Assembly (NCBI RefSeq): GCF_000143415.4
Contig: NW_003314320.1
Span: forward strand, 1,005,231-1,069,230
Direction: 5' to 3'
DNA length: 64,000 bases
Origin: Selaginella moellendorffii
Lineage: Eukaryota > Plantae > Lycopodiophyta
In this document: positions 1 to 64,000 of the stretch, in pieces
How the letters are laid out: each line of letters opens with the position of its first letter
How positions within the stretch are numbered: the first letter of the stretch is position 1
The notes under the pieces: generated by a model
The model's input: the letters and a program-made list of their open reading frames with translations, nothing else
The model's database searches: none
Told to the model about the DNA's origin: nothing
Translations under genes and position numbers: made by a program

Positions 1-1540
1 CAGCAGAGAGGTGCCGTCCTGATACAGGCTCCGCCTCATAGCGGAAAGACGTCTTTCCTGCAGTTGGCATTGGAGAGCACAAGACTCGCCAAACTGGGAA
101 GCTGTTTATTTTATCAATCTTGCTACCGTCAGTGACACAATAAGCTTCGGGGATATTCTCAAGACCTATGGTGAGTGTAGCGTCTGCACTTTGACTTGAA
201 CTAATTCTTAGTGCTACAGGTGTTAAGGTGATGGATCTCCTTGACCCAGGTGGTCCGAAAAGGCTTCTTATAGTTGACGAAGCCCTTGTTGTTTGAAACA
301 AATGGCTTATTAAGGGCACTTGAACATAATTCTTTCGTCAGGATGGGGATTTAGAACACATCCGGATTCTAGTAAGCTGGGATAGTTCAAACAGTGAGGT
401 AAACTTATCTCCTCATGAATTTTATGCTTATAAATTGTTTTTCAGGTGATCATGGTCTTTCTTTGCAATTCAGTGATGAGGAGGCAGTAGACCTATGGTT
501 AGTATGGATGCGGTACTACAGATTCCAGACCTTGGTGATGAATTACAAGATTGGATTATCTGGTTATAAGCAGCCAGGAATAATGGCGGAAATTTTGGAT
601 TGGATTGCGGACACTATTGCGACAAAAAGGCCGAGCAAGCTAAGTGAGTACTTCATCCACAAGCCGCAGACGATCAATCTCACTATCATATTTGCCAATT
701 GTCGGAGCATACAATCGTAAGCTGTGCCGTGTCTTGAAGTTTGCAATACTTTGACAGGTTATACAGGCTATACCACAAACTTGATAGTCCCTCTGGTGTT
801 TACAATCATCCCTTAATAACGTATGCTTACTTGAGAATCTCCAGGTATGCATTCACTTGGTAGATCTTTATGTGTTGGACATGTCCTTGGAGTTGTAGGT
901 GTCGCATGATTTGCTTTCACAAGAGATGAAACACGCTGTGGATGGCTGCTTCTGCATGGCCAGCTTATGAAGAATCATTGGGGAAATTGCTGGTTGCCTT
1001 CTAGAGTGCACGAACGTTTTTTCACCAGGCGCATCTTCAAGGGTATACTGCCAAGCGCTATGGGAATCAAGCTGTTCCTTGTCAAAGTTTTGGAGTGCTC
1101 CTCGTCGAAGGCGTTACGAAACAGCTTTTCACGGGGTCGAGCAGATGAGGCGTACGAGCGCCATCTGAAAAATGAGTTCTACAGGTGTGTGACTTGGATC
1201 TCTTTCTTTTGTGACAGCAACTTGTTGCAGGTCAGTATCCTTCTTGCTTGAGCCCGGCATCTGGCCATGTCCCGATGTGGGACCTTGTTCCGGTCTCAAA
1301 GGCTTCGCTGATTACTATTTGGCACAGTTTGGCTAGTACTTTGAACTGATGAGGAAGGGTACACAGATCACAAGACGTTCGCATCTTGAGAGGTAATTAG
1401 ATGCATTTTCTTTTTTGTTTTACTAATACACTTTATGTTCCAGATTCAGTCAGAACGGCCAGTATTGCCCCTGTTTTCTGCTGGACCTCTCAAGGCTTAT
1501 GTCGTGATTGATATTTCGAATGAGTTTGAATTTTTGGATA
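1..1540 (+). pseudogene. Degenerate Crinkler/RHS-type (CR) NTPase + PD-(D/E)xK nuclease gene, family A; 5' part lies outside the window
   Basis: Frame 1 at 1-135 reads AVLIQAPPHSGKTSFLQL (Walker A). 967-1251 has EAYERHLKNEFYR. About 1260-1390 reads PDVGPCSGLKGFADYYLAQFG*YFELMRKG..DH, and about 1460-1515 reads LKAYVVID. These match the CR-REase pattern. Multiple stops and frameshifts. Confidence 0.7.
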
Positions 1541-1549
1541 ACAAGCCGA

Positions 1550-1930
1550 TGATCATGAAGATGGAACCCATCTGGAAGCACTACACTTTCTCGGTGTTCT
1601 GGATCGATCGTCTTTCTTAGTCCGCTTGGTGTTCTTGGAGGTGGGGTCGACTTTTTTTTTATTTGAGAGATTGCACAATCTTTGAGGGTGGAGCTTGGTG
1701 TTCCGATCACGCATCTTGTGCCAAGCGCGCGCGAACCTCGCTCGGCTCCTCCAGTCTCATGGATAGACAGTCGCTGTTTTTCGGGATTCTCAGCAATTCG
1801 GCTCAAGAATTTCCCGCGTTGTGGATTGGACTTTTACAATTGGAACTTAGTGAAGGTCAAGTACTTAGAGAAGATATGCGGTCTCGGATCTTTTGAGCAA
1901 GGATATGATCAACGCTGAGATGGTTTGTCC
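1550..1930 (+). pseudogene. Deleted fragment copy of the pectin acetylesterase gene at 40120-41938
   Basis: [34 protein letters not shown] and DFYNWNLVKVKY are near-identical to the PAE exons, in inverted orientation and with large internal deletions. Confidence 0.9.
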
Positions 1931-2005
1931 GGTTTTTTCTTCGTTTTCGATTCCAATGCACGAGCTCTAAGGAGCTTATCCATCTCATTCCATCCTGCCT
2001 TCCTC

Positions 2006-2641
2006 CTACGAAAGTTCTAAGATTTCTCTTGCCAGATTCGCTCTCGCCTCTCGCTCAAACCCGGCGTGGAAGAAATCCGTCCAGAAGAGGCGCTCTCGCT
2101 CCAGAAATCGCTTGAGCACGCCGGCTCTCTTCTCGCGATACACGCTCTCGGGAACCCACGAGTACTCGCTCCGGATGCCCTCCTTGTACGCGTCGTATTC
2201 CTCCTTCCCGCGTCCCAGGATGGACAGATCGATGTCCACCACCAGCCTCTCCGCCTGATCGCCAGCTCCAGTGTGGTCCACCGTCGCCAGGATCATCCTC
2301 TCAATCCTCTCCCGCGCGCTCGCCTCCATCCCTCGCGACAAGTCCACGAACAGCGCCGCGCTCTCGGCCTCGTTGCTGCTCGATTTGGGGTCGTAGATCG
2401 CGTCGTGGAACCAGAGTGCCACGGCAACCTCGTCGAGCTGAGCACCCGTGAGTGCTGCTAAATCGGAGCTGCCGTCCTGGCGGAAATCGGCCAGCCGAGC
2501 CAAGCAATCGTGTATGTGATTCAAGCCGTGATACTTTCGAGCCGGATCCGAGTAGAGTTTCTCGAGAGTCCCATGCACGCTGCGAGCCTGCTGCTCATCC
2601 TGCCCGCTTACCCTCGTCCAAAGCGCACAGAAGTCCGCCAT
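2006..2641 (-). CDS. Intronless HD-superfamily metal-dependent phosphohydrolase (COG4339-like), 211 aa
   Basis: Motifs YSDPARKYHGLNHI, ALWFHDAIYDP, NEAESA, DIDLSILG, IRSEYSWVP and ARANLAREI. Clean ATG-TAG ORF, GC-rich, with a TATA-like element about 30-35 nt upstream. Confidence 0.88.
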   Translation of the reverse strand: MADFCALWTRVSGQDEQQARSVHGTLEKLYSDPARKYHGLNHIHDCLARLADFRQDGSSDLAALTGAQLDEVAVALWFHDAIYDPKSSSNEAESAALFVDLSRGMEASARERIERMILATVDHTGAGDQAERLVVDIDLSILGRGKEEYDAYKEGIRSEYSWVPESVYREKRAGVLKRFLERERLFWTDFFHAGFEREARANLAREILELS

Positions 2642-2999
2642 AGCCGGAGCCCTAGAACCCTTTTTGCGCCTTTATATTAACTAGCAAGGAATCCAGCTCC
2701 GCTGGAATAGATAGGACATCTAGGTGACATGAATCCTAAAGAATTAGTTGTTTGTTTTCATCATCCAGTAGTGATGATGTATATTTTTCAAATTGTTTGT
2801 CTGAAATTCATAATGTCATTTTAGTGTAGAGATTGATAATTATACCTTGGAGATCATCAATATCCACAAATACTTTTTATGACAATGGAACATTGTCTTT
2901 GTATATACCCTTTCTTTTATTGGTAACAAAAGTAATATAAGCAGATGGTTTCTCAAATCCCATATTGTTGCAATTATTATCACTATATAGGAAGTTATT

Positions 3000-5900
3000 A
3001 CAGAAATTTAAAATTATAGAAAGGATTCTAATCAAAATCTTTTATGTATAACTTGCAAGATGGCAGGGTCAGTAAGGAATCTCTAGTATTCTTTCATGGT
3101 CTAAATGTTTCTTTCTTCAGATCCTCAAGGAACTTCAAGCGGAAGGTGTTCCGGATTATTTGACTCCTCATAAAGTAAGTTCCTGAATGTTCTTTCCTTG
3201 CTGCTCTACAGTTACCTAGCATGCTAGGTGAAAGTCTGCAAGAATTCACCAGCAACCATCCAGCCTTGAGCATGCTGCTACCAACTCTAAAGCCATATAC
3301 AGCTGGCCAGCTTCTATCTTTGTATGATCACTGGGTCATGGTGCAAGGATTTATCTGGGGAATCAACTATAGATACATTTAATATATACAAATTCATACA
3401 TATACTTCTTTGATCAATGAGGTGTGAACTTGGCAATGTAAACTTGGTTAAACCTTGGTTAAGGAGATTGCCATTTCCTTGGCTCACAATCCATCTTGAC
3501 CATTCTTTTTCTTTTGGGTTTACTTGCATGTATGGAATTTATTAGCTCAATTTTCAACTTTTGAAGAAATTCTTCTTGATCTCGTAGGATCCCTTTATAA
3601 GGTCAACATTAGCCTCCCTAGCAATTATCCATTAAAGCCTCTCAAGATAATGTGGAAAGGAGGAAGAATTCAAAGATCTTATCTCTCATTGGAAAATGTA
3701 GGTGGTGTTTAAAACGTGAATTTATTGCTGCAACATTCATCCTAGTGGACAGATCTTCTTGAAAACTCTCAAGGAGAATTAAAGTCCAGCTCTTACCATT
3801 TCCAAACTTTTGTTTCAATTTGTGCATTGCTGGGTGAGCCAGATCCTTGTGATTTTTCTCTTTGTTTTTCTTGAACTTATTTCCTTGTAGTTGATCCTTT
3901 GGTGGGAAGTATAACCTGTGAATATTTGTCCAAAATGTTAGTAGCATCTGACCATGTTGTGATTGACCGGGGGCCAAATCTTCTTGGACATGTGAGAAAC
4001 AAATCGAACTTTGTGGACAGCTCCATGGCCTTGTAGTCATGTAGCAAGCTCTTGGGCTTCTCATGCTGTATAAGCTGCAAGGCAAGGTCCATCTTTGCAT
4101 TCATCACCAGCTTCTCCACTTCAGGGACTCAGTTGTAAGCAGCAATGGTGATCTTCAATTCTTCTCCAGACAGTCTTTTTGAGTAGTTGATCTGATTGTG
4201 CCACCTTCATCAAGAACATCAACTTAAACTCAAGAAAGTTCCTTAGAGAAGACAAAAAAAAAAAAAAAACCTTAGCACTCAAGCTCTAGGCAAGAGCTCT
4301 CAATGACACGTTGCAAGCTTTGCTATGGCAGTTATGACAAAAAATAGCAGCCGGGACTGGACCGGGATGGCAGAAGTTTTATGCCTGGATGTTTGTGAAG
4401 ATTAGACACAACATAAACAGTGAGAAACTTCGATTACCATAAGAAGAGGTTTTTGTAGAGAACCAACTCTAGAGTTTCAAAGAGCTCTGTTACACCATCC
4501 TTGAAACAAGTACCACCACCCCCATGGTCTCCAACCACTCAGCATAGTTGCAAAGGAAGCTCAGTCTAGTAAATGTAATAGAAGTTTAACACTCAAACAT
4601 TGTAAAATCCATCTTACTTTACTGTCACTTGTTTGAGGTTGACTGGTAATGGGCTTCTGCAATGTTTTTACTTCTTTTGGGATAACAACTTCAAATAGAT
4701 AAGAAACGCTTACCTTCAAAAGAGCAATGAATTGAGGAGATTTCTTGAAGAAAGTGTGCACAAACTGAGAACACGTTTGTTGGACCTAATTTAAGACATG
4801 AGTCAGCTTATGAGTAAACTAATCTTGCTTACCTCGATTGAAAATGCCTTATCCGGAAACATGGCATTGATTCTGAAGAAGACCATAGGTAAAAGAGTGC
4901 AGAGTAGTGCTAAACATACAAAGAGCAGCGGATTAAATGCAAAGGTTTGGAACTTACAATCGCTCATATCTTGCAATGCAACGTCGAAATAGACTTGCAA
5001 AAGCTGCGGGATAAATTTTAGAGCATGTACCCCATTGCTACTTCCAATGTAGCCTTCATTCCAGGATACAACCAATGATGTTCCTGCAAGATGGACCTTT
5101 GTAACCTTAAAAGCGATATAGTCACTTCTTGTTAATGCTAAGCCTTCATTTTCATCTTTCAAGAGGTCTGAAAACAGATCATCTGCTTCGTAATATAAGC
5201 TTCTTCCAGAGCCTTCTTTGCTAGAATTGTTGCCCCCACCAATGAAAGTTCCCGTGTAAGTCAATGCTCGAAGTGCCTAAAAAAAGATGCCTCGAGATAA
5301 AAAAATCACAAACGTTAATGAGCATATCACCTCAAGTGCTGGGTTATTTAGAATGTTCCCCATGTTTCCGTGCAAAGATCCAGTGCATTGTTCTAGACTC
5401 TGACCAAAACTGCATAAAAGCTTCACATGCTTCAACATCAGAAATCGAGTCATAGCTCGGAAATACTCACTTGGCAGATACAGAAGAGCCAAGAACAGCT
5501 GCAAAATTGACAACTGCAAAACTCATAAACTTAGCCATCATCTTCTTGAAGCCAATTGTCATGTATGCTTGACGGTGGCAGTGCTTGGCTTTTGTTTGAA
5601 TTATCAGAGAGCTTCAAGAAACTTAATCTCCAATGTGTATGACTGTAATACATTCCAAGCAAGGTTGTCAGTAATCTAGAGAAGAAGAAAAGAGAATACA
5701 GATGTTTGCCGGGGAGCTAAAAGCATCAAAAATAGAAAACTCACCTCTTCAGTCACTGCCACTTGGCTCACTATTCTCAACACTGAGAACTTGCCAGTGG
5801 ATAGATGGACTCGCTGAGGTTAAGCCTATGCAAGTCAACCAACGTAGCTTGGCCAGTGACTCTAGAATGGGATCCAGCTTGTTGTCACTGAGCCATTGCA

Positions 5901-7345
5901 CATGAAAATGCATTCAGTTTGGCTACAAACAATATGTGAAAGCTTTTTACCTCAAACTTAAGAGTGCCATACCATTGTTTGGCATGAAGAACTGGAAGAA
6001 ATCAGCTTGACTGAGGAAGACAATGTTCAGTCTGCAGCAAACTTGACAAGATGGTGTAGAGTGAGCTGCTTCCGTTAGAGGTAGTGCTGAGCTTGGTCCT
6101 TGAGGACTGCATGAACTCTAACGCAGCAATCGTCCAAGGGACTATTGTCTTGCATTTGCACAAAAGGCAGGCACGGGACAAAAACATGTAATTTCCATGG
6201 CAGCTTTAGTTTTAAATATAAATTTCACTACCTTTGTTGTCAACTTCCATGTCACAAGAACCATTTCTTAGGGTCTCATTTACCATGTCTAAAAGGAAAT
6301 GTTACAAGTAGGAAACTTTTTATTATTAATTTTTGTTTGGATACCTCTTACCCTTTTTGCTTTGCTCTTTTGTAATCTCTTCTAGTCCCACTTCTTCTCT
6401 GCTTTTATAATCTACAGGAATCATTTTACACACCTTTGTAAAGCATTTCAAATTTATAATAGGCATCTGGGCTGTAAATCTCACCTGAAACTTCTTTCCG
6501 AGGGATTCTCAATGATGTAAATGCAACCTGCGTGTTTCCTGGCTCTCACCATTTTCCAAAGAGGAAGTCATTTCGTTCTGAAACCATGTAACTATAAAGA
6601 TAACCCTAACCAACTTTTATCTTGCAATACTTTACTTTGTCACAAATATCTTAAATCATTTTCCTTTGTTACATTGGGCAATAAGATATTATTCAGCAAG
6701 CCAGGTTGTGCTGCAGCACGGATTGCATGTGTTCTTTAGCCGTGATGTACCTGCAAAGCTCAAGAGCTCACTCATTATTAAAAAGTTATGAAGTCATGCT
6801 CTGTCCAAGTTCTCTCACCTTTAAATAACGGTTGAGCGGCATTGTGAACTATGATTAGATCATTCTATGGGCTTTTGTTTGTTTGTGAAGCATTCATCTG
6901 TATGCAAACTCGGGATGCAAGCACCTGAAAAGATTGGATTTTCAATTAGTTTCAGATGATGGAAAGCCAAGTTTACATTGCCGAGTTCACACCCCATTAT
7001 TGAAGGAGTTGATTCCCCAGATAAATCCTTGCACCATGACCCAGTGCTCATACAATGCTAGAAGCTGGTCAACTGTACATGGCTTTAGAGTTGGTAGCAA
7101 CATGCTCAAGACTGGACGATTGCTGGTGAATTCTTACAGACTTTCACCTAACATGCTAGATAACCGTAGAGCAGCAAGGAAAGAACATTCAAGAAGCCTT
7201 TCAAGATCCTACTCTTTATTTTGTAGGAAATTCAGCACTTGGCTCTCCGAATTTGCAGCATGCCAGGACTGCATTGCAATGTGTTGGGATTTCTCCTATC
7301 CAAGATGTGTGCAAGTATGCACAGATTTTGAGGAGATTTAGAAGG
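3000..7345. pseudogene. Decayed multi-exon gene remnant(s) of unknown identity, including an internal inverted duplicate (about 3180-3450 vs about 6960-7200)
   Basis: Exon-like segments bounded by GT/AG, interrupted by stops. The reverse complement of 3180-3450 aligns with 6960-7200 (PSLHC[Q/R]VHT..KE; GFRVGS.MLK). Confidence 0.4.
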
Positions 7346-7559
7346 TAGTAGGTAGACAATGCTTGATTCTTATTATAATGAGGCTTATAACATTAACTTT
7401 GCTAAACAATAGACTATGGCCGGTTTAGTAAAGGGATGATAAAACGTGTATGGTTGTAAAACTCAGTTCTCATGAGATTCTTACAACTTGCTTCTGAAAG
7501 TCTTCATGTTTTGCCTTTGTGCTTCGCAAATCTTCCTCAGCTTGCTTGAGCTGTACATA

Positions 7560-8900
7560 TATCTTCTCGACACATACCTGGTTTACTAGGGTGAGAACAA
7601 CATAAGGGTCACCAATCATGAAGTCCCTCACTGTAAGGTTTATGGCTTTTATTAGACGCACTCGAATCAATCCAACAAATCCTTGCAGACCTTGCAGTTA
7701 AAATTTTTACCTCTAGAATTGAAGCATTAAACAAACCAGAGCAGAAGAATCTTCTTGCCTTGAAATAATGTCAATTCTCGACAAGAGGAAGCCAAACGCA
7801 TAGATGGTTTTACGAATTCTTGTCTTTCATACTTGCTTCTGAGAAAACATTGATTGTTGAAAAATAAATATAGAAAACAGTTTCGCATCTCTTGAACCTT
7901 ACAAATTCTAATTGCTCTTGATTGGATGATTCCGGCATGGGTCTTTTGCCAGGATTTCGGAACAAAGGCCTCGTATGCAGCATTTGCAGCTGCATTGCCA
8001 CCAATAAACAGCATAAGCTCAACCCCTTCGTCTGTCCAGTTGTTGGAATTTATGGACATAAACTGTTGAAAAAGGACATAAAATTGGGAAGAGAGATTAT
8101 TTACATTTACCTTTGATACAGAAGCTCCCATGCTTCAATGAACAGCATAGCATTTGTCACAAATTATAACTCCATGTTTTTAGAGCTGGAGAAACAACAG
8201 AAGATGCAGCAAGATGGAAATGAAAATGACTTATGCCCATTGGGGACCCTACAAGCTGCAATCCGCACAGAATTGGTTGTCTGGTTGCAAGATAAATGTC
8301 TGAAATTTAGTCGTGCTTCTCTCCATTTGCTAAGGTATCAAAGATCCACTCCTGAAAAACAAAGATCGGTGGACAGACCTTCTAGCAAAAAAAAGAAGAA
8401 TAAAAGAAAAAGCATTGCATGGAAAACTTTACCTTTAACCAAAGGAAATTCCGAGTCGATGAGCTTAACCTTTACTCCAATCCTGCCAATATGCTCTGAG
8501 ACACATAGATACACTGCAAAAAAAGAGCATTCTCAACTCAGAGGGAAAAGAAAGAACTAGGACCAACCTACCAAGACGTTAAACCATCACCAAAGCCTAC
8601 CAATTCGAGGATAACAATCCTGGTGATAATAGAGAATGCATACTGCAACCAAAAAAAAGATGATGACGTTCCACTTGGAATTTATGGACATAAACTGTTG
8701 AAAAAGGACATAAACTTGGGAAGAGAGTTTATTTTCATTTACCTTTGATACAGAAGCTCCCAGCATTTGTCACAAATTATAACTCCATGTTTGTAGAGCT
8801 GGAGAAACAATAGAAGATGCAGCAAGATGGAAATGAAAATGACTTACGCCCATTGGGGACCCTACAAGCTGCAATCCGCACAGAACTGGTTGTCTAGTTC
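7560..8900 (-). pseudogene. ArfGAP-C2 (AGD11/12/13-like) pseudogene with a partial tandem duplication (8670-8900 copies 8044-8283)
   Basis: PDNQFCADCSL*GPQWA (stop next to the Zn finger), WTDEGVELMLFIGGNAAANAAYEAFVP, SKYERQEF, and the C2 start IRVRLIKAINLTVRDFMIGDPYVVLTL. Confidence 0.85.
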
Positions 8901-9213
8901 CAAGACAGTAAAGGAAAGATTCATGAGCACAAGGTATATAATGTAAGGACCAATGCAATCATGCAGCGAACCTCATGGTGTGCAGCCACGGTGATAAGCT
9001 CTCCTGGAAAAATGCATTGAGGTTTACCCTATAAAAAAACCCTCAACTGTTTTTTTTGCCACGTGTTTTTAATCTCCACCATTAAGCTTGAAAAGAATCT
9101 TGATTGAATATGTCACCCTTGCTCTTTTAAATATAGAAGGATGATTTTTGTATTTTCCACAAGTAACCAGAAGTCAAATTTGGAAGTGAAAAGTACACTT
9201 CCAGCTCTCCTAT

Positions 9214-11159
9214 CTATCTATCATTAAACGAGATACGTCCTCTCCAATTCTTGAGGCGCACCACCTCCTCTCCTCTTTGGCCAGTTACGGTGACACTTGC
9301 TATGCGCTCGCTGGGACGAAAGTTGACGGACATAAAAACGACCGAGTCACTAACAGGAACCACAGTATGCTGTTGTTCATTAGGCCTGTCCATGCAGAAG
9401 TTGATGATGAAAACCTGTGCTGAATGCTGATCATGGTAAAGAAGCGCCCTCGTCACGTGCTCCGTTATCTGTCTCATGGTACCGTTCGCAACAAGCTCCA
9501 CTGCAAACTTGGAGTTGGGACCGTCGCAAAATAGAGAGTCACAAGCAACTCAGACCACCTCTGATCTGGCACAATCTCCTCCTTGACTTCAGGTAGAATT
9601 GTCACTGGAATGCAAGGATAAGCACGTTTCAGGATGGCCTTCATCCTGCACAGGAAGAGGAACTGTTGCGCGTATTTGGACGGACCTGCTCCTCTAGCTC
9701 TTAAGCTCTCGGGCCTACACATAACTTCTCCGTCCAGAGTCTTGATAGCCTGAAGAAGGAGCCACACGCGGTCCAGTCGAGTAGCACAAGGAGGTGCATC
9801 CACGTCGTCGCAGAAGACGGTGCATCTACGGAGCATAGCAGTCCGAAGAAGAGGCGTTGAAATGCCTACATAATACCTTCCTGCCTCAGTTTCCTCATCA
9901 TCAGCTGTAATCACAGATGCTGCGAGCACCCCGTGTGCAATAAAATCGCGTAGTTGCACCAGCGTCTCGGGTCCGCAATATAGACCAGGAGTTTCCAGGT
10001 ACCGGGTCAGCAGCTTACATGCCTCGGCATCTTGCTCCTGTTTCCGAATGAAAGCAAGAATCCTGTTGTACGTAGCCTGTCCGAATATGTAAGTTCCCAA
10101 ACGATACGACTCTGCTCGCCGGAGCCAGCGTCTGAACGTCCAGAGCTCCTCCTGAACAAGGTAAGCCAGGCAAGTGCCTGTAAGCCCCTTGTGACCACCA
10201 GTCCACTGTATTATCGACACTGCAATGCTCTCCACCTCGATGGCCACACTTGGACGATCCGCTGCTGCTTGGTGTAACAGTTCCCTCACATGTTCCAGAG
10301 TGAACCTTGAGGATGCCAAGACATGGTCGTGCGGAAAGGGAGTCAGCCGACTTGGAGTAGAACTTGGCATATGCGTGTCTGTCCTTACTGCATCTGGAAC
10401 ACGCTTGTTGTATCGTGCTTCAAGAAGATCCTTTACAGTCTCCACCCCAACAAGCAGAAAGCCATGCAAGTTGTACGCATCCTTGTCGCTCTTGATGCTT
10501 CTGATGGTGGCAAAGAACTCGTCCACGATGTCCGACGATATGTCCAGCAGAGAATCTGCCTCGTCGAGGACGACAGTCACCAGCGTCGGCAGCTTGCTCC
10601 TTGTGAAGAGCGACTTGAAGACGAGAGATGTACATGGCACCTGCTGCTTGGGGAAGAGAGCAGGACACTTCAAGGTGAGGCTGTCGCAGATATAGCCCCA
10701 AAAGTCATGGCTGCTCCAACTCATCCTCGCACCCTCCAGTCCATCTAGGTAGACCACAGTCGCTTTGGACGTTAACATGAGCTCCCTCCGAGCTGCCAGC
10801 ACCATTGTCGACTTTCCACTCTGTCGAGGGCCACACAACGCGCAGTTCTTGCCCTGCGCCAGGTCGGATACCAGGTCGTCCACGTCCGGGGTGATATAGT
10901 AATGCGACTCGGGATCGACTGCATGCCCAGCTACAAACCGTCTCTTTGGAAGTGACTCGGTCCTAACCCGAACGCTGTAATCGACACCGGCAGCAAGCTT
11001 GGAGTCCGGCAGAATTGCCTCCCCTGCCTTGGATTCCAGCAACAGTAGATCAGCGCTCGTTTCTGTCTCCCTCGAGATATGACCCAGCGCCTCCTCCGCA
11101 GTCATGCCTGCTGAGAAAGCCCACCACTTTTGCGCGCCTTGCACACACGCAGCTTCCAT
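9214..11159 (-). CDS. Intronless CR/Crinkler-like protein, family B: Ubl-like header + STAND/AAA-like NTPase + PD-(D/E)xK nuclease, with one frameshift near 9550 (recent pseudogene or sequence error)
   Basis: RFVAGHAVDPESHYYI; Walker A CGPRQSGKST; Walker B VVLDEAD; WTGGHKGL (STAND GxP-like). The nuclease region ILPEVKE continues in a shifted frame as CDSLFCDGPNSKFAVELVANGT..ITEHVTRALLYH (ORF 9214-9501). First ATG at 11159. Confidence 0.75.
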
Positions 11160-11399
11160 TTCTCCTCGACCAACCCACCGCCTTTTTGATACCCTAAATT
11201 CTGTGCTCAATTGTTGCTCTCAAATCCTCGAGAATTGCCTCTAGCCTCGTTTTTCATAAGGATTTTTGACGCTGAAAGCGTGTGCCGACGACGCTTCTCT
11301 TCCCGCCCGCCTTTCTGTGCTTGGCTGCGTTGCTGTGAATGATCGAGCAGCCGGGTGGGATAGATTTGAGGTAAAACGACGCTGCAAGAGCCTCCAAGA

Positions 11400-12990
11400 C
11401 CCAGCAGTTCATTGAACAAGAGCTCTTGGCAAATGGAAACGAGAGAGAACCTGATAATCGAGTTTGTGGACGTCGAAGACACTTTTGAGCGTATGGGCGT
11501 GGTAAGACTTGAAAGCGTCTGCAGCCAAGCGACGCATGGTTTGGACCTCGAGTAGCTGAGTTTCCTGCAAAACAGTGAGAACAAGAATGGAAAGCGGATG
11601 AAAAAGGAACAAGCAGATTGGACATGAATGTTGAGCAACTTCGAAGTTCCATGGGAACTTTAAGCAGATGGAATAGATCAAAACTGGCAAGGCAAGAAAT
11701 ATAGAGGAAAGAAAAGCCATACGTTAAGGTCACGAAGGAAATCAAGCTCCTGGGGCAGCAGAAACAATACAGCCTGGCAACGGGCATCCTCTCCGCGAGC
11801 GGTCCGACCAACTCGGTGAATATACCTGTGAAGAAAGAAGGCAAGCTTTCATCAGCAAAAACAAGGAAAATAGGCCAACCTTAGGATCAGAAGGCTGGTC
11901 GTACTGGATAATCCTGCCGGTGCAAGAACTCAGAAAACCATTGCCACAATCCCACTCTTCCATAACATATTGCAAAAACAATGCTGCAGGAATGTCCAGA
12001 ACTCGGGCCACAACATCGGTACAGAGGAGGAGCCCAGATTCCGCTGCACAAAACTACGTAAACCTCGTCGACTGCTTCATCTTCCCGTGAATACTCAGGC
12101 ACTCCAAGTTTAACAGGCGAAACAGTTCGAAGTGGAACTTGATGGACTTACAAAAAGAGAAGAAGACCATCACCTGGAACGCTTGTTCTTAAGTTCCGAG
12201 CAACTAGAGATGTCTGTTTTCTTTGCTTTTCACCTTCTTTTTCTTGTTCTTCTACAGGAATGTGATGAGAAGCAAGAGCCGCTTCTCGGTGGGCACCACA
12301 CAGTAGCCTTGCTCCAGGCCTTATACAGTAGACTAAATCCACAATCAGCTCAAACCTGACAGAGTTTTGCTGGTTATGTTGCTGCATAAGGCAGATCGAC
12401 AAACTGTGCTGTTTTCTGCAACTCAAACAAAGAAGGCGAGCTTAAAATTTTTTCGCTTCTCCTTATGCTGCCTCCAAGCCTGGCAATCTGTTCAGGCATG
12501 GAAAAGGATTCGCATCGCTTACAAAACATTTGCTATGCTTACCGCAGGTTTCTCCTTATACGCGTTTTCGGTGATTAATAGGTGGAAGATCGTGCAAAAC
12601 TGACGCTCAAGGATCCAGTCTATATCGAGGTCGCATCCAATCAGGTAGGAGAACTAGAACTGCCTGAATTTTTTTAGACTTCACACATTGCCTCATTTCC
12701 TCCTCAAATCCGATCTCAAGCAGCCGGTCCGCTTCGTCGATCATCAAGTACTGATGAAAACACTGCGCAAAGGAATAGAAACTTCAAACCATGTATAAAA
12801 GAATCACCTTCAAGTTGTGATAGATCCATCCTCCAAGTCCACTGTCAGCAGTGCTCCTGAGATGATCCAGGAGCCTTCCAGGAGTAGCAACGAGGAGATT
12901 CACTCCTTCGGCCTCGGCTTTACGATTCGAGCTTCCGATGATCACCATATACGTTTGGGTGTGCGCTGACATAAGTTTGCTTGCAACTAG
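11400..12990 (-). pseudogene. DEAD-box helicase (HAS1/DDX18, RH27/RH51-like) pseudogene with an internally inverted segment
   Basis: Minus strand: [93 protein letters not shown]. Plus strand (about 12375-12645): DRQTVLFSATQTKK/VEDRAKL..PVYIEV. Stops and frameshifts present. Confidence 0.9.
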
Positions 12991-14099
12991 ACGTATCACG
13001 AGCTCGGGATCACGCTGCCACCGGAGGTGAATCGCAAAGCGAGCAGCAGGCTGGCATCAATGCTCGAGGACGGGAAAGACATTGTCTTGGTGATCAGCTT
13101 GCAAGCGATCACGCTGGTGGAGACCCGGATCGTGGATGGGTTCGAAGGTGGCCAGAGCCAACGAGAATGGGCATCGCATGTCTACTCTGGGGATGATCTC
13201 CGCAACTTCACCCCCGCTCGCTGACACAAGACTGTAGACAGTAGACTTTACTGCCATGGGAGCACAGAACGGGGTTGGGAAAGCTGGCGCATGCGGGTAA
13301 TGGAAGTCGTACCTGTCGAGACATCGTCAAGATCAGGAGATAGCAATCTTCGCGCTCTTCCCCTCCCGAATCTAGTCCTGGTTCGCTCCGTCAGGCTGAA
13401 GCACTGCAGTCTGAGCACGTCAACTTCCAAGCCTTCCAGATGAAGAGTACGAAGCAAGGGTGGAAATTGCTGGAAATTGCTAGGGGTGCTGGCTGCCACT
13501 CCAAGTTGAGGGAGGGCGGAAAGGTGGTGAACGCGCTCCAGTGGAGGCTGGTTTTTCTTCAGCCGTTGTACATTGACGCTGCTTGGGAATGTCGGGAAAT
13601 CTTCCCAGAGAAAACATCACCAGTGGCCTCGATGGTCATAGAGAACATCATGTGTATTATAAGGTTAGCCTCTTTGTTTTCCTCTCTCCCTGATCTAGAG
13701 CTTATTTGCACAATCCTAGAGATTATCTCCTCGCGTCAATCTAGAAGAAAAGTGTAGTCATTCCAGACGGGTGGGTGGATTCAAGGCAGAACAAGCCATG
13801 GCGAAGCAAGCCACAAAGTACGAAGCTCTCCTCTGTATGTTCTCGAACTTCCAGGGCGTTACAGACTTGGTATTCGGTCCAGAACTTGTCTCGCTAGCTA
13901 CCACTAACTCGAGCTTCAGACCTTGGAGAAACATCGCCCCTGTCTACAAATATAATCCTTCCTGTGTCCTCAGTATTGATTATATAGTTTGGGTCCATAG
14001 AATAGATCTTGTCTTGCGCCCGGGTCGAAGATATGAGTAGCTCGGAAACTTGGCGCCATTTAGAATATTCTAAAAAGTTAAACGAGCGCGAAACAGGAC

Positions 14100-14107
14100 T
14101 AGGGTTT
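14100..14107 (+). promoter_or_regulatory. Telo-box (TAGGGTTT) immediately upstream of the AlaRS ATG
   Basis: Exact reverse complement of AAACCCTA, 15 nt before the ATG at 14123; typical of plant translation-machinery genes. Confidence 0.6.
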
Positions 14108-14122
14108 AGGGCTTTGTTGGCA

Positions 14123-18083
<3,961 letters not shown>

Positions 18084-18205
18084 CGCGATGTTGAAAGGTT
18101 TGATCATGCTTTGGAACCGCTCGTCTTTAGGATTAGAAACACCACCACTTTAATTCAACCAATATGTATAAAAGCCCTAAACTTCGCGCGTTTTGCGGAA
18201 GAACC

Positions 18206-21200
18206 CTAATTCTTGTCTTCCCTCCCGCGGAGCGAGGCGCTGGAATCGGTGACGAGGCGGAGGTCGATTCCCATGCTGTTGAGCTCCTGCACCAGCAGCT
18301 TGCAGCTGTAGGGGATCTCCAGCCTCGCGAAGCCCGGGAACTTGTCCTTGCAGAAGCGGCAGCTGGGCGCCCGCGACCGCCCAATGCTGGCCATGCGGTC
18401 GCAGCGCGTGCAAACCTCCACCTGGTGGGGATCACTGAGGTGGAACATCCGCTCCTGGATCGACGCCGCCGCGCCGTGCGCCACCAGGCTGCTGCGCTCC
18501 ATCTGCGAGAACTTGATCCCGCCATACTTCTGCCGGTCCTTGATGGGCTGCCGCGTGATGCTGTCATGCCGCCCGATCCTCCTCCACTTGATCTTGTCGT
18601 CCGCCATTTGCATCAGCTTTTGGTAGAAGCAAACGCCGACGAAGATCTCCGCCTTGATCATGGAGCCATAGAGGCCGCTGTAGAACCGCTCGTTCCCAGA
18701 CTTTTGGAAGCCACACCTTGACAAAACCAAGAACATCGATATAGAACAAAGCCAAAGAAAAGAAGTTAGAACAACTTACCTGTGGAGAGCAGCACCAAGT
18801 TGATCCGGCGAGGCGCTGCTAAACGGAGTGGTATTCACCCTCACTCCCATCGCGGCGGCCTTCCCTGCGATGCTCTCGAGCATCTGGCCCAGAGTCTGGC
18901 GAGTCGGGAAGGCGTGGGGATTGATGATCACGTCCGGGACGATCCCCTGGCGAGTGAAGGGAAGGTCCTCCTGGCTCAAGCAGCAGCCGATCACGCCCTT
19001 CTGCCCGTGCATGCTGCTAAACTTGTCGCCAGCCTGCGGAGCTCTCGTGCTCGCGATCTTAACTTTGACGCCGCCGTGCGGAAAACTCGCGCTCGCGGTT
19101 TTAACGTTGACGTCGTGCGATCCCTGGGCGATTTTCGGGAGCCGCACCACCTCTTTCACGGACCCCTCCTCGAAGTTCTTGAGGAAGATGCTGCTGTTGC
19201 TCACTGTCCCTTCTTTCAGCTTCCGGGTCTTGCCGATCACTGCCTGCGACGACTGGAGACGCGCACCGATCTCTGGGAAGCCATCCTCGTCCAAGTGCTG
19301 ATACCGCTGCTGCGGAGAACCGTCCTCCTCCACAGGCCTTCCAAAGCTCTCCTCGGAGCTCTGCAGATTGATGTTGTAGCGGTGAGTCCTCTCGTGGATG
19401 GAACGGAATAAACCACGGTCGATGGCCGCCTGGTTGAAGATAAGTGAGTCCTCCTGGTTGTAGCCGTCGTAGCACGCCACGGCGACGACGCAGCTCTGGC
19501 CGTGCATCAACTTCTCCGGCCATCCCCGCATCATCGCGGAGTCGTTTGGTGAGAGAAGCCGACACATGCTAGTCGACACCAGCTGCTTCTGCGGATAGAA
19601 AAGGCTGTCCGACGTCGTGTCGAAGCGTTTGCTCGGGTTGCACGAGTAGTATCCGATTGCATGCTTCGAGTGTTTCTGAGCTTGGTAGGTGACGCGGGTG
19701 CTGAGGTTGTGCTGAGCGAACGGAATGGTGGACGCTGTTATGGACAGCATCGCTGCCGGATGCAGCTCCATGTGTGTGTAGCGAATCCCTGATCTCAGAT
19801 CGCTGTACCTTGAAGCTATCACGCATTGCTCTTCTTCCTCGGGCCCCAGCAGCTCCACCAGTCCTTCCTGGAGCAAAAAGCGGACCTTTTCCTCCCCGTT
19901 GTTCAGTCCATGGAGCTCAGACACATTGTCGTCTGTCAGTAGCCACTCGTTGTTTTCCACGATGAAGACAGGCCTCAAAACTCGCCCTCCGTCAGTAAAG
20001 ATTTGCAGCTCGCCATGCTTGTTTGGTGCTATCTCCACCTGAGAAGAAAATAATCTCTTCAGCTTTACAAAAGCCGGAAACGTCAAAACTCGTACCTCCG
20101 AATGGATAGCACCTCGGCGTCGCCTGTTGCGAAGGTGCAGGACAGCAGCCTTAGCTTCATCCCGTGTTGACAGCCCGAGCAAGCGTCCATTGAGAAATAC
20201 CTTGTCAAAGACATGGAGCTGCTGGAGGGGAACTTCATCGACATCTTGTAAGTAGCCGCTGAGGTTGTCGAGCACATCGGTTTCATCGCGATGAGAAGAA
20301 ATCATCGCAAACAGCGCCAGTGTCTTGAGGTGGCCACAATTTTCCCCTTCAGGAGTTTCGACCGGGCAGAACCTTCCAGTGTGAGACTTGTTTCTGCAGA
20401 AAGAAAAGAGTTATAGCATGATTGACACAAAGAGTTTCACTTACGGGTATCTGCTGTCATTAACTTTGCCCGAGTACTGAGATGGAGTTCTTACGTGCCG
20501 GAGATGAGCCAGTGTACAAGTGACGTTTTGCCGTTTTAGCGCTTCCACCACCCCGCTGCCATACGTCTGTGGCTGAGCCCAAACTCCCCTCTTGAACGCG
20601 TCTCTAAAGTCACAAGTGACGATCTTATCGTTGAAGATCCCGTCGGTGACGCTCTTCATCAGCAGCATTTTCTTGCAAGTCTCCCTCATGAAACGAGTCA
20701 TAGCCTTGGTCAGCAGTAGCGCCAGAAGCTCGTTCACGCCCAGGATCCTTTTGTTGACGAGGCTGTTCTTTCGAGGCTGCCGGCGACCAAGATACGATGT
20801 GCAAAGGAACTCCACCATGTAGCCGAGGTATATCACCTTGCTCTTGGGAGAATCGAGAGCGGGAAACAGAGCCTCGACAAAACTTCCTTTGAGCTTCCTG
20901 GACTTGGAAGCTAAGAACTCCTGGTTGGCGGCACAATCCCGGTGATTGACGTCTTCGTCCCCGAAGAAGTCAGAAACCTGGTCGGCGGCCTCGCGCAACG
21001 AAGGCAGAATCATGTTGGCGAGCTCGGGATCATTTGTGGCGTGCATCACGTCCAGGACACTCTTGTCCGTCGCCAATCCCAGAGCACGAAGCGCTACGAC
21101 GATCGGGACTGGATCGGCTCCCGTGATAGACAACTCCAGGTTGATGATTCCTTTATCCTCCTTGAGAAGAACTCTCGTGAAAGTGTTCCGGAAAGACAAG

Positions 21201-21876
21201 CCTTTGTTGGGATAAACAACGTAGCTCTTCCAGCAGCCCTTCCGAGAGATGGAGCATCTCGCCCCAAAGTTCGAGTCTTGAGGCACCACAACCTGGAAAG
21301 TTGTAGAAAGTCATTCCAGCAAACCAAGAGGTGGAAAGCCCAAACCTTCTCAGCTCCCTCGACGATGAAGTAGGCTCCAGGATCAAGAGGACAATCGATT
21401 TTTCCATCGGCATGGGCGTTTGAGAGCTCGGAGCCGATCATACACGGAATCTCTCCGACAAAAACTTCGTCATTTCGGAAGGACTCGTCGATCTTCTCGT
21501 TAGAGAGCTGAGAAGAAAAGAAAGAAACCTCAGTCAAGCAAAAGAAGAATCAAACACACTCCTCTCTAGCTTCACAGGCAACGAAATGTATATCATCAAA
21601 GCCCTTCTTTCTCACCCTGACATGGATGTCCGCGAACAATCTTGCCGAATAGCTCTGATCCCCGAGGCGCGCCTCCCAGGGATATTTCACCACGGGCGGC
21701 CGGAGAGACGCATTCAGGAGCTTGATGGACGCCGTGCTGCCCTCCTTCTCCACCGAAATCTCCTCCGTCTGCTGGAAGAGCGACGGCAGCGCCTCACAGA
21801 AATCGTCGAAGGAGTCGATGAGATGCGCGACAGGACTCCTCCCTCGCAGGAACGCCGCAAGCACATCCTCTGCCAT
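18206..21876 (-). CDS. NRPD2: RNA polymerase IV/V-type second-largest subunit (NRPD2/NRPE2-like), divergent; 6 exons, 1112 aa predicted
   Basis: Exons 21876-21616, 21507-21346, 21292-20445, 20393-20096, 20038-18780 and 18716-18206 join in frame (3339 nt). Motifs GYNQEDS, GDKFSSMHGQKGV (Pol IV/V-type SMH rather than Pol II SRH), NPHAFPTRQT, CTRC..CRFC Zn site, IPYSCKLLVQELNSMGI. Confidence 0.9.
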
Positions 21877-21908
21877 GATCGCTCGCTCGATCGTTTGATT
21901 TCTTGCTA

Positions 21909-21916
21909 AAACCCTA
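21909..21916 (-). promoter_or_regulatory. Telo-box upstream of the NRPD2-like gene
   Basis: AAACCCTA at 21909-21916, about 33 nt 5' of the minus-strand ATG. Confidence 0.5.
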
Positions 21917-22504
21917 GAATGCAGGCTAGAAAGCTAGCTAGAACATAAAACCCCTCATTAGTCCCTAAAATCTAGTTTGTTTTATTGCCTGTCTTATTTT
22001 AACTTAATCTAATCCATCGTCCTGATTTGCTGACCTTCTCCACTAGTCTCGTCATCTTGGGAAAACTTGCTTGGATAATGAAAATCTTTGCTCAAAACAG
22101 CAGTTGCTACTATGTTGCCTTCTGGATCATTAGCCTGTAGAGTTTCATCATCCAGATCCTCAACATCCCCAGCATCATCTTCTGTGCCCACATCCATATC
22201 CGCATTATCTAGTGTGAGTCCACCACAACGGGCTGTTCTCCAAAGGTTCATTTGGTCTGCTTGACGATCGATGACAGAAGGCTATCCTGGCTTGAATAGT
22301 TTCTGCGCAGTTTGCAGAACCCACTTGGATGCCTTGGGGCTTGCACTTGTTGCCGACCAAAGGTGTACCAAAGATGACAAAGAAAATCTCTCTGTACCTG
22401 AAGCAACTAAGGAATCGGGCAAGGAACAAGATCAAGAAACCGAGATCAACTAAGAATCCAAGAGGGAAATCGAAAGAACACCCGCCGGGAATGGTCACCG
22501 TTAA

Positions 22505-24750
22505 GGCAAAAAAGGACTAAGAATGGGTTGATGGAGTATTTAGCAATGGCCTGGTCGTAAATTTTCTTTACGATTGAGACGAAGGCTAACAAGTGAGAAG
22601 CCCTGTTCCTGTGCGAAGCTCCATCATTCAGCTTCGTCGCTTCTCCTAATCGCCTAAGATCCAAAAGGCCGAAAGACGTTCAGCCATGGAGCTGCATTTG
22701 GGGTCTCCGAGTCATCAAAAATGTCTTTGTGTGACAAGTCGCACCAAGCCAGGCACAATGAACCATTGTGGAAGCAAAGCTTTGTAGCAGCACCACCTCA
22801 AATAAATCTGATCCCAGAAAATGTCAAATCTCAGCCAACTTCGGAATGAGCGACCAACTCCACCAGACCAAGACCATTCTGGAATCGATCGATGAAGAAA
22901 AGCTCTCGAGGTTGCGGGAAAATGGGGCTAGAGCAGCGAAGCACATGGAGTGGCTCTCGCCTCCACAGCCGGAGCTATGGCAGCGCCACGTCACTCGCTA
23001 CGTGGATTGAATCTAGCGTTAGGAGGGCTGAGGTGGCACTTCGGCCGAAGTGGTTTGGCATGGCGGAGGCGAGGAGGGTGACGAGCCGGGATTCCTGTAG
23101 AGCGAGGTCTGTTCCAAAGTTTGGAGGATGGAAGTTGCCACAGCGCGCCATAGATCCTTGGTCCAAGCCTGGGATCGAAATGCAACTGGAGAGCGTGGAT
23201 GGGATTGGATTGCTTTCTCCGCGATTTGTTCCGTATCGCCCTGTTGGTATACTTAAGCGGAGGTTGATATCGACTTCTTTCGTTTTCATCTTTGTGTTTC
23301 AGGTGTCCCGGATTTAGTACGAGATAGATCGCTGCTGCCAAAGTGTTATAGAGTCTACAAAGGAGGCTACCAGGAAACGACGAAACCGACGTTGTTTGAC
23401 GTTGTTGAGGACGAAGGGAATCATGTGGTTCTCCCGCTGAGAATCAAAGGATGCCAATGGAATGGGGAACGATGGTGTGCTACCAGCTTTTCTGCTAGTG
23501 AAGCCCGCGGCTCAAATGGTTCCAACATTCTCCAGAGCGAGCTTTCCAAGTCCGAGCAGCGGCTGAAGCGAAGCAGGTGATTGTTTTCGATTTTGGTGCT
23601 GCCTTTTGAAGTGTTTTCCAACAGGAACCGCGCAGAGTGGGAGATTATTTCTTGCGTGAGACTTGGACTCCTCCCAAGCACGAGAAGACGAAAAAGAAAA
23701 CGCCAGTTCCCCCTTTGGCTGTGAGTCTGATTCCAATGTTTAACGAGTCTGAAGAAGCAGCAAAGAACTCTGCCTTGATCAACGAGTACCGGATGGAAGC
23801 CAGGCGCGTGGCATATGAAAAGTACGTGTTTTCAACTTCACTGAACTTTGTGGTTGATGTTTCCCTGTTTGGAATGCATCTAGATCCAAAGGTGAAGACG
23901 CTCAACCCAAGCCAGGTGTGGAGCCGACCGTCACGGGCATGCCACCCAAAGCTCTTGAGGACTACAGCCTCCAGCAGCTGGGCTCCATACTTGGGAAAGA
24001 GATGAAGTTCTCAGCTTTGCAACACAAATTCAACAAGCAGCTGTACGAGTTTTGCGACTCGTCCGACACATTACGTCCATTTACATTCCGCCGGAAGTAC
24101 GCTGCTCTCAAGGTAAAGTTTTCCTCACAGATTCTTTTCTTTCTCAGCTGGTATCTCCTTCTCCGGACAGGCTCTCCATGACAAAGAGGCTGCAAAGGAT
24201 ATCAATCCGGCCGCCAGCATGGACCAAGCCGAAGTGTTCCTCAAAGGAATGGATCAGCATCCGTGGTACAAGGAGCTTGCAAAGCTCATCTTTTCGGGTG
24301 ATAAATGTGGCTCCAGGGGAGAGTGGCTCATCCTTAACATCCTCCGCCTGGCCGTGGAGGTACGCTTGCAAAGTTCTAGATAGATGCGCAACGCTATTCA
24401 TCCGTTCTTGGTTCCAGGGAGGAGGCAGATTCTCCAGAAAGGACTTCGTTCCATTGCTCTACTTCCTGGACAACGAGGGAGTGAATCTCAGCGAGCCCGG
24501 CACAGTGAAAGCTCTCGGATTGATCAGGACGGCACTCAAAGTTCCCAACGAAGCTTTGGAAGAATTCGTGGAGTCTTGCGATGTCGTCCCGGAGTGGCTT
24601 CTCAGCCTCTATCATCCCAGGTATGGAAGGCTCATCTCGTTTCGCAGGCCTACGCCGCTCCAGCTCAAAGCCTCGCGCTACTTCAGTCGCTTTAGAAGCA
24701 TGCAGTTCTCCTTCGTGTAAACCAGTTGCCGACGTGGCACATCTCATCCA
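22505..24750 (+). repeat. Inverted duplicate block: CFAP119 fragment + exostosin 3' fragment + uncharacterised multi-exon 'gene X' (about 23060-24720)
   Basis: The reverse complement aligns to 28813-30855 and to 34464-35480/38800-39360, and shares the CFAP119-exostosin deletion junction with the 30450-30470 copy. Gene X exons (KFGGWKLPQRAIDPW, INEYRMEARRVAYEK, FNKQLYEFCDSS) do not splice cleanly in one frame. Confidence 0.85.
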
Positions 24751-25203
24751 CCACCCGCGTCAGCAAAGCCCTAGCCACGTGGTGCCCAAATGACGTGGAC
24801 AAGATGTGGCGCTATGCATGCGTTACGGACTGCCGCGTCAGCAATAGGGTTTATGCAGCTGGGAGGGGAAACATCGGTCAGATCCGGCAGCGCTAGCGTC
24901 GATCTCGTCGAATCCATGGCAAATTCTAGCGGCGGCAGCCGTGGCGCCTGCATTTCTGGAATGTAAGTGGATTTTGGGGGGATTTGTTGCTCCTTCTTTC
25001 TTTACCAGCACCATAGTCTTCTCTTAGACGAATAATCTCTGTCACACACACACGAACAGATCTGCGCAGATGATTGCGTCGCACTAGATGTTGTTGATCC
25101 CCTGATCGTCGTCGTTTCCACTCGAGTCCCATGAGATGATCCTCCTCCCTGGTGTGCCGCTGTGATAATCTCAAGAGCGAGTGCCCTCTCCTCCAAGCAT
25201 CGG

Positions 25204-26705
25204 ATGGCCCCAAACCCATCAGCATTGCTACTGGCTCCCGTCCCAAACTCCTCCTCTTCTAGGAAGCGCCACGCAGAGGACGGTGGTAGTGGAATTTCCA
25301 TTGGAGCCGGCCCTGCGACCAAACGGGCTGTCAAAACGCCTGATGTTTTGTTTCGCCTCCTTGTCCCTGCAGGGAAGATCGGCAAGGTGATCGGCAAGAA
25401 AGGATCGCAGATAAAGAAGCTGAGAGACGAGACTGGCGCTCACATCAAAATCGCGGATCCCATGAACGTATGTATTCTCTTTGCAAGTTCTCTCTTTTCG
25501 TTACTTCCTTCGGCTGTTTAAGATCTGGCTAACGTGTTTGATGCATTTGATTCCAGACTACCGAGGATCGAGCGGTACTGATATCTTCCAAAAACGAGGG
25601 TGGCTCAGACAGAACTTGTGCCGAGCTTGCTCTCCTTGAAGTCGTCACGATCTTACTAAAGGTGACATTTTTTTGATCGCGAATGTCACTCGTCGCTCTG
25701 AACTTTTCTCATTTTCTAGGACGGAGATGGTGCGACGCCTTCTGCGGCAATTGGTCCTCAGCACCAAGGCTCTCCCAATTTGACCAGGCTGCTCATCGCC
25801 GGCTCCCAAGCCGGGAGCTTGATCGGCAAAGCCGGGGCCAACATAAAAAACATTCGAGGCTCATCCTCGGCCAGCGTCCGAGTTTTGCCTTCGGACCAGC
25901 TCCCGCTTTGCTCGGCAGCTTGTGAGACAGATCGACTAGTCCAGGTATCTCTTATTTCTCTTTCCTTTTTGTTCCTCGTCTCAGCTTAGAAGCGCTTCCA
26001 GATCTCGGGCGAAGTGGCCGCGGTACAAATGGCCATCGAGCTCGTAGCTGCCAACTTAAGGTAGTATTTTTTGGGGGTGGGGTGGTGTTGCTTTGCGGCA
26101 GACGATAATTTTACTGCTGCGCTCGCAGAGATAATCCACCAAAGGAAACTGTGCCTACAACTCCAGAAGCCAAGACGGCATACTTTCTAGGAATCGATGG
26201 AAAAACCGGACAGCAAGTACTACTCCCGCATTCTTCCGTGGCTGCTGTCTACGGGCATTCTCCTTCCTCCATGGCTCTCTACGGCCTCCAACCGCATCCT
26301 CTCGCAGGTCCAGCATACGCTGGCGGGGTTTTGGCCCAAGCTCCGCCGCTCTACGCAAATCCTGCCGCTCGACTACCACCGATGCTACCAAAAGTCTCGG
26401 CGGAGATGAGCGTTCCCAGCTCGGTCATGGGAGGCCTCATTGGAAAAGGCGGCTTTCATATCTCCCACATGAGGAGTGTTTCCGGTGCTACCATCAAGGT
26501 ACGTTTTTTTTCGTTTTTAGCTCCGCTCGATCGATCGGGAAGATCTAAATTTTTGTTTCTCGGTTTTGTGAAGGTCAATGGAAGCAAAGAAAGCTCCGTG
26601 GAAAGAACCATATTGTTTGAAGGGACTCAAGAGCAAGTAAATGCCGCGCAAAGTTTGGTTCATGCGTTTCTTAATGGGCAATCGGCCCTTCCTTCGTCGA
26701 CGTGA
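25204..26705 (+). CDS. Three-KH-domain RNA-binding protein (FLK/PEPPER-like), about 6 exons
   Basis: KH GxxG loops VIGKKGSQIKKLR, LIGKAGANIKNIR and LIGKGGFHISHMR; FRLLVP and TRLLIAGSQAGS; DRLVQISGE; GT-AG introns. Confidence 0.9.
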
Positions 26706-26714
26706 CGATGGATT

Positions 26715-27628
26715 AGATTAAGGTAAAAGGCAATAAAACAAATTAGATTTAAAGGGAGGGTTTTATGTTCTAGCTCACTTTCTAGCCTGCATTCTAGTGT
26801 TTTAGGAAGAAATCAAGCGATCGAGCGAGCGATCATGGCAGAGGATGTGTTTGCGATCTCATCGGCTCCTTCGACGATTTGTGTGAGGCACTGCTGTCGT
26901 TCCTCCAGCAGACGGAGGAGATTTCGGTGGAGAAGGAGGGCAGCACGGCGTCCATCAAGCTCCTGAATGCGTCGCTCCGGCCGCTCGTGGTGAAATATCC
27001 CTGGGAGGCGCGCCTCGGGGATCAGAGCTATTCGGCAAGATTGTTCGCGGACATCCATGTCAGGGTGAGAAAGAAGGGCTTTGACGATATACATTTCGTT
27101 GCCTGTGAAGCTAGAGAGGAAAGAGGTGTGTTTCATTCTTCTGTTGCTTGACTGAGGTTTCTTTCTTTTCTTCTCAGCTCTCTAACGAGAAGGTCGACGA
27201 GTCCTTCCGAAATGACGAAGTTTTTGTCGGAGAGATTCCGTGTATGATCGGCTCCAAGCTCTCAAACCCCCATGCCGATGGAAAAATCGATTGTCCTCTT
27301 GATCCTGGAGCCTACTTCATCGTCGAGGGAGCTGAGAAGGTTTGGGCTTTCCACCTCTTGGTTTGCTGGAATGACTTTCTACAACTTTCCAGGTTGTGGT
27401 GCCTCAAGACTCGAGCTTTGGGGCGAGATGCTCCATCTCTCGGAAGGGAGCTACGTTGTTTATCCCAACAAAGGCTTGTCTTTCCGGAGCAATTTCACGA
27501 GAGTTCTTCTCAAGGAGGACAAAGGAATCATCAACCTGGAGTTGTCTATCACGGGAGCCGATCCAGTCCGGATCGTCGTAACGCTTCGTGCTCTGGGATT
27601 GGCGACGAACAAGAGTGTCCTAGACGTG
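26715..27628 (+). pseudogene. Truncated inverted duplicate of the 5' end and upstream region of the NRPD2-like gene
   Basis: Near-identical to the reverse complement of about 21055-21990 (exons 1-2, start of exon 3, introns retained), with frameshifting deletions near 26850 and 27447; ends abruptly at SVLDV. Confidence 0.92.
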
Positions 27629-27747
27629 CAGAGAGCAGAGAGCAGAGAGCTCATTTGGCAAATAGCTCACTGAAGCCTCAAATAAGAACATGTACCTCTT
27701 TATTGTAGTAAAGAGCATGAACTCATCAATCTTTTAAAAGGATCTTC

Positions 27748-28655
27748 TCAAAGGAGATTATTTGTCAAAAAATCAATATCCTTTCTGTTTCTTCCTTTTC
27801 GTTTCTTCAATTTTGGAAGAATCTGCCTTCCAATGTTTTCTTTCACTTGTTCATTCAAAGCACGTTCCCAGAATTCAACGGAAATTTCCAACAGTGAAGC
27901 TCCAGTCGACAGGTCAACCTCCCCTTCAAGATACTTCAAGTAAAATTCTTTGTTATCCCTCATATCCTCCAGAATCGTCAGACGGTCCTCCAACTTCTGT
28001 GGGTTGACTTTTGACACCTCTCCAAGGTGCAGAGGAGGTTCCACCTGAAGCACCTGTGCAGAAGGGTTGCCAGAGCTGCTTTGCCTCCTCCGTCCGTATT
28101 CATTGAACAAGTTGGTCACCTGTTCGTCCTCAATCCCATTGAGGCCTCGCTCAACTTCCCAGCCGAAGAGGCACCTATAAAACTGGGCCACCTCATTTCG
28201 TTCAGCCCGGCTGTTGCAGACGAGTGTCTGAGCTCGCATTGACTCAAAACAGCCAGGTCATTGGCTGTCTTGAGGGTGAAGATTAGAAATCCAACCTCCG
28301 CAACAGTCAATAGCGCCTCTAGCCAGTCTTCAGTGATGTCACCAGTCGTCATTGATGTCCATGCGTTGATGTATGCTTCCCGCAGGAAGAAAAATGTCCG
28401 CTCTTAATCTTCTGTAACTTCCTCGTCCCCTGCCGCCTCTGGTCCTTCCTCATGCCCTGCTTTTCCCTCGCCCACCAAAAACTCGTATGTGATGCAATCC
28501 ATGCTGAACTTTGAAGCTCCGCAGGCTGTCCCGATGGCTCCCATGATGATTTTTTCCTCCTTGTGAGACTCCACAATGAATCGCTGAACAGCTACTTTCA
28601 ACCTGTGAGACAGACGATCAATGCTCGTCTGTAGCAGATCAAACAACACCAACAC
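27748..28655 (-). pseudogene. Fragmented ORFs of an unrecognised protein
   Basis: Overlapping minus-strand ORFs (27748-28239, 28116-28352, 28404-28655) with protein-like composition; no recognisable motif. Confidence 0.3.
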
Positions 28656-28812
28656 TGGTGTTGTGTTGTCCTTTCATATTAGAGGGATGAAACAAAAGGC
28701 GACCGCCCTAATAAGAACAAATACTACACGCCAAAAGGATGATTCTCTAGCCCTCTCCTTATATACTCAAACCCCCCTTTGCATGTGGGATATAATATGG
28801 GCGGTTCTAATT

Positions 28813-31700
28813 GGAGGATGAAATGTGCCACGTCGGTAATTGGTTTACACGAAGGAGAACTGCATGCTTCGAAAGCGCCTGAAGTAGCGCGAGGCTTTGA
28901 GCTGGTTGGCCTGCGAAACGAGATGAACCTTCCATACCTGGGACGATAGAGGCTGAGAAGCCACTCCGGGACGATATCGCAAGACTCCAGAGCTTCGTCG
29001 GGAACTTTGAGTGCCATCCAAGAGCTTTCACTGTGCCGGGCTCGCTGAGATTCACTCCCTCGTTGTCCAGGAAGTAGAGCAATGGAACGAAGTCCTTTCT
29101 GGAGAATCTGCCTCCTCCCCGGAACCAAGAACAGATGAAAGTTATAGTGTTGCGCATCTATCTAGAAATTTGCAAGCGTACCTCCACGGCCAGACGGATG
29201 TTAGAGGATGTTAAGGATGAGCCACTCTCCCCTGGAGCCACATTTATCACCCGAAAAGATGAGCTTTGAAAGCTCCTTGTACCACGGATTCTGATCCATT
29301 CCTTTGAGGAACACTTCGGCTTGTTCCATGCTGGCGGCCGAATTGATATCCTTTGCAGCCTCTTTGTCATGGAGAGGCTGTCCAGAGAAGGAGATACCAG
29401 CTGAGAAAGAAAAGAATCTGTGAGGAAAACTTTACCTTGAGAGCAGCGTACTTCCGGCGGAATGTAAATGGACGTAATGTGTCGGACGAGTCGCAAAACT
29501 CGTACAGCTGCTTGTTAAATTTGTGTTGCAAAGCTGAGAATTTCATCTCTTTCCCAAGTATGGAGCCCAGCCGCTGGAGGCTGTAGTCCTCAAGAGCTTT
29601 GGGTGGCATGCCCATGACGGTCGGCTCCACACCTGGCCTGAATTGAGCGTCTTCACCTTTGGATCTAGATGCATTCCAAACAGGGAAACATCAACCACAA
29701 AGTTCATGAAAACACGTACTTTTCATATGCCACGCGCCTGGCTTCCATCCGGTACTCGTTGATCGAGGCAGAGTTCTTTGCTTCTTCTTCAGACTCGTTA
29801 AACATTGGAATCAGAGTCACAGCCAAAGGGGGAACTGGCGTTTTCTTTTTCGGCTTCTCGTGCTTAGGAGGAGTCAGCGGGAAAGCTGGTAGCACACCAT
29901 CGTTCCCCATTCCATTGGCATCCTTTGATTCTCAGCGGGAGAACCACATGATTCCCTTCGTCCTCAACAACGTCAAACAACGTCAGTTTCTTCGTTTCCT
30001 GGTAGCCTCCTATGTAGACTCTATAACACTTTGGCAGCAGCGATCTATCTCGTACTAAATCCGGGACACCTGGAAGACAAAGACGAAAACGAAAGACGGC
30101 TTAAGTATACCAACTGGGCGATACGGAACAAATCGCGGAGAAAGCAATCCAATCCCATCCACACTCTCCAGTTGCATTTCGATCCCAGGCTTGGACCAAG
30201 GATCTATGGCGCGCTGTGGCAACTTCCATCCTCCAAACTTTGGAACAGACCTTGCTCTACAGGAATCCCGGCTCGTCACCCTCCTCGCCTCCGCCATGCC
30301 AAACCACTTCGGCCGAAGTGCCACCAGCCCTGCTGTGGAGGCGAGTGCCACTCCATATGCTTCGCTTCTCTAGCCCCATTTTCCCGCAACCTCGAGAGCT
30401 TTCTTCATCGATCGATTCTAGAATGGTCTTGGTCTGGTGGAGCTGGTCGCTCATTCCGAAGTTGGAATGAGAGGCTGAGATTTGACATTTTCTGGGATCA
30501 GATTTATTTGAGGTGGTGCTGCTGCAAAACTTTGCTTCCACAATGGTTCAAACGTCTTTCCATCTTTTTTATAACGATTGGGGAATGCAGGCACTGTGTC
30601 TGGCTTGGTGCGACTTGTCACACAAAGACATTTTCGATGACTCGGAGACCCCAAGTGCAGCTCCATGGCTGAGCGTCTTTCGGCTTTTTGGATCTTAGGC
30701 AATTAGGAGAAGCGACGAAGCTGAATGATGGAGCTTCGCACAGGAACAGGGCTTCTCACTTGTTAGCCTTCGTCTCAATCGTAAAGAAAATTTACGACCA
30801 GGCCATTGGTAAATACTCCATCAACCCATTCTTAGTACTTTTTTGCCTTAACGGTAGAAAGAGCTGGGAGATAGCAAAGGACCTTTTTCTCTTGCACAGC
30901 GTCATTCTTAATCGGCTTGACATGTGGAGATCTCCAAGAGAAGAACACGTAAAAATCTTCCCAGCTTGAAAGATTTTACTCAATGAGTCCACTACAGACA
31001 CTTCATGCTCTACTAGTATGCGTTTTGCCTCAACATAGACACTTGGGAGTATAGAACTAGCCCCAGAGCCAAAGTCTTGCACGTCCAACAGGAAGCTCTG
31101 GAACATTCCAGAAATCTGGAAGTTTTCAAAGGTTGGCTCACATATGATATCTGATATCCTTAGTATTTAAATCATGAAAAAGATGTCCTCATAACAGTGT
31201 GTTTTCGTTGCTGGATCTTAGCTCCCTCTTGCGCTTATGCCTTTTGCCACGTGGATTCATTATAAGATTATTGGTAAGACAAATAATGAAACCATATGGA
31301 AAAATTGTCATTGTTTTGAAGTTGGAACAAAATGTAACAGCACCCCGTCCAAAATTTCAGACTCATTAAAAATATCTAAAGCCAATACCAACTATTCTGC
31401 CTGAATTTGATACATAAAGTAAGAGTGCAAGTAACAACATTTAACTACCTCTCCAGATGCAAGCATCTTGTGATCTCTCCTCATCAGTTCAAAAAACCAC
31501 CCAAACTGTGCCAAAATGGTAATCAACGAAGTCTTTGACACCGAAACGAGGTCCCACATCGGGACATACGCAGATCTCAGGATCAAGCAAGGAGCAGACA
31601 CTTCACTTCCTCGTATGTGAGCTGCTTCAACTCTCCCACATACTCGTAGCCAGAATTTGCACAGACGCATCAATCACGCCTCAATTGAAAAAATGAAGTC
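28813..31700 (-). repeat. Deletion-collapsed tandem duplicate of the 34464-49500 gene block
   Basis: Colinear, same-orientation remnants: gene X 28813-30325, exostosin 3' end 30330-30452, CFAP119 30468-31100, segment matching 42100-42290 at about 31170-31345, CR nuclease tail 31380-31600, SAM-like head 31603-31680. Confidence 0.85.
31380..31690 (-). pseudogene. Internally deleted CR family-A gene: SAM-like header fused directly to the nuclease tail
   Basis: 31603-31680 matches 49360-49455 (YEYVGEL.QLTYEEV); 31430-31595 matches 1240-1395 (PDVG..AQFGWFFELMR..DH). Confidence 0.8.
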
Positions 31701-31749
31701 ATATAAACGGCAAACCGTTTGCGAAACTCGGAAATAGAACACAGTCCTT

Positions 31750-32863
31750 TACTTGCGTTGTTTATTCTGACAGAGTTTCTAACAAGGCAAAATAGCAGTT
31801 TTGGAACAGTTTTGCAGGCTGTGCTGCTGCCCGAGTCCAGCCACCAGGACAAGAAAGCATCACCCTTGTCTTTCTCAAGCAAAGGTTCGTTCCTTGAGCG
31901 CCACCGATTCCAGTGGCTCTGACAGCTTGCGAATGGTGTCGAAAACCTGCAGCGTTCCAAAGTGCTTAGGCACGCCGTGCCTGAACAGAAACTTGCGCTT
32001 GGCCTCGGGCTCCAGCGGGAAATGCTTAGCGTACATAAAAACCGCGGTGGAGAGAGCATGCCCCCATGCATACGAGGGCGTAGCCACCACAGCATGCCTC
32101 AGCTGCTGGAGCGCCTTCCACAGCATCTCATCCTGCGCCACAGCTTCTTCCGGCAGTGGCTCGTAATCCTCGGGACGCATGTGGACTAGCTTCTCGTATG
32201 CGGTTGGGCCTTCTTTCCTGAGTAAGCAATGCAAGACATTGATGGAATTCTGTCTTCTAAGAGAAGATACGTACCACATATGGTTTAGTGTGTTGTGTCG
32301 CAACGCAGTCTCCACTAAAGACGGCCCGCGCTCCACCAGGAAACCACCGTTCAGAGCCTGAACACCACATTGCTTCTATAGCTGGAATGGAGAGAAGTAT
32401 AAAAGCCTACCTCTTCTTCGGCCGATGCAGCTCCTCGGGTACACAGCTGACCGTCTAGAACGATCAGGGAGAAAGTTATAGTCAGCGAGAAGCGAACGGA
32501 ATGTAACTTACACGTCAAGCTGTGATCGTAGTAGACCGGGAGGTCGTAGCGGCCAAGCCAGAGACGCGCGTGAGCGCTGGCATTGACAATCGTGTAGTAG
32601 TGTGGGAGTGTTGAGTGTGGCGGCCGGTGCAGCAGCAGCGAGCGTAGGAGCTGGTTAGACCGGATCCCGCGCAGCAGCAGCCTGGCCTCGCTCACACGTA
32701 ATGGAGAAGTGGTAACTTCGTCGCATGGGTACGCTGGTGGCACTTCGGGCAAGGCGTTCCTGTCACCTTCCAGTTGTGAGTACTCCTCCTCCACTATGTC
32801 TCCTAGCCGTCTGTAAGTGGCAACAGCAGCCCGCAAGTTCCATCCCAGGTTCGTCACTGGCAA
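31750..32863 (-). pseudogene. Unrecognised intron-poor coding remnant with stops (ORFs 32351-32863 and 31875-32336)
   Basis: Two long adjacent same-strand ORFs (170 aa and 153 aa), GC-rich and coding-like; no known motif recognised. Confidence 0.4.
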
Positions 32864-32981
32864 GTAGAAAAAATAGTCATTCTCCGTCAGCTTGGAGACA
32901 AGGTCCAGGATGTGGGGAACATCATCCAGTCCGACGGCTAGACTCGCTCCTGATCCCTTCCCTGTTACTAAGTAACAACAA

Positions 32982-33223
32982 AATGCGTTAGCACTGCACT
33001 CGGGTCAAAACTTACGTACGGCCACCATGCAGCGCGCTGCCTCCTTCCTGCCATCCTGGAATGGGTTAGCACAGCACTCGGCTCAAAACTTACGTACCGC
33101 CACCATGCCGCGCTGCACCCTCCTCCTTCCTGCCATTCTGGAATGCGTAAGCACAGGCACTCCGGGTCAAAATTTACGTACCGCCACCACGCCGCGAGCT
33201 GCATCCTTTCTGCCGCTCTGGAA
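32982..33223. repeat. Minisatellite, 3 diverged copies of an approximately 80-bp unit
   Basis: Unit core GTTAGCAC.GCACTCGG.TCAAAACTTACGTAC.GCCACCATG..GCGCTGC..CCTTCCTGCCAT.CTGGAA is repeated three times. Confidence 0.9.
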
Positions 33224-33934
33224 AAACACGAATCATCCATAGAGGAAAGAAATCAAAGGAAGAAAAACCATGATACCAAAGTAGAGGGGCTCCAGGGAGG
33301 GCCGCACAGGCTCGAGGGGCGGTCCTCCATGACAAGTTGGCCCGGTCGATGAGGAGCAGCGGCATCCATGCGCACGCGCACGCCTTTGCTGCCACAAAAG
33401 CGCTCCCAAAACATCTGCAGCGGCTTCCCAACCTCGTCATCTCCATCGCAAGCACCAAAGTCGTGGCCCAGCAGCTCCCCAGCAAACTCCACCACAAGAT
33501 CACACGCAACCTGAGAAGTCGGCGGAAGGGATTTTCGGAGCCCTTCACGCTCCTCAGGGGGCAGGTTTCCCAGGCAGAGATTGACACGAAGGAGAAGAGG
33601 GTGTGGTCGTTAGCAGGCGGATAGAAGAGGTAGCCCACCTCTGCGATGTATTCACACAGCGCTCTCGCCTCCGACACGTCGGCGTCGGTTGTCCCATTTC
33701 TCGGGCTTTTCTCCGCACAACTCGCGAGATGTGACTTCGAGAGCTTGGGTGTGTTGATCTTCCTCCTGTGCCTGTGCCCACCAGTCCTCCAGAGCTTGAA
33801 GAGAACTCCCCCTGTGCCAAAGGAATCGCTTACGAGCATTGCCTCCATACCTGAGGTAGCCGCTTTAAAGGCTCGCGATCTGTCGTCCACCACCGCTTGT
33901 CGAGGCGTAAGCTCCAAGTCTCCGTTTCCCGGCC

Positions 33935-34440
33935 GTGCTTTTGCCTAGCAGCGAGAGCGATAGCAACAACAATGCCTTCTCCGGTAGAAGCAGCAGCAGC
34001 TTGTCCGACTCCTCCTCTTGCTCGGACAACGAATCTCTCTGCTCCTACCGTTGCCTCAGGAGCGCCATGCATGCATTGTTAAATGGCCCTTCCTCTTCCT
34101 CCACCTACAGCTCCTGCGCGAGGGATCGCTCCAGCAGCAATCGCGAGCTCGCGGCTAGGAGCAGCGGCGTCATTTCTCTCGACCTCGTTCACCACGGCGG
34201 ACTCATCTGCGGTGGCAGGGAAGTGTGGAGACAGTCGGATCCTTGTCACGTTGAGGAGCAAGCTTCGCGCCGCTGCTTGTGGCTGGCGACAAGCTCTTTG
34301 AACAGCACTCAGGACAAGAAGATCCGAGTGTGGCGGCTATCCAAATCCAACCACATGCAGCACACTCTCGTCATCGCAACGGTTCTGACTCTCAAGGACC
34401 TGGTAGCAGAATTTGACAGAATCAACGTCGTGGTCGAGGT
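33935..34440 (+). pseudogene. WD40 (JINGUBANG-like) gene fragment
   Basis: Ser-rich N-terminus, then EVWRQSD and TQDKKIRVWRLSKSN..IATVLTLKDL, resembling the plant HQDxKIRVW...TLPTLKD WD40 family; truncated. Confidence 0.55.
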
Positions 34441-34463
34441 GAGAACAAACGTAGTGAGCTGTG

Positions 34464-35290
34464 TTACTTCCGGCGGAATGTAAATGGACGTAATGTGTCG
34501 GACGAGTCGCAAAACTCGTACAGCTGCTTGTTGAATTTGTGTTCCAAAGCCGAGAGCTTCATCTCTTTCCCAAGTATGGAGCCCAGGCTGTAGTCCTGGC
34601 ATGCCCGTGACAGTAGACTCCACACTTGGCCTGGGTTGAGCGCCTTCACCTTTGGATCTAGATACATTCCAAACAGGGTAACATCACACACAAAGTTCTG
34701 AATCAGAGAAACTGAAAACACGTACTGTTCATATGCCACGCGCCTGGCTTCCATCCGGTACTCGTTGATCACGGCAGTGTTCTTTGCTTCTTCTTCAGAC
34801 TCGTTAAACTTTCGAATCAGACTCACAGGCAGAGGGGGGACTGGCGGTTTCCTTTTCGGCCAAGTCTCACGCAAGAAATAATCTCCCACTCTGCGTTGTT
34901 CCTGTTGGAAAACACTTTAAAAGGCAGCACAAAAATCGTTGGAGCCGTGACTAGCGGAGAAGCTGGTAGCACACCATCGTTCCCCATTCCATTGACATAG
35001 CGAGAGAATCACAAGGTCAACTCTATAAATCTCGTACCAAATCCGGGAAACCTGGAAACCAAAGAAGAAAAAGAAAGAAAATGATCACAACGTCGACTGA
35101 AAGAAAGTTCACGCTTACCAACAGGCAAATCGCACGCTCTCGAGTTGCATTTCGATCCCAGGCTTGGACCAAGGATCTATGGCGCACTACGGCAACTTCC
35201 ATCCTCCAAACTTTGGAACAGACCTCGCTCTACAGGAATCCCGGCTCGTCACCCTCCTAGGCCGAAGTGCCACCTCAGCCCTCCTAACGC
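34464..35290 (-). pseudogene. Third, truncated copy of uncharacterised 'gene X'
   Basis: RARSVPKFGGWKLP, INEYRMEARRVAYEQ and FNKQLYEFCDSSDTLRPFTFRRK are shared with 23060-24100 and 29450-30320; stop and deletions present. Confidence 0.8.
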
Positions 35291-35295
35291 TAGAT

Positions 35296-36408
35296 TCAAT
35301 CCACATAGCGACTGACGTGGCGCCGGCGCCATAGCTGGTACAAGACCATGTAGAACGCATCCTCCGGCTGTGGCGGCGAGTGCCACTCCATATGCTTCGC
35401 TGCTCTAGCCCCATTTTCCTGCAACCTCGAGCGCTTTTCTTCATCGATCGATTCTAGAATGCCCTTGGTCTGGTGGAGCTGGTCGCGGCTGAGGACGATC
35501 GCGAAGCTATTCCAGTCCAGAATGTCCTGGAACGGAAGATCGGACAGCTTCCCCGCGGAGAAGATGACCGGAATGCATCCCGATCGGACGGCCGGGATGA
35601 CGAGGTGCCGATCGCTGGAGCCAAGGCTGAGACAAAACCTTGTTGTCACTAGCAGCTGTAGATCCAATGCCACTGCGCCAGCGACGAAGCTCTCATCGGA
35701 TTTCCAAGACGCTGGAACATCCCTCGCTGCGTAGCCCTGGGAGCTGGAATCGTACACCGCGAGATTCCACCGACGGCGCTGGGGAGGATCGATCGATCCT
35801 CCTGCGGGCGGCATTGTAATGTCCTTGTGCGCGAGGAATTCCTGCGCTCCATGCCTGGCCAGTGGAAAGCAGGCGATCTGGATCGCGTTCTTCTTGAGCT
35901 CAAGAACATTCCTGGACCAGTCGCTCGTAATATCGTGGCACGAGACGAAGAAGTGATCCGCCCCGAGCGATCGCTGCCAATACGGGTAGAGATCTCGCAG
36001 CTGCTGGATGTAAGACTTGAGGGAGTGAGCGATCCCTTTCGGATCGGGCCTCTTCTTCCAGATCGCCGAGATTGACGCTGGCAGGAGAAACAAGTCCGCC
36101 GCCTCCGGATCATCCGTCACAAACCCTGAGGCCAGCAGCGAATCCACAAAGACTCGATCTATCGAACCTGGCCGTGCTGCCTTCCCATCTCGCAAATCTG
36201 GAGCGCTGGCGTTCTGGATCATCGGGTAGACGTAGACCTTGAAGCGATCTAGAAACTCCTGGTAGTCCCGTGCAAGAAACGCTGGAGAATGGTAGAGACT
36301 GCGATCAAGATCGCTAGCTCCCTCGAAATCCAGCAAGAACGCGAGAGAAATCGAAGCATCGACGAGGAAAAAGAGAAAGAACAAGGATGATCCGCCATTG
36401 CCAGCCAT
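35296..36408 (-). CDS. Exostosin-family (GT47) glycosyltransferase, intronless, about 370 aa
   Basis: N-terminal hydrophobic anchor, FKVYVY, TDDPEAADLFLLP, YPYWQRSLGADHFFVSCHD, KDITMP, FCLSLG, SGCIPV, LPFQDILDW, DAFYMVLYQLWRRR. Confidence 0.92.
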   Translation of the reverse strand: MAGNGGSSLFFLFFLVDASISLAFLLDFEGASDLDRSLYHSPAFLARDYQEFLDRFKVYVYPMIQNASAPDLRDGKAARPGSIDRVFVDSLLASGFVTDDPEAADLFLLPASISAIWKKRPDPKGIAHSLKSYIQQLRDLYPYWQRSLGADHFFVSCHDITSDWSRNVLELKKNAIQIACFPLARHGAQEFLAHKDITMPPAGGSIDPPQRRRWNLAVYDSSSQGYAARDVPASWKSDESFVAGAVALDLQLLVTTRFCLSLGSSDRHLVIPAVRSGCIPVIFSAGKLSDLPFQDILDWNSFAIVLSRDQLHQTKGILESIDEEKRSRLQENGARAAKHMEWHSPPQPEDAFYMVLYQLWRRRHVSRYVD

Positions 36409-36636
36409 AGCCGGAGCTCGACTTTCCTTGCTGGAAATATTCTCTTCAAACAAAGCCTGGCATTGACACGGCAGTGTACTATTTGCCTTTGATTGATCGT
36501 TGGAGTGATGGCTTAAGAGGAATCGAGCCTTGGATCATTTGTATGAGATATTTCCAGGGTATATCCACGGACGAAGATCCAGTCCCGCCTTATGGCTCGT
36601 CTATGAGCCCTAGTTTGATGCTGCGTCTTCGCGGCG

Positions 36637-38689
36637 ATGCTTTCTAGCTTGATTTCCAGCTCCAGAGCCAGGGTTTGTCGATGCGCGCAGCGCTGCCGCG
36701 GATTACCGGGCCGGAGCTTGCTGGGTGAGGAATGCGGCGAGGTATTTGGGATCCGGCGCAGCGTTCTTGTGTCGTGCTACAGGAAGGAGGCTGATTTGCG
36801 GAAGAGCGACGGCCGTGAGGAGAATTCCAATGCCAGGCCGCCCCTGACGTACTTCATCGCGAAATATTCTCGGGGATCATTCCGATTCGAGCAGCGACGA
36901 TGTAAGTTCCAGCATTGCCCGTATTTTGCCAGTATCGGCATTTTGCGCTCCTTAATATGTGCTTGTGTGTAGTTCACAGCTCCGGCACGTCTCATCGAGG
37001 AGACGAAGAAGAACAAGAGAACGATCCACAACCCGCCGTAGTTCATGGCCATAGGTGAAGTTACAAACTTTCCTTTCTCTTATAGTTCTTCACGTATATT
37101 GTTTTACGTGGCAGTGAAAGGGCTGTAGTGACTGCGCTTTGGTGCAATTTTCTAGTTCTGTCTCTAAAGTGTGGCGTCTGGTTTATGACTGGAAGCCATG
37201 TTATGCTCGCGGAAGCAGTACATTCTCTAGCGGATCTAGCGAACCAGGTCTCGTGAATTTTCTGATAGCAGCCTTTTGCTTATCCAGAATGATTTTTCTT
37301 TCCAGGGTTTGCTTGCGTATGGTCTCGTCAGCTCAAAGCGTGCTCCAGATGCTCTTCATCCGTGAGTGTTAGTTCCACTTGCCATTCCAATTTTCATTTA
37401 TACTGACGGTTTGTTTGTTCGCTTTTCAGGTATGGTTACTCCAAAGAACGCTTCGTTTGGTCGCTGATATCAGCTGTCGGGATATTTTGTCTGGGCTCTG
37501 GCGCAACAATTGTCCACGGAATTTCCAACTTATGGCAAGCTGAGGTATCTTTGTTCTATTTTTCAGGCTTTGCACGTAACGTCCTTTTTTTATTGTGTGT
37601 GTAGCCTATCGACAACATCTTTTCTGCTGCCATTGTCATTGGTGGTTCAATGTTAATGGAAGGTAATGACGAAATGTATGCGCGGATTATTACGGTGCTC
37701 CTTGCAGGAGCTTCACTCTACGTGGCTGTGAACGCTGTGCGGCAAGGAGCTGCGTCGGAAGGAATGAAGTTTCAAGAGTACATTTGGCGTGGTCACGATC
37801 CAACATCCGTGGCTGTCATGATGGAGGTATTCCATAATACAATTCATTTCTAGAGTCTTACCTTCGAATCATTTTCAGGATGGTGCTGCGGTCACTGGCT
37901 TGTTTATAGCTGGTATGTCGCTGACTGCTGTGCATTTAACAGGCAATCCAATCTGGGACCCTCTTGGATCTATACTCGTGGGAAATCTTCTCGGAATGGT
38001 AAGATTGTGTTAGTCAAGACATGAACATAACCCGTGCCCACACACGAACAGGTGGCAGTTTTTCTGATTCAACGAAATCGCCATGCTCTCCTTGGTCGCT
38101 CAATGGAACCCAAGGATGTGCAACGCGTGTTGGACTTGCTTGCATCAGATCCTGTAAGCTGAGCTATCTATAGACCTTCAAGCCTCAAACTTAAGCAAAA
38201 ATGCAGGTTGTTGATGCGGTCTATGACTGTAAGAGCGAGGTGATCGGGCCAGGATCGTACAGATTCAAGGCAGAAATCGGTAACGTCTGTTGATCTCGAC
38301 GAACTGCGCTAAGATTGTCCATTCGCAGATTTTGACGGTGTAGTAGTTGTACATAATTACTTGCAACGGACGGGGCGAGAAGCCTGGATAAAGGAGGTCT
38401 GTTCGTGACTTGGCCCTCTTTCACTTTTTATCAATCTTCGTTCTCCTTGTTTAGTTTCAGAATGCTGCGAAAGACCCTGCTGCTTTGGAGACCGCACTTG
38501 CAAACTACGGTAATGCAAATTTTATTTTCTCCAGGCTAGATCTGTTCTTATGGTTTTCTTGCAGGAGAAGAAGTGGTGGCTGCTCTTGGCTCCGAAGTGG
38601 ACAGACTAGAGAAAGACATCCAGAAGATCGTTCCTGGCGTTCGGCATGTAGATATCGAGGCTCACAATCCCAAAGGTCCACTTCCATAA
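36637..38689 (+). CDS. MTP7: Metal tolerance protein C4 / MTP7 (CDF family, ZnT9-like), multi-exon, with probable mitochondrial presequence
   Basis: ALWCNFLV, SHVMLAEAVHSLADLANQ, YGYSKERFVWSLISAVGIFCLGSGATIVHG, GHDPTSVAVMMEDGAAVTG, DCKSEVIGPG.YRFKAEIDFDG, LGSEVDRLE..RHVDIEAHNP. Arg/Ser-rich N-terminus. Confidence 0.93.
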
Positions 38690-38887
38690 AAGGGATTTTG
38701 CTAATACTTTTCTTGTGAAACTAACGACCTTTGACTGGAGTTCCCGGGGAAAAAAAATATGAAACAAAGAAGCTATGATTCGGCCGAAGATGGGATGAGC
38801 GGCTGAGATTTCTCTTCACTAACTGACATTTCTGGAATCAGATTTAGGTTTCTCCGGTTTCAGGTGGTGCAAAACTTTGCTTCCACG

Positions 38888-40071
38888 ATGGTGAGTGTTC
38901 TTCAAATTTCTTTCATTCTTTTGTTCTAACGAGTGGATAATGCAGGCCGAGTGTCTGGCTTGGCGCGACTTGTCACACAAAGAGCTGGCTCACATTTTTG
39001 ATGACTCGGAGACCCCAAGTGACGTGCGGAGGTAAGCAAACAGCTCCATGCCTGAGCTTCTTTCTCCCTTCATGGCTTTCTGGATCTTAGGCATTTAGGA
39101 GAAGCGATGAAGCTGAATGATGGAAGCATTTGTTCCGAGATACTGCTTGACTTGCACTACGGCTCCCTCTAGTAGGATTTTCTACATGTCTTTCTCACTC
39201 ACTGGCTTCTCGAATCCTTGTCAAGCTTTGCACAGGAACAGGGCTTCTCCCTTGAGAAGATGTCAGCCTTCGTCTCAATCGTCAAGGCAATTCACGACCA
39301 AGCCATTGGTAAATCCTCCATCAACCATTCTTACTAATTTCTTTCACTTTTTGCCTTAAAAGGCATGCGTTTAACAGTAGAAAGAAGCTGGGAAACAGCA
39401 AAGAACCTCTTTCTCTTGCACAGCGTCCAGCGACCACCATTCTCAATCGGCTTGTTTACATTCGGAGATCTCCAAGAGATAACGAGATACGTCCTCAACA
39501 CGTAAAACAATCTTCCCAGCTTCAAAAGCTTCTACTCGATGAGTCCAGCTCCTGTGCTCTTTCCTCTCACAGATACTACAGACACTTCAAGCTCTACCAA
39601 TACGCGTTCTGCGCGACTTACTACCTCAACATGGACACTTGGGAGTATAATCTCGTAGAGCTAGCCCCGGAGCTAAAATCGCTAGATCTCGCAATAACAC
39701 AGGAGGAATACGACGTCCAACAGGAAGCTCTCAGGAAACAGCAAGAGGTGGGCGACGAAATTTCACAAGCCTTACGAGTAAAATCTTCTCCTGCGCAGGA
39801 GGAAGAAGCAAAAAGGCTCGAAGACAAGCGGCTGGCTGAAGAAGCCGAGAGGCAAGCCAGGATCGAGGCACAGTATCGAGGTAGAGGCTACTTACTTCGG
39901 CTTGGATCTCCAATGCTAAGCTGGTTCTCGCCGCTTCCAGCGTCCATCCCGGACGAGATCACAAGAAAAGTCAACCAGGTTGTTTCGCGCTACATGGATG
40001 AGATGCGGGCCGAGTTTGACGCCAAGCTGGAAGAAAAACTCGCCGAGCTGGGGGCTGGAGCTGCAAAATAG
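38888..40071 (+). CDS. CFAP119: Cilia/flagella-associated protein CFAP119 (CCDC189 / C1a-32-like), 6-7 exons
   Basis: Spliced product contains ILLDLHYGSLYFAQEQGFSLEKMSAFVSIVK and LHSVQRPPFSIGLF..ITRYVLNTYYRHFKLYQYAF, followed by a coiled-coil tail. The first coding exon appears to be ATG only (38888-38890). Confidence 0.85.
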
Positions 40072-40119
40072 TACTTAAAGTCGTGAAATACCATCTTCTG
40101 GCTTGTGTACCTCGTCAGC

Positions 40120-41938
40120 TCAGTGTCTCCAGCTAGTCCATTTTATACAGGTTGGATTGCAAGGATACGGACAGTCGATGCTTTTATACGAAGAGCCGCC
40201 TCTTGCGAAGTACCAGTCTCCGAAGGCTTCTCTTATCGTCTGCGCAAAACCAAAAGAGTGAGCATTCTACGTGAAATGAGAATATCGACAGACCTTGTTT
40301 CCTATCGTGTTTGTGTTCCAAGTTAACCCTTCAAGCTGACAGTGACTGAAGCACGAATCTATGAAGAGACCACTCTGATCCACACCTCGCACGTATTCCA
40401 CGGCCTTTAGAAACTCCATCCTGAAACCTGGGAGCCCATGGATTTATGCATCGAAAAAGATACGTGATTGATTGATACCTTGCAAAACGCTGAGCTGATC
40501 CTGGGAACAGACGTACGGGTTATACTTGCAAGTAGTCCACTTCCTGTCAGGGTCGGCTGCGTCTGGAATGAAAATATTCTGGATCTGAGGATTCACACGA
40601 ATTTGTCACTTCCTTGGAACAAGCCTTAGCTTTTGCGCTTACTTGCCAAACATCATACGCTGGATTGACAAAGAAAATGGGGACGTGGATGTGAGGAGCG
40701 ACGTACTGAGGAAAGAAACACTGAACAAGCGACGTAAGAGCTACGTAGAAAAGGAGTTGTGAAATACCTGTGCATCGTGTTCTGCAACGCAGGCTTCTGG
40801 CAGGTTCTCTCGGGCATTCTGCGACGATGCTTGAGTGTGGAAACAAAAATGCTGAAACGAAACGCTTACATGGATATCCACCACGTCCTTGAAAAAGGAA
40901 CGAAACGAGAAGTTGCCTGCTATATCTTTCCTGTCAAAGAGCTTGGAAACATCAGAAACAGCTGCTTTAAACGAAACCGAACTTCACGTACGCATCCAAG
41001 AAATATCCTCCATCGCTGACGCATTTGACGTATGTCGTCCGTGGCAAAAGCTCCTTAAAGCTCGAGCAATGAAGAGTAGCCGCTAGACCTCCAGCCGAAC
41101 ATCCACCTAGAAGTGCCTACATAATTGGAATCGATAAGAACTACCAAAAGTAAAGAAAAAATCCGGACTAACCATCTCAGCGTCGCTCATACCCTTGCTC
41201 AAAAGATCCGAGATAACCGCCTTCCATATCTTCTCTCCTCTATACATGAGACCCAAGGCCTGCTGGCTATCGCTGTCGAAGGCCACCGTCACCGTGGTAT
41301 TCACATTTCCTGTGAAGGATGCTCCATCACAGTACTTGACTTTCACCCGGTTCCAATTGTAAAAATCTAAACCTCCAGTAGCAAAATCAATCCACATTAC
41401 TGGAAAGAAAAACCACTCACCTGGATTTTCTTGAGCCGAATTGCTGAGAATCCCGAGAAACCGTGTCTGTCTATCCATGAGATCGGAGGAGCCGAAGGAG
41501 GTTCGAGCGCGCTGTGCACAAGATGCGTGATCGGAACACCATGCTCCACCCTGAAAGAATCTGTCAAATAAAATAAAATCTCTCGAGCTAAAGCTCACCT
41601 CCAAGAACACGATCCAGTTCCTGGAACCAGATCCAGTGCCTGGATGCCAGTGATACGCAGGCGGACTGCCATCCAGACACACTGCGCAAGAGAAAGACGA
41701 TCAATCCAGAATGCCAAGAAAGATCGATCGGTCTTTTACCAGCGCCATCGTGAACAGCCGCCTGGAGGACCGTAATATCCACCCACAGCTCAGCGTCAGC
41801 GTACGAAGTGTAGTGCTTCCAGATGCGCATCTTCAAGATCGCGGCGAGGACGATCCCGACGGTCGCTACCGCGAATGCGGCCCTGGCGAGCTCCATCCAG
41901 CCCCATTTCTTCCCCCACACTAGCATTCTCTTCCCCAT
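40120..41938 (-). CDS. Pectin acetylesterase (PAE/Notum family), multi-exon
   Basis: [43 protein letters not shown] nucleophile elbow, [37 protein letters not shown]. Confidence 0.94.
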
Positions 41939-42099
41939 AAACCCTATTGAAATCCATTGGTCATAAGGGGCTAAAGTATGGAGACAAAATAAATCATCCG
42001 CGGGAATTTCAAAGTATCAGGGATATTCCGACAGATTTAAGGATCTGTGAGTAGCATATTCCGGCGGGGTTCTAGATCGACTTGGCATTTGTATAGAAC

Positions 42100-42290
42100 A
42101 TTTACATCATAAAGAAGATGTCCTCATATAACACTTAGCAATTTCGCCAAGTGCTTTCATCCTCTATTGCTATTGGCTCCTTTTTGTATTTGTTCCTTAG
42201 GATGAGGCACTGTAAGATGATGAACAATGCAAAAAAATCATTGTTATTTTGAAGTTAAAAGAAAATACAATAATAACCACTTTATTAATT
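42100..42290 (-). pseudogene. Short decayed remnant resembling the 3' end of the F-box gene (51653-51775)
   Basis: TACATCAT.AAGAAGATGTCCTCA...AGTGCTTTCATCCT matches the F-box stop region; a related piece lies at about 31170-31345. Confidence 0.55.
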
Positions 42291-42479
42291 CACCCAAAGA
42301 GCCTTAACTCTAGCATTATCAAACGAGATATAAAGTTTTTAAATGTGCAAAAAAGATTTCATCTTCAAGGTCGTAGCGAGGACAATCTTCACAAATGTTT
42401 TGCCACAGCAAGCTCAAACAAGTCCATTTCTACCCCCACACTCTTAAACTCTAAAAAACTAAGATCCGTGACAAAAGAA

Positions 42480-44850
42480 TAACTTTAAAACATTCTTACA
42501 TTTTTTATTAATATTTCATAAATCTTTTTTATAGAACATTTCATTTCATGTCTAATGAGAAAAGGTTAATACTTTTTAGTAAAATAGTAAATTATCCTTC
42601 TAGATTAATTAGATTAAATTGGTTTTTTCATTATATATAAAAAGGTAATTTAATCTTTCCATAAACTTTTGAGTTATAATATATTTTATATTAAATTCAA
42701 AAAAGGAGTTACTTCTTTTCATTTATTTTTTTCTCTTGGCACTAGAAGATCGATTCAGCACCGAACTAATCTTCCTAACATGTTCTTGCTTTGATGTCAT
42801 AAGCAAATTACATTTGCCTAGTATTTAATTTTTAAGTATTTTTCTTTTCAAAAACCTCTAAAAATCACATTTTTGAGCTGGGCTCAAATTCAAAAACTAG
42901 TGTAAAGCTTTTATATTCTTTAAATAAGTTTTTATTATATATATTAATTTTTACTTTTATATTTAAAATTTATAAAAAATAAATTACTTTTTGTTTGTAA
43001 AAAAATAAAAAAAGTAAAATTATGGAAGAGACAAAAGGGAATAACCACTAATTTCAAAAGAAGTCATATAAATTTATTAATTATTAAATACTAAGATGGT
43101 ATTGAAATCTAATTTTCCTAAATTAGAAAATTTAGAAATTTAAATAATTACATAACTATCTATTTTGAATTTTATACTTAATTTATTTTAAAAATATTAT
43201 AATGCTCCTAATATATTACTAAAAATATACAATTTCAACTTAATTTCATAATTTTGATACATTACTATTACAGCAGGCACAATTCATCTAAAGAATTATT
43301 TTTATATATCAAAATATCATTATAGTGTAATTAAAAGAGTACATTTTTTATAATATCCTTACTTGTGTGTGGGATTTTTATTCTTTGTTCATTTCCTTAG
43401 TTCACTTGTAAATTTGAGGTATGGTAAATTATATAGTCAATTATAACATTCAAAATATAATTTCCCATGTAATTTAGAAGAATAGTCATATAATTTTTTC
43501 TTATAGTTTTACATGTATTTTGATTTGATTTAACTATTTGTCCATATATTATATTATGGTATATATATATGGTATATATATATAATGTAATAAATATATA
43601 TTTACCTATATATTAGAATGTATCTCAATATATCTTATCAAATCGTTTAACCTCTTAAGTGGTCAATATACTTTTGTTTCAAATATTTATTATTAATACT
43701 TCCAAATTTATTACCAAATGTCTAATCTATTACAAATTCTTTTGTTTTGATTTTCCTTCACTATAGAACTTGTCTTTAAGTTTTCAAACCCTTTGATATT
43801 TTAAAAAGTAATTTTCTTTTTCCTAAATAACCTTATAATGCCTTTTAATATATTTATTTTTAATTTTTTAACTTTAGCCTCCCATACAAAATTCAATTAA
43901 GCATACACATAATTGTTGAAATGAAAATTTAAATAATCATTTAATCTTCTGTAAAGTATTTAGGTTTATCTAGTGATGTGGTTTTCACCCTTCACTCTAT
44001 CTTAAGATAACTATGGCCAAGGGTAATTATGTAATACACCTAAATTTTGAGTTGAACTCCAAATTTATTACATTACAAAGCAAATATGCTGAAATTGTGC
44101 AAACCCCATCTAACATTATTTTATGTGTAAGAGTTGATATTTATGGAGGATTTTGAATGTATACCAAACTTCAATTGCATAATGAGAAGAGGTGAGTACT
44201 TCACTGATTAGAGCAATATGAAATTTGGATTTTAACCCAAGTTGAAAACAGAATAAAGAGCAACACAACTATGTTTTTAACCATTATAACTATTATATAT
44301 TTACAATTAAACCCCTTTCCCTTACATTTTAGGCTTTTGCCCTAATCCCAAGATTTAACTTGAAATTTTATTATAGCATTAAACGTAGGTTTACCTTACT
44401 AGGAGATCTAAACATTTACCATAAATAGTATATGGAATTTAAATTGAACCAACAGATAAGGTATGATAACAAGTGATACAATAAACTATCATGTAACAAT
44501 ATTAAAGAACTAAAATCAATATTATAAAGTTCTTGATAGTAGCAAGTGCAAATTAATGATATGAGTTTTTTATATCAAGTTGAGTATGCTCAACAAACAA
44601 TATATAGGAATTCCTACTTTATGTTTATCCAATCAAAGTGCACATCATTGATGGTTTGTTAGTTGATATTAAAAAATATTTATCAGCCAAGTTGTTTTGG
44701 ACATTCTCTTATGACAGTAGGAAGTTATTACTTTTTAGGTTTCTTAATAATTTCAACTTAACTAGTTCACTTCACATAAAAGCACACTTTATAAAAAATA
44801 CACCAACTTAAGGAAAATATTTTTCTTTTATGTCAAAAGACACTAACACT
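42480..44850. other. Very AT-rich, ORF-free tract (about 2.4 kb)
   Basis: No ORF of 60 aa or more; long A/T runs and (TA)n at about 43545-43600; sharp compositional contrast with the flanks. Confidence 0.8.
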
Positions 44851-44859
44851 CATACACCC

Positions 44860-45640
44860 TCTGCCAATCACTGAAGCCTTTGACACTGGAACGAGCGAGA
44901 TGCCAAGCTCAAGCAAGGAGAATACTGACCTGCAACACATTGCTGTCACAAGAGAAAGAGATCCAAGTCACAGACCTGTAGAACTCATTTTCCAGATGGC
45001 GCTCGTACTGGGTGGTATCTTCCCCATCTTGTCGACCCCGTGAAAAGCTGTTTCATAACGCCTTCAACGAGAAGTGCTCCAAAACTTTGACAAGGAACAG
45101 CTTGATTCCCAGTGCGCTTACTTCAGCTACTGGCAGTATACCCTTGAAGATGCGTCTGGTGAAAAAACGTTCGTGCACTCTAGAAGGCAAGCAGTAAGTT
45201 CCCCGCTGATTCCTCATAAGCTGGCCACGCAGAAGTAGCTCATGGACAGCGTCTTTCATCTCTTGAGAAAGCGAATCATGCGACACCTACAATCCAAGGG
45301 CGCGTCAAACAGATAAAGATCTACCAAGCGAATACCTTGAGATTCACAAGTAAGCACGTTGTCAAGGGACGATCAACACCAGAGGGACTATCAAATAACC
45401 TGTCAGACTATTGTAAACTTCAAGACACACAGCTTACGATTGTACAGTCCGACAATTGGCAAAAATGATAGTGAAATCGATCGTCAGCAGCCTGTGGATG
45501 AAGTACTCACTTAGCCTGCTCGGTGCGCAATCAGTGTCCGCAAGCCAATTTAAAATTTCCGCCATAAGTCCTAGCTGCTTATCGGATAAGCGGATTATCC
45601 AATCTCATAATTCATCACAAGGTCTGGGAAACTATAGCAC
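44860..45640 (-). pseudogene. 3' remnant of a CR family-A gene (inverted paralog of about 520-1325)
   Basis: LPSRVHERFFTRRIFKGILP..GIKLFLVKVLE and YERHLENEFYR are near-identical to the copy at 967-1251. Confidence 0.85.
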
Positions 45641-45899
45641 AGTGCCCCTGGTAACACCCCTGCACTTGTTTCAAAGTTTCCATAAGAGCAAGTCACGGCC
45701 AAATGCAGCCTGGCTTCATCAACTATAAGAAGCCTAATCGGACCAGCGAGGCCAAGGAGATCCGTCACCTCACACCTGTAGCACTGGGAATTAATTCAAA
45801 GCAAAGTGCAGACGCTACACTGACCATATGTATGCTTGAGAAGCTGCTCAGAAGCAATGGTGTCACTCACAGCAGCAAGATTTATAAAATAGACAGCTT

Positions 45900-48800
45900 C
45901 CGAGTCTCGTGCTTGATACGAATATGCTGGCATAGCATATTCTCCAGAGCTCTCTGTGTTTTCCTTTGTAGTTTTTACAGCAGAGATTTCCAAGGTTGCA
46001 GCCGAGAAAGAGTGGAACATACAAAACACTCAATCTCCCACCAAAGTGGACGACAGTGTGTTTCTCAAGGGCATTCCAACAGCGTTTCAACTTGCTGCCG
46101 CTGGACATGTGGCCACCAAACTTTGATGAGGTCGTTAATGAGATGTTAGCACTGGAAACCTTGTTAGGAGGATCTCAGTTTCTCGAAGAAATTCCTTGCG
46201 ATTTGGCTATGTTTGCTGGTTCTAAGGCCAAGGTCTCAATCTGGGACAGGCTAGGGCCGCTGTTGCCAAAGAACGCAAACAAGAAGGTCAAAACGAGCGA
46301 AAGAGAAACAAGAAGCGCAAAAATAAGTATCTGTAAAAAGCCAGGATATGACTCACCTCCAAAGCCTTTTCTCGCATTTAGAAGAAGTTCCAGACGGGAA
46401 GCGAATTTACCTCGGCGATGACTACTCACACAGCATGTGTGGAGTGGGTACGATCAAGGTTCGACTTGCCACAGGACAGGTTGTAGCAGTCAGTGGAGTC
46501 TACTACGTTCCTGGTGTCAAGAAGACACTCTTCTCCGTTGGAAAAATCACAGATCGTGATTGCGAACTTCTCTTTTCCAAGGCGCAGTGTGCTATAATGC
46601 GAGGCGAGACAGTTATAGCCAGTGGGAGGCGTTATGCTAGCCTTTACCGGCTAAACGCAGAGGTGGAGTATCCAGTCAAGCTAGCGAGCAGCTTCTTTAG
46701 CATGCGGTTGACCTCCAGACATGGCATCGCCGGCTTGGTCACACAAATTACCAGGATATTAAACAACTCGCGAGTTCAGGCATGGTTGACGCTCTTCACA
46801 TCACTTCTTTGAAGCTGAGGTTTTATGAGCCGTGCATTCTCGCAAAGCAGCACAGATTTCGTTTCAAGGCTGGTGCTGCTACAAGAGCTACCGAGATTTT
46901 AGAGCTCGTCCACTCTGACGTGTACAATGCCAGTACTTTCTCGAGCGGAGAAGCTCTATTTTGTGACCTTGTAGACGATTATTCCAGGATGAGCGATGGT
47001 ATGGCAGAAAACCGGATCTCAGTCATCTTCGAATTTTTGGATAAGCATCGCACTAAGCTTGAAGATTGGCTACAGTGATCACATGAAGGCCTACAAGCTC
47101 TTCAGTTTGTCCTCGTCCAAGATCTTCCACAGTCGTGATGTGATCTTCGATGAAACACGGATGTATGCAACCAGAAATCTCCCGTGCGATCTTGATCCTC
47201 CAATCAACCGTCAACGGTTTATGGTTCTAGGAAGAAGCCCCTAGCGCCCCTATAGACGCAGCGGCAAGTGATGCTGAAGCGAGTGGGAGCACTCCAGCAA
47301 GTGGCGGCAACGAGGCGGTATTTTTGGCATGGGTGGGAGCGACAGTTTAGACTGGCTGTGGTGAAGGCTGAGTACTCCCACTTAAGCCAAGCTCTCCGCT
47401 GACTGGAGGAGACGTTCCATTCTGGCAGTCGCACACTCACAGAAGCAGGGGCACAATTTCAAGAACAGCTTGACTTTCAGGCTGCCCGGCAGCAAGCTCA
47501 AGCTAGGGAGCGTGCCCAGACAGCTCCAAGTGGTTCCAACACGTTCTAGTATGCAGCAGTTCCTCCAGAAGTGCAATAGGCGCTTCTGGAATTACCTTCT
47601 CCAGTTTTCCTTCACTAAGTTACCTCGTTTGTTGGTCCATGTTCACTCTAGTCTTGGATTTCCTAGTGGGCAGCTCATCACCCCGCTCAAGACTGGAGAG
47701 TGCCTCACGCAAATTCTTGGGAACCAAGATATCTCGGCCTTGACAAAATAGCAACTGGGCAAGCAGCAGCAAATTCCGAGTATTCATCTCTCATGGAGAA
47801 TGAGACATGAGACCTGGTCGATCTACCTCCTGGAAGGAAACCGATCAAGACTATGTGGCTTTTTCGAATCAAGACTGGAGCTGATAGAAACTTCTCAAGT
47901 ACAAGGCAAGACTTGTAGCAAAGGGATACTCACAATGAAACGTTTTCTCCTGTCGCGAAGATGGTCTCTATCCACTTGCTACTCAATCCTGCAGCCCAGC
48001 AGAATCTAGAAGCGGAGCAGCTCGACGTAACCACAGCGTTTCTCTATGGCGATCTTGACGAGGAGGTTTATGTCCTATATGAAGGTGTGCAAGCTTAAGA
48101 AGGCTTTATATCAGTCTCCATGGCAGTGGTATGCTAAGATGAACAGCTATCTACTCTCCATCGGTTTTGTGAGTATTTCAGCAGATTCTAACGTTTATCT
48201 TCGCAAGTCAGGTATGACATATATTTATCTTGCACTCTATGTAGACGATTGTCTACTAGTCGGTTCAACTCGCATAGCTTTGCAGCAGCTCAAGCGTGAG
48301 ATACAGGCACGATTTAAGATGGTGGATCTTGGATCAGTGAAATATTGTTTGGGGATCGAGATTATACGCGACAGGCAGGCAGAAGTATGTTGACGATATC
48401 TTGGAGAGGTTTCATCTTGCTGACCTGAATGAAGCGTCAACTCCTATGGAAGCCGGCCTCCATCTCAGCAAAGATCAAGTCCCACAAACAGTCAAGGAAT
48501 GCGAGAAGGTGAAGCAGATACCGTACCGCAGATGGTTGGCAGCTTAGTCTACCTGATGGGCTGCACGCGGCCAGGTTTGGCTTTTTCAGCGGGAGCAGTG
48601 TGCCCAGTTTCTCGAGACTCCAGGATTTCCTCATTGGTTGGCAGTCAAACGCATCTTTCGCGACTTGAAGGGGACCAGACATTATCGCACTCACCAAGAA
48701 TCTGGGTGTACCAAACATATCCAGGTGCAGTTCCATTATATTCGAGATCAAGTGAACCAGCGTGTTTTGGAGCTCATCCATTGTGGAACAACAGAACAGG

Positions 48801-48990
48801 TCGCAGATATTTTTACCAAGGCGTTACCTCCAGCCTTGTTCCAGCGACACGTACAAGCACTTGGCTTGAGAGAGCTCCTTGAGCGAGCACCTTAATATGC
48901 TGCCATAGCATATTCTCCAGAGCTCTCTACTCTAGAGGCGCGGTAGGCAATTAGGGGACATCAAGGGGGTGTGTTTTCCTTTGTATCCTC
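45900..48990 (+). mobile_element. Degenerate, heavily deleted Ty1/copia LTR retrotransposon
   Basis: Protease-adjacent IYLGDD..GVGTI..VYYVPG..LFSVG; WHRRLGH; ILELVHSDV (integrase); RT motifs LDVTTAFLYGDLDEEVY and LALYVDD; RNase H TKHIQVQFHYIRD..QVADIFTKAL, in copia domain order. Direct-repeat (LTR) remnants AATATGCTG.CATAGCATATTCTCCAGAGCTCTCT at 45921 and 48894. Confidence 0.92.
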
Positions 48991-49309
48991 TTGTGATGAA
49001 TGAGACCCTGTTCATCCTTATGCCCAATATGCCAACTGTGATTGATTCAGACTTGTATACAAACCATGCCAAGACTAAAATCAAGCCATATAAGCTATGA
49101 AAAACATTACCATTGTAACAACTTCTCTATTGCTGAGTTCCTCGGCGTGTTACGCTCCTCTACTAAGCCCTCTTTTAGTAAGCCCAGACTTTGAAACACG
49201 CTGGCTGAAGTGTCTAACGAAAAGATATAAAAGAATCACTCAGAATGCAGCCATACCACCCAAATCAAAATCAAGGCACTGGAAACTGAAAAACCATGCA
49301 CATACCTGG

Positions 49310-49498
49310 CTGTTTGAGGAGCCGCTGCAGCGTCTTAGCAGCAAAGAGAGGCACTTTGACGCCAATCACTTCCTCGTATGTGAGCTGCTCCAACTCTCCC
49401 ACATACTCGTAGCCCTGTGCTTCCAGAATTTGCACAGACGTATCAATCACGCCCGCTTTGCCATGGATCTGTGATTTAAGAAATACCCGCACAGCCAT
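49310..49498 (-). pseudogene. First exon of the copia-interrupted CR family-A gene: SAM-like header domain
   Basis: MAVRVFLKSQ..VQILEAQGYEYVGELEQLTYEEVIGVKVPLFAAKTLQRLL has a SAM-like helical pattern and ends at a GT donor. The same sequence is fused to the CR nuclease tail at 31603-31680. Confidence 0.6.
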
Positions 49499-50689
49499 TT
49501 CTATTCCTAAATCCTAAAGGCCGCAAGAGTTTACAACTACGGAGTTAACTCGGCATGAGAGGAGAAAGAACTAGCACGTTATCCTCGGGGTGCTCAAGAA
49601 GCGAGCTCGAGCTTTTCATGCAAGGCATCGCACAATAGGCTGACCAGTGCCTCTACTCGGCCAGGAGCGAGAGATTGAGAAGTTTTTGGTACATGCATTA
49701 CGGATACGTTTGGCTCCGCCGAATGCAATCGCTCGACTGGATCACGCTGCCGAAGGATTGAGTTATTTTCACCAGAGATGCTCGTCAGCGCTCGTGCCAG
49801 TTGAGAGAAGTTTTCGCTTTGCCTTGCTAAGGATATCAAATCTTATCACGCGTTTTCTTCGTAGCAGATCACAGTAAGTTTTCTCTTGCTTGGCTGACAA
49901 AAGAACTAATCTTTACTCGCCTACTTCCGAGCAAGATCCAGGTACAAACACAAACTTACAAACTTCGTTCTAGTTTTATCGCTCAGTCCAGTTCTCTTCC
50001 ACTTTCAGCTCACTTTGCCAAAGAACGATGACACTTGAGCAAGATCGTGGACGTCCAGGATGAGCGACCGAGTAGCGGAGATGGCTACCAACGATCAATG
50101 GATGTCATCAATCGTGAGTGGAAACCAACGAACACGAAAAGATCTCACAGCCCCGGCAGCGGGAAGAACAAAAGGTGGTGAATCGAAACTCCACTGCTCG
50201 AGCTCGACGAAGCGTGTCCGCCGGCTGCTGCTCCCTCTTGCGCTTGTGCCCCTCCACCCTCCCTCAAGCGCCAGAGCTCCTTCCACGCCAGTAACAAGTC
50301 ACACCCAACACGCTCCATCTGCAAGTTTTCTTCCCAAAATTTAGTTTTTACTTCCGTTGAGAGTTAGATTTGAACACACGCCGTTGCGGACTAGACATCT
50401 CAACTTAGCAGATAATTAGGAAATCCATTGGAGCACCACTGGCTCTTGGATTCTCTATCTGAATCACTGACAGTAGAGAACTACAAATCCAGGAGCATAT
50501 GTTATAACTTGTACTTTATTCTCTTGGAATACGTACAAGTCAGCTGTGAATGATACTACATTAGCTAGTTACTGATATTAGGCTGTTGTAGTTCCTAAGT
50601 TTTTCATGCTTGCAAGTTTGTTCTCGTCACTTATGTGAGCTTTAACCATCTGGCAACACCCTTGAACACGTTGCAACGGATTGCATATA

Positions 50690-51430
50690 GTAACGTGGTC
50701 TTATAAAAATGTTCGCAAAGTTTGATTGGATCCAAGACGGTATGAAGAGCCTCGTCCTAACTTGAGCAAGACGTAGAGAAAGAAAGCGGTACAGTTTGAT
50801 CGCCTGGCTTGGGCATACGCCGCAATGCGCTCGCCCTGGCACTCGAGCGCTATGGAGCCGTCAATGTAGAGACCCGTCTGGTCCAAGACACTGCTCGCAA
50901 CCTCTTGGCACAGGCCAGCGCCATCCACGCTCCACACCTTGTACGTGATGCCGTTGTCGTAATTACGCACGCCATGTAGCGCTCTCCCTTCTATCTTCGT
51001 CGATAAGAGGAATGCCGAGTTCCAACACTCGGCGGATCTGATGATGGATCTCCACTCCTTTCACAGAGGAAGATGCGTACCAGAAGATCATACCCAACAA
51101 TCGCTCTAGTTCATCCGCGGGAAAAGGTGAAAAACGTATTTACAAGCCTTTTTCTTGTGATCACTCTATCGTCTGCGTCGACTCGTAGATCTCGCAGCTC
51201 TGGTGCACCCATGCACTGATCACCCTGAGTCTCCCACGGTCCCAGCATCAATTCGGCAGCGCTTGATTCGGCCACCAGGTAAAAACTTGCCGTGCGTTTC
51301 CCATTGCGCGTGAGACTGCCTGTGAGAGAATTTCGCCTGGCACTTGAAAGAAAGCTGAGAGACTCGACGACTTCTTCTTCTTTTGCAGATCCAGGCAGCG
51401 CTCATTGATTTTGGAAGTATGAGTACGGCT
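50690..51430 (-). pseudogene. Deletion-collapsed tandem duplicate of the F-box + GH43 pair
   Basis: Ordered fragments match 52015-52070, 52168-52185, 52757-52850, 52960-52976, 53190-53205, 53292-53352 and 53383-53457. Confidence 0.85.
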
Positions 51431-51651
51431 ACGACGTCAAGAGCCAACGACAGAGTTTTTCTAGTTGGTCATCAAACTGGAAGAAATTTTTTTCACTGTC
51501 ATCCTCTCCATCTCCTCCTCTGCTAGATAGATTTCCCAGTCCCTGCGTTCTCTAAGCAGCGCAGTGAACTCGATTGTAGCTTTGAGCCCTCGATTTAGAT
51601 GGCAGTCACAGCAGCCCGAAGGCATGAGCTCCACATCAAATGAGAATACTC

Positions 51652-52857
51652 TTACATCATGAAGAAGATGTCCTCAAACACTTCAGCCTCCATGCCGCCG
51701 AGTGCTTTCATCCTACATTGCCGGATCCTGCGAACCGTATCTGGCGGCTGCTGCTCCTTCTTTCGCTTGTGCCCCTTGCCACCCTCGGGATCAAGCACCA
51801 TAGCTCCTTCGACGCCAGAGGGCCTCACAAGCGAGGGGCGGTAAACAACCGCCCGCCTGTACTGCACATACTCACTCTTGGCGCGGATGTACATCCACTC
51901 GCCGCAATCCAAGTCGTAGACCACGGGTGGCAAAGGCTCGGCACCTTCGTCAGCCCACTTCTCACCGTAACGATCGCGGCACTGGCCGGCCAGGCACACG
52001 AGATTGCCCTCAGCCTGGCACTCGAGCGCCATGGAGCAGTCAATGTAGAGACCCGTCTCGTCCAAATCACTGCTCCCAACCCCAAGCCACTGACCAGCGC
52101 CATCCATGGAGTCGAAGTAGAGGTCCAAGACATCGTTCGCAACCCCTCGCCACTGGCCTGTCCACACCCACACCTTGTACGTGACATAGGTATCAGCGAT
52201 TGCGCACGCCCGGTAGCGCACTCCCTTGTGCTCCCACACGAAAGGGAGACACCCCAGCGTATCTGTCTTAGCGTTGAGTTCGCCTGTGTCGGCGATGTCA
52301 GGCAAGCTCAGGATCGGGCCCCAGGCCCGCGAGCTTGATTCGTAGATACGCCTGTTATGGGTGTCTAGCAGCTTGAACTCCCCAGTCGCCGGGTCGGCAG
52401 TCATGCTGTAGATTCGACCGGCTTGCTGCGGATCCAGGCGTGGGATCCTGACCCACTCGTTGGTTGCCGGATTGCCCACCGTGAACTCCACCCCGGGCGT
52501 CTCACGGTCGGCCCATGACGGCTGGCGGATGAGCACCAGGCCTGCGGAGGAGGCGACGATGTCGAAGAAGGAGCCGGGCGGGAGCGGGAGCTTCATCCAC
52601 GCCGGGAGCGGAGAGACGACGCGCGACTTGGGGCTCCAGGCGCAGACGTGGAGTGGTCGAGGGTGATGCTGCCAGTGGGAGGTGTAAGCCGTGAGGAGGA
52701 CACAGTTTTCGTCGCTCGAACGCGGCCGCCACAGCGCCCTAAACTCGGCGGATTTGATGATGGCTCTCCACTCCTTGCACACGCCGCTGGCTTGCAGCAG
52801 TGATTCCCAGCCGATCGAGAGAAAGATGCGTACCAGTAGATCATACCCAAGTGCCAT
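51652..52857 (-). CDS. Intronless F-box protein, about 401 aa
   Basis: N-terminal F-box LGYDLLVRIFLSIGWESLLQASGVCKEWRAIIKSAEF; downstream VASSAGLVL and VGNPATNEWVRIP, typical of plant F-box/FBA-kelch-like proteins. Confidence 0.88.
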   Translation of the reverse strand: MALGYDLLVRIFLSIGWESLLQASGVCKEWRAIIKSAEFRALWRPRSSDENCVLLTAYTSHWQHHPRPLHVCAWSPKSRVVSPLPAWMKLPLPPGSFFDIVASSAGLVLIRQPSWADRETPGVEFTVGNPATNEWVRIPRLDPQQAGRIYSMTADPATGEFKLLDTHNRRIYESSSRAWGPILSLPDIADTGELNAKTDTLGCLPFVWEHKGVRYRACAIADTYVTYKVWVWTGQWRGVANDVLDLYFDSMDGAGQWLGVGSSDLDETGLYIDCSMALECQAEGNLVCLAGQCRDRYGEKWADEGAEPLPPVVYDLDCGEWMYIRAKSEYVQYRRAVVYRPSLVRPSGVEGAMVLDPEGGKGHKRKKEQQPPDTVRRIRQCRMKALGGMEAEVFEDIFFMM

Positions 52858-52968
52858 TTGCAAAACCTAGCGCTTCCCGCGAACAAGAAATTCGAACAAA
52901 GCCGTGAAGACCTAATTTCTATCGATTGAAAATATTGAGATTAAAATCATCCGGTAACAAAAAAGTAT

Positions 52969-54850
52969 TTACAAGGAAATTTCACCTTCGTCGTCGTCAA
53001 GGCTCGCGTTCTTCCAATGTTCCGGGAGCTTCCATTTCCTGTGCCACCGCACAGACACACGAGACCACATTGGAAACTCGAAGCTATCGTCTTCCGGGGG
53101 GCCGTCGAGACGCCCATCGATCGTGAGTGGAAGCCACACGTATCTCGAGTCGCTCAGATTCCCCGGGTTCCAGCGATCGGCGACGAACACGAATAGATCT
53201 CGCAGCCCCGGCAGCGGAAGAACAAACGCGACCTGGGAGAAGAAGGTGGTGAGCCGAAACTCGTCCGAGGCACCCACGCACGGATCGCCCAGAGTCTCCC
53301 ACGGCCCCAGCATCGATTCGGCCGCGTGGAGCAGCGCTTGATTCGGCCACCACCCCGTGCACCCCGACGTGATCATGTAGAAGAAGTTGCCGTGCTTGAA
53401 GACGGCCGGAGCTTCCCTGTGCTGGTTGACGAGCGCGCGCGAGACTGCTGGAGAGAGGCCCAGGTAGTCGGGAGTGAGCTGGGAGATGTGGAGCTCGCTG
53501 TTGGATTGCGACGAGTAGACGAGGAAGGCAGAGCCATCGTCCTCGTCCTTGAAGATGGTCATGTCCCTGCTATCGAAGCCGTGTGGTTTCGTGCTGCCCA
53601 GGTACGTGAAGGGGCCGAGGGGAGACGAGCTCGTCGCGATGCCGACGCTGGCCTTGGAATAGTTTGCGTTGTCGATGTGCAAGTACATGACGAACTGCCG
53701 GGTGTGATTGTTGAAGATGACTTTGGGACGCTCGGCAACGTTGCTGGTGTGGAGATCGCTGCTGGTGTTGGTGGTGTCGGCTTTGAGAACCAGGCCCTCG
53801 TTCTTCCAGCGCCAGAGGTCTTGCGAGGAGTAGCAGCTGATGCCTATCAGATCCACCTGTGGAACAGTTTAAATTACAGTGGTGAGAGAAAGCGAAAGAA
53901 AAATACAACTACTGGAGTTCTAGACGACAAAAGCGAATAGCGAAACACTATTGATCGATCGTGAAGGATCGATTTTGTCAAGAACGACACAGTCCGCGAG
54001 AATCTTTTGTAAAGCTTGCAAGAGAACGTCACGTTGAAATGAACAATACAAAGTCATGAAAAGCACATGTCCAAGAGATCTATTTCACGGAAACTATGAA
54101 AGCAAGACGATCATAACAAGCACCAAAAAATAGAGAAAAGGACGACAAGCCCGAGAGATGCAAACAACGAAAGACGATCATGGCAGGCACCAAGGAAAAA
54201 AAAACAATAGAGAAAAGAACGAACAAACGATCAATGCCTGAGAGAAATCGTGATGCAAACAACGCGAGGGAGAAAGAAAGTGAACGCGAAGCAAAGTAAA
54301 CGAAACTTACCCGAGCGCTGGATTTTTTGTGGAGGCGATAAGTCGGTCCTTGCTTGTTCTCTCCATACCAATAGAATGTCCTCGTCTCTGGAGTGTAGAG
54401 AATCCCACCCCCGTGTGCTTGTATCGGCAATCCATTCACATCCCTCCACTCTCTCCCTGGAAAGAAAAAATCCCTTTCCTCCTCGCTGCTGCTGCTGGGA
54501 TCCACGGCGGCCAGATTTCGATCCGGAAAGTAGAACAGGCGCCTGTCCGGCGACAGCTCGCTCAAAGGATCGTCGGAAATGGCCGATTTGGCGGATTTGG
54601 AAGATTTCTTGTGCTTCTTGCCACTGCTGCTCCTGACCGAGAACACCGGAATTTCCTCAATCTCTTCCAGCTCCGAGTAGCGGAGGAGATCGCTGAGCCT
54701 GGCGACCGGATTATCCCTATCCTTACGGCGATTGCTTCGCGCAGTGGCGGCAGAGGGCGAGGAGATCCAACCTGTGAAGAAGTGGAGCGCGACGAGCCAG
54801 GCGACGAGGATCCAGACGAGTGTGGGCAGCGCCAGGGATGTGAATGCCAT
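52969..54850 (-). CDS. Glycoside hydrolase family 43 (GH43_24-like exo-beta-1,3-galactanase), 2 exons (54850-54311, 53856-52969)
   Basis: N-terminal TM anchor; PIQAHGGGI, YWYGENK, ERPKVIFN, DSRDMTIFKD, REAPAVFKH, ADRWNP..SRYVWLPL. Alternative ATG at 54877. Confidence 0.93.
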
Positions 54851-55048
54851 CGCGCCGCCACGAGCGCGAGCATTCATCGGCGACACATCGCAATCCAAAG
54901 TCACTGGAATGTTATTTTTAGGGCCCAATGTTTTTAACCCGAATTTCTTTGGCCAAATACGCAAGAATGTAGCTGCCCACTTGGCAGAGTGTTGTCCGTC
55001 CGATCTTTGAAACGTTTAGAGGTTTTTAGGGTTCTTTGCTGCTACCAA

Positions 55049-56286
55049 ATGTCAGGGGAAGAGGATGATGAGGCGCTGGCAGCGAGCTCATCGGAGGAGG
55101 AGGAAGAAGACGAAGATCAAGTAGCTGGAGATCGAGGCGAAGAGGGCGATGGATCGTTATCGGGATCCGAGGGGTCGGAAGAGGTGCGGGATTCTTCTTT
55201 TTTTCCAAAATGAAGTAGGGCTCAGTGTTTGGATTCCAGGAAGAAATGTTGCGGTGTGCGGTCGCGGATGTTCCATTCGAGCTTCTCCAGAAGGCAAAAG
55301 CCGAGGGGCATTCAAAGATTGCTCGGGGCAAAACAAAGGCAGACTTGAAACGCTTGAATAAGAACAGGTATCCCGTGGTTCTGTGCTTCAATAGAAAATG
55401 ATAAATTGGAGGTTTTTGCTCCAGGCCGATGGAAATCTCGAGTAAGAAGCCGGTTGGCAGATTCAGGGACGTGATGCAGACATCAAAACGAGTAAGACTT
55501 TTTTTTTTTTCTTCTGGAGACTTGATGAGTTTTTTTCTTTTCTTTTGTTCTTCTTTCTTACAGGTGATACGTGATCCTCGATTCGAATCGCTGTGCGGAG
55601 ACTACGATGAATCGCGGTAGTGGTTTGCGTGCACCTGTGAAATTTTCTACTGATGAAACTTTACAGGTTTAAAAAGGCATACAATTTTATTTACGACGAA
55701 CAGCTCCCAGCTGAACGACAAGTGAGTTAGTTCCTTCAAGAAAATCACAGTTACGGATATATATCGTTGTCCTTAGGAACTCTTCAAGTCATTGAAGAAA
55801 GCGAAAGATCCCGAGCTGATTTCCGAGAAGAAAAACGAAATCTCTTTGATGGTAAAGTCCTGAACTGTGTGGCGATTTCTAGTGTAGTCTTTGAATCGCA
55901 GGAAAGGCAGCTGCAATCTGAGAGGGACAGAAGAAAGCATGCCGAAAAAGCAGCCGAGCAAAAAAGGATGGAACGAGAACTAGTCAAGCAGGGAAAGAAG
56001 CCATTCTACATGAAGAAATGTAAGCTCGAAACCAATCACCCTCACACTCTTTTGTCTAAATCGTCTCCATTTTCTTCGTGCAGCTGACAAACGACGAGCT
56101 GCTCTGATCGAAAAGTACAAAGAATTAAAGGTGAGAGTAGACATTCTCCTTTCTTTCTCCCAGGTTTTTCATCTTCTCACAAAAAATTTTGGGCTCCAGA
56201 CCTGCGGAAAGCTCGAAAATTTCCTCGCGAAGAGGAGGCAAAAGAACGCTGCGAAGGACCATAGATATGTGCCTTACAGGCGATAG
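55049..56286 (+). CDS. RRP36: rRNA biogenesis protein RRP36 (DUF947), multi-exon
   Basis: Acidic N-terminus; RLNKNRPMEISSKKPVGRFR, RDPRFESLCG, FKKAYNFIYD, KQGKKPFYMKKS, KYKELK..GKLENFLAKRRQKNAAKDHRYVP. Confidence 0.92.
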
Positions 56287-56368
56287 CATCTGCTTAATAA
56301 ACTCTGTTTTACTATAACTATAACCGCGTTTAAGCTAAAACAAATATATTGGTTTAGGGCTATTGTTC

Positions 56369-56398
56369 TAGGGTTTGGCGCCGCCGGGGATAGGGTTT
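56369..56398 (+). promoter_or_regulatory. Two telo-boxes (TAGGGTTT) upstream of RPL23A
   Basis: Exact motifs at 56369-56376 and 56391-56398, just before the ATG at 56413. Confidence 0.7.
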
Positions 56399-56412
56399 AG
56401 AGGCGACGAGCG

Positions 56413-57087
56413 ATGGCGCCTCCGACAGCCAAAGGTAATCGCCGCATTCTCTCTCGATTTCGTCCATACCGAATCGCCGCTGTGTTCTAGGCAAGGATGC
56501 CAAATCCAAGGCCGCCAAGGCAGCGAAGGCGGTGAAGAATCCGGCACCGAAGATCCGGCGGAGGAGGGTCCGGACCTCTGTGACGTTCCACAGGCCCAAG
56601 ACCCTGAAGCAGGCAAGAGCTCCCAAGTATCCCCGCCTCAGCGCCCCAAATCGCGAGAAGCTGGATCACTACAAGGTGCTCAAGTACCCGCTCACCACCG
56701 AGTCGGCCATGAAGAAGATCGAGGATAACAACACCCTGGTCTTCATCGTCGACATCCGGGCCGACAAGAAGAAGATCAAGAACGCCGTGAAGATGATGTA
56801 CGATATCCAGACCAAGAAGGTGAACACGCTGATCAGGTAATCTTTCTTTCTTTCTTTCCTCGGTGGTAGTCTCGTTTGTCTTTTCAATTCACTTCTTCGT
56901 GTGTGGGCTTACCGTTTCTTGGTTCTTTTGTCTGATTGATTTTGGCTTTCTAGCTTCTCATTGTTTTCATTCATGGGCTTACCACTTTCTTCTTTTTTCC
57001 AGACCTGATGGGCTGAAGAAGGCGTACGTGAGGCTTACAGCAGACATCGACGCTTTGGATGTGGCGAACAAGATTGGCATCATCTAA
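56413..57087 (+). CDS. RPL23A: 60S ribosomal protein L23a (uL23), 3 exons
   Basis: [44 protein letters not shown]|[27 protein letters not shown]. Exons about 56413-56434, 56491-56836, 57003-57087. Confidence 0.97.
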
Positions 57088-57827
57088 GCTAAGCCTTCCC
57101 GAGTCTGGTTTTTATGTACTGCTCACGCTGCTCGTTAATGCAAAGTTTTGATTTTGATCTTACATACGGCGTCTGTCGTGCCTTGAAGCAAGCCTTGTCA
57201 TGTTTCTGTTTTACTTCAACACACAGTGAACGTCCGAATGTTGCCGAGGCGCACATTGAAAATCCCAATACTGTGTTGCTGGTTCTTAAAGATTCGATGC
57301 GAATTCACGAAAAGGTTCAGTTTTCTTTCTAGCCTGTAAGAGAGAAAGGCTTGCTCTAAACGCTTGCAGGATTGAAAAGTGCATGTCCCACCCTGAGCTT
57401 TTCATGAGCAGCAAATCCATGCCGGTCATTCTGATCCAGAAAAAGACTGATCACCTTTCAAACAGAAATCGAGCAACAATAGTCCAGTCGTTTGCTTGCA
57501 CCGCGTTCCATGAGAGGCTATTTTTCGTTGGGATCCTTCTCATAAAATATCTTGATCCATCGGTTTTGCCACGCATTTCATATACTTCCATTATGGTATG
57601 TGGGCGGCATGGATCTCATGAAAGTAAATGTTCCCATCCAACGCTCGCCATCGCGCCACGTGGCCGGGAGGAGCTTCGCGCCAAGCGCGCTCCGAATTTT
57701 GTAGATTTTTCGATGTCATCGATCATAATATCAAGATCACCTCTGCATGCACAGGATCTTCTCTGAAGCTATACCATACTTTCCGATCAAAATCACCCTC
57801 GAGATCAAATCATCTGGTCTGACCCTG

Positions 57828-58560
57828 ACAGCCTTGTCGTGGTATGCTTCTTTTCTTTCTATTCCTATGTTCCTGTTGTGCCTGCCTATGTCGTGGTCTA
57901 GACGCAGCTCAAAACCTCAGCAAGTAAGCAAAAGAGCTTCGCGATGAGTTTAAGTCCATGGTTTGCTTGGTTCTCTTCTTGAATAGATTTATGTACATTT
58001 TGATTTTTTATAGCTCTTATGTTCTCACCCTTCCTGGCAAGAAGTTTAAAAAGCTCGAGTCTGATTTTTGTTTTTTTTTAATTGACAATCTTGGAGCCCT
58101 CTTGGAGCGCGAGAGAGAAGCGCAGACATGCTTTGAAGTCGCAAGCCAGGACCAACGGAGAATTTCGAGAAACCTCTCGGTTTGCAGCAAGCGCACCAGC
58201 AAAAGCAGGGAGAAAGAACTTTCGAGCGGCTCCAGTTGCTGCAGTGCGAAGCAGAGCAGAGTGGATGGACCTGTTCAATCTCAGAGGTAGAAAAATGTGG
58301 AGAATTGTTATTTGATCCTCGAGCTCTGTTACAGTCCGCGTCTGGACGTGGCTGTCAAATGCATCCGATCAGTAGAAGGAAAAACAATCTTTCAAATAAA
58401 GAAGTCCACTTACGAATGCTTGTTCTGCGGCAGGAAAGAGGTTGAGCTCCTTCCCTTTCAGGTCAGGACATATATCACCTCAGCGGTATGATGGACAGAT
58501 AGCTCATTCTGTGGCCTACGAAGATCCGCTAGCCGGAAGAGGCTTGCTCTCAACGCGTCT
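57828..58560 (+). pseudogene. Deleted duplicate of the Raf-like kinase gene at 60177-61823
   Basis: ATGTCGTGG..AGACGCAGC, LEREREAQ, ERLQLLQCEAEQSGW.CS, LDVAVKCI and ATAGCTC..TCTGTGGCCTACGAAGATC are colinear with the intact gene, with large deletions. Confidence 0.88.
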
Positions 58561-59899
58561 CCTACAAACACTGATCCGGAAACTGAGAGATCAAACGCTT
58601 TGTCGACGCTGGCCTCTTAAAAGTTTGTTTTTCTTCCATTTAGCAGTAAACTTTCTTCCAGCTTCTCTATGCCGGGTCTTCCAAGATGTTGCCAGTACTA
58701 TTAATCCAAACAAACTCGCCAAGCTCTATCTCTTTTTCTTTTTCCAATGTGGCGGATTGGAGCGCGCCAGGTTATCTAAGGAGCGAGCTCGAACGGTGAT
58801 TAAACCAACAAGATCTTTCACGCAGACTGGTCACCTTTCTTAAACTTTTGAAACACTAAAACTCCACTTTCGAGCAGGAATAGTCCGTGATGTGAATAAT
58901 CACAAAAGAGGATACATGTCCGACTGAATGGTTGGGATATAGAGTAAGCTCCCATCACAAATCCGCATTGAGTTTTTTCTTCTGGATTTTTGTGTTTGCC
59001 CTGGAGTCGTTTGTCATGACATCTACCATCTCGAGCAAGATACCGGGAACGGGCATATGTAAACACCACGGCGTTCCACGAGAGGCTATCTTGCTTTGGG
59101 ATCGTCCTAAAATTGATCTTGATGTATTGAGTTTTCCACGCATTTCATAGCAATGCGTGGAAAGTCTTAGGACACAATGCTGCCCCCTGCCATCTCCAGA
59201 AACAGTTGCTGCATCGGTTTAAATTCCCTCTCAGGGTATCTTGCTGATCCAGCGCTGCAGCGCATGGAGATCATCTGCCAAATCCTCTCTCATTCTCCCG
59301 AATGAGCAGCGGATTGGAATAGACGACGGGAACGGTCGCCATTCCGATGCTACTTTTGCCCACACACTCAAACATTAGTCTCGCACGAAATTCTAGAATA
59401 TGTGGTCAAGTAGAGCATGCTCGCATCTCCTTTGGCATCGATGACTGAGACCGTTTGTTGGAATATTTTACAACTTGCCGCCGTTCATTAACATCTCTTC
59501 AGATCTCTTCACACAGACTGTAGAAGCTTCCTGTCTGGGCAATATAAGCTGCCCCAGCCCAATGGTTCACTTGTTTCCTTTTTCATTCTTGGTTTTGTTG
59601 CACTTCGGATGTCTGCTTACCATTTTGTTTGTGTTTTGTGGAGATGGTGCCTTTGATCAACACTACCTCTACCCGTCATTGTAATACAATGAGGTAATAT
59701 TGAACAAAGTCACCATCTCTGCAGAAGACAAACAAAATAGCGGGCTCAATCCAAAAGGTTCATTCCAGTGTGATATTTCTCGCAGCACAAGATGGGCATC
59801 GCGGCCTTTGGTCTTTTTTGGTTCTTTGTTCTGTCAGAAAGAAGTTTTTTTCTTTCTCGTTTGTTTTGCTTTCCAGCTTCTCATTCCACTAGTTTTGGC

Positions 59900-60120
59900 T
59901 TACCATTTTCCTTGGTTGCTCTTTTGTTTTGATCTCTCTTTGCTTGGATAATGTTTTTTCTTCGTTTTCCAGACCTGATGGGCTGAAGAAGAGGCTTACG
60001 GCAGACGAACAAGTTAAGCTAAGCTAAGCTTTCCTGGTTTTATGTACTGCGCTCGCTGCTCGTTAATGCAAAGCTTTGAAAATTTTGATCTTAATATGCC
60101 GCGTCTATCGTACCTTCCAA
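59900..60120 (+). pseudogene. Deleted duplicate of the RPL23A last exon and 3' UTR
   Basis: TTCCAGACCTGATGGGCTGAAGAAG..AGGCTTAC.GCAGAC..GAACAAG..TAAGCTAAGC..TTATGTACTGC matches 56997-57180. Confidence 0.88.
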
Positions 60121-60176
60121 TGCCACAGCCTTGTCGTGGTATGCTCTAAATTCTTTCCTTTGTTCCTGTTGTGACC

Positions 60177-61823
<1,647 letters not shown>

Positions 61824-61965
61824 GACGTAGAAAGTCAAGACGTGGAATCGTCTTGAAGCATATCCAAATATGCTCGATACACTCTAGAGCGATGTGCTCT
61901 AGACTATCATTTTCTCTAGAGTTCCCAATTGCCTGGGGATGCAAAGAAAAGGTTAACGAGCAGCT

Positions 61966-64000
61966 ATGGAAATTGAGGAAATAGAAGGAATGGAAGTGGA
62001 TTACGGGGTACCTTTACACAAAACGGGTGTTGCGTTGGTCCCTGATGCTCGTTCTGGGGTAGTGCTGAAGTGGACGCTAGAAAATGCAGTAGAGAGGAAC
62101 GGGGAGCTTCTTCTGTTCCATGTCCGATCTGTTGTCCGAACAATTACAACTCCTGGTAAGTCACTCTTTAGAAACATCACTTGCATCTAACAAATTGTGT
62201 AAGTTGGGAGAGTACCTGTATCGCAAGTTTCGAAGGAAAAACTTGCAGCGTATATGGTAAGCAAGGAGGCCAAGACAGCGGACTTCTCTCAGGAGCTGCA
62301 AAATGTCTGCAGACGTTATGAGGTCCGATCGGCTTGCTGAAAACTCAAAGGAAACACTTGACTTACAGGTGGAAGCAGAATTCGTTCTCGTAGAGAGCGA
62401 CGATGTTGGTAAGTCTTTGGTGGAGCAAATTGAGAAGTACCAAGTGACAACATTCGTTCTTGGAGAGTCCCGAACAAACCTTCTGTAAGTAAGCAAGCTT
62501 GTTTCCTGCAATGTGACACACAGTTTTAGTTCCTTTCATCAGGAGATTGAGGTCGGGAGTTTCAGACTACGTTCGGAAACATGCTCCAGATTACTGTACT
62601 GTACAGTGCATATCGAAATCCTCGAAATTGGCATCATTCAGGAATGCTTCACCACCGCACTCATTCCCTCGTACAAATTCATCTCCTGCTCGTCCGAGTG
62701 TGGCGGACAAATTCATTTTCCCCTTATCTCCGTCTCCATCCTCTAGCTGGCTGGAAGCTGACGCTTTGAATCGCGAAATTCTCATGGTATCGACCTCTCC
62801 GCTGAAAAGTCACCTATCAATGCGAGGAAGTGACAGTAAGGATGAGATTGCTGAAGGAAGCTACCAACCTCAAACGCCGGAACTAACAGTTGTGCCACCA
62901 GCCTTTCGCACTGAAGAAGAATTCGGAGAGTCTTCGCCCAGTAGTATCATCAGCGAGCCCCTGCCTGCGGATCCCAAGGTTAGATTTACAAGAACAGCAT
63001 TTTGTTCTGACTCTCTCGTGCAGGCTGTAGATCTGGAGCAAATAAACATGCTCAAGCAGCAGTTACAAAATGCCATCGTGGCTGCAAACAAAGCAAAAGA
63101 ATCTGCCGACGCTGAAACACTACGGAGCCAGGAAGCTCGCGAGAAGGCTGATTGGGCTTTAAAACGGGTAAACTGGAGATGCTATCGTCAAAAGTCTTAC
63201 GATTTCATGGCATTCCAGGCGGAAATATTGATGCGAGCGGTCGAGGAGGACAATCAGCGAGAGTATAACACAGCAAAGAAACTGGATGAGGAATCGCAGA
63301 AACGTGCTGAAGCTCTCACGCTTGTCAACACAATGAAAAAAGCACTGGTAGACGAAATCCGAAGGAGGAAGGAAATGGAAAACAGGATAGAGCTCCAATG
63401 TAAAGCAGAAGCTGAGAGAGAGGCCAACAGGCAACAACTGCTCAAGTACACACAATTCACGTTTGAGGAACTCCGAGACATCGCAGACAACTTTTCTGAG
63501 AACAACAAAATAGGAGAGGGATCATACGGTCACGTCTACAAAGGCACTCTCCACAGGACCAACGTAGCAGTCAAGGTTCTAAGACATGATAGTTGGCAAG
63601 GACCACAAGAGTTCGAACAAGAGGTACGTAAACTCACTCGAATTTCTAAAATCTCTAACGAGCATGGGAAAATAAAGGTGGAAGTGCTGAGCCGACTACA
63701 CCATCCTCACATCGTTCTACTGCTAGGCGGAAATCCGGAAAAGAAATGCCTTGTCTACGAGTACCTGGAAAATGGGAGCTTGGAAGATCGACTGTTCTGC
63801 AAGGACGACTCGCCGCCAATCTCATGCCTCACGAGGTACCAGATTGCGGTGGAAGTCGGCACAGCGCTCCTCTTCCTCCACAAGGCAAAGCCACAGCCGA
63901 TCGTGCTCCGGGACCTCAAGCCTTCCAACATCCTGCTAGACAAAAACTACAACAGTAAGATCAGCGACGTTGGGTTGGCAAGATTCATGCCAGGCGACGA
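61966..64000 (+). CDS. USP-domain + coiled-coil + Ser/Thr kinase (PUB33/35/52-like U-box kinase class), 3' truncated by the window
   Basis: VLKWTLEN..LLLFHVR..ITTP and ESDDVGKSLVE..FVLG (USP-like); [95 protein letters not shown]. The U-box itself is not within the window. Confidence 0.88.

Follow-up and report, generated by a model that had tools for sequence, protein, structure and literature searches.

We consider the gene described here in relation to the CR proteins, which carry a 'toxin' module made of an NTPase, an HTH and an REase domain according to the account of Zhang, Burroughs, Vidal, Iyer and Aravind (2016) given in PMC5289972. That account also places Crinkler-type genes in land plants and in free-living eukaryotes, and the present gene is a further case of the kind already reported in land plants. 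Among fungi, Rhizophagus irregularis has a large CRN repertoire, and some of its CRNs are secreted symbiosis effectors (PMC6131194). The plant family follows the order of the CR proteins, running from a header through a P-loop NTPase and a helical linker to a domain with a predicted REase fold, and its header, like those of the CR proteins, is modeled with a ubiquitin-like fold. The part from the NTPase to the REase domain is homologous in sequence to fungal proteins with Pfam Crinkler headers. The plant header, however, differs from the CR headers in that both the Pfam Crinkler model and a profile comparison miss it. Unlike the oomycete CR effectors, the plant protein has neither a signal peptide nor an LxLFLAK-like motif by inspection of the window copy, and its gene, compared with those of the CR effectors, is resident and syntenic. 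Nothing in the sequence suggests secretion or delivery into another organism.

Bacterial proteins that combine AAA_35 with PDDEXK_3/DUF8371 also join an NTPase to a C-terminal PD-(D/E)xK-fold domain. Language-model features put them among the nearest clusters (0.94-0.95), but they are shorter than the plant proteins (450-520 aa) and have no ubiquitin-like header. The best structural matches to the plant nuclease model are the BamHI/BglII/BstYI-like type II REases and the cyclic-nucleotide-gated nucleases NucC, Can2 and Cap4 (Z 5-7, 108-144 residues aligned), with an identity of 8-13% and Z values that are middling. The signature of the plant family is E...E...D...ExV...HxxRAxxY, and, like the BamHI-like enzymes, the family has a residue other than Lys at the third catalytic position. 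The plant NLR (NB-ARC) proteins likewise couple a nucleotide-switch NTPase to an effector domain, but this is an analogy of logic only, since the plant CR family has no NB-ARC homology, no LRR or other sensor repeat, and a predicted nuclease as its output.

The window is a stretch of 64,000 nt of Selaginella moellendorffii DNA, of which 18,170 nt are 100.000% identical to scaffold GL377624.1 of this species. A sequence-only reading had described an intronless coding run with Walker A, Walker B and GHKG motifs, and this run is found on the minus strand (Table 1). The frame shift that it reported is also present, though not directly after ILPEVKE as stated there but 11 codons further on. The ORF and the shifted-frame tail were analyzed as two separate pieces, and they match homologues far beyond what chance would give, with E values of 0 in Selaginella and near 1e-149 in Adiantum. 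Gene model P0017 agrees with the ORF at 99-100% identity. The gene makes up the 3' portion of model SELMODRAFT_423009, in which it is fused to a DEAD-box helicase, and the helicase exons are joined to the gene in the public model SELMODRAFT_427665 as well. Because none of the other full-length family members has a helicase, these exons stand outside the family architecture, and the fusion in the gene models is wrong.

Table 1. Features of the gene and its surroundings, in positions of the window.
Feature	Positions	Strand	Remarks
DEAD-box helicase exons	11448-13639	-	upstream, same strand; tblastn with P0001 and P0017
Gene span	9214-11210	-	
Intronless ORF	9474-11210	-	578 codons (578 aa)
N-terminal header	10944-11159	-	ORF residues 18-89, from the first ATG (MEAACVQ)
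P-loop NTPase core	10182-10943	-	RRFVAG, then Walker A, Walker B, LLVGVET (10437-10457) and GHKG
RRFVAGHAVDPESHYYI	10893-10943	-	in the ORF
Walker A, GPRQSGKST	10806-10832	-	in the ORF
Walker B, VVLDEAD	10554-10574	-	in the ORF
GHKG motif, WTGGHKGL	10182-10205	-	in the ORF
Helical linker	9804-10181	-	between NTPase and nuclease; blocks ATYNRILAF, LRDFIAHGVL and ISTPLLRTAMLRR conserved in the alignment
Nuclease, first half	9546-9803	-	NTPase frame; N-terminal helices, core helix 1 PSKYAQQF (9660-9683), strand 1 ILPEVKE (9579-9599)
Break	9544-9545	-	two bases in place of the whole codon of the other haplotype and all homologues; between WSEL (9546-9557) and CDSLF (9529-9543)
Nuclease, second half	9217-9543	-	109-codon tail in the shifted frame, by translation: CDSLFCDGPNSKFAVELVANG..EHVTRALLYH..; strand 2 CDSLF (D), strand 3 KFAVELVANG (E), helix 2 EHVTRALLYH, strand 4 HSAQVFIINF; ends in a C-terminal beta extension
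Stop codon of the tail	9214-9216	-	
Insertion	2679-9143		6.46 kb, window haplotype only; blastn of GL377658.1 (L001) against the window

The reading that we favor, at roughly three chances in four, takes the window copy as the pseudogene allele of the GL377624.1 haplotype, its family as CR-type with a ubiquitin-like header, an NTPase and an REase domain, and the intact protein as what would be an NTP-gated nuclease. The header/NTPase/REase architecture of Crinkler type had been proposed together with three tests, set beforehand, by which it might fall, and it comes through all of them. The C-terminal segment models as a restriction-endonuclease fold (Z 7.0; TM 0.66), every full-length homologue, like the other haplotype, has the two ORFs as one, and the NTPase joins the AAA_22/AAA_35-type NTPases of fungal Crinkler-header proteins and not NB-ARC or housekeeping AAA.

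The header domain proposed from the sequence does fold ubiquitin-like when modeled, as published for Crinkler headers. Its AlphaFold model (pLDDT 83) has the order beta-beta-alpha-beta-beta and aligns in VIA-align with Raf-RBD at Z 10.5 and with parkin Ubl, Fubi and ubiquitin at Z of about 9. Foldseek gives 57 matches at E<=1e-3 (TM 0.66-0.74), almost all of the 50 listed being ubiquitin-like, SUMO or ubiquitin domains. Judged by the model, the header is a ubiquitin-like beta-grasp fold. Pfam Crinkler (PF20147) has no match at E<=10 to the window header or to the fern headers, and an alignment of plant headers set against fungal Crinkler-type headers finds no similarity (hhalign probability 0.3%); by these comparisons the plant header falls outside Pfam Crinkler as a sequence family. 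The N-terminus is polar by inspection (MEAACVQGAQKWW in the window copy, MA.KR.. in paralogues).

At the other end of the protein, the nuclease domain was modeled from the intact allele (pLDDT 84), and its core has the order alpha-beta-beta-beta-alpha-beta (DSSP H43-61, E68-77, E84-95, E98-106, H110-127, E130-138). In VIA-align, where a Z of 5-7 is the range that the tool calls middling, the best matches are the R.BspD6I small subunit (Z 7.0), BamHI (6.8) and NucC (6.4), with BstYI, McrC, Can2, BglII and CinB also at the top, and the best 50 matches are mostly REases and related nucleases. An atlas search with the same model finds a Mucoromycota AAA_35+Crinkler cluster at TM 0.66 and the bacterial AAA_35+PDDEXK_3/DUF8371 clusters at TM 0.53-0.55. 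Foldseek against the PDB gives no match at E<=1e-3; its best is the Bax1 nuclease (3.9e-3), and Cas4 and NotI rank below it. It is thus VIA-align and the atlas search that carry the assignment of the fold. A Pfam scan of just the tail returns nothing useful (best DUF6027, E 0.16), and a profile search of PDB sequences returns no relative with a structure, its best match being an unrelated EF1-alpha-like protein at E 0.04. From the models, the C-terminal domain is predicted to be a restriction-endonuclease core fold.

The active-site residues agree with this fold in part. A PD-(D/E)xK-like D...E pair had been claimed, and both acids are common among the relatives, with the strand-2 D in 42 and the strand-3 E in 44 of 49 relatives; the helix-1 E is found in 42, and the E, D, E, H and Y columns as a whole are kept in 42-44 of the 49. 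In place of the (D/E)xK Lys all of the family has V/L/Q, and the conserved H, R/K and Y of helix 2 might stand in for this Lys. Nuclease activity is not assured, because of this V/L/Q position and because the Z values of the fold search are only middling.

The break falls in this domain between core strand 1 and the conserved-Asp strand, and the codon that it interrupts is an Arg (or Arg/His) preceding the catalytic Asp strand. All full-length homologues have an uninterrupted frame over this position, and the syntenic allele of the other haplotype (SELMODRAFT_427665, on GL377658.1) is an intact ORF of 688 codons. The window is colinear with GL377658.1, with flanks 95.7-98.6% identical. The two alleles are 97.4% identical in their CDS, with 51 differences, and the tail is 94% identical to its intact counterpart. 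The dS is 0.047 and the dN/dS 0.42, a ratio in which selection is not clearly relaxed and which counts against the favored reading. That the frameshift is the only obvious lesion, as had been claimed, turns out to be wrong. The window has K at 9675-9677, where the family has the conserved helix-1 E of the nuclease (E535K between the haplotypes), and the 6.46-kb insertion starts about 70 nt past the stop codon of the gene. On this sequence evidence the window copy is best read as a decaying (pseudogene) allele, with the other haplotype keeping an intact copy. Since the frame breaks inside the nuclease domain, the product of this allele would be the header, the NTPase and a truncated nuclease.

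The frameshift could instead come from faulty base calling or assembly of the reference scaffold, with both haplotypes of the sequenced plant intact, which is possible although we lean against it. Only the reference assembly shows the broken form, and the window is that assembly itself; gene model P0017 is therefore not independent support. The sequence-only reading had suggested a look at the other haplotype and at reads across the break. The other haplotype is intact, as described above, but the contigs carry a form that is not that of the window: in run X1 (DNA) the sole contig over the break is longer by one base there and resembles the intact allele, and the contig of run X5 (RNA-like) that reaches the break ceases to fit the window exactly there. 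No independent reads or contigs have the window's form over the break. Window-specific variants close to the break lie, for example, at 9479, 9485 and 9548. Signs of expression amount to low-depth contigs and some 3 raw reads in each run. In addition, the reference is a low-coverage Sanger assembly split over two haplotypes, and the break lies in a short G+C-rich run, a context where compressions occur. The difference at the break, however, is complex for such an error, with a missing base and an adjacent substitution. Run X1 comes from a different genotype, as seen from three alleles at 10865 and a mosaic of both reference haplotypes, and is therefore uninformative on the window haplotype. 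Run X5 contains contigs that match the window haplotype without a difference at 10339-10444 and 10802-11136; from these the other haplotype departs at 2 sites and at 9 sites plus an indel, respectively. These matches indicate that the window haplotype is real, and the allele has the other damaging differences, the E-to-K change and the 3' insertion, which also speak against an error.

That the gene is the cargo or the enzyme of a currently active, transposon-like selfish element, and not a resident host gene, we judge improbable. The idea draws on the view, as given in the account in PMC5289972, that CR NTPase+REase modules come from prokaryotic transposon proteins. The gene is intronless, the family is multi-copy in Selaginella, and the DNA directly 3' of the gene is repeat-rich in the window haplotype: the 6.46-kb insertion has inverted arms (3180-3447 and 6967-7195) as well as about 620 bp duplicated in tandem at 8043-8905, and the word depth of run X1 is 500-790 at 8900-9293 compared with about 25-45 elsewhere. 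The large repeats, however, lie only within this separate insertion, and no terminal repeats are found around the gene. In both haplotypes the gene is found at one syntenic place, with the helicase on one side and the 211-aa ORF/STT3 genes on the other. Its closest paralogue is only 65-79% identical, and there is therefore no recent burst. The family profile has one match in the 64-kb window (a six-frame scan gives none in 1-2700 or in the corresponding part of the other haplotype), and the family is kept between lycophytes and ferns. The flanks, the repeats, the paralogue identity and the 64-kb scan thus give no sign of recent mobility of the gene.

The family to which the resident gene is assigned appears to consist of intronless, three-part proteins of about 650 aa in lycophytes and ferns. 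The gene had been presented as an unusual one for a plant; the Crinkler-type architecture stands, but it belongs to an old, multi-copy lycophyte family, found also in Adiantum ferns, and is not an oddity. A word-index protein search with alignment reached only Selaginella and Adiantum, and an exhaustive profile search yields 3211 relatives at E<=1e-3. The closest non-plant relatives are in Paraglomus and Rhizophagus (E 1e-85 to 1e-62 over NTPase to REase), and the homology to fungal proteins spans the NTPase, the linker and the nuclease (profile positions ~85-640 of 664). The Mucoromycota CRN-like set as a whole (E 1e-85 to 1e-50) comprises proteins of Rhizophagus irregularis (P0024, P0081), Paraglomus occultum (P0162, P0029), Haplosporangium (P0041), Mortierella (P0031), Modicella (P0028) and Jimgerdemannia (P0032). 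The lineages in this clade are arbuscular-mycorrhizal, Endogonales and Mortierella, all of them plant-root associates. These proteins are 26-30% identical to those of the plant family and share with them the motifs GxRQSGK(S/T), DEA(D/S), GHKGL, PSEY, LPE(V/A)KE, RLDxL and FELV, while their own headers are Crinkler-type, coiled-coil or absent; the Pfam Crinkler model scores above its cut-off of 24.6 in Rhizophagus P0081 (49.6 bits) and Haplosporangium P0041 (50.2 bits). By language-model features the nearest cluster is Mucoromycota AAA_35+Crinkler, with a score of 0.97. The module of the plant family would accordingly in kind be the NTPase+HTH+REase of the CR proteins, with the Mucoromycota Crinkler-header proteins as its closest kin outside plants.

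In the trees, the plant clade and the Mucoromycota clade lie within one group of 99% support; on the direction of any transfer between plants and fungi the trees give a polytomy. With the nearest non-plant relatives in Glomeromycota, Mortierellomycota and Endogonales, the sequence could be suspected to be arbuscular-mycorrhizal fungal contamination or a very recent fungus-to-plant transfer. Contamination is effectively refuted, and a very recent transfer is most improbable. On both haplotype scaffolds the gene has plant genes around it, for an RNA polymerase subunit, alanyl-tRNA synthetase and STT3. The plant and fungal clades separate with 100% and 96% support and share only 26-30% identity, Adiantum ferns have orthologous clades, and an AU test does not reject plant monophyly (p 0.47).

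For the NTPase, Pfam AAA_22 matches the window protein with an E of 3.2e-7 (31.1 bits, cut-off 27) and is present in 10 of 11 family rows; matches to nSTAND3, AAA_16 and ATPase_2 are weak, and of STAND-type models nSTAND3 and nSTAND1 match, both weakly. AAA_35 (PF14516) has no match to the window protein (E<=1) or to the 11 family rows, and it does match remoter relatives, above the cut-off of 27 in P0111 (36.9 bits) and below it in P0025 (24.7) and P0060 (21.6). NB-ARC (PF00931) has no match in any Pfam scan of the family, including those at E<=1 and E<=0.1. Across 49 relatives the Walker A K and the Walker B D/E vary little or not at all. The K of the GHKG motif is aligned with P (GH-P) in 9 of 23 remote relatives, which relates it to the GxP-like motif typical of STAND-type NTPases. 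These sequence matches argue that the NTPase is AAA_22/AAA_35-like (and probably STAND-like), and not NB-ARC or housekeeping AAA. PADLOC gives nothing significant; its only match, to mad8 along the P-loop (E 0.0015-0.008), is not a meaningful one. The view that takes the NTPase for an ordinary NB-ARC or housekeeping AAA+ protein of plants, with a superficial Crinkler resemblance, has next to no chance of being right; Pfam gives only generic AAA families for the window protein and UniRef names its relatives 'ORC1/DEAH AAA+ ATPase' or 'ATP-dependent RNA helicase', but the view was tested and is not supported, as no family member matches NB-ARC, the fungal homology covers the NTPase, the linker and the nuclease together, and the helicase name comes from the fused model, with fungal bearers of the name having no DEAD domain. 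For the linker, we infer a winged-helix-like/HTH domain from the published NTPase+HTH+REase architecture (PMC5289972).

If the favored reading of an NTP-gated nuclease is right, the intact protein would be intracellular and non-secreted, binding and hydrolysis of a nucleotide by the NTPase would gate a metal-dependent nuclease acting on nucleic acid, and the protein may be used in some genetic conflict or defence. A wider scenario, which we offer tentatively and regard as doubtful, combines an ancient transfer between an early vascular plant and a fungal symbiont, the retention of the module as an intracellular NTP-gated nuclease, and the intact and broken alleles as the cost of an active nuclease. 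What is known of the class is unchanged, since the literature already has Crinkler-type NTPase-REase genes from land plants. The natural pair of an intact and a broken allele of a Crinkler-type nuclease gene, in a non-pathogenic plant, provides a simple genetic handle on function. The Selaginella and fern family, which has been labelled 'hypothetical protein' or wrongly 'ATP-dependent RNA helicase', now has a domain assignment; the helicase name appears to derive from the fused gene model and to have spread from there to fungal homologues that have no helicase domain.

We begin by considering the reading frames of the Crinkler-like gene (window 9214-11210, minus strand), whose coordinates are collected in the table. 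All the motifs quoted in the sequence-only reading are present in the 578-codon open reading frame (ORF), at confirmed coordinates. The first ATG of this ORF lies at 11159 (MEAACVQ), and the stretch upstream of it is probably non-coding. The frame does not shift directly after ILPEVKE, as had been thought, but 11 codons further on, between WSEL and CDSLF, where two bases (9544-9545) stand in place of the relatives' codon in the alignment. In the C-terminal domain this position separates core strand 1 from strand 2, which bears the Asp; the break is thus inside the nuclease domain, as proposed. Both the three-domain anatomy of the gene and the position of its break are established.

Features of the reading frames of the Crinkler-like gene, in window coordinates
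Feature	Position	Strand	Basis
Long ORF, 578 codons	11210 to 9474	(-)	translation
RRFVAGHAVDPESHYYI	10893-10943	(-)	motif in 578-codon ORF
Walker A GPRQSGKST	10806-10832	(-)	motif in 578-codon ORF
Walker B VVLDEAD	10554-10574	(-)	motif in 578-codon ORF
WTGGHKGL	10182-10205	(-)	motif in 578-codon ORF
WSEL, last in-frame residues before frame change	9546-9557	(-)	translation
CDSLF, first residues after frame change	9529-9543	(-)	translation
Second frame, CDSLF.CDGPNSKFAVELVANG..EHVTRALLYH..HSAQVFIINF	9543-9217	(-)	translation
Stop codon closing second frame	9214-9216	(-)	translation

The 578-codon ORF is 99-100% identical to the Selaginella moellendorffii gene model SELMODRAFT_423009 (P0017), and scaffold GL377624.1 (GCA_000143415.2) equals the window at 100.000% identity over 18,170 nt. 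Another scaffold, GL377658.1 (L001), runs colinear with the window (flanks 95.7-98.6% identical, gene region 92.4%) and shares with it the neighbours of the gene (RNA polymerase subunit 2, alanyl-tRNA synthetase, the helicase, a 211-aa ORF and STT3); on these grounds we take it to be the other haplotype. Its copy is a single open frame of 688 codons, annotated as SELMODRAFT_427665 (P0001), and the coding sequences of the two alleles are 97.4% identical. With the window's two pieces, before and after the break, analyzed separately, dS between the alleles is 0.047 and dN/dS is 0.42 overall, 0.38 before the break and 0.64 after it, the last value coming from only 10 differences. The frameshift had been regarded as the only obvious lesion, but the window allele also has Lys where the PSEY motif has its conserved Glu (9675-9677), and about 70 nt past its stop codon begins an insertion of 6.46 kb (2679-9143). 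A gene that is currently mobile is an unlikely reading of this locus, because the gene is syntenic in both haplotypes and its closest paralogue is 65-79% identical; the repeat scan of the window found no repeats bracketing the gene, and the 64 kb hold no second match to the family.

We turn our attention to whether the frameshift is a real allele, to which we give a probability of about 0.7. The break in SELMODRAFT_423009 is not independent evidence, since the window is the reference assembly itself. In run X1 (DNA contigs, 2024) the sole contig over the break has one added base with a substitution next to it, and its sequence resembles the intact allele; this run is a mosaic of both reference haplotypes with three alleles at 10865, and is from a different genotype than the reference. 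Run X5 is very probably RNA, because its contigs show spliced GT..AG joints in a neighbouring gene. Its contigs at 10339-10444 and 10802-11136 are exact to the window, while the other haplotype differs from them at 2 sites in the former interval, and in the latter at 9 sites and by a 3-nt indel. The window haplotype is thus also present in independent data and appears to be transcribed, with a low X5 depth of 3-4 on the gene against 5-6 on the neighbour. The X5 contig reaching the break is not of the window form, as it ceases to fit exactly at the break and has one further mismatch. The raw RNA runs X13 and X14 contain about 3 reads each over 5.9 kb (12% sampling). Whether or not the frameshift is real, at least one copy in the plant is intact.

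The header (residues 18-89) was modeled with AlphaFold using 12 homologues (pLDDT 83) and follows the order beta-beta-alpha-beta-beta. In VIA-align the model scores Z 10.5 against the Raf Ras-binding domain and Z about 9 against parkin Ubl, Fubi, ubiquitin and SUMO. Foldseek yields 57 matches at E<=1e-3, and of the 50 listed almost every one is ubiquitin-like (TM 0.66-0.74). By this model and its matches the header is a ubiquitin-like beta-grasp, the published fold of Crinkler headers (PMC5289972, PMC6131194). At the sequence level the header does not belong with the Crinkler headers: it has no match to Pfam PF20147 (Crinkler), and the comparison of its plant profile with fungal Crinkler-type headers gives a probability of 0.3%.

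The NTPase domain matches Pfam AAA_22 above cut-off (E 3e-7), as do 10 of the 11 family rows, with weak matches to nSTAND3, AAA_16 and ATPase_2. A grouping with plant NB-ARC proteins would have spoken against the earlier assignment; the Pfam scan of the same 11 rows has no NB-ARC match. The Walker A Lys and the Walker B Asp/Glu hardly vary, if at all, across 49 relatives; the K column of GHKG is aligned with Pro in remoter relatives, and the motif can hence be read as GxP-like. In a language-model search with the NTPase-bearing ORF, the nearest match is a Mucoromycota AAA_35+Crinkler cluster (0.97).

The C-terminal domain was modeled from the intact allele with nine homologues and the window tail (pLDDT 84, pTM 0.82), giving the canonical alpha-beta-beta-beta-alpha-beta core followed by three extra strands. 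Foldseek matches in the PDB are weak, the best being the Bax1 nuclease (E 3.9e-3). The exhaustive VIA search is led by restriction enzymes and related nucleases, with the R.BspD6I small subunit, BamHI and NucC first (Z 7.0, 6.8 and 6.4), followed by BstYI, McrC, Can2, OkrAI, BglII, CinB and Cap4; these Z values are middling by the tool's own standard, and the weight rests on the consistency of the list. The atlas search recovers the same Mucoromycota cluster as the language-model search (TM 0.66), together with bacterial AAA_35+PDDEXK_3/DUF8371 clusters (TM 0.53-0.55). The core and the VIA list support the proposed restriction-endonuclease fold at the level of a model. The helix-1 Glu and strand-2 Asp are each conserved in 42 of the 49 relatives, and the strand-3 Glu, helix-2 His and helix-2 Tyr each in 44. 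The Lys of the classical ExK is missing family-wide, with Val, Leu or Gln in its place, and for this reason catalytic competence is only plausible.

Full-length relatives (630-700 aa) come from S. moellendorffii (several paralogues), the ferns Adiantum nelumboides and A. capillus-veneris, and Logan assemblies; with a mean column identity of 47%, all are unbroken across the break position, and the two ORFs are joined in every one, as had been expected. Protein searches find at least 10 Selaginella gene models of the gene's own clade, allelic pairs among them, and at least 4 loci from two more distant Selaginella clades. Outside the allele pair, the closest full-length relative is P0003 (58-59% identity). 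The Logan contig that carries it (L003; SRR15179107, 1-2359) is 2.36 kb long with short flanks and has a transcript-like look.

An exhaustive profile search returns 3211 proteins at E<=1e-3. The best non-plant matches, spanning NTPase to nuclease, are all from Mucoromycota sensu lato: Paraglomus occultum (1e-85 and 3e-62), Rhizophagus irregularis (1e-70), Modicella, Mortierella, Haplosporangium and Jimgerdemannia. They have in common GxRQSGK(S/T), DEA(D/S), GHKGL, PSEY, LPE(V/A)KE, RLDxL and FELV. Pfam Crinkler headers are well above cut-off in the Rhizophagus (P0081) and Haplosporangium (P0041) relatives and just below it in two more; in others the header is SAM-like, coiled-coil or absent, the same modular pattern as in the published CR class. 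Further members occur in the green alga Enallax, the amoebozoan Nolandella and one marine protist transcriptome. Trees of 49 and of 88 sequences contain one 99%-supported clade of lycophyte/fern proteins (100%), a second Selaginella clade, a lone Selaginella protein, Enallax and a Mucoromycota clade (96%), and within it these five lineages form a polytomy. The log-likelihood falls by 1.5 units when the plant rows are all constrained to group (AU p 0.47). In these trees neither plants nor fungi are nested in the other, and the trees thus point to no direction of transfer. Fungal contamination is ruled out, since the gene sits among plant genes on two scaffolds.

The nucleotide-binding and acidic nuclease residues have been conserved over the long term, from ferns to fungi. 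In the published model of the module, toxicity lies with the REase, which the NTPase controls (PMC5289972). Combining this model with a polar N-terminus that by inspection has no secretion signal, we infer that the intact protein would be an intracellular nuclease gated by NTP. Only the header, the NTPase and a nuclease stump would be made from the window allele, which is probably becoming a pseudogene. The CR class and its occurrence in non-pathogenic land plants have been in print since 2016 (Zhang et al., through the summary in PMC5289972); a full-text search, in which that paper is represented by its summary, found no literature on Crinkler-like genes of lycophytes or ferns. The window gene was rightly identified as belonging to a known kind and does not represent a new type of system; what it adds in detail is its allele pair, a ubiquitin-like header that is not of Crinkler type, the Mucoromycota kinship and the faulty annotation.

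That annotation concerns SELMODRAFT_423009 and SELMODRAFT_427665, which both fuse the upstream DEAD-box helicase (11448-13639, minus strand) to the Crinkler-like gene, the former by skipping the stop via an invented intron; UniRef names both 'ATP-dependent RNA helicase'. Mortierella KAF9372619.1 and Haplosporangium KAF9197886.1 bear this name too, are homologous to the Crinkler-like part alone and contain no DEAD domain by Pfam, which looks like an annotation error that spread. The helicase itself may be rearranged or a pseudogene: its motif III exon (..RQTVLFSATQTKK..) at 12367-12603 is plus-strand, GKT, PTRELA and DEAD lie in minus-strand exons (12679-12987), and the SAT motif is missing from the gene models of both haplotypes. 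Raw RNA reads over it are very few.

The insertion at 2679-9143, found only in the window haplotype, has inverted arms of about 270 nt (3180-3447 and 6967-7195, 85-92% complementary) enclosing a gene model that contains a C-terminal TPR fragment of AP5Z1 (~3737-5562), and may be a foldback or Pack-type element with a host gene fragment. It includes a tandem duplication of about 620 bp (8043-8905), and X1 read depth at 8900-9293 is 10-20x the local level. The 211-aa ORF (2006-2641, minus strand) is conserved in both haplotypes, in the other only 130 nt after the Crinkler-like gene; it looks HD-phosphohydrolase-like (..HGLNHIHD.., ..WFHDAIYDP..) and has no Pfam match at E<=0.1. Finally, X5 contigs with two short GT..AG introns (14252-14296 and 14532-14586) reveal an expressed plus-strand gene at 14146-14730, in a region annotated as the minus-strand alanyl-tRNA synthetase neighbourhood.
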